64,000 nt of DNA. It comes from Yuukianura sp. NJ FZ-2021. Lineage: Eukaryota. The translations under genes were made by a program, and so were the position numbers. This document shows, one piece after another, positions 1-64,000 of this stretch. The stretch is taken from NCBI GenBank assembly GCA_046563655.1, contig CM102288.1, positions 1,116,001-1,180,000 on the forward strand, written 5' to 3'. Within the stretch, counting starts at the first letter, position 1. Every line of letters begins with the position of its first letter. The notes under the pieces were generated by a model. That model was not told the DNA's origin, did no database searches, and worked only from the letters and a program-made list of their open reading frames with translations.

Positions 1-115
1 TTTTTGTCGACATTTTTGTTTTCGATCTTTTTTTGTCAACATTTTTGTTGTCGGCTTTTTTGTTGACGACATTTTTTGTTGACGACATTTTTTGTTGACG
101 ACATTTTTTGTTGTT
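1..115. repeat. Degenerate 15-16 bp minisatellite (TTTTTGTTGACGACA), truncated by the window start
   Basis: About 7 units. Three near-perfect copies at ~56-110 and more diverged copies at 1-55. It may be the internal repeat of a non-autonomous transposon whose other end lies outside the window. Confidence 0.75.
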
Positions 116-791
116 GTGAGTTTTTTCCCTCCCCAATATTGCGGCCGACTAACCCCCGTGGCTGTTCTAAAAATAAATGAGCCCGTTGTCCTACCCAGCT
201 ATCTACTCCAGAGCACTTGAATTTAAGTGGCAGAAGAAGTGGACGTGTTAAATTGACTGAAGACATTTTGAATGGAGGAGTCGCCTAACGCGTTTCCTAA
301 AATTTTGGAAAAGTTGTCTTTTCCGAAAATGTTTATTTCTGGAGAAAGCGTAGGAAGGAAGGCTTACAGTAATCCGGAGGACTTATTTTCCCATTCGCTA
401 AAATATGATGATGTCAAAGACGGAATATGATTGGCATTGGCACGTACAGTTCCAGAAAAAGAGAGCACGTAAGCTTTTTTTGAAACCATTTTCTTCAATT
501 TTCTCTACTTTTTCAAAAATTTTCTCTTTCTTTTGAAAAGAATAGGACTTTGATTGTCTTTTATTCTCCCGAGTCATGTCCATGTCCTCTCTGTCACAGA
601 ATCTAAAGTGAATAATGGAATTGCCTTGTGTGTCTTTAGGAATGACAAAAGGAGAATAGGTTTCCTAGAAATCTAGAGACTAAAGACTTCGTGTTTTCTA
701 GTTTCTCTCTTTATGTTCCCGCGTCTTTCGGATCGCTGAATCGCTGAATCACTTTTCCAAATTGTTTAAACCTTATCCTTTTACTTATTAG

Positions 792-1118
792 CAGGGATGT
801 CAAAAATATTTAGTCTCCATGCTCGTAATCTTAATAAAAAATAATATTTCCGGATTTTTTATTTGCCCATGCCTTCAGTGTTAAATTATTCAATATTTGC
901 GCGATTAAAAAAAATATCTTTTTAATTAGTAAATTATTTAAAAGGACTCTACGAAATCTACATGCTTTATTAAATAATGCTATATTTGTTAGATATCGCA
1001 ACCTGCCAATGCCAGGTGAAAGTTGTGCAAATACTAAATATGAATACATTTTTTCTTAAATCTGAATATTTTGTAATTAATATTTTTGGAATTTTGTCTT
1101 ATATGTTTGACATCCCTG
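792..1118. mobile_element. hAT-superfamily MITE (327 bp)
   Basis: 13-bp perfect TIRs CAGGGATGTCAAA...TTTGACATCCCTG. Perfect 8-bp target-site duplication CTTATTAG at 784-791 and 1119-1126. AT-rich non-coding interior. Confidence 0.9.
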
Positions 1119-1328
1119 CTTATTAGGAAAGAGGCAAGTTGAGTGGAGCTTTAAAACGGAGCACTCTTCCGTTTTAATTTAAACAGAGACAATGAGCCGG
1201 GGTGGTGTGTACTGAAGTGATTTGCGGGAAACTGGGGGAGGTGTGGGGGCGGGGGGTAATGAATCATCCAATTCATAGAATGTTGGCTCATGCTCCCTGG
1301 CTGACTGAAGTTACCCGGGTTTTGTTAC

Positions 1329-1631
1329 CTTTCTTCTTTTGTTCGGTGGAGGCTGCTGGGTGGATTGGATTGTGTGGAGGATGGAGTGAAAGCACTTTCT
1401 TTTTCATTTCTTGTTAGGAACTGGGACGGATCAGAATCGGTTGTGTGTGCTGGAGCAGCATCCACTACTGGAGTAGTGGAAATAGTGCTGGACTGGAGTT
1501 GGGTGATTCTCAGCTGGAGTCCCCCTGGAAGTCCATATGCTTCCGTTTGGTTTACCTCTGTCGGCTTGTGGAGAAAGTTCGGAGCCGAAGCTTGTTGCTT
1601 TTCTACTTTCTCCACAAACTCTGCTGACAAC
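1329..1631 (-). other. Possible exon of a minus-strand gene running off the left end of the window
   Basis: Acceptor tttgtgcag| at 1632 and donor AAG|gtaac at 1328. The 303-nt exon is fully open in one frame (LSAEFVEKVEKQQ...RTKEE, Ser/Thr/Pro-rich). No compatible in-frame upstream coding exon was found, so it may be 5' UTR. Confidence 0.35.
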
Positions 1632-4600
1632 CTGCACAAAGTTGGAGTGTTGTTGACCCTGAACAGTTTTCAACTTTTGAGGATTTCCTCAATTTTCTAC
1701 TGCAATCAAGTCCTCAAAATTTCTCGCGGTAAGAAAAAATTTTTTGAAACATTTGATGATTTGGTAAAATTTCGAAATCCCGCATAACATAAAATCATCG
1801 TCCTCGTCCTGGCATACGTTTTTTGCTAAGGTTTTAGGAGTTTCATTGATTTTTGGAGAAGAGTTCATAGAATTTTTTTCAAATTTTGTCAGTAGTTAGT
1901 TACCATCATGATGATGAAGATGAACACAAGGAATTACAATGTTAAAAAGATGTTTTTAGTCTTTTTGAAATTGATTGATGACTTGGCAGAAACATTTTTT
2001 AGTAAATTTTAAATTGACTGAATTTTGACAAAGGTGGAAAACTTGACGTCTGATATAGATTTTGACGTATGCCCTAAATCTCGACTTTTCGTTTGAATTT
2101 TCGCCCTTTGGTCCAATTTTTACATTTGGTCCAGTCTGATCTGTTCTAGCAAACTCGTGACCTTTGACCTGACAGTGCTGATTGAGGATTGAGGATGTCC
2201 TCAAACCAGTAGTTGCGAGTCCTAAGTAGACCCTGGAGTAGTAGTGTCTCTTGTTCCACTCTGGATGTGTCGCAGCGCAGTAAGAGTTAGACCCATCATT
2301 CTCTTCTTGTGAGCCATACTACTACAGCCATTGCTTTCTCCCGCTTTCTCTTCTTTCTTAGCAAAGAAACTACAAGTGGGTAGCAGAGAGCAGGATCATC
2401 TCCAGTCCAATCAGCCTCAGACTCACTTACTAACATATCCTCTATTGTGCCTACACAAAATCACTCACTAACTTCTTACACAAAAAGTTAAGTGTCCTAG
2501 TCAGCACATCTCTACACAAAGGTACAGATAAAACTTATTAGTCTTTTATAGTCCACAAACTTCCTCAAGTCTTAATTGGACAAGAGAAACAGAAAAACAG
2601 ACAGAAGCTTAACAACTTTTAGTAAAAACAGGGTTTGTTTCAGTGAAAAAACAAGGTGAAACTAACAAAATTGCTAATTCCGTGTAAATCAAACTAGAAA
2701 AAGTGAAAGTTGCAGCCTCCTCAACCGCCAGGATTAAAAGTGTTATTGACATGGAAAGGAGAAAGTTTCTGTGGGTTTAATTTTCGTGAGAAAGTGCCCG
2801 CATACTGTTGAACTCTCCATACACGTGGATGACATACATACCTAGCCTAACTTTTCCAAAAACCTAAAGTACGGCTAACCTAAAGTGAAAGAAAGTTTTA
2901 GCTTCTAGTACGGAAACGGAACCACTCGTAGCGTCTTTTCAACTTTAGCCTCTCTGTTCACTCTTTGCAGAGCGAAGGGAGAAAGGTAATGGCAAGAAAT
3001 TTCCCTGGGAAAGGAAAATTTTGTTTACTTTGGTCCGAATTTTGAAGCTGTTTCAAAACTTAAAACAGCACTTCAAAGTAAATGAAAGTTTTTGAGTTGT
3101 GTTATATTGGAGAGCTAGTGAAAGTATATGTACTAAAGGTACTTCAAAAAGTTAACATGAGAACTAAAACCACATGACCACACTTGACTCTGGTTAAAGC
3201 TAAAGCTTCACTTTCACTTTTCATTTTCTGGAGGGAAAGAAAAGAGAAAATACAAAAGTTAACAAAATGAAAATCAGAAAATAACTTTTCAAATTCTCTT
3301 GTTAAAACGAAACTTTCACAATGGAAGAAAATTCATATGCAGATTGCTACCTTTTAAAAGTTTTGGAATCACAATTCCCAAAAATGATTATTTTTTTTAA
3401 TTGAAATTCAAAATTTCGGTGGCCTTCTAAAAAAAATTAACTTAGAAAACTAAATACGAAATGAATACAAATAGGTAATTCAGATAAGTGTCTTGTAATG
3501 GATTTGAATGTTGTTTGTTTCTTAAAGTGTGTGATTTGTTTGACTTTTCAAAAATTTGGCAGCTTAGCTTTCGTATAAACAAAAACACACACATTTAAAG
3601 CTCGCTGTAAAATTATACTATTTCAATTTACGCCTGTTTTTCCAACGGGAGTTTTCAGTTTGATATTGAAGAAATGTAAAAATAGAATCTGCAAATTTTT
3701 TCCCTCGTAGAGATAACATTTAATGAAAAATTTTGGAGCAGGTGAAAGCTCAAAATGTGACGACTTTGAAAAGTTAATTTTTTGAGCACCAGTGCTTCAG
3801 CTTGTTACTTGAGCGAAAGTCAAAGTTTAGAAACTTTGAAGCACCGAGAAGTGAATTAAAGCAGTATGTTTAGGAAGGTCGTTGAAGTAGAACTAAAATC
3901 CAGACTGTTTCCTTCCTGGAGTGGAACTGGAAGTTCGTAGTTTTCAAAACGGAACAGTTATTTTCGTGAAGAGCCTCCACAAAGTGTAATTTGGAAATTT
4001 ACTTTTTGTTCTTAATGGTTCCAGAAGGAAGTGAGAATGTGGAGATAAAGGGGAGAGAAAGTACATCTTCTGGCGTGTTTCTAACATTGGCGTTTACAAC
4101 CGGTAGGAAAACTGACGTTCAACGGATCTAGCGTAACTTGGCGTAACAAAGAGTGGAGCGCAGCCAGCAAAGTAATTAGCTCATTCATAATTAAGTACGC
4201 AGAGGAGACGCTAAACCTTTCCAGAATCGGTGAAAATTCCTTAACTTAAGAAGAACTTTCTCCTGAAAATTTATAAATTTCGTGTAGTACCAGTACCGTT
4301 ATAGTTTCACAGTTTTTCATACTTTTTAGACAGCTTTAATACATTTGATTCCAAATTTTGGAAAAATTTTAACACAATTTTCGAAATTAATGCTGCAAAC
4401 AATTAAAACCGACGCGTTTTTTGAAATTCTGCAGAAAAACCATTCATCAAAAAAGTTGTAAGTCGCACGCGCTCCTGTTCTTGTCGATTTAGTTTTGTGA
4501 AGATGAAATTTTTTTTTCATTTTTTTCAAAAAATTTGGATAAAAATAGTCCTTGCCACCTCCACCGCCTGTTGACATAAAATTATTATAACAGTTCCAGT

Positions 4601-6114
4601 CCTCGGGCAAACCGCATCCAGCGGATCAGAATTCTGAAGGGCCTATAACCTAACTTTTAGTCTTATAGTCTCTTCCATAGGTTTTCAACGTAGGCGGTGA
4701 GAGACTAGCCTAACATTGTACACACACTGTGGCACAGTAGATATAAAAAGGCCTATTTACTTTTAGTATCTGTTTTCCAGTTTCATGAAACCTGTACGTA
4801 GGATATGTATTGTTTTGCAACATGCGATCGATTCAGAGGGAGTAACTTTTTTTTCTTAGCGAAAACATGAACAGCCTTTTGAGCTTTTCAAACTTTCCCA
4901 CACTTTCACTTTAGCCACTTTGAGTTCAGGTGGAAGTAATTACTATTATTGTAGCTTTAATTACACACTTTCAATTTAATTTAAACCAAATTGAAACTGG
5001 AAATTTTGGTTCAGGAAAATTAGTTTTGATTGAAAAAAGTGAGCATACAGCATGGGTATTTATTGATCTTCTGGCCCCGCCCACTTTTACTAAATAGAAA
5101 AGTCAAGAGAGAAAGGAAAAGAATAAAATTCCTTTGTGTTCATGTCGTTTTTTCTCCCAAAAACAAAAAAGAGAAGATTTTCACGGTTCGCCTATTCCTA
5201 GGTGTTTGACGGATAGTGTCAGGCTGAGAGAAAGGCAAAAGTGAAAGTAGAACAAAGGCTGAAATGAACAAAAAATGTTTTGGATTCTTCAAAAGCAGAA
5301 AACATGAAAGATGGGTTTGGCTTTTAGTTTACTTTAGAACTTTTGTTCTGAGCTCAGGTCAGGACCTACCTAGAAGCTTTTTGAGTAGTATTTCAGGTTA
5401 GGTTTGCCTAAGCGAATCAGAAAAAGGTTTTTATGTAGTAAAGCCTGCTGAATAAATAAACTGAGAGAGTAAATGAAAATGAACGCATGCAACAGCGGGA
5501 GCAGCAACGTGGTTTTAGTGAGGTTTTGAGTTCTGAAAGTCTGTGTTTTAGGCTTAACAAATTTTGCGTTTGAAGCTCTGAAATTTTGTTTTTTGTTCTA
5601 AAAATTTTGTTATTTTAATTCCTTTTTGTAGATTTTGAACACGACACAGGAGACAGCGACTAAAAAAAAGCAGCGACATAAGTGAAAGTTAGTTTAACAC
5701 TCAAGGGAGTAAGAGACTCACGAAGTGTACAAAAATCAGAGTTTCTGGAACAAAATGTTGCTCTGAATCTTCAAAAATCTCCGCCTACACAAATGTCTAC
5801 TCAAGAATAAAAAAGAATTAAACTTCTTCTGTGCGTCTTCGTCAAATGTTATGAAAAAAGGACGTTTTCAAAATTTCGTCATGAAAATCTTGTAGCAGAA
5901 AAAAAAATTCATCACTTTGTGTCAAAAAATTTTCTTCCGAGAAGTCTATTTTCACCGCGTCGCTTTTCAGAAATTTTTTGGTGAAAGTTTTTGACGGATG
6001 ACAATTTTTTTTTGAAGTTTTCCCCAGAAAATCGTCGACGTTGAATTCAAATCATCAAAATCGCTCAGCAGTATTTCCACAAAACTGCTTTGAATTTTTC
6101 GTTTGAAGACTTCA

Positions 6115-9100
6115 ATGCAACAAGATTCAAACATGAATCACGTTGAATTCAAACACCAAAATTCCGCTCCACAGCTTGAGTCTGTCAACAGTATTTCCGT
6201 TGCCCATGTCGTAACGGCAGCAACCCATTCCAACTACCTCCAACCTCCGCAGCATCCAGGTCAATCCAATTCAAACAGTGTACAAGCAGCAGCAACTCCT
6301 GCAGCATTCCGCCGTCTCCCATGCAGTCTCCCACTTCAGAACAAAAACATGAAAGAACCAAGTAGTTGCTGTGCTCGGTTGTTCCTGTGCACTCCGAGCA
6401 AACTGTACTTAATTGCAACTATACTGCTCACGACACTGGCCTCTCTCTTGCTATCGTTCAGCCTAACCTCAGAGTACTGGGAAATCATGTTGTACAATCC
6501 AGACAAAGTGGAGGAGCTTATTCAAGGAAACGAGTCACTGGCAGCACATGCCAGTGTCTCTTGGATGTTCAATACTAAAGTTCCTAAAGTAGTTTTTGAT
6601 GACCGTGCGCCGCCGGATCACATCCTCATTCTCCTCCCCATCCGATCTGGCGTATGGACTTCCTGTATTGACATAACTGGTAAGGTCAAAAGTCAAGTTT
6701 TGGGTTAATACCGTATTTCCTCGCTAATAATACGCGTTTTATCTGAGAACTTTCGAAAAAAAAATTGTAAAAACGAAATACACTTCATTACTAACTAAGT
6801 TAGGAAAACTGACCAGAAAAAGTGTCTTTTTCACTTCAAGCTTTAGGTTTTCTTTCGATTGGCTTATTTTGGAGAATTTCCGGGTGCGCATTATACGGAA
6901 GTGCGTCTTATATGCGAGGAAATACGGTACTTGCAGTACTATATAACTTCTCATTACAGTGAAACTTGCTCACATAGTTTGCTTCACTTTTATTTTCGTT
7001 TTATTTTACCCCTTGCTTTCACTTTTCTTCACTTTTTCTCTAATTTACTTTTACTTTGCCTACGGGAACATCTCATTTTACACAAAACCTTGAATTTCCC
7101 TGGAGCCAGTTAGCTCCGCCCACAGGCGAAATAAAAGTTTGTAAGGCGCTATAAATTACGTTTTTGTGTAACTACCAAGGTTGTGCTGAACAAGGAAAAT
7201 TCTTTCTAGAGGTGGAGATCGTCTCGTTTTATGTCCATGATTCGATTAACCGTAAATTGGTTTCGTATTAGTGGTTTTAAGATCCTGTGGAACATTGTAC
7301 TCTACAGAAAGTAGTTTCTAAGCTCCCTCCGGAGAAAGTAGAGAGGTTAAGGGTCAATCAAATATTTATGTTCGGAACTTTTCTATCGAGTCCAACTTAT
7401 TCCATCAGTCCCAATTTCCACTCTGATCCATTTTAGGCCGTTGAAAACAGATATTACGGAGACCATGACCGCAAATAAGGTTTCAAGTTGAAAGTGATCG
7501 ATGAAAACACAGGTTAGGCTAACCCAAAATCCTACCACCACACTTCCTCTTCATGCCTATTGTTTTGTTTTGAGTTAGAGTAAAAGCAATAGTCTCAAAA
7601 CTAATTTTGTTTCAAGTAAACATGTACAGAATGGCCTCACTTTTCCCGGTTCTGTCTTTTCTTGCCCTTGGAAAGTCTCGGCTGTTCAAGGTTCGTAAAC
7701 AAGGAAAATGTTTTTTCTACAACAGGTTGTCCAATAACTCGGGTTGTTCGGTTTTCTGTAAAAATGTTCAAAAATGAAACCGCTTGAACTTTACCTCCAT
7801 CGCATTGTCAATTTTTAACTTTTATGCGACTTAGTGTTCAAAGTTTGCAAAAAAAATTGGAAAAAAAAAAGAACAAACTAAATTGGTGCAGATTTGGTGC
7901 AGACATTTGTTTGAAGTAAGATTTTTGGAAACCATCAGTTATTGGACAACCTATTGTAGGAAATACAATTCCATTGTTGAGGCACCTCGCGGCTGTTGCT
8001 TTTGGAATTCTCGTTAGGTTGAGCAAGGGAGCGTAGACTTGTTCGTCCATAACAACCAAAGTTTAGGTTTTAGCCTAACTTCTCAAAAGTGAACACACAG
8101 TTGATATGACGGTGCTGAAGAACAGTAGTTGCCCGAGGGGGAAAGCGGAAGAGAAAGTGGCTTCCGTTCCATGCCTCGTTTCCGCTCTCACTTTCTCCAA
8201 ACAACAAGATTTAGTTGCTCCTTCATAATCCTAATACGCTTCGTACAGTGTGCTTACTTCCAGGTTTAGGAATTCCACGATTGCTGTCAGGCATAAGGAT
8301 TTTGTTGATTTTGGAGACAATTTTTTTCCATTAACTTAATTACTGTTAGGCTTTCGGGAGACAAAAAGTTAAGTAATGAAAATTCTGCTGAATTTTGGTG
8401 TAGGTTGGATGCTGCTGTGAGATTAACTTTTGCGGGAGTTTTACAATATGAAAATTGAAAACAGTTTTCTGAGTACTAAATGAATTTCGGCAAAGTGAAG
8501 CTTTAGTTCCCACAAGTTTATGCCAGAATAAAAAAAATTGGCAGAAAAATTCATGGTGAAATATTTTTTTTTGCTTGGGGGAATTTAAAAAAAATGCGAC
8601 AACTAGACCAGAACGATTTTTTTGAATAGGTCAATTACTATTTCAGTTTTTAGTTTCAGAGCAAATTTTCTACACTTTGTTTCATTTTCCGAATTTTTCT
8701 TGAAAGAGTTTTCCTTAATAAAATTGAAAATCTTTTGTTTCATGTTTAATTAGGTTCAAAATTTCGGAAAATAATGAAGCCAAAGTAAGATTGCAGTTAG
8801 GTTGGAAGTCTCCGAACTTCGGAGTAGTTTTGCTACCTAAAAAAGGAAGATGGACCAAGATGTCATTAATTCCCAAGAACTTTCTAAAAGGAAATTCGAA
8901 ATTTCCGAGAGACTTGGACCAGAATAATATCAAAATTGGAATAGTTTGGTTCACTGAAGATGCTCAAAAGATTCTCAGAAGAACGTTTCGGAAGAAATGT
9001 TAGGTTATGGAACAAATGTTAGGGTATGGAAAAGAGAGAAGACGTTTTCAAGCCATTTCGACTCGCGTCCAGAAGATGCTGAACAAGACAAAATTCCGGA

Positions 9101-10687
9101 CCGTAAATAGATGACTTTTGGAAGAAACGGTGACAGGAAATTCCCAAAGGTCATTAATAGCCCCATTTACAAGATTTTCAGGTTACCTCATAACGTGGTT
9201 CTTCCACGTCAATTTCGTTCAGCTTCAAGCTCCATACTAAACTTCCCATTTTCATGTTAGGTTAACCGCGTTACAAAAAAATTGGCGTCAAGATGTGTGC
9301 GATATCGCACAGAAATTACGATTTTATGGAAATTGAAGCACGAGCACCGTTTTTTATATAAAAGACTTTTAGTTTGCTTTTGTATTAAAAATTTTCCAAG
9401 AAAAAAAAGTTTTTTGGTTGAAGAGAAAAAAGTAAAAGTAGAAAGTTGATAAAATTTGGGCAAGAATAAGCTAAACCTCGAAAAGTGGAGATTGGGGAAC
9501 TAAAATATGAGACTTCTTTTTTACTATTTGCTCAATTTTTTTTTACTTTTGCCAAAATTTTCTTGAAATTTATGAAGTTGAAGTTCTCTCTACTCTGTTT
9601 CTTGAGCGTTTAGCATAGGAAGAAAGAAAAGTAGTTCCCTTGATACGACTTTTCCAAGTCAAATAAAGTAGTTGTTCCTGTAGTACTAAAGTCATATTTT
9701 TATAAAGAACTCCTGAAAGACGACTTTCTTCGAACTTTCTCTTTTCTTAGTAAAAATAGAAGTAAAAAAGAACAAGTCCTTAGATTGGCTCAATTTAATT
9801 TTGTTAAGAGTAGCAAACAACCTCCTCAGGCTGGCAATTGGATCAAAGAAAAAACGAGAGAAAAAGAACAAAATTAATTTTCTCCTAAAATCTTTTTCAT
9901 TTTTCCCAATTTTTACTTCAATTTTCATTAAAAACTTTCCCTGTCTTGCAAAAAAGAAAGGAGAAAAAAGACTCTTATTTTTTTCCAGTTGGATTGACAA
10001 AAGTTTTTGTATGAAATTTACTTTCACAATTTTTTGTCATTTTTCAAATGAATGAATTGTGTGAAAATTTTATTACGAAAGTTTCAAAATTTTGTGTTTT
10101 TTATTTTCAGAACTTGAATATGAAGAGCTCAAACTTCTCGGATACGACAAACCACACTGTGTAGATCATCTTCAGACCAATGTCGTTCGTCCTATTGAAA
10201 CCAGAGCTTCATGGCAGCATCGTAAGTCAATTTCAAAAAAGATCAAAAATTTTTGAACTTTTTGAAATTTGAAAAAATTGATTTTTTTATGAATTCAGGT
10301 ATGCAAAACTTGGCAATTGCCTGTGCAACCGTCTGTCTCATTCTGCTCGGCTCGGCAGTGTTCGTCGGGCTGTTCGGTGTCTTTCGGCCACAAATCAGTG
10401 CCGTGTTAGTGACTGGAGTAATTTATATGTTGGCAGCACTATTTGCAGTGTTCACACTGGCAATCGTCCACCTCAAACACAAGAACCGGAAAGAACGGGA
10501 ACCGCTGGACGTGTGGACTCGGCTCATTCCGGACAATGACGACGAGTTCCAGACGACTCGGGTGATTCATCAGGGCTGGTCCCTTAAACTCGCCTGGGTT
10601 GGAAACTGCGTCTGCATTTTAGCTAGTGTCATGTGGGTCGTTTTGTCTAAAATCATGCGATACAATCCGAATCCAATGAATTTGTAA
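6115..10687 (+). CDS. Claudin/PMP22-superfamily four-TM membrane protein (~354 aa)
   Basis: Exons 6115-6679, 10111-10221, 10299-10687 join in frame with GT-AG introns. TM1 (LYLIATILLTTLASLLLSFSL) is followed by W...GVWTSC...C (claudin W-GLW-C-C-like ECL1), then three more TM helices ending GWSLKLAWVGNCVCILASVMW. Probable 5' UTR donor near 2986 and acceptor at 5631. Confidence 0.85.
6711..6927. mobile_element. pogo/Tigger-type MITE (217 bp) in the first coding intron of the claudin-like gene
   Basis: TA|CCGTATTTCCTCGC...GCGAGGAAATACGG|TA: 14-bp perfect TIR extending to ~26 bp with mismatches, TA duplication, and duplicated subterminal motif GTGCG(C/T)xTTATA. Confidence 0.88.
7720..7956. mobile_element. 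Tc1/mariner-type MITE (237 bp)
   Basis: TA|CAACAGGTTGTCCAATAACT...AGTTATTGGACAACCTATTG|TA: 20-bp TIR with one mismatch and TA flanks. Confidence 0.85.
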
Positions 10688-12267
10688 GAAGTAATAATTG
10701 TTATACGTGATTTGTTAAGTTTTCGTATTGTAAACTCTATGCCTAAAGCAACTGTAAACTATACTCAACAACATTTTGCCAAACAACGGTATATTTGTAC
10801 GTAAATTAATGAAAACGTGTAAGTATAATTATACATACGTTAAGGTAAATTACATAAAAATGCGTTTTTAGTCTTTAAGTGTTTGCATTTTTGGTGTTTA
10901 ACTGTTTTCAATTTATATGAAGTGGGTTTCATTCGCACCATTCCGTTTTATTTTATTGAATTCCTAATAAATGTTGATTTGAAGTTAAATTATTATTTTT
11001 AAATCGGTTTAAACAGTTTGTATTGAAATTAAAAAGTCGATTTGGTGACAATTTGTGAAAGAACGTCTCAGAGAATGAATTTTAAAATTGCCGCTTTTCA
11101 TGAGAATGAATGAGAAACCGTTACGAGGCGGTTTCTTTTGATTTGGTATGATACGCCATCATAATTCCTTTTGTTGCAAAAGTGAAAGTGAACGGGAGTT
11201 CGTAAGATGGTGCTTACGGGATTAGGCCTTTACTTGGATTGGAGGACGACAAACTTGTCTTTATCTTTGAGCTTACTATGACGAAAACCAAGGAATTATT
11301 TTTGATGCCTATACTATCCCCCAGCTCACCCCATTTCCTTATCACCCGTCAGTCACACATCGGCACTTTCCGTTCAACCCTTCTCTGATCATCACTTTGA
11401 AAGTGATCAGATTCAACCTATTTCTCAACATCCACATTACTTTCATTGCACGTCAGCGTTCAAAAAAGTGTTTATAATATTTTTCACTTTTCTTAGTTTT
11501 TGTGGCGCCAGGTCATATTACATTTTACGTTTTGTATTGTGTTACTTACTTTACGTAATGTGTAACATTATTTTCAGTAATTGTGTTACAAAGTTTTGTT
11601 TAAATTAAATACTTCACAATTACCAACAAAAATATGCAAATTGCCATACCCAATTCTGATTCAATTCACAAGTTCTAAAATAGTACACAATTCTTTGTTT
11701 CTCAAAAAGCAACTATAAAAAAAAGTGTTTAGAATAGTATGCGATGCATTACGAAATCTGAGGATTGAGAGCAATCAGAAAGTGCCGACATGTAAGTCTT
11801 CTTATAGTTTTCCTTTTTTCAGTGCTATATGTATAGGGGAATTGTGTTGTTGAATTGACAATCTCAACGTAGCCATATACGAACCAATTCAGCTGTAGTT
11901 TTAGGAAAATAACAGGAATACACAGGAACCATACAAGAAGGAGCTTCATTTATTCATTACCAAAGTATCAATTATTTAGTAAATCAAAAGGTAAGGCCTC
12001 ACCAAGTCCTTATTGCGTCACAAAATTAATTTTAACTGCTGTTCTCGCCTCCTAACGTTAATTGTTCGTTTTGCTAAATTTTGGACAGCTCCATTTAAGC
12101 CCTTGACTTTCGGTGTCTTATTCTTTTTCAATTGTAGGTTTGACTGACGGAACGACTGTTGCTTTCTGCTGCTGGTATGTCAATGGAGTTGACCTTGGAA
12201 TTCGCTGTTTATTAATTGTGATTGTGACGGAACAGTTTGAAACTTTAACGAGTGTCAACCCCTGATT

Positions 12268-15200
12268 ATGCCAGGGAGCACGACAACAATTGGATGTTCA
12301 ATATCAAATACTAGCAACAATTGGAATCAAATTCAACGGGTTAGCGGAAGTACGAGGAGAAACGGTGAACATATTGACGTTTGGTCTGGATCCAACGTGT
12401 CGGATTTAATGGCAACTCAAACAGAGAAACCATCGCATTACAGGTACCTTTACATTTACGTCATAATGGAAGTTCAATTGTGCATGTGATTCCGTATAAC
12501 ATGTAGAGTAATCGTTCTGTTCGGCCATTTTCTATTATAATCACATCAATAATCCCTTCGTCTTCACTTCGTCCTAATTCGGACTCTTTGTTTCTAAGTT
12601 CTTTAGGATTTGCTACACTAAATCCATGATTTACGTCAAGTGAAGTCAATCTACGTCATTGAGAAGTCGCAAATTGCAACGATGAAGTCAAAAGTCAATG
12701 AACTGTCAATGTCAATCCACTTATGACAATATGACACGTTGCGTTAGAACGTTTACCACTTGACCTTTCTTTTTAAAAGTTCAACATCCGATCCCGTCCC
12801 GATTTTAAACGCTGCTAAAATCAGTTCATTCTGGGACTAATCTGTAGGTCGTTTTGTTGCTTGACATTGAATTTAAATTGGTTTTGTTTGCACGAAAAAT
12901 TAATGACAAAGAGATGATCTGCAAGTAGAAGCGTAAAAAGTTAGGATATTTCAGAAGATGACGGTTGAGGAAAGGAAGATGATGTGTTGTTTTTAAAGTT
13001 TTGTTTTTATTCTTTCATTTTAGAGTTGGCTGAACTCTCCGTTTGCTTCGCACGTCAAGGTCACTTTTACTTTTTTAAGCGTTGGGGATTGACTTTTAAG
13101 TTCTTTCTCTATATCAACTTTGCTTTTCATTTTTTCGTATCATGACAAGATACACCTCTAAATGTCAACTTGGACATACTATTTAATGTTAAACCCAAAA
13201 ACAGTAGTGTCGAAATAACGCTTAGGTTGACAGAAAGTTGAGATGCTTACATGTGTGTTTTGATTGTGCTGACATAACTCTTTCGTCGCAAAGAGATGTG
13301 CCAGGTTTAAATTCATATTTTGCAATTTGTACAATTCAGACTAAAATGCCAGGATAATTGAAGTTTTTTTTTTTAAATAATAAGTTTTGCTCAAACACTT
13401 CTGTTTCTGTATGGGCAAGGCCACTTGATAAATCTGGTTTTTTTAGTTGCAGGTTTTTAACGAATCCTTTGTCAAATTCAATTTGTGCAATTGCAATTTC
13501 AGTTTACTTCAATATGGATAAATCAAAAACGCAATTTATATATAGACACTTAATTTTTTGATGATGGTGATGACGATAGTAGGTGATTGATTATAATGAT
13601 CTCAATTCCGTGTTAATTTTACCGTAGAGATCGGTTCCCTCGCGGTTTAGTTTTTTCGTAAATCGAAATCCAGTTTTTTGAGTTTTGTTTTTACAAAATC
13701 CTGTTTAGAATTGGATCCCGTTCGTTTTACGAACTAGTTTTCAATAATTTTTAATGAAGTCAGTTGATCCTGAGAGGTAATTAATAAATTAGAGTCAAAG
13801 TGTAACATTTAGTACGAACTTTTTAAAACTAAAAAAAGTGCAAGTCGGGTGTTTATTTTTTTTTGTACCGGGTATTGAGGAAACAACGATGGTCTAATTC
13901 TGTTTTCATTTTTTTAATTTTAGATATCTGAAGGAGTTTCGTGTAGAGCAATGTCAACTATTTCCGCAACATAAATGCTCTCAACATAGACCGTTTACAT
14001 GTTTTAATTGGCACTTTCCTAACCAGAAGCGCCGTCGGCCGGTGCGTAAACGTGATGGAACCTTTAATTACTCACCGGATAACTACTGTACTAAATACGA
14101 TGAAGCATCAGGCACTTGCCCTGATGGAGACGAGTAAGTTTACACTTTTGTTTGTTTGTTTTTCAAAAGTCATAACTTGTTGCTTTTCTAAACTGGATTT
14201 TGTGTTTATGGTTTTCAGTTGCCCTCTGTTACATCGGACTGCAGGGGATACTGAGCGGAGATATCATTTACGGTACTTCAAGACTTGTATGTGCGTATAT
14301 GAAACGGATAATCGTGGATTTTGTACGAAAAATGGAGCCCATTGTGCTTTTGCACATGGAGAAGGGGACAAGAGGCCTCCAGTCTTTGATATACGAGAGC
14401 AACAGGTGAAATGGCGACATCAATTTATAGGTTTAGCGTTTGTAACGAATATTTGTCGATTTCAATACTTATGTTATGTATTTTACTTGTTTCAGAATGG
14501 AGATGGTTCGGAAGAATCAATTTTAAATGGACCTAATCAGTTAGATAAAGAACGAAATATGATGGTGGACGATCCGAAGTGGCAAGGTAAGTTGAGACAT
14601 AATTTCTGAATCTGTCTGAAATCTGAAAATCTGAAATCCAAAACTTAACACTTGGAATCATGTGGGATTTGTTTTTATTTCAGATGCGAATTATGTATTG
14701 GCTCATTACAAAACTGAAATTTGCAAGAGACCGCCGAGACTTTGTCGGCAAGGTACGTTGAAACTTGTAGTAGTTTGACTTTTATACAGATTCGGAAGGA
14801 CTAAAAAGTTTACTCGGAATTTTGCATTTTGAAGGTTATGCGTGTCCGCAGTATCACAATGAACGAGATCGTCGCAGATCTCCAAAGCAATGGAAGTACA
14901 GGTCAACACCTTGCCCGAATGTAAAACGCGGAGATGAATGGGGAGAGCCTTCATCGTGTGAAGAATCAGATAATTGCCCATATTGTCATACACGAACGGA
15001 ACAGCAATTTCATCCGGAAATATATAAATCTTCAAAGGTCAATCTCTATATAAAAATGCATGTTTAGATAGAATTTTAGTTGAATTTTATAATTTGATTT
15101 TGGTCATGCAGTGTCACGACGTCTTTCAAAATCAATATTGTCCCCGTGGACCGTTTTGTGCTTTTGCTCATACGGAAGCTGAAATGCAAATCAATAGGAA

Positions 15201-16932
15201 CTTGCCGATGGAGTCTAATTTAGTTTCAGAGATTTTGATGCCGGTGTTACCACAGGGGAAACTAGAAGATTTATCCATCGATAACAATAATCAGTCTGGA
15301 TTGAGTAGTAAGTTCAACTAAACGTTTTAATTTCGTTATTTTCCGTAATTTGAACGTTTGCTTGTTTTTTTTTTCCAGAAACGGAAAACGATTCTAATAA
15401 CGGAACAGATTTCTTTCGGAGTAGTTCTACTCCAGGATCAGCTGTATTTGGAACACAAAGTTTTGCAAGTGCTGTTACACTGTCGTACTCAAGTGCAGCT
15501 AGCAGCAATCTTGGAACTAATAGCAACAATGGACATAGTAAAGGAGTAGAAGATCACATAAAGAAAACTTCTGACACTTCTGAACTTCTAAATGGATCAG
15601 CAGTGAATAATATGAAATTGATTATGGACGGATTTATGCAGGCTGATCCAGAAGGATACAGTTTATTTCCATCAAGTAAGTTCTGAAGCTTTTTATTAAA
15701 AAGTTGATGTTAATTAGTAATTGAAACTTACATTTTTGTAGGACCAAGTAACAGAGAAGAACTAAAGGGCGACGACTCTCCAAATTTGGATAAGGAGACG
15801 GATTCAGAACATTATGGCGGAAGTGATATTTCTTCTTTGAGCGGAGGTATGAAAACGAAACTTTGTCGTTTTACATTTTGCAATGGTTTTCTACAACGTT
15901 TATGCTACGTTTAGGTTCTAAACCAGTGAGCATTCCAAGTCCTGGATATTTTTCGCAACGAGAAAGATTTCCGAGTGGAACTGGAGCAGGATCTTCACCA
16001 ATGCCGACTAATCCACTGCTAAACAACTTTAACTCATTAGGACCAATGTTCACTAAATCTGACTCAATAGATCAGGTAAGTTCTACTCTTTTCAAATATT
16101 TCGCACTTTACAAAATTATGGTTACCTCACGCAAAAATTTCATATTTCAAAATACTTTTGATTTTTATTTATTGAATTTGTTGTTTTAATTGCTTATGTT
16201 CTGTTTTTTGTTCTGTTCTGCCCAACAGGGAAATGAGTATCTAACCAATGTAATCTTTGAATTTTCTCATTCACCACGTCAGAACTCGAGTACAATACTG
16301 CCAGCATCAGCATCTGGAACATCTAATGGCTACGGAAGTACTCCTATACGAAGTGTAATTGGAAATGGATCATCTGGAACTGGAACTATAGGACCTATTG
16401 GAGGTGGATTAGGAAATGGCTTAGGATTTGGAAATGGATCTGCTGGAAGTAGTTTATCATTCGCATACCATAACATGAACATATCGTCACTTGGAGGCAG
16501 TGGCGGTCCGTGGAGTACTGGCGGAATGAGTAATTTGCCAAATATGAATGTTATTGGAAACGGAAGAACAGCATCGGATCTAACATATGCACCATATGCA
16601 ACTCTAAAACACTTACACTTACAACTAAAACAGCAATTGGAAGGTGTAGAAAAGGCATTGGGGGCTCACGAAAAGAATTCGCCGCATTATCCATGCTTAA
16701 ATTGTAAACAGAAAGGTAATTTTTGAAAACTTTCAACAATTTTTTGAAACCTGTTTTTATGACAGAAGAATTTGAGTTGATGGCGATTTTTTTTGCAAAA
16801 ATTTCAGAACGATACAGATCGGTCGTGTTGGTTCCGTGTGACCATCAAGTACTTTGCGTTCAATGTGCACCTAGCTCTGTCTTTTGTCCTCTGTGTCAAG
16901 TTCCGATACAGAGCAGAAAACAAAACAATTGA
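12268..16932 (+). CDS. unk: RING finger / tandem CCCH zinc-finger RNA-binding protein Unkempt (~768 aa; alternative start 12409)
   Basis: 12 exons: 12268-12443, 13924-14133, 14219-14405, 14496-14586, 14684-14752, 14835-15037, 15112-15307, 15379-15675, 15742-15846, 15915-16075, 16229-16715, 16808-16932. Hallmarks: EKPSHYRYLKEFRVEQC, HRTAGDTERRYHLRYFKT, CAFAHG, YRSTPCPNVK, CHTRTEQQFHPEIYKS, and a C-terminal RING CLNC...PCDHQVLCVQC...CPLC. Confidence 0.96.
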
Positions 16933-19320
16933 AGATCTGGCAGACAACGAGCTAAGAACTGGAAAACTAAACTGCAAAATGTGAACTGATCATTGCAAAA
17001 TTTCTTCAAACTTACTCTGGCTCCTGTAAAATGGACGAAGTAGGTATGACGATGTAAGAAAATAACACAAAATTGACGATTAACTTTTAGAAAATAGGTT
17101 TTGACTTTGGATTTTAAAGCGAGGACGAGGATAGTAAATGTTTAAAAAACATAACAAATGGAAACCAAAATTACATAAGTACCTATTAACTATCTTACAC
17201 AATTAACTTTTCATCATGTCTAGACTTACAACTAGGAAACAATTAACTTCTACAAAGGATTTATTCCTTATTTTTCACTCATCGGTTTGGATAATCGCTG
17301 TAAAAAGAGATGGGAGAGAGCGCCGTAATTTTTCTAAATATTTAGCACTCGTAAACGGAGGTTTGACTAAATAATTTTTGGAGGATAATTCAATTATTTT
17401 GTTGTCAATAATTAGCAAAGTGGCTGAAAAGTTCAAAAAATCAAACAAGAACTAAAAGTGGGAAAAAAATAATAACGGTGTATCTCTTAAGGTTTATTTT
17501 ATGTTGTACGTTTAGTGAGATTTTTTACAGTTGAATTATTTGAAACACACTTTTATTATAAGTTAGGTGCAATAAAAATTATTTTTTTTCTTTTTCGCTT
17601 TACTTTTGTTTTTTTTACTTTTTTTTTGTCTAAACTGCAGGAATTTAAACGAATAACTTTTGGTTTGCAGAATTTATTTTCGCAGTTCACCTCATGCACA
17701 GTAGCGCATTCACCGCCGTTTATGTGACATCAAATTTTCCAATTTGCTTTTCATACTATCTGTATGTATCGCTTTTAATTTTCGAAATACTGTTCGGTTT
17801 TGTCAAAGTTAGCGTTTTTGTTTTTAGAGTTGAAATTTTGTAGAACGTGAAACTTAACACTTTGCAACAATTCCAATAAGCGGTCTCACGATTTTCCCCA
17901 AACTTTAAAAAACGAAACGTTATTTTGCTAATCCCGAATTTAATCCGAATATAAAAGCGAATTCTAAATTCTATTGCAAATTTTGTAGTAACTTTACTTT
18001 TTATTTTTATTTATGTAGCTGTTTTTTGAAAGAAATCAAAAAACGTATAAGGGTATTTACTTTTAAATGAATTGCTGTAAACGGTAATAATCAAAAATTG
18101 TATAAAAAAAAGGCTTAATTGAAGAAGACTGGAAGGCGGGACTGGATGACTGGAATTTGGCACTTAACTATATTTTGAGTAACACTGTGCGAAAAAAAAG
18201 TATAACGTTTTGGCTCAAAAGCGTAGAAACTGACACTGTGTGGGCTTAAAAAACTTTTAGGTTAGAGTAAATATATTTGGCAGATTTAATTTTGTGGAGT
18301 TAATTGTTCTGGAATTTGAATGAAAATTTTGAATTTTAGGCATCTAGGAACCAATTAGAGCAAATTTAGTTTTTAGCACTCTACTAATATCAGTAATTGC
18401 TTTGCATTGCTGTAACATGCAAGTATTTTGGATCAATCACTTGTACAATTTTCAGGGAAAAAGTTTTAATTAATCTTAGGAGACGAGGGAAGTATCAAAT
18501 TTGAATTTTAGTAAATTGACTAAAAACGTGTTTAGTTGAAGTACTTAAAGCATGTGTTTTTGGAAATTGAATTTAGGGTGAGAAATATTTTTGAAGCGTT
18601 CGAAATTAAGTTTAAAGTTGAAGAAACATAAAAAACTCCGTGATGCTGATGACTATATAGAGTGAAGGGAACGAAATATTTCAGTATTGGAATTAATATT
18701 AACAAATATCTAAATTGTATATAAATACATACTAATTGTCATTGTATAAACTTTGTGGCGTGTCATGAACTCTGACATTGATAGAAAACACTAAACGAAT
18801 TACGTTTAAAAGTAAACAAGTTGTTTTATTTGCGATTTTGAAAAGGAAAGTTTTATTCAGCGCTAGAGTGAACTTCGCATGTATTCAAGAAAAATAATAA
18901 TTTTCTAGAATTATAATAAGAAACACGAAGATTGTTCAAATTTCGTATAATTGAGTTTTGTTCATTACGTTTTTGACGTAAAGCAAAAAATAAAGTTAAC
19001 TTAAACGTAACGCAGCAATTAACGAAATCGCTGCAATACTTCGCAGTAGGAAGAAAACTAAAAAAACGTCATTATCATATCAACATCATCTCTACCGTCG
19101 TCATCAAGACATCTCTCGTGTTTTACGCTGCTTCATCATTACTAGAATGTTTGGAATTTGAGCAATAGAATGAATTTTTATGACAATAGAGAGATGTGCT
19201 ATTGTTCCTAACATTTTGTTTTGAACTTTGACGTGGCCGTGCGATGACGAAACAAGTGTCGTCGGCCTCTCTCAAAAAAAAGTAGTGCAGTATATTTTTG
19301 AAGCCACGTAACGAATTTTA

Positions 19321-19546
19321 ACCAATGAAAATTGGCGTTATTTGGACCAATGAGCGGTCTCCCCTCGTTTGAAAACTCCGCCTCCTTCCAAACACAAGGA
19401 AAACGACAAGTGAGGCTCCCTTTCTCAACGGCCTTTTCCTTCAGTCTCTCTTTTGTCAAAAAACGAGTGGAACCAACACCTTTTTCATCGCAAAAATTTA
19501 ATCGGAAATTTCGGATTTTGAACGACTCCAAATCATCGTTTGGAAG
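19321..19546 (+). promoter_or_regulatory. H3.3 promoter and non-coding first exon
   Basis: CCAAT boxes at ~19322, ~19331 (reverse) and ~19347. Inr-like TCAGTC at 19441. Strong donor AAG|gtaaga at 19546/7 pairs with acceptor ttacag at 20460 just upstream of the ATG. Confidence 0.6.
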
Positions 19547-20463
19547 GTAAGACTTGTTAAATTCGTTTCCTTGTAGTGTAAGGAGTCGAGAGAGACCAAA
19601 ATTTTGAGTCTAAGGTCAACATTTGACCCAAAATGATTCAAAATTTGAAGAAATTGAAAATGACTCAATTTTTTCTGTTCTCTTCTCTTTTCCGTTCCTC
19701 TCCACTCCGTTTGGTTAGCTCTGCACACAGAACTTTAGTTGCTCCCTACCTCTCACTTTGCCTGTCTGCTCAACTGGCTCTGCTCGATACAAGTGAGGAA
19801 TTGCATTAGAAAAAGCTCTCGTGCGTATGCGTAGAAGCATCGGCTAGTACACAGAAGGAATGGTTAGGTGACACATACGGTAGGGACCGCGCAGAGGGGA
19901 GAACTTTTTGGATTGAAATGGACTTGCTATAGTTTTTGGAGCAATTTGGCACAGTATATACTGAGCATTTACCCAGGTTAATCGAGAATATGCAAGGGAA
20001 CGGGGATAAACAGCGGGGGGACTTTCCATGTAGAAAAAAAAACGAAAAGTTGCGAATTGTGGGCAGTAAAGGTGTGAAAACATAAGCGATGATCTTCGTG
20101 GAATTTAAAAGTTCCGATGAAAACTGCATTCTAAACGCAAAGAAGAGGCGGAGCCTCTATTTTCCAAATTTGGAGGTTTTGTCATTCGTTGTTTTGGCGG
20201 GTTGCGCCCCGGCCCCGCCATATGCGCTAACCAAATGATAAGATGTAAAACAAGTTATCTTTGTGGCTTCCCGGATTGATTGAACTGAAAAGAAAAGCAG
20301 ATTTCAACGGTAATTCGTTAACGCATTTCCAGTCTTCTTCCATTGGTGTGAGATTTTGCGAATTGCTAAACATAATCCTTCTTCAAGTAGCTAAAGTGAT
20401 TCTGGAATCAAGGTATCCTGCTGTTTCATAATCCAATAATAACTGTTGAATTTGTTACAGTGA

Positions 20464-21091
<628 letters not shown>

Positions 21092-22045
21092 ACAGTTACT
21101 TCAAATAATCCCTTCGTAATTTTTTTTTATGTTATGAGGTTACAAATAACGAAGATCCTCAGTCCTAAATGCAACATCTCTAGGAGAGAGGTTCTTATAT
21201 AGCATTTTTTTGTCTACTAAAATGAATTTGAAGGTGTGTAGTAAGTGAAATATGTTCATGATTTGATGTAACTTGTACTTGTCCTAAATATTTGTAAATG
21301 AACTACTCTAAGGTCGATTCTTCTACATGCAAAGAGGGGGATCTTGATTCTTGAACAAATTAACTTAAAATGTTGTGTAATTAATTGACGTAAAGGCAGA
21401 TTCAGGCTGCTTACTTGTTCATAAATCTCGAGAAAGTAAGTTTTAACATCACAATTCAAAAATCAACACTCAAATCCCTCGTTAACATGTAATTGAATTC
21501 CCTTCTTTTTCTACTCGTCCAGTACTTGTTAAATGATCATCCAAAACTTTCACACTTACACCCAAAAATGGTAAATTTCCAATTCAAATAGTAAGTTAAG
21601 TTTTGTAATTGCTACTTTTTAGAAGAAAAAATTAGGTTAGGTAATAATTTTTAAGGTCTATTTATAAACATACACAGAGTTATTAATGATTTCTTGGAAT
21701 GCGTTTTGTTTTTTAGAAAACATAGCAGGACCAACCCCTTTCTCATAAAGTTAAGCCAAAAATGTAATTCAATTTAGTTGAAAAGTGTTAATGAGAGTCA
21801 ACCATTGTTCACTAATTACTAAAATGTTCTTAAAAGTTCAATTTTTGTGGGTTCGGTTTTAACAATGTATTGGCCAAGTTCAAACTCACAATGGGTGTCC
21901 TGCTTTTAAAAAATAAAATAGAGGTGTTCAGCCGAAACGTATTCGAAACGAAGTGGGAACAAGTATGATTTATTTCTAACCTTTAATTAATTGAAGTTAA
22001 CTTGAGTGTTTGTAAAACACTGACGACTAAACTAACGTTTGATAC

Positions 22046-22817
22046 TTACTTACCCACAAGTTTGCGTTCCTTTTCTGTAACTTCTGCCAGTCGAGCCTCA
22101 AGATCTTTAGTTGGAAGTCCACGGTCTTTGTTATGTTGGATTAGCATTACTAATTGAGACTTTTCCAGTCCAGGAATACGTTCCCACAACGATTTCCCAA
22201 GTTCTTCGTCAATGTCGTTCTCTTCCCGAAGAATTCCGAACCAGATGAGGAGACATGCAACGGAAATGACGACTACGTAAGGTTGAAACCAAGGGATGTC
22301 CTTTGCTCCTCGAGGTTGTAGTAAAAGTGTCTCAGTTGCCTTCCATTTTGATGCTTCTGAAGTCGTAAATTGTATTGGAGCATCTAACGTTTCTTCAGTT
22401 CTGGGGCTCCTTGTTCTCTCAGTCCCAGCGATTGAGGTCGCTTGATCACGTTCACGGTCTGATTCTGATGTTGGTTTGCTAGTAGTTTGGTGTTGTGATG
22501 GCACGGACGTCGCATTTCTGAAATGAAAATCATGAAAAGCAATGAATATCAGAGTTCAATGATGACGATCAGTCTTCTGTATCTGTACTTCATTTTGTTA
22601 AGACCAAAATGGACTGCTGCCACTCTCATGAGTTTCATCTTTGATAGGCATTACCTTACCTAACAAAGTAACTGCTTTGAGCGAAGCTTCGACTAGGTTG
22701 GCACAGGATGAAGCGACCTCCATGACCAATCGCTGGATCAGGAGACAATGCTAACAACGATTTATGAGAACGAATAAGAAGCCGCCCGATACTAATAATT
22801 CGTCTCGCTTCGGCCAT
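22046..22817 (-). CDS. UQCC4: CCSMST1 / ubiquinol-cytochrome c reductase complex assembly factor 4 homologue
   Basis: Exons 22817-22660 (MAEARRIISIGRLLIRS..., Arg/Ser-rich transit-peptide-like) and 22517-22046 join in frame. PIQFTTSEASKW, PWFQPYVVVISVACLLIWFGILREENDIDEEL and LWERIPGLE match my recollection of the CCSMST1 family. Confidence 0.8.
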
Positions 22818-23606
22818 CCCGTACCGGTCAGGGATCAACTAGCGGCCGGACTGTTATACTCCGAGCTTTGATGTTTGAATGGAACAGTATCTGTAACAAC
22901 AACCAAAGAGTTTTCATCATTGATTGATCATTATTTAAGACGTAATGTCAAACGGAAGTGCTAAAGAATGAAGTTCCAGACTGGAACTTCCAGTGAGTGG
23001 AAATTGAATAATTCCCTTTTTCCTATTAGAAAGAGTAGAAAGCGTTTGTGTTGAGTGACTCACATGAATGGTAATCGACCGCTAGCCGAAGGCTTTCCAG
23101 GGACCTTGGGGGAAAGCTAATTAGTAATTAGATAATTTTAGAGTGTGAAATTGTTAATTTTTAATGCAAATTAAAAAGTTAACGTGGTCTACCCAACCCA
23201 GAGTTGTTTACTTTTCAGCGATAAAAATCAGCTGGCAGAATATGCAAGTGAGGAACGGTACTAAGCACATGCTTTCAAATTTCTTGGCGGGAATGTACTT
23301 TTCACAGTCATTTGTTATCTTTGGATTTGTTTTTGTTTTTCGCCGTTAGTGAATCAATTAACGGTTAATTAAGAGTACGTGTCAATTACGACATTAACGT
23401 TGCTCAACTCATTTCAATCTGTATGATTGAGAGGTCGTGGACTTTATAATTGGTAAGTAAAAAGTGTTATACATAGGTATAAAACTTGTGAAAATAATTG
23501 ATTCATAATTCTAGATCTGATAAATAACGATTGATAGACATTTTAACACCAGCAGGAGCAACGACCTTGATGTACGATATTTTCGCCGAGCCAACAAGGA
23601 AATGCG

Positions 23607-26362
23607 ATGAGTAACCGAGTACTTAAGGTACTGAATGTAGCTGAGAAGAATGATGCGTCCAAACGAATAGCAAGTCTTCTGTCTAACGGAGGCGCAAGAA
23701 CAGTTAAGTATCAACTTTAAACAACTACTATAACGAAAAACGATATACGAGAAGGCGTGTTTTTTATTCCAGGGAAATGGAGCTTCGAAATATAACAAGA
23801 ATTACCAATTTCAGTATCGTCTTTGGAATGCAAACGCACAAATGACATTTACCTCAGTTTCTGGACATTTACTCAATTACGACTTTACACAGGATTACAG
23901 GAAATGGTACAACGTGGAACCAGTTGAACTGTTTGATGCACCTTTGGAGAGACTGTGTATTTCCACCATGAAAGATGTCAAAGTACGCAACTTCTTATTT
24001 TAATTGATGGAAAGAACCTAGACAATTATTAACTTTGGAATTTCAATTTTAGACAAACTTGGAACGTCAAGCGTCCTGCCACAACATCTTGATCATCTGG
24101 ACCGATTGTGATAGAGAAGGTGAACACATTGGTTTCGAAGTAATCGAAGTTTGCAGGCGTATAAATCCTAACCTCGACGTCTACCGAGCCAAGTTTTCAG
24201 AGATTACTCCGACAGCCATTACTCGAGCAATTCATAATTTAGTTCAGCCAGATAAGCGTGTCAACGATGCTGTGGATGTGAGGATGCAACTGGACCTGAG
24301 AATCGGTATCTTCACCAAGGCTAAATCGAATTCATTTCATACATATTGAATTTAACACGAATCTTTTTCAAAAGGAGCAGCATTTACGCGTTTTCAAACA
24401 ATGCGCCTTCAAAGAAGGTTTCCTTCCAAATTAACCAATCACGTCGTTAGCTACGGAAGCTGCCAGTTTCCTACGCTTGGGTTCGTTGTGGAAAGATACA
24501 AATCCATTATGAGTTTCATTCCCGAAGATTTCTGGAAAATTGCTGGTAAGCTGTCGTTGTTTTAACTTTTCTCTATTGATTTCTGAATTCTAAACTCTTC
24601 GTCTTCACTTGATGTAATACTTAGTTGCTCATACAATTGATGGAAAAAGAGTGGATTTCACTTGGGTCAGAGTTCGTCTTTTTAATGAACTTGCCTGTCG
24701 TTCAATATTCGAAAAATGTCAAGATTCACCCACCGCCACTGTCGTTTCTGTTACATCAAAACCCAAATCCAAATGGAGACCGGTGGCAATGGACACAGTT
24801 GTAAGTTACACTGTTATTTATTACACTGTAGTTTCTAAAGTATTGATTTTGAATGTGTACTTAAAATTGATTATCCCTGCCAATATGGTTTGCAATTTTC
24901 TAGGAACTTGAAAAACTCGCGTCGAGGAAACTCCGGATCAATGCCAAAGAGACAATGAAAATCGCTGAATCTCTGTACACTCGCGGTATCATCAGCTATC
25001 CAAGAACGGAGACAAACATTTTCCCTGGCGGCCTTGACTTGCGTCCCCTCATTCAGCAACATACGACTGATGCTAATTGGGGAGGTAAAATTATTTGCAT
25101 TGATAAATTGAAAATAGTACTGAATTGTGGAATAATCGCTGATCAATCTTTGCAAAACTTAGACTTTTCGCAGAGACTGCTTGCGCAAGGACCAAATCCA
25201 AGAAATGGAAGAAAGTCAGATCAAGCTCATCCGCCGATTCATCCTACCAGATATGAAACTGGTCTGCAAGGTGCGAAGATGACAACTTTATCTTCCAAAG
25301 CTTAAGTTTAAGTGTGACTATTGCATTGTTCTTCTAGAATTGTTGGTTTTGCAGGTAATGAGCTAAAGATTTACACTCTGATCGTTCGTCATTTCCTTGC
25401 GTGTTGTTCAAAAGATGCACTTGGCCAAGAAACTACTGTTGAAATTGACATTGCGGAAGAACGGGTATGATTATTTTTTTAACCTAGTTGACTACTGAAA
25501 TAAACTCAAATATGAAATACTTTGTTCATTTTAAGTTCATCGCGCATGGCCTCATTGTGCTTGAACGAAACTACTTGGAAGTTTACCCCTACGACAAATG
25601 GGCAGACAAAGAACTACCGAATTTTACTCAAGGACAAACTTTTATTCCAAATGTACTGGAAGTATCGCAGTCTCAAACGTCACCTCCAAATCTACTTACA
25701 GAAGCTGATTTAATTGCTCTTATGGAAAAACACGGAATTGGTATAAACAAATTCGATACTGGCAACATTTGTTGCCGCACAGTGTAGCCATCCATCCGTA
25801 AGATGGCTACACTGTGCGGCTACCATGACGGTCGTCGAACCTTACCCCAGCTGAAACCTGGTTAAACTGTTTCTTTTTTTTTAGGTACTGATGCAACCCA
25901 TGCTGATCATATTGAAACAATCAAGACAAGAAAATACATTGGAGTTGAAACGAATGGAAATCTTGTTCCTGGAGAACTGGGAATGGGATTGGTGGAGGGT
26001 TACGATGCAATGGGGATTGCCATGTCTAAACCCCATCTCAGAGCACATCTCGAAGCAGATTTAAAACGGTTTGAGCAGAATTTCAACTTTTAATTGTTTG
26101 AATTTTAACTCTAACTACTCATTTTATGAATTTAAGAATCTGCGAAGGACAGAAAGTGCCAGAAGATGTCCTCAGAGAGCAAGTTGCGAGTTATAGGGAT
26201 GTGTTTGTCCGGGTTTCGCAACAGGTTGCTTCTCTTAATTTTAGTTTAATGCAATTACATAATTTTTCATTTTATTATTGTCTAATAATTGTTGTACTAA
26301 ACGTGTAGGTTCAAAAATTGGATGACGCCGTGACCCAGTACTTGACGCGACCCGTTGGATAG
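23607..26362 (+). CDS. Top3a: DNA topoisomerase III-alpha, catalytic core only (611 aa)
   Basis: 12 exons: 23607-23702, 23773-23982, 24053-24305, 24375-24545, 24625-24800, 24904-25084, 25163-25270, 25355-25464, 25536-25740, 25885-26068, 26137-26224, 26309-26362 (1836 nt). Motifs: VLNVAEKND (alpha-type), [28 protein letters not shown], active site [31 protein letters not shown]. Confidence 0.95.
25774..25820. repeat. Perfect 19-bp inverted repeat (hairpin) in Top3a intron 9
   Basis: GCCGCACAGTGTAGCCATC (25774-25792), 9-nt loop, GATGGCTACACTGTGCGGC (25802-25820). Confidence 0.95.
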
Positions 26363-27069
26363 AACCATGACCAATTATGGAAAATACTTGACCGACCTGA
26401 CGTTTCTACTGTCTAAGGATTCGCTTTTTTGTTAGTTACTTATTTATTTTATTTGTTACGTTATGTTAAATGTTAGTTTCGCTTTTGGCATCAATAATAG
26501 TTCTTGCAACGTGAACTTAAATGCAACCTAGAACTAGTCTTTCGAAAAATATTTTCTTAAAAATTTTCCATTTTAAGCTCGTGAACCTTTTAAGCTTACT
26601 CTATTGTGTTCAGTTTGACAAGCTCGCTTGGTATTAACTTTTGGTGATTTTAGAAGTTCAGGTTTAATGACTCAACCATTTCTTGAAACTAAACAAAAAA
26701 CACACCCTTGGAACAATGTAAAAGAAAAACTTTTTCTTGGCTTTAAAAGCATTTGTACTATTCGAAATCTTTCTGAAAATTTGTTTTAAACTAAATGCTT
26801 CCCAGAATTTGAAGGGTACAGCGTCGTGCTGTAAGTTTGGGTCCTGTACAAAACTATTCCCTCTGTGTGTGTTTGTGTGAAGTTAGGATATTTTTCAACA
26901 AAGCTGAAAAGGTCAAGGCTATAAAATCACAAACTTGAGCATCCCATTTCTCTGTGTCCGTCTGACTATACGATCTTGTCAAATTCTCTCCAGTTAGGTT
27001 ATTCTACGATTCCTCCAACTTTATTCGTTCACCCGGTACCAGTCGTACGTCCGTCGCTTCCAACTTACG

Positions 27070-27745
27070 ATGATACGAGAAGTCATCCACTTCGTTTTTC
27101 GAATGCTGCTGGCAATTGAGTTTGTCATACAGTATGCACTCTGCTCTGGACCTCCAAACGAAGTCGAGGTTAGTTTACTATCCAAAATTTTGATCATGTC
27201 ATGTCAGGTCAAAGTTTCTTGACAACCAACGTTAACGTTTTACTTTCAAGAAATACTTGTCTAACTACCTTGAATTTATGGTGTTACTACTATGAGTATT
27301 ATTCGTCTTTTAAGTTTTCCAAGAAATTCTTTAGGGATGGGTTTGAGCGCTTTGTTTTATTCTTTTAGGTTTTTGTACATAAATACAACCTTGAACTCGC
27401 GCGGGACGAGGACTTCGTCAAGAAAAGGATTGAGGCATGGGAAGACACACACAAGATTGTTCGAGAAAAAATTTGGGCTTGGAACGAGACACTGAAGAAC
27501 ATTCAAGCGTCGCGACGCACGTTTCGCGTTTTTGTTGGACAGTCTAATCAACGTCCGGTAAGATCTCAATTTTTTTTTTAATAAAATATTGTTCAGCAAT
27601 TTCTTAGGGTACTTGTGGAAGTTCGATTTTCGGTTCCTGTTCCAAATCTTCCGTAGATTGGGATGTAGGTTGGTCCAAGCGAGTCCACTCTACCCCTAAA
27701 GGAATTTATGGGACCATCGACCATCAAGAATACTTACATACTTAG
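27070..27745 (+). CDS. Small orphan, probably secreted protein (141 aa), absent from the ORF track
   Basis: Exons 27070-27168, 27369-27557, 27608-27745, all phase 0 with GT-AG sites (GAG|gttagt, ttttag|, CCG|gtaaga, cttag|) and stop-free. TATAAAA at 26920. Hydrophobic N-terminus. Confidence 0.75.
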
Positions 27746-28589
27746 TTTTTACCTGTCTTTTGTTTTTTTTTAATATTTACCCCAGTTTTTAAAATCATAA
27801 CGCAAAATGCTTTATAATTTTGATAAAGTTTTTTGGTTTATTTGATTTGTTTTGAATGTGAACTCTCAATTAAATTATAAATCAAATGTCGCTCGTTAAA
27901 TTTTCTGCCTATGTTCTAAGTTATTTCTACTTTCGGTTTGGTTAGATAGATGCGGTGTGGTGTATTTAAGCATTTTGGTCAATTGGAGAATTCATTGGGC
28001 TTAATTTTAATTGGTTTTAGGTTAACGAGAGGTGCCAAGGATGAATTTATGGGACTGGAATTCATGACTACTTTCATTTCTGGCTACGGTTACATTTCCA
28101 AGCTCTGCAAATGCTTTCATACACTATTTAGTTTTCGGTTGAGTTGAGTAGTTAACCGTACTAAATACCGTAGAATGAACTATAATAAACATTTTGTACT
28201 GTTAAAATTAATTCCATTTTAAGAGTGAGTTTAGAAATAAAATTAGCCCTATAGCTCTGACTTGAGTTGACTACAAAGACAAACTCTACTAAACGAATTG
28301 AAACGCAGTTTGATATTTTAGTAGTAACTTTTCGCAAATGGGGTTTAGTTGTTATGTTATGCCAAAATTAGTTTCACGTTTGTCTAAGATTTCAATCGTG
28401 ACATTCATTCCTAATTTAGTGGGCACTTGCCCTGATCAAAATTTGCTCAATATAGCCTCAACTTTCAGCCTAACGTTTGATTTTAATTTGATAAAGTACT
28501 TCTTCATATTTTGACGTCTTATAAAAGAACGCTATAAAAGGAACAGTTTACATTCAGTTGGAACGTTTGTTCTTCGGGGAAATTGCAAT

Positions 28590-30527
28590 ATGAATCGGTA
28601 CACGATCGTATTCGTAATTGTTTGTTTAACTTTAAGTTGTACAAGTCATTTATTCGTGGGAGGAACAAATTCAAATGCAAACTGTTCAAGTATTTCACCA
28701 TTGCTGTTCCAACTTTTACTTCAACTTTTTCCAAATCATCACTTCAACTTGATCCAAGACGACAAAAGTGCAGGCAGCTTTTCATTGTCCCAACTCTGGA
28801 CAGTTTCCACAATTACCATCACTACTGGAACAGTATTTGCCACGAACTGGACATCGCAGCATCTTGTTCATCGATATCTCAATTGGGATTGGCTCAACTT
28901 TGTAGTCGTGGATGGAAGTATTGACCAACATTTATTTCAACGTATGACCGAAAACGTAGTTTCAAGAGCCACTCGACAACTCTATACCGACTACACCATG
29001 ATTTGGCAACATCAAAATTTCAATCCGACGCTTCTACATTCTCCACATCTTCAAAAATTGAAATTCAAAGTTGAAATGCACCAATCAACTCCCGATTCCA
29101 ACGAAATTCACTTCAGTTCAATTTGTTTTTACTGTAACAATGGACAGCCTGTGAAGCAAACGAAAACATACGTTTTGAACCAAAATTTCATCAAAATTAG
29201 TACGAAATCCGAAATTTTTCCGGATTTCACTACCGGATTTCATGGAAAAACGGTTCGAGTTACAGGCGGAATTGGAATTCCACTGCTAATGGATTTCGGC
29301 CAATCAGAAAACGGAACTTGGTTCCCCAGAAGAGGATTTATGATTGATCCAATATTTTTTCAAGTTCAATTCAAAATGAACTTTACCATTACAACTCGCG
29401 TTTTTAAAACTTTTGGATCACAGTTGGAAAATGGCTCATTTACTGGATTTGTGAACGAATTGTTTCATGATAGAGCCGATATCGGTATGGCTGGACAGTC
29501 TTATGATCGAATTCAAGCTGTGCATTTTCTAGATCCAATACATATTGACAGTGTTTCTTTTGCTACAGCAGTGCCTCACACTGGAGTCAAATGGACAGCC
29601 ATTTTTAAAGCGTTCAACTGGGACGCTTGGTTACTTTTGATTGGGATTTGTTTTCTGATTGTCCTTCCAGTGTACACTGCGCTTCAAAAATTTCACAAAC
29701 TTCAAAAATTTCAAATTTCTTTCAAAACTTCCTGGAAGGATTTTGGAAATGGGATTGGATTCATTTATAGACCAATCCTGGAACAGGACTTGACCGACCA
29801 ACTTGTTCCAAAGTACGACTCTGGAAAATTGTTAACAATTTTTTGGCTCTACACTGTCGTCATTGTGACTGTTGCATATAAAAGTAAGTTAACATCACTC
29901 ATGGTCATGCCCGAAGCAGAACTTGTTCCAAACAGTTTTGAAGAACTGGCAGCATCCAAGTACAAAATCATTCTACATCATGTTGGTGGCGCTCTGCATA
30001 AAAATATTCAATCAACATCTTCTCCCACTTTTCAAAAAATTGCTAAACGGCTAACACTGGAGAAATCCATGTTTCAGTGTCTCCAAAAAGCACAACTTTC
30101 TAAGAAAACTGCTTGTGTCTCCTATATTCATAATATTATTGGCGAAACGTTTAGAAATTTTACTGATTCCAATGGAATTTCGTGTCTAAGGATGGCCCAA
30201 ACTAATGTTTTTATGACAGCAGGGTCATATTTTGTGCAAAAAAGTGCTGTTTTTAGAGACAGCATGAATTCAGTTGTAGCAAATCAAATTGCATTTGGAT
30301 TTGGAAAGTTAGGGCTTGATCGAGCTTTTCAAAAACCAATGGATGAAGGGAAAATTTGGGCTCGAGAGAGACCAGATTTGTTCAAATGGTCCAAAAGTGA
30401 TGGTGGACCACAACCAACTCAACTGGGTCATGTCATAGCTGCTTTTGGAATTCAATTTGTCTGTCTTTGTATTGCACTGATTGTTTTTGGTTTTGAAAAA
30501 TTCGTTTTCAAGATAAAGATTTATTAA
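28590..30527 (+). CDS. Divergent ionotropic receptor (IR, iGluR-related chemoreceptor), intronless, 645 aa
   Basis: Signal peptide. S1 lobe FGSQLENGSFTGFVNELFHDRADIGM...SYDRIQAVHF. AIFKAFNWDAW then M1, pore region, M2 ending AYKSKLTSLM, PNSFEELA S2 lobe, C-terminal M3. Two TATAAAAG boxes (28520, 28533) and TCAGTT (28554) upstream. Confidence 0.92.
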   Translation: MNRYTIVFVIVCLTLSCTSHLFVGGTNSNANCSSISPLLFQLLLQLFPNHHFNLIQDDKSAGSFSLSQLWTVSTITITTGTVFATNWTSQHLVHRYLNWDWLNFVVVDGSIDQHLFQRMTENVVSRATRQLYTDYTMIWQHQNFNPTLLHSPHLQKLKFKVEMHQSTPDSNEIHFSSICFYCNNGQPVKQTKTYVLNQNFIKISTKSEIFPDFTTGFHGKTVRVTGGIGIPLLMDFGQSENGTWFPRRGFMIDPIFFQVQFKMNFTITTRVFKTFGSQLENGSFTGFVNELFHDRADIGMAGQSYDRIQAVHFLDPIHIDSVSFATAVPHTGVKWTAIFKAFNWDAWLLLIGICFLIVLPVYTALQKFHKLQKFQISFKTSWKDFGNGIGFIYRPILEQDLTDQLVPKYDSGKLLTIFWLYTVVIVTVAYKSKLTSLMVMPEAELVPNSFEELAASKYKIILHHVGGALHKNIQSTSSPTFQKIAKRLTLEKSMFQCLQKAQLSKKTACVSYIHNIIGETFRNFTDSNGISCLRMAQTNVFMTAGSYFVQKSAVFRDSMNSVVANQIAFGFGKLGLDRAFQKPMDEGKIWARERPDLFKWSKSDGGPQPTQLGHVIAAFGIQFVCLCIALIVFGFEKFVFKIKIY

Positions 30528-31125
30528 ATAGCAAAAATGGGTGGGCTACTTCATGTTTTTCCCAAGTCTGTCTGTCTGTCTGTCTGCAGGACACTATAAC
30601 TCTGGAACCACTGAACCGATTTAAAAAAATTGCAAAATATTGTTTTTTTAAAACGCCATCACACCTTCTAACTTTGTGCAGAAGGTCGTTTGGAAAAAGT
30701 CAGGATTAGGCTAACAAATTCACTACAGTTCATTTTTGTTTTTTATGGAAATTTAAAAAATTCCAAAGTATTGATTTTTAAAAACACCATCACACTCTCT
30801 AACTTTTTACAGAAGGATTTTTGGAAAAAGTCAGGATTAGGCTAACAAATTTACTAAAGTGCATCTTCCTTATTTATGAAAATTTAAAAAAATCCAAAAT
30901 ATTGTTTTTTTAAAACACCATCACACCTTCTAACTTTGTACAGAAGGACTTTTGGAAAAAGTCAGGATTAGGCTAACAAATTCACTAAAGTGCATCTTCC
31001 TTAATTATGAAAATTTAAAAAAATCCAAAATATTCATTTTTAAAAACACCATTACACCTTCTAACTTTCCAGAGAAGGACTTTTGCAAAAAGTCAGGATT
31101 ACGCTAGCTTTTATTTGCTATAGTT
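30528..31125. mobile_element. DINE-1/HINE (Helentron-associated)-like non-autonomous element
   Basis: Short subterminal inverted repeat ATAGCAAA (30528) / TTTGCTAT (31114), (GTCT)n microsatellite at 30566-30586 followed by ...AACCGATTT, then central tandem repeats. This order matches DINE-1-type elements; the classification is inference. Confidence 0.55.
30622..31105. repeat. Tandem repeat, 131-bp unit, about 3.7 copies
   Basis: Anchor GTCAGGATTA recurs at 30699, 30830, 30961 and 31092 (period 131). Confidence 0.95.
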
Positions 31126-32846
31126 TTCCCCCATAATTCCTTAAACAAAAAAATTGTTTTTCTAGCGTCTACTTTTACGTGGCACACCCTGTACTTTTGA
31201 AAAGCTAGCTTACTAAAGCAAGATACCCTGACACAATTACTCAAATGAAAAAAATATCAGGTTTGAAAATCAAAAAAAAAATGTTGATTGAAAGTTCGTA
31301 GTGGATTAAGACGTGCATGATCTAAATCTTGATAGAAAAACGAAAAAGCTACTTAACTAAATTGTTAAACTTAAGTAAATTATATTTGAATCTCAAGATC
31401 TGACGTAAGATATTTGATGACTTCCGAAAATGATTCACTTTGTTACAAGATTTTTTGATTCTAGAAACCAATTAATTATAAACTTCCAATTGATTTCAAT
31501 TTAAGAGAACTTTGGAGGTCATCAGGAAGGAAGGAAGCTTGTTCCTGGTCAACATCCTCCTCAATTGAATCATTTGATCTCCATTGCTTAACAGGTCACA
31601 GTCAAGGTCACAGCATCCAGAGGAACAAAAGATGTTAGACACCTTAGGGTACATAGACTATTTAACTCGCAGTTATTAAAGTCACGAACAAGTCCATAAT
31701 TGTAGGCTCCATTGTTGATTGTTTTACTTTTGTTAAAAAGTAATCAGAAGCTCGTTCACTCCATGTTGAGAGTCAACAATTAATTACATAACCTCCATTT
31801 ACCTCCCATTGTTTTCTGTTAGTCAATTTTAAATGGAAGTGTCCAAATAAAAACAAAATCAATCAAAATCCTCGTTACAACCAACAATTTATGCCAAAGT
31901 CAACTACGATATTGATTTATTTATTTAGATTTACTTTTACATAAATAGTTACTCCCTCCATTTTAAATCGTTTTCTAGTTATTTCCGCTACAAAATTTAA
32001 GAAATCAAAATTATGAGCAAATTTGGCATTTTTCTTTCTTTTCTGTGCTCTATCCACGTTTTTAAACAAAAATTTTGACAAAAATTTTTGTCAAAAATTA
32101 ATTTCAAAATACAAAAAAAAAAATTAAGAAGAGCGAAGTTCCGGTTTAAGTTGATTTGTGATTGGTCATGATCAATGTTAAAGTTAAATGACTGGGCGTC
32201 TGTAGTTGTGTCAATTGAAGATTAATTAAAGTGTTTCTCATTTACTTCAATGTTAAAGGCGGACTTTGTAATAGGAAGTAAATTTCGTGCAATTTTGAAA
32301 CTTATCAAGATCAAAAACTAAATCAATTCTAAACCCAGCTCCACCTACGCCTAGAAATTGAAAATTTTCAATTCAAATGCTTCAATCTTCACGACTAAAT
32401 TCCACTTTTTATACACACTGGTGAACATTTCAAGAAAAATGCCAATTTTTTTTTTGTATTTTATAAAAAATGCTAAATTTTTCATGACTTGTGTACGATT
32501 TAATGGAGGTATTGTCCAGTACCCTGCTCTGCTGAACTTGTTGTTAAACAAAGGCTTTTTGGAACTTAATCTCTGCCTCTTGAGAGTTGTATTGTGTGGG
32601 GTGTGTCAATCTTATTGGTTGCAATAAAAATTATTATTTCTTTACACTTCCTTTTCGAAAAGCTTCATTTTTTTACGTTCAGAAGGTCAGTAGATGGAAT
32701 ATAAAAGGTGGATGTGTCCTTGCTTCATTTTTATTTACATCTCTTCAGCTCACTTCAGGAAGAGGGGCAACTACAACAGGATCCATTTTTTATACCTCAT
32801 ATTTTAAAAAAATATAATTAAAATTTTTCACTTTTTATAAAAAAAA

Positions 32847-34238
32847 ATGGAGTTAGTTGAAAAGTTAGCTATTTGGATTTTATTAACTTATTTTAATGTA
32901 AATCAAGTCCAGTCAGGCCGTGTTCTCCTCAATGGTCCATCAATTCAAACGTCGGATTTACGGGCAATTGATGGCTATGTGGCTTCAGGATTACCACTTT
33001 TCGCTGACACGCACGGATTTGTACTTCACTCGGGTAAATGTTTTATATAATATAAAAATTTTATATAATATAAATAATAGAAACAAATACAAAAAAATAG
33101 TAATAGTAAGTCTACTGCCATTTCCATTGTGTTTTGTAGCTGGTGTTAAATTGTGTTTAAGAAATTATGATTTGGTAACAAAAAATTGAGAAGAGTATGG
33201 GGGGACATTAGTGTCAAAATTTGGTGCGATATCCTTCACACCTCATTGAGAGTTTCAATGAAGACACCCATTAACACTTGAGAACTAATCAAAAGGAAGA
33301 ATAGATGAACTATGAAAGATTAAATTTTGATTCTATTTTTACAGGCATGCGTCCTGTTATAGTCAAAGTGAAGGATCCGAATAAGGTCATTCGTGACGGT
33401 AAGTGTCCATTGTCTATTCAAAAAAAATCCAATTGTGAATTTAATGTCAAGATTTCACTAAATTCTTCAAAATGTTTTTGTTACACAATTCTTGCACAGG
33501 AATTGAGCAGCCTAACCCTGCCTATTACAGGTAATTTTGAAACTTAAAATTCAACTACCTTAACATAAATTTTAATTAAAAAATTTGAAATTTAAAAAAA
33601 TTAAATTATTTTCAAAATTTTTATTTCTTGTTGCTTGAAGGGATTTGCCTGCGGTGATTCCCCATGGTTTTGAAGGCGTTTCGTCAACTTCCTTTTTACT
33701 TGGAAATCCAATTCCCCCGTCCCGATTTTTCGCGCCAAAAGCCGGTCCAGTCGTGTCCTTCAGCCCTCCAGTTATGAAGATGATGTCAAAGGTCAACGAA
33801 CCAATGATGACCTCTGAAAACACCGAAAGTCAAACACCACAACCAATTGCAGAACAGTCAATTCGTGTTGAAAGTACTCTAAATCCTACACTGAGAGCAG
33901 GTCATGCTATGAACCAAATCCAGCGAAATAATTTTAAGCCAATGACAAACCCCGTTGTGGTTCAAACATCCGAATTTGAGTCCAATTTGCCCAATGACTT
34001 TAGAAATCCATTCTACAGGTGAGAGGGCTCAAACGATTTCACATGTATTTTGAAAATTGAAATTTTCTAAAAATTGAAATTTTCTAAAAATTGAAATTTT
34101 AGGAATGAAATGCTGGCAAGTACATTAGCTAGAGAAAGTTTGCCAGCTCCTGGAGAAGAACTGGTTGACGAATGGAATACAAACAAAATCCGAGAAGGGC
34201 GTGTCCGAGATTTGCTTTCTGGAGCAGGATTAATTTAA
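32847..34238 (+). CDS. Secreted protein (~261 aa) with a conserved-looking C-terminal domain
   Basis: Exons 32847-33033, 33345-33398, 33500-33530, 33641-34018, 34103-34238 join in frame. Signal peptide MELVEKLAIWILLTYFNVNQVQS. TATAAAAG at 32700, AATAAA at ~34306. C-terminus ESNLPNDFRNPFYRNEMLASTLARES...GEELV...KI...LLSGAGLI. Confidence 0.85.
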
Positions 34239-36253
34239 ACAAATTAACTAGCTTTTAAGTTTTAAGCAAGTTGCGAAATTTAAGTTAACATTTGATATCC
34301 AGTGTAATAAAACATAGTGTTAAAAAAGTTGTGTAAAAATTAATTTTTCAAAATCCATCTTTTAAAATAACGAGTGAAAGCTATGGATGTTAAAATTTTC
34401 AGAAAAACAAATAGTAGAATGGTAGTGGGTGGGTTGTAACCAACTGTTTGCTAGGAGTTGTACTACGTTAGGAACCTAACTTAAACCTTTGCACAAAATC
34501 TAACTTATAGTGCATTCATCATGACTACGGAGATGGAAAGTACAGTTTAGCTTATATTTTAACATTACCTAACCTATACTTCAGTTGTTCAACTCCAATG
34601 TAGTTGACTATAACCGTTGTTGGACTTGAGCCTTACACTTCAACGCCACCGCTACACTTCCCCTCCTCACCTAAATCGATCCGAATTCGGGCTTTTCCTG
34701 GAGGACTTTCAAAATATAGCCCAGTCGTATCCCCGTGCTACGCCAAAGACTAAGTTAGGCTATATTTGAACTTTCTCTTTCCTTGTAAGCACCAAAGGGA
34801 CTTTCCCCAGCCTACATTTCCCTCGAATTCACCATTTTGAAGGGAAAAGACACACGGAAAGATCCCTGCAAGGTTAGGTTGTATCTGAAAACGGACAGGG
34901 ACTACATTCATACTTGGAAGTCTGGAGCTGGAGCTGGCAGGAGGTTGACACGTCCACTAAAAACAGCGCACGACAAAAGACAATCGACCAAAATCTGCTC
35001 TCCTGTTTTTAGTAAAGAATTCCAAATTAGATTCACACACATTGTCTCCTTGTTTCAAGAAAAAAAGTGGATTACGACCAAACTTTCTCAATTTTTTGGA
35101 CTAACGAAAGCAATTTTTTGGTGGACGAAATTTTGAACTTTCTCTCCGACTTTTACCATTTTTTTTCTGTTCTTCCTGAGTCGTTCGTGGCATGTGTGTG
35201 ACAGTGACAGTTTTTTTGGTTATTGCCAATCAAGCTCGACCCCTCACGAAGCTCTTCCGAAATTTTGAAACTTTCGTGTAACTTTTCAAATTGGACTTGC
35301 CTTCCATAAGAACCAACCACAACCACATTGTCAGTGTTCATTCTTGAGTGACAGTGTAGAAACTTTGGATTTTCATAAGGTCACTTGGCATATTTCAACG
35401 ATTGGTTAGGTTTTAACATAACATGGTGTAACATGGCCGAAGTGAAAGTGCTTAATGACAGTAGTTCCGTGGTGGTATAAAAGAGGAGAGAGAAAGGAGA
35501 GGTGAAAGTATGGAAAGTAATTTAAGTTCCATTGTGACCAGGAAGACATGACATCCGTAGACTTCTCAAAAACTTTTAGGAAATTGAAATTTCGAATGTC
35601 CAATTGTAAGAATTTATCACTTTTCAAAATTAACAAACTTTCACTTTGCGGTTCTTGGAATATGAATAGACCAGTAAAACTTTAAAGTTCAATTTAAAGT
35701 GAAACTGTTTTAGTAAATTGATGTCCTCGGAGTCCAATTTAGCATTTGCTAGTCTGGTTTAATTAATGTTGCACAGTACGAGCAGTGTTAAACGCTAGGC
35801 TAGAAAATAGACTTACGTCAATGATAACTTGACCTTTGACCTTCACAAAAAAGCATTCATCTACTGGTGTCAGTATAAAACATGGAACAATTTTGGCACA
35901 GAACAGCCTCCATCAACTCACGATCAGTTCGCATTGTTTTCTTAGTTTTGACTCAAAATACTTTGGAAATTTCGAAAAGTCTCGAAAGTTAAAACACTAA
36001 ATGTAAATCACTTAAAAACTGAATTACAAAATTTTGAAAAATGTGAATGCTTAGCAAATGGGAGAGTTTCGGAGTAAATTTCTTTGTTCTTTTTCTAATC
36101 CTACTTGTTTTTCGTCAGATCTGAATTTAATATTTTTGTTTGTTTCAGAATTTAAAAACAAGTGAAAGGTGAGGAGGTCAAAGAGAATTTTTCGGATTGA
36201 GTGGTGATGCAGTGACTTGGGTGGAATTGGAAAGTTACTTTTAGTGAAATGAA

Positions 36254-39200
36254 ATGGGCGTACTATTTGCTCTGTTGAAGATGAAGATGAAGAGGACTGT
36301 AACGGTTCTGATGGCCCATAACACATTAAGACTCTACTTACTTTTGCTCATTCTCGTTTCACCTGGTGGAGTCATTGGAAATAATCAAGGTGAGTAACTT
36401 TTGATGTAGTCCTATTTTCAAAAAATATAGTGAAGCGGAAACCGATTTTTCAAATATTTGAAAACACTTCTTTCTCTTTTTTTTTGAAATTTCAATTTAT
36501 GGGGTTTTGATGGAAAGTTTAGGAAGAAAGGCGTTGAAAGTTAAGTTAGGAGCGAAGTCTATAACTATTTCAAGAAAGCTCTCCCTTTTAGAATTGTGTT
36601 TTTAACTTATGCGTCCGTGTTTCGTAATTACTGCGGAACATAATGGAAGGGGCTGATAGAGAAAGTTTGTGCAAAGTAGTTAAGGATCTTAATGGACTTC
36701 ATTTCCATCTTTTCATCATTGTGGGAGGGACATGCAATTTGAACAAGAAAGTGGAACTGAAATGGACTTCTCCATTCCACCTTCTTTTTACATAAGAACT
36801 AAACCGTATGCTTCTCCGTGCCTAATTTTCGAAATTTCCGCGTATTCTTCATTTGTACCACACCACTCCCTATGGACCTCTTTGAAATGCTAAGTAACCA
36901 AGAACTCCAACTTTAGTTGTCACTAATTCATGCTGTTTTTTGGTTTTTCTCAAATTTTCAGATTCGGACTACCTCCTGGATGAATCATTTGCAAACTTAA
37001 ACAAAGTGGATCGAAGTAAGTATAATCAAAATTGAAATTTGAATTTTTCTTAACCCTATTTAAATTTTGCAATTAAAAATTAAAACTTTTAATTTAAAAG
37101 TTTAAGAAAACGATAAATAGAAATCTAGAGTAACAAATGCGATACAGAAAGATTCTTCTTCGTACCTGAAATTGATTCATTTTTAGTAAGAAATATTTTT
37201 TGCGTTATTTTTAAATGAGTTTTAAGATTTTTGAGAAGATGTTTCTAAATTTGGAAATTTTGAAAGGTGAAAGTAGGATTTTTGGTAATCGGACACACGG
37301 GGCAGCGGAGGCGTCAGAATTGGACAACTTTTCTCTCTTTGTTCAATTTCAACGTTCCTCGGCCTTTGGTTTCTTACATTTTTTCGAAACTTTCTGCTTT
37401 GAATTCCGAATGAGATCCAGTTTTTTTTAGAATTTCTGAAACTGTTCCGTAGAACAGAAGGAGGTTAAAAAGTGAGACAGGAGAAAGTAGATTTCTGTCC
37501 CTTTATTCTCCGCCTTACTTGAAATTCTGGTCACTCTCACTTTTTAGATAGGGTTCATTTTTTTCATTGACATTTCAAATCTAATATTTTAAATTGTTCT
37601 GCTAACTCCTCCTTTGTCGCCATATTTAAGTTTTTCCTCTACGAAAAAAATTAGTGTCATACTTTTTAACAGCTTCAATGACACGTTTGATGGGCTAATC
37701 TTTGCTGTTTTTTTTTGTTTCAGAATTGAAAACGCTTTGTTTTTCAATTTTATTTCAAAACGAAAAAAAATCAGAAAAAAATTGAGTTTGTAAGGAAGAC
37801 TTTTTTTGGACAGCATTTCGAAAATGCTATTTTTATGATGATTTTGCCAATTCTGATTTGAAAAAAAGGAGAAAAAAGGAAATGTTGAATCCCGGAAAAT
37901 GCTGAACGAATTCAAAAATAAACTGAGTTATGTCAACGAAAAGCTGAGATTTTTTTGGCACCCTCCCTTTGGCAAGCATGATCACATCAAATGCACACCT
38001 AAGGAAGTACTATAAGACGTCCTACGAAGTTGTTGTTGACATCAGATAAACTTTCTCTTTTCTCCAAATCTTGTTTGAAATCTGATTCTTATGTAGAAAA
38101 ATTCAAAAAAAAAAGTATTTTTTTTAGCATATTCCAACACCTCACCAAGAAAAACTTTTATTTCAAACTTTTTTTTTCTTCTCTAAAGATCAAGATCTGC
38201 TTTTTATTCATATCTGTCGTTTCGCCGAGGATGAGCCCTTAAAGCCACTTCTGTTTTTCCTCCACTGTCTTCACGTTTTCTCATTTTTACTTACAAAAAC
38301 TTTCTTTCTCATTTTTTTTTTAACTTTCTTGTGCTGAAATGTGCAAAAGCTGAAAAGATACAAAGTGTCCCTAGAGTGCAAGTTTTTAGAAGAGCCGAAA
38401 AGAAAAGCGGCTTAGCGGATGTTTCTATTTTGTTCTCCTTTTATCCTATGCTAATTCATAACCTAATCCCACCACCCCAACCTAACGTTAGGCTAAGAGT
38501 TAGCCTCAACCTAACCAAAAGTCTAGCCTAATCTAAACTTATTTACACACATTATACAAATTTCCACAAGTCCTCTTAAAACTTTAGGTTTTGTAATCAC
38601 CTGAGCTTCTTTTTTAGTTTATGGTCATCATTACCCAAAATGCGGCGACTTTCTGGTGCGCTCGTTTTTGAAAAGCGCAGGAAGCTTTTTCTTCAAAATT
38701 TGTAAAATGGGAACCACTTTGGTGAAAAGTGAAAGTGGACTTTCTCCTAACGCATAACCGTAATGCATATTCTGAACACTGGGGAAAGGTTAGAAGCCTT
38801 TTCCGCATTTGCTCGTTTTTTCTCTCGTGATGTGATGTTTTGTGCACTTGAACCTTATTGGAATTTGGTGGGTAGTACTTCCTAACAGGATGATTTTGAA
38901 TCCAAAAATGAATTTTGGGAGAAAGGCACTTGAGCCATGTCATGATTCTAGAAAACGCAAGTTCCATGCTGTGAAAAGAAGTGCTTTTCCTCCGTTTTTG
39001 AAAAGGGCAGAGGGGAACAAAAACTTTTTGAACTTTGACATTTGAATAGTTTGGGAACAGGGAGAAAGCAGGAACTTCTCAAATCCAGGTCACCAGGAGG
39101 AGTGAATTTCCTCTTATTTTAGTACGACTGAGGAAAAGAGGATTTTGCTGGAAGGGAGTGTAGTAGTGGAACAGCATCCGAAAATGAAGCTTTGACTGGA

Positions 39201-42200
39201 GCTTGTTCAGTGTTCTTGTAGAGAACTTATTGCTCAAATGAAAATCATCGACAGAGTGAATCAGAAAAGAAAGTGGATCCTTTCCTTCCGCTATTTTTCT
39301 CTTCTGTCTCTTCTTTACTTTATCGACTGACCGGAACCATAAAAAAAGTTGTTCAAACACAAAAAATAGACTTTTGATTTCAAAATCTCTTTGTTACAAA
39401 AAGATTCATGAAGACATTGGCCAAATATAGCAAATTTTTCAGTCAGAGTGGCCAGTTTTTGGCAAAAGAAAGTAACAACAACAACGACAAATGAAAAATA
39501 GGCCAGTGATGGCTACTTTATCATCAAAATGACTTCAAAAATTTGTTGCAATTGTCTCGTACTGAGTTGTAATTTTTTGAAATTTGAAGTTTTCAGTAAT
39601 TTGATAAATGTCAAGTCTGTTACTCAAATTGCTTTTCATTATTTTTAAACTTTCTCTTTGTTCTCTTTTGTGTAGACTTTTCTCTAAATCAATTCGTTAA
39701 ATTGTTTTCAATTGAGCAAATGTGGAAAGCCTTCCAAAAGCTTTGAACAGTGGGAGTTAGTTTTGGAAAAAAAATGTTTACTTTTTTATGGAGGGGCAAC
39801 AAGGTCACCTTTCGCTCTTTTCTGTTGTACCATAACTTCTACGGCTTCGTAAATTTACTTCATCCTGTTTTGCTCAACTTTATATTAACTTTTGATTCAA
39901 TTTGGTCCAGGGCAGACTACAAAAAGCAACAACAACAACTTTTCAGGAGCTTCTGCACGTCATGTCCAGCGCCAGCATCATTGCAGCACTGCGCAGATAA
40001 AATTCTGAGAAAGAATAGTCTCACATTGCCCCCACAACAAATGGAGCCCACTAAAACGTCAGACTGTCCTTATTCGAATCTAATTCGTTCCAACCAATCG
40101 CAATTCAATTCCCAACTGCTACCCTTAACCTAACTCTCAGCACAGTTCATATAATGTTATGTTAGAGTGAAGAAAAAGTTAGGCTAACGGGAAAAGTTAG
40201 GTTAGGTAGTTTCTAGATGAGAGAAGATTCATTTTTATTAAAAAAGAGTTAAAGAGAGTTCGGGGGAAGACGAAGAAAGAGAATCTTAATAGCGGATTTC
40301 CAATTCCCTGGAGATTATTAATAATTCATTACGATTTGTCTTGGGATGAGAGTAACTTTTCCTTTTAATGGTATGCAGTTAGGTTAACGTTAGTTCCTAG
40401 CATTTGCTCTTTTTAACTAACCTAACGTAGGCTATTCCATTTTCGATTTAAGTCGGAGAAGACAAACTAAAAAGTTTGCAGAAATTGAGAAAATTGGAGA
40501 AAATGGGAAAAAGTAGAGAAGAAACAAAAGAGAGTTTCTTAATTCGTTCTTAACTTCACTCCCATCTTCAGACTTTTCTCTCCGTTTTTCTGTGTTCACC
40601 TAACTTGAAGATTCCGGTTTTAATTTGATTCTTAAATCGTCTTAAACACAGTTTTTTTTGCTGAACCTTCATCTAAACTTTCTCTTTTTTCCAGATGAAG
40701 TGGAACGACTCTTGCGTGAGTATCCAGCTAATCAAGAGTTGGTTCGGAGTATTGGAGCTCAGTATTACCAGTTCGTCAATGTGGCTCAAATTCGTCATCA
40801 TCAACTCATAGGCTTGTCGACGCGGGAGGGCACTTCAAAAGGGCCCAGAGCTCAGGCTCAAGTGATGCAAGCACCACAACAGACACGAGTAAGTTCTTAC
40901 TGAAATCGGTCCTTGATCTTCTCCAAAATATCGGAGAGACTTCACAAGGCTTTGCCCAAAAGTAGAACACTTTTTGTCTACCGTTTTCAAGTTTTGTGGT
41001 GGAGAAATTTCCAGGAGATTTGATTTCAAAGTAGGATTTTGAGGCGTATCTATACAGAACTTTTTCTGAGAATCCTCTTTTTTTCGTCTAATGTTCTCAA
41101 CTACGCTGTTCCACTTTCCTTTTCTCTGTTAAATGTTTGGAGTAAACAATTTTAATGAGGAGTGTTGAAGTGAAAGTGGGCGGGAACGGGGAAAGAGAAA
41201 GTGCAAATGAGATCTTGTTGGAGAGACTTGTTGGAATGGTTGATTCCGTAACGGTTTCAAGTGGTTTATTGCATGTAGCAAGGAAATTGAATTAAATTGG
41301 ACATGAGAGGAAACGGAGGAAAGGGAGCCATTAAGACCATGATTATTCTTCGCACTTTCACTTTCTTCGTGTCCAATAATTCCTCAATTGTAAGCTCAAA
41401 GTGGCTGTTGAACTATACAAATGAGCATGTGAAGTAGCAATAAAATTAGAAAAAAAAATTATATTCGAAAAGGAATGGAGGATTTTGTGTGGGAAAATTG
41501 AATCTTATTTATACGAAAAGTAACTCCGATGGGCTTTCACTTCCTCACGCTCAAAAAGAGCCCAAACTCATTTCTCACGAAGACTTTCACTCAGCGGGAA
41601 AGATATAGATTTTTTTGAGTTTCAAAAATCCGGGAGCTTCTAAGATAGGTTAGGATCCATATCCTATGGAGAAAGTGACAAATTTTGACAGAAATCCTAA
41701 GTATTAGAAAAAATATAAAGCTTATACCATGCTACGAATTTTTGAGGATTGAGGATTTCTCAACTTTTGAACAAACTTTTAAGTAAACATATAAATAAAC
41801 ATCATAATTTCGATTTGACACAGAAAATGAAAAACTACAACCGTAATAACATAATACAATAAATTAAAATTAAAAAAAATAACTCGTGCAATGAAACAAC
41901 TTTTTAAAAAAAAAAAATTTTTTTTTTAAATTTGTTTATTTTTTATTTACATAGTATGAAGCATGGAAAAGCAAATAAATTAAAACACAACTTTCACCTG
42001 CTATTGGCAGATTGAGATATTTAAATAGTATACAGAAAAAAAATTGTCAAAATAATTTACGTATTCAAAATTTTTAAATTGAAGTGGAGAGTTGAGGACT
42101 TCTCCAGGAAACGAGGATATCCTCTTTTTGAAAATTACCAACCATGTTTCTATCTCAGTATCCTTTTTACTTAAAACATTTTTTCTCAAAACCGAAGAAA

Positions 42201-45200
42201 AATCATTTCGTTTTGCCTCAACTCAATCTCAGCGTCAACTCCCATCCTCCATAATCCTTCTAATCTCAAATCCAATATCCTCGGATTGATTTTTTTCAAT
42301 TTTTTCATTTTTGATGCTGAAATTATTTTCTGTGTGGTTTCCTTTGCTTGCAGACTGGAAAACACTTTCACCGTGCTTCGTTTCTGATCCAAGCATTTAA
42401 TCACAAGTTTCGTCTTATTCTGGAACTGAATCCAACTCTCATAGCACCCAACGTTATTCAAAAACACATTTTGAATGAACAAACGCTTCAGCGAGAACGA
42501 ACGGAACTGGAAATGTGTTACTATCATGGAATTGTCGAAGGACTTGAATGGTCAGCCGCTGCTGTAAGAACATGCAATGGACTCTCAGGAATTATCCACA
42601 TGGGAAACGAAACTTTTGTTATCCATCCATTCCAGGGTGGAGATCTTTCAGTAAGTTTCTTTTAAAAAAAAATTAATCTTGAATATTTTTACAAACTTTT
42701 TAAGAAATAGTAGCAGCAGCCTCACAAAATGCTGCAAGGTAAAAGTTACAAAAAACTGCGTAGGGATGTCAGATTATTTTTCTTTTCCAAACATGCAACG
42801 TTCTCATTTTCAAAAAAATGAAATCTTTTCATAAACTTGGTTAGAAAAGAAAAGTTGCTTTTTCTTTTTTCTTGTGCTAGTCTTTTTTAATCCTGCCTCC
42901 TACGTTGCATAATTTTCCATTTTTTAATAGAAGAAATGGAGAAAGCAGAAGAAAGCCTCTGGTTTAATCTTTACGTTTCTTTTGACAAACGTCGACTTTC
43001 TCGCCTTTCCTTTCCTTTTATTTCCCCAAGGCACGTCAACAGTACGACAAAATTCATTATTTAAAAATTTGATAAATAAGGTGAAATATAAGGTGCATGA
43101 GGTAAAAGGAGAAGAGCGTAGCAAATTTATAAAAATGTAGGATTTTTTCTTCTAAAAATAAGAAAACAATGAGAAAGTGCAAAGGAAAATGGATGGGTGA
43201 ACTCAAGGAAACACCGGGAGATCTGTTCAAAATGAAAACTTATATGAGAGGGATTCCGCATTTGAGAATCTGTCCAAGAGGGACCATAATTCATGGAGCT
43301 TGACTTGAAAAGTTTTCTAAAAAGAGAAAAATGTTTTTCTAAAAAAATTTAGCACAAGCATCCTCATATTGTGTTTGAAGCCAAGTCACTGGGAAGACAA
43401 GTTTGTGGAAACAAGAGAGGGTTGGAGTACAATATGCCTTCCGGACTGAGTCCAAACAGTAATGACAATGCCAGAAGAATTGAAGATAATGCGCCCAAAT
43501 ATTTTGTTGAATTGGCACTTCTTCTGGATAAACCAATGGTAAAGTTCTAACTAGTTTTCTTTGTAAACGTACCGTAAATTTCCAATAAAATGCCCACGTC
43601 GTTTATTTCCACAAATACTTTCCAGCTTTCACACTTTTTTTGCTAAAAACTTGACATAAAAAACAAATGTATTCTGTGTTGGAGTTTTACGGTACTTTTA
43701 AAATTCAAAATTTGGTGGGAAAATTTTTAAATCTTTGAAATTATTTTTAGTTTGATAAACGAAATGGTTCAACACGACTAGCCGTTGTTCACGATGCTCT
43801 CCAAATTGCCAACATTGCTGATCTGGTATGAGGGGATTTTGTTTCTGGAAAACTAAAATTTTTTGAGAATTTTGAAAAATTTCTATTTCATTTTTGGTAA
43901 TTGCAGTATTTTAGAAAATTAAGTACGGCAATATCAGTGGTATACATTGAGACTTGGTTTAGTCCAAATCATCTCCAAGTTGACGTTCCAGATGATTTGA
44001 GAAAAACGCTCGTGAGACTTACGGATATTTACGGTAAACCACGAAATAAAAGAAAAATCGCACAAACTTTTTTTTTTCAGCAAAAGAAAATTTTCCACAG
44101 ATTTTTTTTCTTTTTGCTGAGAAAGGGATTTTTTTTTCTTAAAATTTTCTTTTCAGGCCCCCGAAATTTATTTGGAGTTAATAAAGACTCAACGATGTTA
44201 CTTTCTGGAGTTCCTTTCTCTGAAAGTGGAATGGCAATTCCAACGTCCATTTGCACGTAAGTTCTCGTCTTTAAAAAGAAAGCTTTTTCAAACCAATCAG
44301 CAATATTTTAGATTTCTCTTAAGCACTCTCCATTTCTATATTTCTGTAGGGCCAAAGCCATGGGCGTGGTCACTGATGTCTCTACTTGTAAGTTTCAGCT
44401 TATCACAATTTACAACGCGGACGTGAAATTTATCACGCGCACAGACAGTCTTGAAGTGCCTCAGATTAGGTGAAAGCTAATGAAAACTTTCAACTTTCCC
44501 CTTTTCTTTTTTCAGATCAACCACATATAACTGGCGTTGCTCTTGCGCACATGATCGGTCACAATTTAAACATGGGGCATGATCATGACCGTAAGTTCAA
44601 AAATTTACTATAGCGCGACATGCCGTAATCTGATATCACCAGACCTGCCAAAAATATTTGCTAAAAACCAGCAAATTAATTAAAGAAATACATATTTGCT
44701 GAAAAAGCTCGAAATATTTACTACGTTAACATTAAACGCATGCGGAAATAAATAAATATTTCGTAACAAAAATGCCTGAAGTATTCAAGTATTGACATTG
44801 TGAGAATGGGAACTAAATATTTTTGGCATGTCTGAATATCACATAACACAATATGTTATTTGATAACATAGTTGAGAGATGTCACTGTCCTACATGGTAT
44901 GGCTGCATCATGAACGAAAATATCGTTGGGAACGACGGAATTCACCCCTACATTTTCTCGGACTGTTCCCGTCGAGCCTTCTACGGAGCCATTAACAACG
45001 GACATGCAATGTGTCTCATCAACCGCCCAAATGCCATTGACGTAAGGAGATTCACCTGAGTAACAACCTTAAAAAACAGATCAATTGCCTAAGCTTCTTC
45101 TTTCCACCTTCCTCTGAGTTCTCACAGGCACCTTTCTCCTCCTCCACAACTTTCTCCCTAATCCAGGTCGATTGATTCTCTTTCTTTTTCAAATTCTGCC

Positions 45201-48200
45201 GCCGTCTTCAGCCAGTCTACAAAAGTTGTGGAAATGGAATCGTGGAGGGTGGGGAAGAATGTGACTGTGGCTCAGATGAAGACTGTGCCCGTGACCCATG
45301 CTGTGAACATCTCTCATGTCGACTCAAAACGACTGCCGAGTGCTCAAGCCATTCACCTTGCTGTGAAAATTGCAAGGTACTTTTCAAAATTACATTTGTT
45401 TCGGCTTTTCATTTTATTATTTAGAAAAAGAGGCTAATTTTTTCAAAATTTCATTTTTCTTCAATTTTTATAGTTTTCAAAGTCTGGCTCCATTTGTCGC
45501 CACATCGTGAGTGAATGTGACATTCCGGAAACGTGTACTGGTCAAAGTGGAGAATGTCCAATGAATACATTCAAGAAAAATGGATCTCCCTGTAGCAACG
45601 GCGAAGGCTACTGCTACAACGGCTACTGCCCATCCTTAACACATCAGTGTGAACGCATTTGGGACTGGAATAGTAAAATTCTCAAAATTCCAAAACTTTC
45701 AGATTTTTTAAAAAGAATTCTGGATTTTTAAAATCTCAACGACTTTTGGTGTGTTCTAGGTAAAGCGGCCAAGAAAGAATGTTTTGAAAGTTTGAACATT
45801 GGAGGGCATCACAACGGACACTGCGGTAGAGAGCATCATAACAACTACAGAAAATGTGACAAGAAAGACGTGATGTGCGGAACACTTCATTGCAAAGACG
45901 GATCCAGTAATCCTACACTGTCCAGTCGACTTCAAAATAATACCTACACAAAAATTATTTTGAAACTCCCTGGGCATGCTGAAGAGTACGAATGCAAAAG
46001 TTTAGCCGGGCCAATCGAAGATAGGACGCTTGATCAAATTGAACTCGTTCGAGATGGAACCAAATGTGGTGATAATAGAGTAAGATATACTATCAAATAA
46101 CATTTCTTCAACAAGGGTCGTTGACCTTTGACCTTTTGCGTTTCAGATATGTATGAACCAAACTTGTGTCAGTTTATTGAACTTTGTCGACAATCAAAAG
46201 TGTCCGTCGAATCATGCCGGTTTGGATTGTTCCGGACAAGGAGACTGTTCGAACATTAACGTTTGTCACTGTTTTATGGGTTGGGAAGGCGCCGACTGTT
46301 CCCGAATGTCAGCCGAACAGCCGCCGACGGTCGCTACGACCATCACTCCCATCCCGGCTCCACAGGGCGGCATTCCCGGTATGAACATGACGGCGCCACA
46401 ACAACCCGGGAAGGAAACGCGAAAACAAAAAGACGAAAACGGTACGAACACGATCGTTCTAGTGTTCGGTATGGTATCGGTCGTAGGCGGAGTGTTCATT
46501 ATGTTTGCTATGATGGCTCTGTGCTACCGTCGCTCAACTGTTCCCAAATTTGAGTCCAACTTTCCCCCTTTCAACCCCCAAAGTTTCAAACTGCCTGGTG
46601 GGGGCGGGGGAAGTGTGTCCGCCCAGGGTAATGTCGTCCCTCCACAACTTTCACATGAAGAAATTGATAATAGGATACTCAGCTTTACACAGTTGCCTGC
46701 CTACAGGTTAGTCATTACCCCAAAAGTTATTTTTCAAATTTCAAATTTTTCAAATTTCAAAATTTTTAAATTTTCAAAAAAATTTAAGGGATCAACATAG
46801 CAGTCTAGGGATGCACGGGTCAATGAAAAATTTGGGCAGTGGAGTTGGGGGTGGAACGGAAGATGAACTGGGGGATGAAACGTCTGCTTTTCTAGGTACA
46901 CGGAACTCTACGTAATTTGCGAGAATTTTGAAAAATTTTCATTTCAATAAAACACGTTTTCAGTTTTGTTTTGTTTCTAATTTATTATTTTCTTTTATTA
47001 TTTGTACCGTATTGTTCCGTTCTCCGAATATTACTGCACCTATTGTTTCTTATTTGTTGGTGGATTTTATTTGCTATTATTTTGTCTGGAATAATTCCTC
47101 ATCATTTTCAAATTGTCAATTTTTTTGAAATTCTGTATTTTATTTCAAAATTTTCGGGTATGTGTTAGATAATAACGAGGGTCTTTGTGACGTTGAGCGA
47201 ACCCTTAAGTCCCTCAACGGATACCACGAGGACATCCTCGCTGCCCTTAGAATCGCCGCTCAGAACAGGGGAATTGGTGACCTCAACGCGACCCCACCAC
47301 CGCAAGGTCAAACACCTTGAAAAAATTGAAAAAAATGAAAATAACTAACATTTTGAATTTGTACTTTATGATTAAAGTAAGTTGTGATTCGTTGCAGGCG
47401 GTCCGAGACTGTCAGACGGATACCCGGATTATCCGGATTTTGGTTCAGAGTTTCCGTTGCTTCGTAACTCCAATGACCTCATTCCCGGAGGTCACGGGGA
47501 TGATGAGAGCAACGACGAAACAGGAGGGCCTATCAGGTACTATAAAAGCCTAATGAATCATCTTTAGTAGTACTAAAAGTTTAATTTGTTTTTTTATTTT
47601 TGGCACTCCAGGATCCGTAATCTTGAGGATTTATTGCGACAACTGGAGCATCATACGGCCGGACGACACTTGAGTCCCTGCGGATCCGAAGATCTTCGTC
47701 TGTCTGAAACAGAAGCAGATCGACATTACCGTGGACTCCACTCTGACCTTGGCGGGTAAACTTCAAATTTTGACAAATTCCAGTATTCCTATCTGCTCAA
47801 CTAAAAATTTTCACCCAGTTTACTGACAATGTTTTTTTCTTTGGCCGCCAACTTTTTAGAATTTAGTAGTTTGATAGTTTGATTTTTTTACTTCTCATTT
47901 TTCAATTGCCTCTTTTTAACCTTTGACACTGACCGAATGTTGAAACTTTAATTTTAACAGAAGTCGCAGACGAATAAACATGTGACAAAACGCTTACCGC
48001 TTCATGTCAGCTCCTCCAACCCCTCGACCACCCAGGTACATTCAATTCTAACGTGGTCAATGTTAGCTTCTTACTTTTCAAAATTTTGAAATTTGAAAAC
48101 TTGAAATGAAAATTTGAAATCTAGCAACTGAATTTCTCCTACCTTTAAAAAAGAAATTTTGAAGAAAATGTAACTTTCGACGCGAATTCCGTGTAGAATT

Positions 48201-49161
48201 TACACCCAAATTCAAAATTTTCGTTTGCTCGGCTAACTAGTCATAGGTTTTTGCCTTGATTTTTTCAAAAGTTAGTTTTCAAAAAATTCGAAATAACGTT
48301 TTTTCCAAAAGTCTGATTCAGTTCATGTTTTTTTGAACAGTGATTTAGAGGAAGGTGGGTTTGTTATGGGGCGGTATCGTCCAGGGCTAACTTCCAGAAA
48401 TCTAATTCGATCTCCATTGTCCGACTATGGACATTTCACTGCCGCTGCTGCTGCGACGCCAGACGATGACCTTGACAGGTGACGACTCTAAGTTGACCTC
48501 ACCCGTTGTTGCTTGCATGATAAGTTTTCACACTATCACTAACTCTGCACAAATTTCAAAAAAGTTGGACAAAATTTGAACATTTTGAAAAAGCGGAAAC
48601 TGAGCACTGCATTCATAAACTCCGATTTTCACTCTGCTTTTAATTTTTCTCTACTCACTCCATATTTTTCTTACTCTTTTTCTGTTTATTGGTTTAGTTG
48701 CATCGATGGGTATGCAAGTCCGTATTGTCCGTGCTATTTCTGGTACTCTCTCTTGCAAATTTCTCAATTTTTACCTTTAGCTAATTAGCTCTTTAGTTAA
48801 TCAACCCTTAGAAACTGCAAGAATGAAGTTGAAGTAGAGCACTAACGTAGTGCCCGGCTTGCGCCAAAATTTCCTTCACTAAAAAGCTGTTGGCAGATGC
48901 ATGCTTATATACAGTGGTAACTACTTATTACAAATATTTCGAAATATTTTTAAATTTCTGTTTTTTATATTTGATTTTAGCACACAAATGAATCTTTTGA
49001 ACACGTCCACAAGTGAAGAAGATGATGAGCCAACGAATGCCCACATGGCTAGAACGCTCACACCAAGAAACCTAATGAAGAATATTTATCATCCGTCGGA
49101 AGATTCTTACGGTTCAGAGTCACCCCGAAGACACAATGGAGTAGCACCACCAAACTATTGA
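36254..49161 (+). CDS. mmd: ADAM family protein, non-catalytic mind-meld / ADAM11-22-23 / unc-71 type
   Basis: Exons 36254 (or 36311)-36389, 36962-37015, 40695-40888, 42354-42650, 43353-43538, 43751-43825, 43907-44033, 44157-44256, 44350-44387, 44516-44590, 44872-45041, 45212-45376, 45474-45672, 45760-46079, 46147-46706, 46789-46895, 47169-47306, 47398-47536, 47612-47755, 48341-48478, 48981-49161. Prodomain, [13 protein letters not shown] (no catalytic Glu), disintegrin [15 protein letters not shown], Cys-rich, EGF and TM domains. Tail motifs [37 protein letters not shown]. Confidence 0.93.
44640..44834. mobile_element. hAT-superfamily MITE (195 bp) in an ADAM intron
   Basis: 20-bp TIR CAGACCTGCCAAAAATATTT / AAATATTTTTGGCATGTCTG with one mismatch. 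8-bp TSD GATATCAC / AATATCAC (7 of 8 match). Confidence 0.85.
47961..48035 (+). other. Candidate 75-nt cassette exon of the ADAM gene containing an in-frame TGA
   Basis: Acceptor tttaattttaacag|, donor CAG|gtacat. Phase 2 at both ends, like its neighbours. TGA at 47983-47985. Confidence 0.55.
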
Positions 49162-51195
49162 CGATAGGCATGACTATTCGTCGCATAAAACTGGAACTAA
49201 CAAAGTAAAACTACCCAATTGTCCTTAAAAAGTATTAAGATTTAAGACTTTAACAATCTCAAGTTAACTATTTAATTCACTTAACTACAGCTAGTATAGT
49301 GGTAAATATAATGTTTGACTACCGTACACCCTTGAACATAACAGGCTAACAATAGTCGATCACTACCGATTACATGAAACTTGGGCTACCGGTACCGGAT
49401 ACCCACTACCGATACCGCAGTGTACCGCGGATACACACTTTACCGCTGTGTGGCGCTCGATAAGACAGGTTGTGTACCAAAAACTAAAATACTGCCAAAA
49501 TATAACCGTTAAGGTTACGCAACATTGTATACATAAAATGTGTGAACAAAAATCCTTAATCATTTTAATGTATCATGCTATGTTAAAACTAATTTGCATT
49601 ACTATGATCTCTAAATATTTACATTACGTAAATTTGTACAGTTCGATTTTACTTAGAAAAGGTGCAACTGGGTATAAGATTAACACTGTGATTACCTTAA
49701 CTTTTAATGTTTTTTAGAAATACTTTAAAGTATTTAGGAAAATTTGGTCTAAAACTGTGAGGGGATTGGCTGTTCAAATCGCAAATTTTGGAAAGCCAAA
49801 AACTTAGGTCATAAGTAACTAGCGATTGAAAACTATTAAAGTCATTTGTACTACCGTGATTTGAGAGTTTGGAATAGTTTAAAACAATTTTAAGTCTGGG
49901 GTGTCTTTTGTTTATGTTGCAACACGCTACAAAGTGTGAACCTGCTTTGTCACATTTTTGTTAGCGTTACATAATTAATTGCTAGTTAATTACATCTAAA
50001 CTTTGTAACTCCAGTTTTGAATTAAGTGATTTAACGTTTTTGTACTGTCCATGCCATGGCTCCACTTCCTCTGAATGAGGACAGTTTAGAATTTGCCATG
50101 AAAATGAAATTTCTTTGCTCATTTGAAAAATTCCAACCAGAATTTGAACTTCTAATTACTGGAGATTTCTTTTTGAGATTTTGCAAAACGTTCCAATGCA
50201 TTTTTAAATGTAACATTATTAGTAACCTTAGGTTGTAAAAAATTTGTGTTACTTTTGTAAAACACGTAATCTTAAGTGGTGTAGGTGTAGAATTCTACCC
50301 AGAAATGAAGTATAAAATTAAATATTTTATAGAATACGAATTATTGAAATTTGATTTCAATAAACAAATTGTGTTCACTTAAGATCGTCTCTCTTCTAAC
50401 AAATTGGAATCAATTTTGGTTAGTTCAGAGAAAGTTTTTTTCTTTTCAAAAAGAGATTTATGGAGTTATGATCTCATAAATTTCTTTCAAGAAATTTAAT
50501 AGAATTGTGGTATGAGAAATCCAATCAGTTTTGAACCGCATCTTCTTAAATTCTCACACCTCATTTCCTCCTTCTACTTTTGTAGGATGAGATCCGATTA
50601 AAGATTCATGAGGTGTCATCTTCCTCTAGAAACAAAAAAAAACACTTTCAAATTTTGGTCTAATTCTACCCCCATAGTTATAATTTGGAAATCCGTGTTA
50701 TAATTATGCTGAATATAACTTATAATTTAAAAATTTATATTCAAGTCCAGTTTAAAGCGTAGCTTAAGTTGTACTTTCTCAATTTCAATTTAACCTTAGC
50801 CAAGCATGAGCTCGACCCAATTTTCATTTATACTTTGGGGGACAATCGAAAAATGAAAAGTGTCATAAGAACGAGAGGAGAGAGAGTTGCAAAATGTGAA
50901 ACGACAAAAAGGCTCTTTGCTTAAATCGTGTTCAAAGTCTTATTCTTCTTTTTAGAGCACAATCCTATTCAATTTTTGCACTCAAAAGTCAAACCATTCA
51001 ATTTCGTCAGTCGTAAAGTTAAGGAGGCGTACAGGGCGTTTTCAAAAACAGCTTGAACCATTTCCTCATAAGCAAACCAAAACTATTTCACAACAAAACA
51101 AAAAATATTCACTTTTAAACAATCTGCGAGGCGTGAGACTCAAAAGTTGACAAATTCAGTTTTTTTTCTTGGATCTTGTAAAAGTTTAAACAAAA

Positions 51196-51278
51196 ATGGT
51201 CAAGAGAAAAATGTATACACAGAAGGATCGGTACGCAGAAGACTATGAGCAGTCATCACTTCATTACAAAGCAGACGC
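51196..51278 (+). CDS. nemy: Alternative first coding exon A of the cytochrome b561
   Basis: CAAAA-ATG, MVKRKMYTQKDRYAEDYEQSSLHYKAD, phase-2 donor GC|gtaagt compatible with the acceptor at 59504. Inr-like TCAGTC near 51007. Confidence 0.65.
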
Positions 51279-53644
51279 GTAAGTTACAATACAAAATTCA
51301 AAATAAAATTTTTATTTTCCAATTTGAAAGAAAGTTTGGAAATTTTTGACGCTATAGCTGAATAGCGTGTATTATTAGAATCACTACGGTATTTTTGGGA
51401 GAGCCAAACACGCACCGTCGGATACTTTTTTTTGGTTGGTCATTGATTGGTATCGAAGTGAGTGACAAGTAAAAATTGCGGTTTTTGGGTCACAGGTGTA
51501 TTGACATTGACATGACAAAGCAAAGGCTTTCTGTTGGAACCAACTTGACCTCGAGCTGAAACTGGTGTTAGTATTGACAACATTTCGGATACAACGACAA
51601 AAAGAGTAGTGAAAGTTGTAGATTTTTTCACCAAAGAGTTGAAAGCTTGGTAAAAGCTGCCCGGGTACAGAAACGTCAATATTTTCTGTAAACCGGGATT
51701 TCACGGTTGAAGTACGGCGCTAACAAGGCGCGTACTCAAATATTTTTCCAAATATCTGTAGTGAACCTCAATGCCGCAAAAAGTTCACATTTGTACTTCT
51801 CTTACTACGTATTTAATTTTCAGTTTAATGAGTACATGCTTGTGTCTAAATTTATTGTTTAAGTTTTGAGATTCGGGCTTGATTTTTATTTTTAAAAATA
51901 AAAACTAGTTCACTCTTTCCTCTTTTTAGTTTAATCAGAATTGAAAAAGAAAAAGAAAGCAAATAAACGATGATGGAGAAAAATAGTTAAAACCGACAAC
52001 GTTAATGGAATTGAGTTCTTTTCAAAATTAGAAAGTCAAATGAAAAGGGCGGAACCCTCAACTTTTCTAATTCAAATCCCCTCAAAGTCTCCTATTTTTA
52101 GAATTTTGGTTTCCACAAGATTGAATTTCATTTTTTAACCCAAAGAGAAAGCAAACTAGACGTTGAAATTTGGTGGAGCTCAAGTTCCATTAAAATTGAT
52201 TATGGACTCCAAAGTTTTGACTAAAAAATCCATTGGGAAGTAGAAAAGTAAAAACTTTTTGAAATTGAAGACAGTTGACCTCAACTGTTACGAGGTCACG
52301 TCCTCTTTCATTTCCGACTTCCTTTCAAATCAAATGTCAAGGACTGCATTTCCTGTGTGATGAAATTTTTTTTAGCTTTGAGAATTCATTCCAAAACGAA
52401 TTTCTAAAAAAAACGATGCGCTCCATGACGAATGACTTTTGGACTTTCCTACCGTAGTGTTAGGTTGTAGAGTAATTGAAATGAATGGTTTTTCCTTTTC
52501 AAAATGAAACTGAAATTGTGTTTTGTCGAGAACCAAAATGCTTGTTTTTGTTCACTCGCACCGTTGAACTTGAGCAGCAAAAGCAGCATGGTTTTCCTTC
52601 TGCTTTTGAATCTGAAGTGTTGGGGATCTCGTTAGTTAAACAACGCATTCAAAACTTATCCCTCTCGAGATTTTGCATTTTCCCGGGTTTCATCTTTTTG
52701 TTTCATTTTCATTTTATTTCAAATTGGAAAAGTTGTTTTTCGGAGAAAAGTGGAGGAAGAGTAATTGGATGCCTGAGGAGCTCACTTTCACTTTGGTTGT
52801 GTTTGGCTCTGTAGTGAAAATTAATGTTTCTCGGCTTAAGTAATTAGTTAATGTCAATTTTCTTGAAAACTAAGCTCATATTTTCAAGACGTGAATTGAT
52901 TTTCTAAAAATAGATGTTTGACATTTTGAACCATAAAATTTTTGTCTGAATTTGATCCTATTTTTGGAAAACGTGAACTGGATCAGACATCACTTAAATC
53001 CAGTTCCGGTTCCTACCCTTCCGGTGTTATTTCTATCCTGTCTGAAGCAGTTGCAAGCATGAACGCATTATTTTGAACAAAAAACGGAGGGGGAAGGGAT
53101 GATGCTACCCGGTTTTCGGGTTTTTCGGAAGTTGGGGGAAATATTTTGAAAACGAGCTCTCCCTCCTACCAGGGACTCTGCAGCTTTTATTTCTGCAAAC
53201 AATTTCGGTTTTGACGGGCGTTCCAGCCGCTGCCTGTCTTTCTCCCGCTACTTGGCCGTTTGAAGTTGGTTTTGGTCAGTCAGTCAGTCGTGGGTTAGAA
53301 GAAGAGAGGCTTACTTTCACTTAAGCGGTGGTGTTTACTTTCACTTTGTAATCCAAAGCCCCTGAGTTGTAAAACAATAGTAGTGGTGACACGCTAGAGT
53401 TGTTTGAACGTGCTTGAACGAAGTGGTTGAGTGAAAGCTGACAGGATCGACGGAAAGACAAAGTGAAAATACCAAAATCGGATTAGGAATTCCGCAGCTC
53501 TGAAAAATTTCAGCATTTCCTATTTATTAGCTCCGTCGGAAATCTCCAATCTCTTGGATTTCGGTGAAATTCCAAAATAGGAAATCTAAAACAGTGACAT
53601 TCAGGTTCTTTTTTTGAAGTTTTAAAATTTTGAGTACAAGCAAA

Positions 53645-53730
53645 ATGAGTGACCAAACGGAGTTAGCTGAAGATGATTCTCCAAATGAAAACGAAACTGA
53701 AGAACATGAAGCCGATGAACTTCCAGAAAA
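53645..53730 (+). CDS. nemy: Alternative first coding exon B of the cytochrome b561 (acidic N-terminus)
   Basis: CAAA-ATG, MSDQTELAEDDSPNENETEEHEADELPE, phase-2 donor AA|gtaaga. TCAGTCAGTCAGTC Inr-like cluster near 53276. Confidence 0.7.
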
Positions 53731-53899
53731 GTAAGATTCGCAAAAAAAAAATTGACGAAATTTTATTACAATTGACTTTCGCCAATAAAAAAAACTTCAA
53801 AGCCTAAAACAACTTTCTTTTGGAAAAAAAATTTGAAACAGAATTAGAATTGAAGAAAAAATTTCTAAAAAGCGTTCCAAATTTTCTTCTGTCACCTGA

Positions 53900-53950
53900 T
53901 GCTTGTTGAAGATGACGGTAAATTTGCTTGTTGAAGATGACAGTAAATTT
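53900..53950. repeat. 25-bp tandem duplication
   Basis: TGCTTGTTGAAGATGAC(G/A)GTAAATT occurs twice in tandem. Confidence 0.85.
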
Positions 53951-56624
53951 CGTGTTTGCAAACTAAACTAGCGTTGTTAAAAAAAAAACATGAGGGGAAA
54001 CCCGTGTCAAAAACAGACGCTGATGTTTTGCCACAAAACTTTCCCGTGAAATTTTGATTCAATTGACAGGGAAGAGTAAAACTGTACTCAAAACACTTCA
54101 AACAAATTCTGTTTAAAAAAGAGATAATTTTGGAAAAATTTCTAAAACAAGTTCGCTAGGGCACTTCGTGCCTCTTGTCTTAAGTGCATACGTTAACGCT
54201 CTTTTGTTGTCTGAATATATTTCACTTTCATTTTTTCCCCATTATTTTTCAAATAGTGTTTTCACCACTTACTAAAGTAAGTTAATATTTAAGCACTCAA
54301 TGAATTCCTCTCAAATTGTTCAAATTTTCCTCTCTGGTATGTGTGTGTGAAATTTTCAAAATTCTTTGTTTCCCTTGGGTGATTTAGGGACTGTAATGAC
54401 TTTATTTTTAGCTCTGTTCATTTCCAACTGTCATGCTTGGTCATTTGTGGAATCGTTTGAACCTAATGCACGTACTTTTCAAATGACAAAAAAATGCTGA
54501 AAGATGCGAACTCCGCTTGCAGTTCACTTCGCTCCAAAGCACTTTTCGAGACTCTCATTAAAGTTAGGCGAAGGTGGTAGTCTAACAAACCCAACGGCAA
54601 TCGCAACGGTTTTCTCATCATTACTTACTACAGTCCGCACAATGGAAAAGTAACGCTTGAAGCTTAACGAGAGTTGGACATGTAGGTTCTTAGGACGGTC
54701 CTTTCAGGACTTTGGTGCATAAATTTAGAACTTGTCAATCAACTTAAGGTGTGAGAAATTGTACTTAAAGATGCACACTGAATTGCATTTAAGAGTGGAA
54801 CAAGTGCTATGCTTTTAAGAGGAAGAGTCTTGTTTGATTTGGAAATGAATGTGAAATGTGTCAAATTTACAAATGAAACAGCCAATGTAGAGTTGTGAAT
54901 AATTAGGAAATGATTGGAGCTTCCTCAATTGAAGTCTTGAAGCACGGAATTGCAAAACCACAACATGTAAACGGGGCTACGTATTAAACGTACAGACAGA
55001 ATTACATACTTTCTATACACGAGTGTATAAGAACGAAAGAAAATGGAAAACTAGAAAATTTGATTTTTTTTTGTTAAAATGTAAAAACAAAAAATAGGGT
55101 GGATGCGGAAGAATTTGTTTGCTTTTAGCCTAATTTTTTTCCTTTTCCTTATTTTTAGGTTTCAAGAAAGTGAATTTGTTTTTGTAACGAATAGGATGAA
55201 AAGTTATTTATAAAAAATATATTGTTATATTTTTTGAGGAAACTTCAATTTTGAAAGGATAAATCTAACTTCCTTCTTATTTGAACAATTTACTTTGTCT
55301 GGTTCATGGGAACCAAAATTTATTGCTTTTGCTCCTCCCGAGTTTGGGTGGGATTCAATTTCCAGGTCAAATTATAAAAAATATTGTACAAAAAACAACG
55401 TTATATGAAGTTTCTGGAATATTTTTATGACTAACAGGAGCCTAATGTATAAAATTTTTAAAAATTTGATGTAGTTGAAAAATTTCGATTTTTTTTGTCA
55501 ATCCATTTACAGTAACCGCGGAATCCAATCGTGATCGTGTAAATTGGAATTTTCAAAGTAGTTCAAAAAATTATGTCAGGAAAATCAAGTTTTAAAATGG
55601 CCAAAAGGTCAACGAATTCAAGTAGGTCAAAAGATGATCAAAGGGAAGAGCATATACCAGTTTTTTTGTGAGATAACAAATGCATTCCCACTTTTCAAAT
55701 GAAGTTTTATTAAAAAGTCATTTATGTCATGTCTTCATAACAAAACGAAAGAAATCACAACATGTAAAGGTAAAATTTCAACAAGGTAAAATTTTTGGAA
55801 AACCAAACTATGGGGGGAAAACTACAGCAGGATGTTGAATAATTTTGGACAACACTGTACATGCGTACAGTTCCTGTTACTTTTTGTGTGTTTTTTTGAA
55901 AGTTTTTAAACTTTGAAATGATGGTGGTAGGAGGGAAAATCGGTCGAAAGTCAACAATGAACAAGTCTCCTGCTGCTTTAACATTGAACATTTTGGGGTG
56001 AGCCACTGAACCCGAAGGCTTTTGAACAACGTCCATGTTGCCTTTGGTACTTTTACTATAGCCCACTTCCCTCGATAACTTGTACACACAGTACATGTAC
56101 TAAAATCACAACTTCTAGCTCTGTTCATCCCTTGGGCAGTTTAGATTTACGGTTTTTGAGGGTGCGTCTATCTCTCTCCCTGCTCAAACTTAAACTTCTT
56201 CCTTCCCCTCGTCATCTTTCAAAGACAGACTTTTCAATTTGAACCATAAACACGTTTTTTAGTCCACGACAACATCAACCATCCTGCTTACTGCACTTGG
56301 GCTTGGTCTCACAAACTTTGGCCTTCGAAAAGGAACAAGGTTTGGAGCGGAGAGAGAGACGCGGAATACAGATTCAACGGAAAATTAAGGCTTGGAAGTC
56401 AACATTTGGAGTGACAGTGACGCTTTGAAGTTGTGATTTTGACAAATCATACATTTTCAATTCCAAATCCAATTATAATCGTGTTTCAGAAACTTTTTGA
56501 CAACAGTTGGAAATTGTGGCATTTTTTCGGCAAATGCTCTGAAATCACTGGATTGGTTAGGAGTTCTAAACTTCTGAAAGTTCAAAAGTTCAGAGTCGGT
56601 ACAAATACATCACTCGTCTCAAAA

Positions 56625-56629
56625 ATGAG
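56625..56629 (+). CDS. nemy: Alternative first coding exon C of the cytochrome b561 (ATG AG only)
   Basis: CAAAA-ATG AG|gtaaaa, phase 2, at the end of a UTR-like segment starting near 56260. Confidence 0.5.
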
Positions 56630-59504
56630 GTAAAAAAAATTATGTATTAAAATATATAAAGTGCTTAAAAATTAATTGAAATCGGAAATTTCAAGTATCG
56701 TAGTGACACGCTCCACGAAACTAAGCTTAACAATGTGAAACTTCCTTAGCATAAAATTTTGATTAGTAAATGTTTTTTTTTTAATTTTGTAAACAAAGTT
56801 ACCCATCCCTTACGTTATTCGTGATTACTCTTACGTAAGCATTAAACTTAGTAAGTGTGCATGAATAATTAATTTCCCGGAACACTTTGTGGAATAACTA
56901 CAACGAAAAATTAAATCTGGAACAGGCGTATTTTGAAAAGATGGAGGTTAAAACAGTGTTGTGTTGGTTTATCCAGTAAAGTTTAGAAGATCCAGTAAAG
57001 TTATTAGAACACTAAAAAGTGAAAACTGAGCTGAGGAAGAGGAAATGAATTAGTTCTGCATCAGTTTCAACGTTACCGTAAGGGTTGATGTTCAATCCAT
57101 TACAGTTTTTTTAGTTTGAGTGTTTACGTTAGTTATTGTTTGGAGTAATTTGCCATAATCCTGTGTTGATTTTACACTTTTGATGATGTGAAAGTGTTAA
57201 ATCTAAGGTATTCGGTTCTTCCGGTTGCACATTTGAAGACCTTAACAATTAAATTGTCTTTTACTATTGTTTACTACTGTTGTAGTGATTGCACAAGTGT
57301 TGCATCAAGATCCAAATGTCCCAGTTTCATATTTGTTCACTTAAGTGTGAACTGTGTCTCTCGTGTGACCAGTAGTTTTTTGAATCTAAACTAAAGTAAC
57401 AATCAAATAGGGCATCATGGCATAGCATTTTAAACTTTTTTGTATGTTCCGCTAAACAGTACTATAATTTCACCACAAACCTTCATTTTTGAAACTATGT
57501 ACTTTTTCAGTTTTTGTGATCTTGATCATGAGGGGAGGAAAATTGCGTTATTCCGTTTTGATCTTTCGTGTTTCGTTTTTTACTGCAACAATCTATACCG
57601 CACTCGCATTTTTTGAATTGTTGAATTCAAAAACGTGTTATGCGGTTCAGTTATGAATTTGTGACACTTCAGTTTTTTGTGACTTTAAACGTGAGTTATT
57701 TTGATGCAAAAAGTTCTTCCATTTCGGAGTTTCTGATTGGTCAGTTGTTTTAAATCTGGTTTGAAGCGGATGAGGAATGACGACCAAATCATGATTTTTT
57801 TTTAAATTGTTAGTTAAATAATTTATTATCTTGGAAACCTGTTTTGTGGTGACTAGATCAGGATTCTTGGTATTTCAAATTCTATTTTGTCGTGAGAAAA
57901 TGAAGTAAAATTTTAGCAACGCAAAGCAAGGAAGATAAAAATTGCATTTAAACTTTGTGATTGTTCAATTGTAAAACGATTTAATTGCAATTTGTAATTG
58001 GTACTGCATTTGGATTCCAATTTACTTCAGTGCTTTTCGTAGAATACCGATTGACATTTGATTGTAGGAGAAAAGCGTCTTGAGTAGGATATAAATTGTA
58101 GAGGCAGCAGTTAAAGTATCGGTAGACATAAAACAAAGTGCCTGACACCATTTCCACTTTATTTGCACAAGGAATTATTCTGTTTGCTCAATTTACTATA
58201 CTAAACGACCTCCATCGTTCTTTTCCATTCAAAACAAGCTGCAGAAGCAGAACCATCTCGCTGCGTTGTAAATGGTTAATGTGTCTCTTGGTCATCGTCT
58301 GTTCAGTTAGTAGTTTGGGCATTGCCAATTTTTGTGGCATTCGAACGTAGTTAAACAATTGACTTACATAGGGACTCAATGTCATCTCAATTGAGGCGTC
58401 TTCCTTTTTGTTTCCTGTAATTTCAGAACATGATCACACTTTGACACCCCCATACTCATAGATATAGCATTACAACACATAGATATAATATTGCATACCA
58501 TAATATAATATGCCAGAATATTTCAAACAGAATCTGCAAACATTGTTTCCTTGAAAGTCAGAATTGGTTGAGCAGGAACATGAACAGGGCGGTTTCAACT
58601 TACACAATTAATGGATTTGATGCTAAGGGCGGAGGGAGTAACTATTTTTTAAATCTTTTAAAAAGACATTAAATTGGCATGTTTACAACTAATCGTTGTG
58701 TTTTTTAATACTGCTACAGCGTAATACGCTTTACAAAATCTATTTAAAACGTGACGTTGCACAATGTTGCAGTTGGATGTTGCACAACTACAAAATGTTT
58801 TAGCATCTTTTCCAAAAGGATTTGCCGACTTTAGGATTTTAGTTTCGGTTGCTGAACATTTTTGTTTATGTTGTTTTTGTAAATGATACTGCAAACGAAT
58901 CTGTTTTTTGTGGTTCCTTATAAGGAATACTGCCGCTGCGCATTACCTTTACAATGAAATACATCTTTAATGGCCTTGGTCGTGTCAAATTTATCAAACT
59001 CAAAATTTTGATATTCCTGCGAGACGCTTTTTGAAATCAATTCGTACATAAAAACTTTCTCCGGTAATGACATATAAAAGACACGATGACTTTGATGGGA
59101 ATTTTTGTTATGTTAGGTTAAGATATATTTGTAGATAACATGTTTACTTCGCATGTAATGGTTTTCACTTTTTGTAAGTGCTTTGTAGAAAATTACAATA
59201 GATCAGAATCGATTTTCTACACAAGAGACTTGGACTAACAGCGACAAATGTTTGACAAAAAGTTTGTGCTGATGACCTCTAGCACAGTATGACTCCTCTT
59301 CCAGGTTCCGGGTTAATAAAGTTGTAATTAAATTATTTATAGCCAATTCAAATATAATGCAAATTTTAATTATAAACACAATCGGGCGGTTGTCAGCATT
59401 TCGTATGCTCGGAATTTTTGAAACTAAATCCGTGAAATCCGTGCTTCACTGAAGTAACAAAATAATTTTTTAGAAATTAACGAAAAAATTTTTCGTTTTT
59501 TTAG

Positions 59505-60753
59505 GACGAAGGAAGAAGACTCTGTTGGAATGGCGAGCAAAATTGGTTTTGCACTTTCGATGATCTTGACCAGCGTATTTCTCATTGCGTCACTTACACT
59601 CATTCTATTCTGGGTTTTGATGTACGGAGGAGGATTTTCATGGGTAAGAAAGAAATTTTCAAAAAGTAAAGAAAATTTTGAAATTTTTAAAAACTTTACA
59701 ATTTGACTTGGTTTGTTTAGGACGACTACGTGAAACATCCGAAATTACTTCAGTTTCCACTCAAGTTTAACTTTCACCCAACGCTCATGATTGGTGGATT
59801 CATTTTCTTTTCTGGGTTTTGTAAGTCAGAATGACTCTTTTCAAAATTTGGGTTTTGAAATTTCGAAATTTTAAATTTCAGCAATGCTGTTCTATCGACT
59901 GATGACATGCTGCCGAAAGTTGATTGTGAAATTGCTGCACACAATATTCCATTCCTTAGCAATTGCTTGCATTGCCATTGGCTTTCTCACAATTTGGGAT
60001 TCACACGATCTGGCTTTTCCGAAAATTCCGCACTTTTACTCTCTCCATTCTTGGCTTGGATTGGCCACCATGGGCCTATTTGCCATCCAGGTAGTAGAAA
60101 TTTTTCAAAAAAAAAATTCGAAATTTTGGAAATTTGACTTTTTATTAAAAATTTTCGTTTCTGTTTCAGTTCGTGGTTGGATTCTTTAGCTTCCTAGTGT
60201 TGTTGTGTTGTGAAGGAGGTACAGCCGCCTGTAGAGCTGCTCTCATTCCCACGCATTCCACTTTTGGCATCATCACTTTCATCATGGCCTGTATCACAGC
60301 CGTTGTTGGATTGACAGAAACTGCTTTCTTCTCACTCAAGTACGTTTTCAAAAGTGGCAGTTTTCAAAAACCAAAATTTTGAGTTGAATTTCTGTGCAAT
60401 TACAAAGATTTCACAATTTGAAAACTCAAAGTTCTTGGATTTTGGAATCCGCTCTTTTTCAATTCCAAACTGCCCAAGTAGCCACAAATGTATAATCAAT
60501 GTCGTTATTCGCTTTTTTTTCAAAATTTTTGTTTTTGCTTGCATTCTAAATTTTAAATTTGAAAAGTGACTCTTTTGCACGTAGCTTTCCAACGACATAC
60601 CCTGGATACGAGCGTTGGGTGTCTGACGAAGGACTGTTCATCAATATTCTAGGAACAGTTTTAGCAGCAGCCGGAATTTCAATGTTTTTCACAATCAATG
60701 CTCGTGCAGGTCAAAGGGCTTCGCTGCGCATGACCTACCACACTGACCTCTAA
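59505..60753 (+). CDS. nemy: Cytochrome b561 (transmembrane ascorbate-dependent reductase), nemy-type: common exons plus terminal exon 1
   Basis: Exons 59505-59643, 59721-59820, 59882-60090, 60170-60339, 60585-60753. Heme-ligand motifs FNFHPTLM, KLLHTIFH, FYSLHSWLG, PTHSTFG. LLCCEGGTAACRAALIP resembles the nemy subfamily. Confidence 0.92.
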
Positions 60754-61131
60754 ACATGACTGGAGGCTCTACTTTTAGAATTTAAGCTTTGTAGTATTAA
60801 GTTATAGTTAGAAAGTTGAAGTAGCATGGCTTAGTTGCATCAATATGCTTAGTTTTTTATATTTGTTTGTGCACAAAATGTGTGAAATGTATTGTATTTT
60901 TGTCCAAAATTTAGACCAGCTTTCACTATTCTAGTTTATGTCTGCTAGTTGTGCCATTTTTAATTTGCTAAAGTCCATTTTCCTAATTTCCTGAATTTGA
61001 GTTTCAATTTTTCAAGAATTATTTTTATAATTTTACTACTTTTGGGTATTTGGTCAACATGCGCTTGATCGACGCTGTTTGGTAGCTTGGGTTACTTACT
61101 GATTTCCTTTGTTTTTGGTTGTTTTGAACAG

Positions 61132-61291
61132 AGAGACGGAACCATCTAGTAACTACCGATTGGAAGTGACGGAAGCCGTAATAATTAACACCCTCGGAGT
61201 GGTTCTGATTGCTTCCATGATTATTATGGTCTGGGTCTTGAGAACTAATCCACTTAAACGGGGCTCTGCTGTTCTATCAGAGAGATTGTAA
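61132..61291 (+). CDS. nemy: Alternative terminal exon 2 of the cytochrome b561 (second TM6)
   Basis: Acceptor gttttgaacag| in phase 2, matching the donor at 60339. Encodes EAVIINTLGVVLIASMIIMVWVL...SERL*, paralogous to EGLFINILGTVLAAAGISMFFTI in 60585-60753. AATAAA near 61865. Confidence 0.85.
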
Positions 61292-62037
61292 TGCCACTTA
61301 ACTAACAAAAAAGAACAAAAGCTCCGCAAACTAATTCCAGCTTTAGAAATACTGTAAAAATCTACTAAAGCTTAGCCACTGCACTAATCTCACTCAAATT
61401 AATGCTTACACACTTTGCCTCTAACAAAAATTAGGAGAAAGTAGGCTTTCTACTAGAAAGTAGTTTTTTAAAGTAACTACAAAACAGCAACTATAATCCC
61501 AGTAAAATGTACAAATACTGAAATAGTTTGTCTAAATAGTGATGTAAATATTGTTTTTGGAAGAAAAAAATGTCGAACTAGAAAAGTTGCAAAGGGATTG
61601 TTTGAGAAATCAAAATTCACGCTAAAATCACAATTCAAGATCAAAAGTAATCACAGGTTAGAATTTAAGTAATGGGTAGTTAATGGTGAAAGTAGAAGTG
61701 AGAAAGTGTGTTTAAACTTTAGAGTTGTTTGTATTCACGGAAGGATTTACTATTTCATAAACACAAGAAAAAGTTGTGTGTGTTCAAATGATTTTTAGAA
61801 ATAGATTGTATGCTCTGTAATTACTATTTTGTGTTTGAAAACTTTTACGGATGTTGATGACGAAGAATAAATTAATACCAACTTCCGTGGGACATTTCAC
61901 TGGTCAGATCTGCCGGAATCAGATGCTCAGAAACAAATTGGAAGCAAGTCTGTCAAATTTTTGAAATTCGAACTTGGAAGTTTAATTGCAATGAAATTCT
62001 AAGAAACTTTAAGTTCTAGATATTTTTGACAAAAGTT

Positions 62038-62816
62038 TCAGAATTCTTCATGCTTTTGCTTGCTTTTCGACGATCCTGGATGTGGACTAAGGATTGCGAG
62101 GAGTCCACACTGACTTACACATTGCAGTTCACTGTCAAATCGGTTCTTGTTTCCGCCGCAGCCACCATACACCTTGAACAAAATTAAGAAATGGATGAAC
62201 ATTTAAAAAATCTCAAAAGTTTTGTTTAGAACACCAAGATTTAGAAGCTTACAAATTTTTTGCACTCTCCCTCTGCGTAGTCAAAATACCACATGATGAA
62301 GTACCCTCTACACATCCCCGTTTCGGCTGGAAGTTTGCAATTAGCTGAACAAAGTATGACAAAAGAAGCTTCAGAAAATGTCAAATAGAGTAAGGGTTAA
62401 TTTGTGTTGCGCTACCGTATTGCTTGTCAATTTTGCGCAGCGACTTTGAACATCTAGAAGTCATTACATTTGCAGAGCAGCCTTTACAACGTTGCGCACA
62501 ATTTTCGACAGTGCTAAATTTTTGCATCAAGTACTTCCCGCAAGTGTCATTCACACTCAAGCTTTCTTTCGATTCAAAAACAGCTCTGCAGTGTGGATTT
62601 GATTCAGTAATTCTGCAAACATCTTTTTAAAAAAGTTGATTCCGTCAAAATTCCTTTACCTGAAGGAAATTTTTTTCAGAAATTTTGGAGAAACTGAAAT
62701 TTTGTTTTACCTGGGCAGATATTGGGGCGGTGAACAGCTTTGGAAGGGAGTCGCTTGCTGAAACCTGGTGAAAAGACAACGAAAAACAGGAATGTAATAA
62801 TTTTCAAAACTTTCAT
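62038..62816 (-). CDS. Kunitz/BPTI-type serine protease inhibitor with N-terminal Cys-rich module (179 aa), absent from the ORF track
   Basis: Exons 62816-62711, 62622-62416, 62344-62253, 62172-62038 join in frame. Signal peptide MKVLKIITFLFFVVFSPGFS. Canonical Kunitz domain CKLPAETGMCRGYFIMWYFDYAEGECKKFVYGGCGGNKNRFDSELQCVSQC. Confidence 0.92.
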
Positions 62817-64000
62817 TACAGAACAACACATTTCGAAATTTTGAAAATTGGCTACATATGCTCTATGCTACTTATACTTATTAGTTACAGAAAGGCTTCT
62901 ACCAAAATTTTACAAGTTACTATATACATAAAACAAAAGGATAAATTAATATATTCCAGCAGATGTTGAACATTGCTTCATTTTACCGCTCGTTTTTGTA
63001 CGCCACGTCCAAATTTCATTTCATAAATTTATGCATCTAGCAACAAAGCAATTTTTGTTGTTTTCCTTATTTTCGAATTCAATACCTATGAATATCAGGG
63101 AAGAAATCTGAGAATTTTCTGATCTTGTTCATCTGCGAAATTGATCCTACTCAACATGAAGCGTCCGGAAATTTGTAAATTTAGAAAAGTCAACTTGAAA
63201 AACACAAAACAGAACAATTTTTTTGTAGTTAAAAGAGATCCGGTTGCTTTTGAAGTAACAGATGCTTCTATTTCCTGAAATAAAAAAATCCACCCTCCTA
63301 CTCCATTTCATGTCAGTCAATTCCAGAACCAACAGCAGCAGGTGAAATTGAAGTTTTTCAAGTGAAAGTCAACGGAAGAAAACAAACAGGAATAGAAAAT
63401 TATGGTTTCCACATGCTCATTTCCTCACAATTCAAAACTCCCCTTTCAAAAAAAAAAAGTTAGTTCAAAATTTTAAAAGAGAATTTGTCAACTTCTGGGG
63501 TTGAAAATGTCGCTAAAGAAGGAGAAATTCCATTTTTTTTCAATTTCCAAAAATCGGGGAATCAAAACCCACGCCAAAAATTAATTGGCAAGTTGCTGTG
63601 TCTTGTCTTGTTTTTTGAACAAATTCCAAATGCCACAACCTTGTTCTTGATCTCTGATCTTCCAAAAAGATCTTCCCTTCACGTACAATTTCCATTCCTC
63701 TTTGAAATGAAAATGAAAAGTTGAAGTGGTTAGGGCACCCGGCATTCCTAAAGAGATTTTCAACCGACCTTCACCACCAGACAAACAGCAGCTAGCCATC
63801 TTTCATCTTCTCAACTACCAAAAACGCATAACCTGAAAATGGTTACTAGCAAAGGTTACGGCGGGTAACCTTCTTAAGTCAAAGGGTTACCTTAGGGGCG
63901 AGTAACCTCATCTGGAAAAATCTTTGGACTTAAAAGGAATCCAAGCGACAAAATGTCTAAACTTAAATTTACTGTCACTTTTGCATCCCTCACCCTCCAG

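What the first reader, a model, noticed from the sequence alone, without database searches (positions are those of the whole stretch)
23607..26362. Minimal, yeast-like Top3alpha lacking the whole C-terminal zinc-finger region
Seen: an intact 611-aa ORF with all catalytic motifs ends at [15 protein letters not shown], right after the type IA core. The next ~2 kb hold UTR-like sequence and an unrelated gene, with no CxxC, GRF or CCHC exons. Readthrough of the TAG adds only 17 residues. Known: metazoan Top3alpha normally carries a C4 zinc ribbon, GRF fingers and CCHC knuckles (human ~1000 aa), whereas budding yeast Top3 is core-only. Inference: lineage-specific streamlining of the BLM-Top3a-RMI dissolvasome, or a specialised duplicate.
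Basis: partly seen in the sequence, partly recalled or inferred. Interest (0 to 1): 0.7.

Follow-up and report, generated by a model that had tools for sequence, protein, structure and literature searches.

The report
Springtail topoisomerase 3α lacking its tail
A springtail's only copy of the DNA-untangling enzyme Top3α stops right after its catalytic core and has none of the zinc fingers that animals normally carry, so it looks like a natural version of a deletion made so far in laboratory mutants.

Summary
Twelve GT-AG exons give an intact 611-aa Top3α with all catalytic residues. It ends six residues after the equivalent of human Tyr634, about where the crystallised human core ends. No C4, GRF or CCHC finger was found in 464 kb around the gene or by genome-wide searches. 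It is the only Top3α in the assembly, so it is not a specialised duplicate, and it groups with springtail Top3α, not with fungal Top3. Orchesella and Folsomia already lack the C4 ribbon, a springtail-like contig keeps one GRF, and hard ticks keep one CCHC. This gene is the zero-finger end of that series (0 of 228 homologues are this short). The complex is not yeast-like overall: a BLM-like helicase, RMI1 with OB2, and RMI2 are present. Most likely it is an active core positioned by RMI1 alone, with weaker crossover suppression. The first exon also has no in-frame mitochondrial leader. There was no transcript and no second tail-less genome to check, so an assembly error is not excluded. Word and sequence look-ups found no earlier report of this in the scan.

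The parts
23607..26362 (+). Top3α (TOP3A) gene, 12 coding exons, 611 aa, Toprim plus type IA core only
   Evidence: Gene model; 66% and 65% identical to Orchesella cincta and O. dallaii Top3α over aligned positions; tree
23568..23570 (+). In-frame TGA 39 nt upstream of the start codon, which rules out a contiguous N-terminal (mitochondrial) extension
23607..23702 (+). Exon 1, with Toprim Glu13 (VAEK motif)
23773..23982 (+). Exon 2
24053..24305 (+). Exon 3, with the metal-binding D120, D122 and E124
24375..24545 (+). Exon 4
24625..24800 (+). Exon 5
24904..25084 (+). Exon 6, with catalytic Tyr334 (codon 24997-24999) and Arg336
25163..25270 (+). Exon 7, with His385
25355..25464 (+). Exon 8
25536..25740 (+). 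Exon 9
25885..26068 (+). Exon 10
26137..26224 (+). Exon 11; the intron after it is at the same position as in springtail-like locus L024
26309..26362 (+). Exon 12: last helix of the core and the TAG stop. In L022, L024 and L025 the equivalent exon runs on in frame into the tail
26363..26900 (+). Presumed 3' UTR and spacer: single-copy, T-rich, no canonical poly(A) hexamer

Best explanation
This is the single, vertically inherited Top3α of a springtail, and it has really lost its whole C-terminal tail. The loss was the last of several steps: the C4 ribbon went in the springtail ancestor, and the linker, GRF fingers and CCHC knuckle went later in this lineage. Shown by sequence: an intact core with every catalytic residue, a stop at the domain border, no tail found in the assembly, and the partner genes present. 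Inferred from work in other species: the core still cuts one DNA strand through Tyr334, passes the other through the gate and reseals. It does so bound to RMI1, which bridges it to BLM and RMI2. With the tail's own DNA-binding and BLM-binding surfaces gone, targeting to D-loops and double Holliday junctions rests on RMI1-RMI2 and BLM. The expected result is normal decatenation, with weaker suppression of extra crossovers. Nuclear import may also depend on a partner, since the predicted human NLS lies in the tail.
For: Intact model and catalytic residues. The end matches human residue ~640, and PMC10165364 says the crystallised construct omits the last ~360 of 1001 residues. Single copy. Springtail clade at 100/99 with a branch of 0.49, against about 0.35-0.41 for the others from the same node. 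No tail in 464 kb, while controls scored. A DNA pattern for the GRF core gave 3 hits in the genome, the same number as its reversed control, and none in a GRF context. The matching protein motif is in 170 of 188 homologues over 800 aa, and the DNA pattern is in 8 of 9 hand-picked tail-bearing loci. Graded loss in relatives: no C4 ribbon in P0002, P0004 and P0121; one GRF and then a stop in L022; two GRF and a CCHC in L025. Five tick-type proteins have only a CCHC. The Top3β locus of the same assembly keeps its cysteine motifs and RG tail. RMI1 OB1 and OB2, RMI2 and DEAD-RQC-HRDC matches. Finger deletions are viable with extra crossovers in C. elegans (PMC9178014) and fertile with extra crossovers in Arabidopsis (PMC5389728), and the human core dissolves dHJs in vitro.
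Against: No transcript could be examined, and no second genome with the same stop was found. The closest relative, L021 (84% in exon 9), ends at residue 565. There is no canonical poly(A) signal for 1.2 kb after the stop, whereas L022 and L025 have one. The protein departs at 14 of 233 highly conserved columns, against 5 in each named springtail and a median of 1; 12 of 228 homologues depart as much. In Drosophila the C-terminal region is reported essential for dissolution (PMC4109787). The Pfam GRF search of the genome had no positive control. All functional steps are inferred.
Confidence: 0.78

Rival explanations
1. Assembly error: about 1 kb of GC-rich, low-complexity tail was dropped or misjoined just after the core, and the animal has an ordinary springtail Top3α.
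For: In relatives a low-complexity G/P/R linker starts exactly here. No canonical poly(A) signal follows the stop. No independent genome shows the same end.
Against: The gene sits 1.14 Mb into a 6.57-Mb contig with no N in 464 kb. The 801 bases across the stop are single-copy, with no notable repeat at the junction. No orphaned tail was found elsewhere. The RG-rich tail of Top3β did assemble.
Confidence: 0.1
2. Recent truncation with partial decay: a young deletion or nonsense allele fixed in this strain or a small population, leaving a hypomorphic enzyme under relaxed selection rather than an old, stable design.
For: 14 departures at conserved columns and a somewhat longer branch; no canonical poly(A) signal; no contiguous mitochondrial leader.
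Against: No remnant of the tail follows the stop in any frame, so it is not a simple nonsense mutation. The departures are mostly conservative and spare the active site. The gene is single-copy, and TOP3α is described as essential in mammals, worm and fly (PMC6160208).
Confidence: 0.07
3. Split gene or hidden exons: the tail survives as distant exons or as a separate small gene too diverged or too intron-broken to detect.
For: The genome-wide tools score only top candidates, and patterns fail when an intron cuts the motif. The GRF pattern missed 1 of 9 control loci, and the CCHC pattern had no sensitivity test.
Against: Introns of this gene are 68-144 nt. Among the 25 longest cryptic donor-acceptor extensions within 4 kb, none reads as a tail. 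Nothing in 464 kb reaches the scores that intron-broken controls give.
Confidence: 0.04
4. Horizontal replacement by a fungal core-only Top3.
For: Ascomycete Top3 lacks fingers (PMC10969213); core-only proteins are common among non-animal cluster representatives.
Against: It nests with springtail Top3α at 100/99 and inside a fully supported animal clade, and it shares intron positions with springtail-like loci.
Confidence: 0.01

Closest known systems
Springtail Top3α: Orchesella cincta (P0002, 1008 aa), O. dallaii (P0004, 933 aa), Folsomia candida (P0121, 1066 aa)
   Same: Orthologous core, 65-66% identical to the two Orchesella proteins; one clade; no C4 ribbon.
   Different: They keep a long low-complexity tail (about 330 aa in the two Orchesella proteins) with GRF fingers and a CCHC. 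P0002 and P0121 have 73- and 110-aa N-terminal extensions.
Hard-tick Top3α: Ixodes scapularis (P0316), Rhipicephalus appendiculatus (P0281)
   Same: Animal Top3α that has independently lost the C4 ribbon and both GRF fingers.
   Different: Keeps a 60-67-aa tail ending in one CCHC knuckle, and an N-terminal extension.
Human TOP3A in the BLM-TOP3A-RMI1-RMI2 complex (P0183; structures 4CGY, 4CHT)
   Same: All catalytic residues align; partner genes are present in this genome.
   Different: Human has about 360 more residues, with fingers that cross-link to and pull down BLM (PMC8832983), a predicted NLS (PMC12585908) and an upstream start codon for a mitochondrial form (PMC10165364).
Saccharomyces cerevisiae Top3 (Sgs1-Top3-Rmi1)
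   Same: Core-only layout with zero fingers (PMC9178014).
   Different: Not derived from fungi (the fungal rows were unnamed metagenome sequences, not yeast Top3 itself). Yeast Rmi1 lacks OB2 and yeast has no RMI2, while this genome has both.
Engineered truncations: C. elegans top-3-ZnF (jf153), Arabidopsis top3α-R640X, Drosophila C-terminal truncation
   Same: They remove the finger region. R640X removes the entire C-terminal domain (PMC5389728).
   Different: These are laboratory hypomorphs with extra crossovers (worm, plant). In the fly, which appears to lack RMI1, a C-terminal insertion is essential for dissolution (PMC4109787); failure of the truncation to rescue viability is recalled from Chen et al. 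2012, which was not held. Here the state appears natural.

Membership tests
Eukaryotic topoisomerase IIIα (TOP3A orthologues) | Toprim domain with the acidic metal-binding residues | tested here: met
   E13, D120, D122, E124 align to human E41, D148, D150, E152
Eukaryotic topoisomerase IIIα (TOP3A orthologues) | Type IA core with catalytic Tyr, Arg and His | tested here: met
   Y334, R336, H385 align to human Y362, R364, H414; PF01131 matches
Eukaryotic topoisomerase IIIα (TOP3A orthologues) | Orthology with Top3α rather than Top3β | tested here: met
   66% to Orchesella Top3α against 43% for exon 3 to the C8 paralogue; nests among animal Top3α (no Top3β row was in the trees)
Canonical animal/plant TOP3A architecture | One to five C-terminal zinc fingers (PMC5389728); typical of the architecture, not needed for orthology | tested here: not met
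   None in the gene, in 464 kb around it, or by genome-wide patterns. Filed as a TOP3A orthologue, not as the canonical architecture.
Canonical animal/plant TOP3A architecture | Upstream in-frame start giving a mitochondrial isoform (shown in human and Drosophila) | tested here: inconclusive
   In-frame TGA 39 nt upstream. An upstream exon could join only at acceptors 23591 or 23599, through introns of 154-341 nt among the stricter candidates. Needs 5' RNA data.
BTR/BTRR dissolvasome | Genes for BLM, RMI1 (OB1 and OB2) and RMI2 in the genome | tested here: met
   RMI1_N 75 bits and RMI1_C 31 bits; RMI2 in two adjacent pieces of 21-22 bits, each below the 29.4 cut-off; RecQ with DEAD, RQC and HRDC. 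BLM versus other RecQ helicases was not tested on a tree.
BTR/BTRR dissolvasome | Physical binding to RMI1 and dHJ dissolution | not tested
   No complex prediction or assay was run
Budding-yeast Sgs1-Top3-Rmi1 type | Core-only Top3 | tested here: met
   6 residues after the Tyr634 equivalent
Budding-yeast Sgs1-Top3-Rmi1 type | Fungal descent; Rmi1 without OB2; no RMI2 | tested here: not met
Topoisomerase IIIβ | Top3β-type core with cysteine-rich and RGG tail | tested here: not met
   The genome's Top3β is a separate locus on C8 that has this tail

The most novel reading that the evidence does not exclude
The enzyme has been trimmed at both ends: no tail, and so no tail NLS or direct BLM contact, and no mitochondrial presequence. 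It would then be a nucleus-only, RMI1-dependent enzyme. This animal would segregate its mtDNA without a mitochondrial type IA topoisomerase, which flies and humans need, since no third type IA gene was found and its Top3β has no contiguous leader either.
Probability: 0.2. Interest if true: 0.68.

Novelty: new variant of a known kind. Interest (0 to 1): 0.42.

Why it matters
PMC5389728 states that outside the yeast lineage TOP3α carries one to five zinc fingers, and PMC6160208 says the first (T1) finger is conserved in all higher eukaryotes. This gene would be a natural zero-finger animal case, and the springtail and tick sequences break the second statement as well. What the tail does is still called obscure in those papers. 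A natural series (C4+GRF+CCHC; GRF+CCHC; one GRF; CCHC only; none) allows a direct test of whether the tail is dispensable only where RMI1-RMI2 are kept, and whether losing it raises crossover rates. The surprise is limited, because worm and plant deletion mutants live and the human core works in vitro. If the mitochondrial form is also gone, it would matter more.

Tried and rejected
RNA runs: no RNA holder was listed for 21900-28200, so no reads could be laid; this is no evidence either way. Pfam searches of the genome: PF01396 gave 3 matches under the cut-off; PF06839 gave none but rang in no control either; one Orchesella GRF as query gave 0 candidates. These count as weak negatives only. 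The CCHC pattern gave 6 hits: five near-identical copies of a repeat and one frame with a stop. An alignment of the separate exons with Orchesella proteins was poor and was not used. Three protein searches and the metagenome scan found no close relative covering the 3' end. Eight of 228 homologues showed no finger by my patterns. P0008, P0009, P0123, P0029 and P0050 end inside a cysteine motif and look like cut models. P0278 has a finger-bearing entry from the same species (P0287), P0300 carries an unrelated PF00617 domain, and P0307 has PF06839 on record. I did not count them as precedents. Spliced models of L021, L022 and L025 were not built, so these loci are not in the trees and no dN/dS was computed; their springtail assignment rests on similarity and shared introns. 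No structure or complex was predicted, because the spliced protein cannot be given as one stretch of the window. The bacterial promoter scan is irrelevant here. The Atlas search for the downstream gene gave only low scores. Chen et al. 2012 (PMC3365971) was not held. Not-in-print searches. One search (Collembola, topoisomerase, recombination, genome) gave 0 papers, and none of the 15 papers listed mentions springtails. I did not open supplementary figures S1B-C of PMC9178014 or S1 of PMC5389728, which list fingers by organism and could bear on novelty.

Full report
Observation. The gene runs from 23607 to 26362 on the + strand in 12 exons with 11 GT-AG introns of 68-144 nt. It gives 611 codons and a TAG, with no internal stop, and ends ...[15 protein letters not shown]; readthrough adds 17 residues. 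Human E41, D148, D150, E152, Y362, R364 and H414 align to E13, D120, D122, E124, Y334, R336 and H385, and human Y634 aligns to Y605. The protein therefore ends at about human residue 640. PMC10165364 (passages) says the crystallised human construct omits the last ~360 of 1001 residues, so the stop sits at the border of the folded core.

What organism and which gene. The window lies at C6:1116001-1180000 of a 98.7-Mb assembly in 22 contigs. The best named matches are springtail Top3α proteins. In a 30-row IQ-TREE tree the protein groups with Orchesella cincta, O. dallaii and Folsomia candida at 100/99, as sister to those three, with a branch of 0.49 against about 0.35-0.41 for the others from the same node. 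A 38-row FastTree places it inside a fully supported animal clade, away from an ascomycete-like sequence. Searches with exon 3, with O. dallaii Top3α and with PF01131 found only this locus and one on C8. The C8 gene is Top3β by its motifs (recalled) and keeps cysteine motifs and an RG-rich end. So there is no full-length paralogue, and the 'specialised duplicate' reading fails.

Is the tail somewhere else? A profile of 82 tails scored at most 7.2 bits in the window. I fetched 200 kb on each side and scanned 464 kb, with no N, using profiles from 300 GRF, 207 CCHC and 163 C4 motifs and the tail profile. The best score was 12.3 bits. Nine of the 10 control loci carry a Top3α tail, and the best tail-profile match in each scored 27-93 bits; the tenth was the Top3β locus. 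Genome-wide, a DNA pattern for the GRF core gave 3 hits, the same number as its reversed control, and none in a GRF context. The protein motif occurs in 170 of 188 homologues over 800 aa, and the DNA pattern in 8 of 9 tail-bearing loci that I picked from the 80 fetched. A CCHC pattern gave 6 hits, none of Top3α type; its sensitivity was not tested. The Pfam searches were weak negatives. Among the 25 longest cryptic splice extensions from the last exon within 4 kb, none reads as a tail; the longest run into the two downstream genes. The 801 bases across the stop are single-copy.

Relatives show a graded loss. P0002, P0004 and P0121 have GRF fingers and a CCHC but no C4 ribbon; the core runs straight into a low-complexity linker. 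A metagenome scan with exon 9 kept 80 of 121 loci. The five best (75-84% identical) look like springtails; the four I read in full share intron positions with this gene. L025 has two GRF and a CCHC. L022 has a linker, one GRF and then a stop with UTR-like DNA, inside a 35-kb contig. L024 shares the intron before the last exon, and its tail starts within that exon. The stop in the window therefore falls inside what is a long exon in relatives. L021, the closest, ends at residue 565, and L023 ends earlier still; neither says anything about the tail. Separately, five tick-type proteins (Ixodes P0314 and P0316, Rhipicephalus P0281, unnamed P0271 and P0282) have a 60-67-aa tail with a single CCHC. 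C. elegans has one GRF (PMC9178014, passages). Of 228 homologues that span the core, none has a tail of 20 residues or fewer; the shortest is 42 and the median 375. Among 145 new cluster representatives, 102 span the core and 22 have tails of 110 or fewer. The core-only ones fall outside the animal clade, and the two inside it carry cysteine motifs. Clustering at 50% identity hides most animal sequences, so this is a limited sample.

Partners. RMI1 is present with both OB folds (75 and 31 bits), RMI2 as two adjacent matches each below the cut-off, and a RecQ helicase with DEAD, RQC and HRDC domains that I read as BLM without a tree. Yeast Rmi1 lacks OB2 (PMC5389728, passages) and yeast has no RMI2 (PMC6160208, abstract and passages). 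Only the topoisomerase is yeast-like; the complex is not.

How it most likely works. Shown: intact core, no tail, partner genes present. Inferred: the core cleaves and passes single strands as part of a BLM-RMI1-RMI2 complex. The human core without the tail dissolves double Holliday junctions in vitro. Arabidopsis R640X removes the whole tail, still binds RECQ4A and RMI1 in two-hybrid tests, resolves intermediates and gives extra crossovers (PMC5389728). The worm finger deletion is viable with extra crossovers and becomes severe when the RMI1 homologue RMH-2 is removed (PMC9178014). Human fingers contact BLM (PMC8832983, passages). [quoted passage not shown] Together these suggest that the tail and RMI1-RMI2 are partly redundant ways of tethering the core to BLM and DNA, and that this springtail relies on the second. 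The predicted human NLS is in the tail (PMC12585908, abstract and passages), and a simple pattern finds no basic NLS in this protein, so import may be by piggy-back. The same pattern also finds none in Folsomia, so this point is weak.

A second oddity. An in-frame TGA lies 39 nt upstream of the start codon. In contrast, 148 of 179 long homologues have 15 or more residues ahead of the equivalent position, and L022 and L025 are open upstream. Human and fly make a mitochondrial form from an upstream start (PMC10165364), and flies without it have mtDNA loss and short lives (PMC4828762, abstract; PMC6514783, passages). An upstream exon could still join at 23591 or 23599, and one candidate gives a basic, acid-free leader, but through introns longer than any in this gene and weak acceptors. 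This is unresolved without RNA.

Evidence against. No RNA run was listed (no evidence either way) and no second genome shows this stop. There is no AATAAA or ATTAAA on the + strand from the stop to 27580, while L022 and L025 have one after their stops. The protein departs at 14 of 233 conserved columns, against 5 in each named springtail. A low-complexity linker begins at this very point in relatives, which is where an assembler might slip. I put real, stable loss at 0.78, assembly error at 0.10, recent truncation with decay at 0.07, a hidden tail at 0.04 and fungal origin at 0.01.

Novelty and verdict. PMC5389728 says TOP3α outside the yeast lineage has one to five fingers. Seven paper searches turned up no natural zero-finger animal form; supplementary figures that list fingers by species were not opened, and PMC3879244 gave only reference-list hits. 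Look-ups in this scan by words and by sequence found nothing similar. This is a new variant of a known enzyme: probably real, the extreme of a trend, useful as a natural test of what the tail does, and of moderate interest (0.42).

Noticed in passing
window 23568-23606: No contiguous in-frame N-terminal extension before the Top3α start; two out-of-frame upstream ATGs at 23570 and 23602 overlap the start region. The mitochondrial isoform may be lost or encoded by an upstream exon.
   Followed up: partly
window 25771-25823: A 22-bp inverted repeat (95% complementary, 9-nt loop) in intron 9 makes it the longest intron of the gene (144 nt); possibly a small mobile-element remnant.
   Followed up: no
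window 22046-22630, minus strand: CCSMST1-family gene (PF15013) head-to-head with Top3α, about 1 kb apart (first exon read by eye).
   Followed up: partly
window 27070-27745, plus strand: Tentative three-exon gene of about 141 aa with a hydrophobic N-terminus and a TATA-like box at 26920; no Pfam match over a cut-off for the pieces tested and no convincing Atlas match.
   Followed up: partly
window 28590-30527, plus strand: Intronless open frame with weak ligand-gated ion channel matches, like a divergent ionotropic receptor.
   Followed up: no
window 20676-21091, plus strand: Intron-containing histone H3 gene, recognised from recall in the frames.
   Followed up: no
proteins P0271, P0281, P0282, P0314, P0316: Hard-tick Top3α is about 710 aa: core, short G/R-rich linker and one CCHC, with no C4 or GRF finger; an independent near-complete tail loss.
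   Followed up: partly
L022:8566-9363: Springtail-like Top3α whose tail ends after a single GRF finger, with no CCHC.
   Followed up: partly
L032, L033, L091: Another lineage (unassigned; groups with P0029) with Top3α lacking the C4 ribbon and keeping one GRF and a CCHC.
   Followed up: no
G000 whole genome: No GRF zinc finger of any gene was detected in this assembly; other GRF proteins may also be lost, or the searches missed them.
   Followed up: no
L115, L116, L118, L119, L120: Five near-identical copies of a dispersed repeat on C3, C5 and C8 that matched the CCHC pattern.
   Followed up: no
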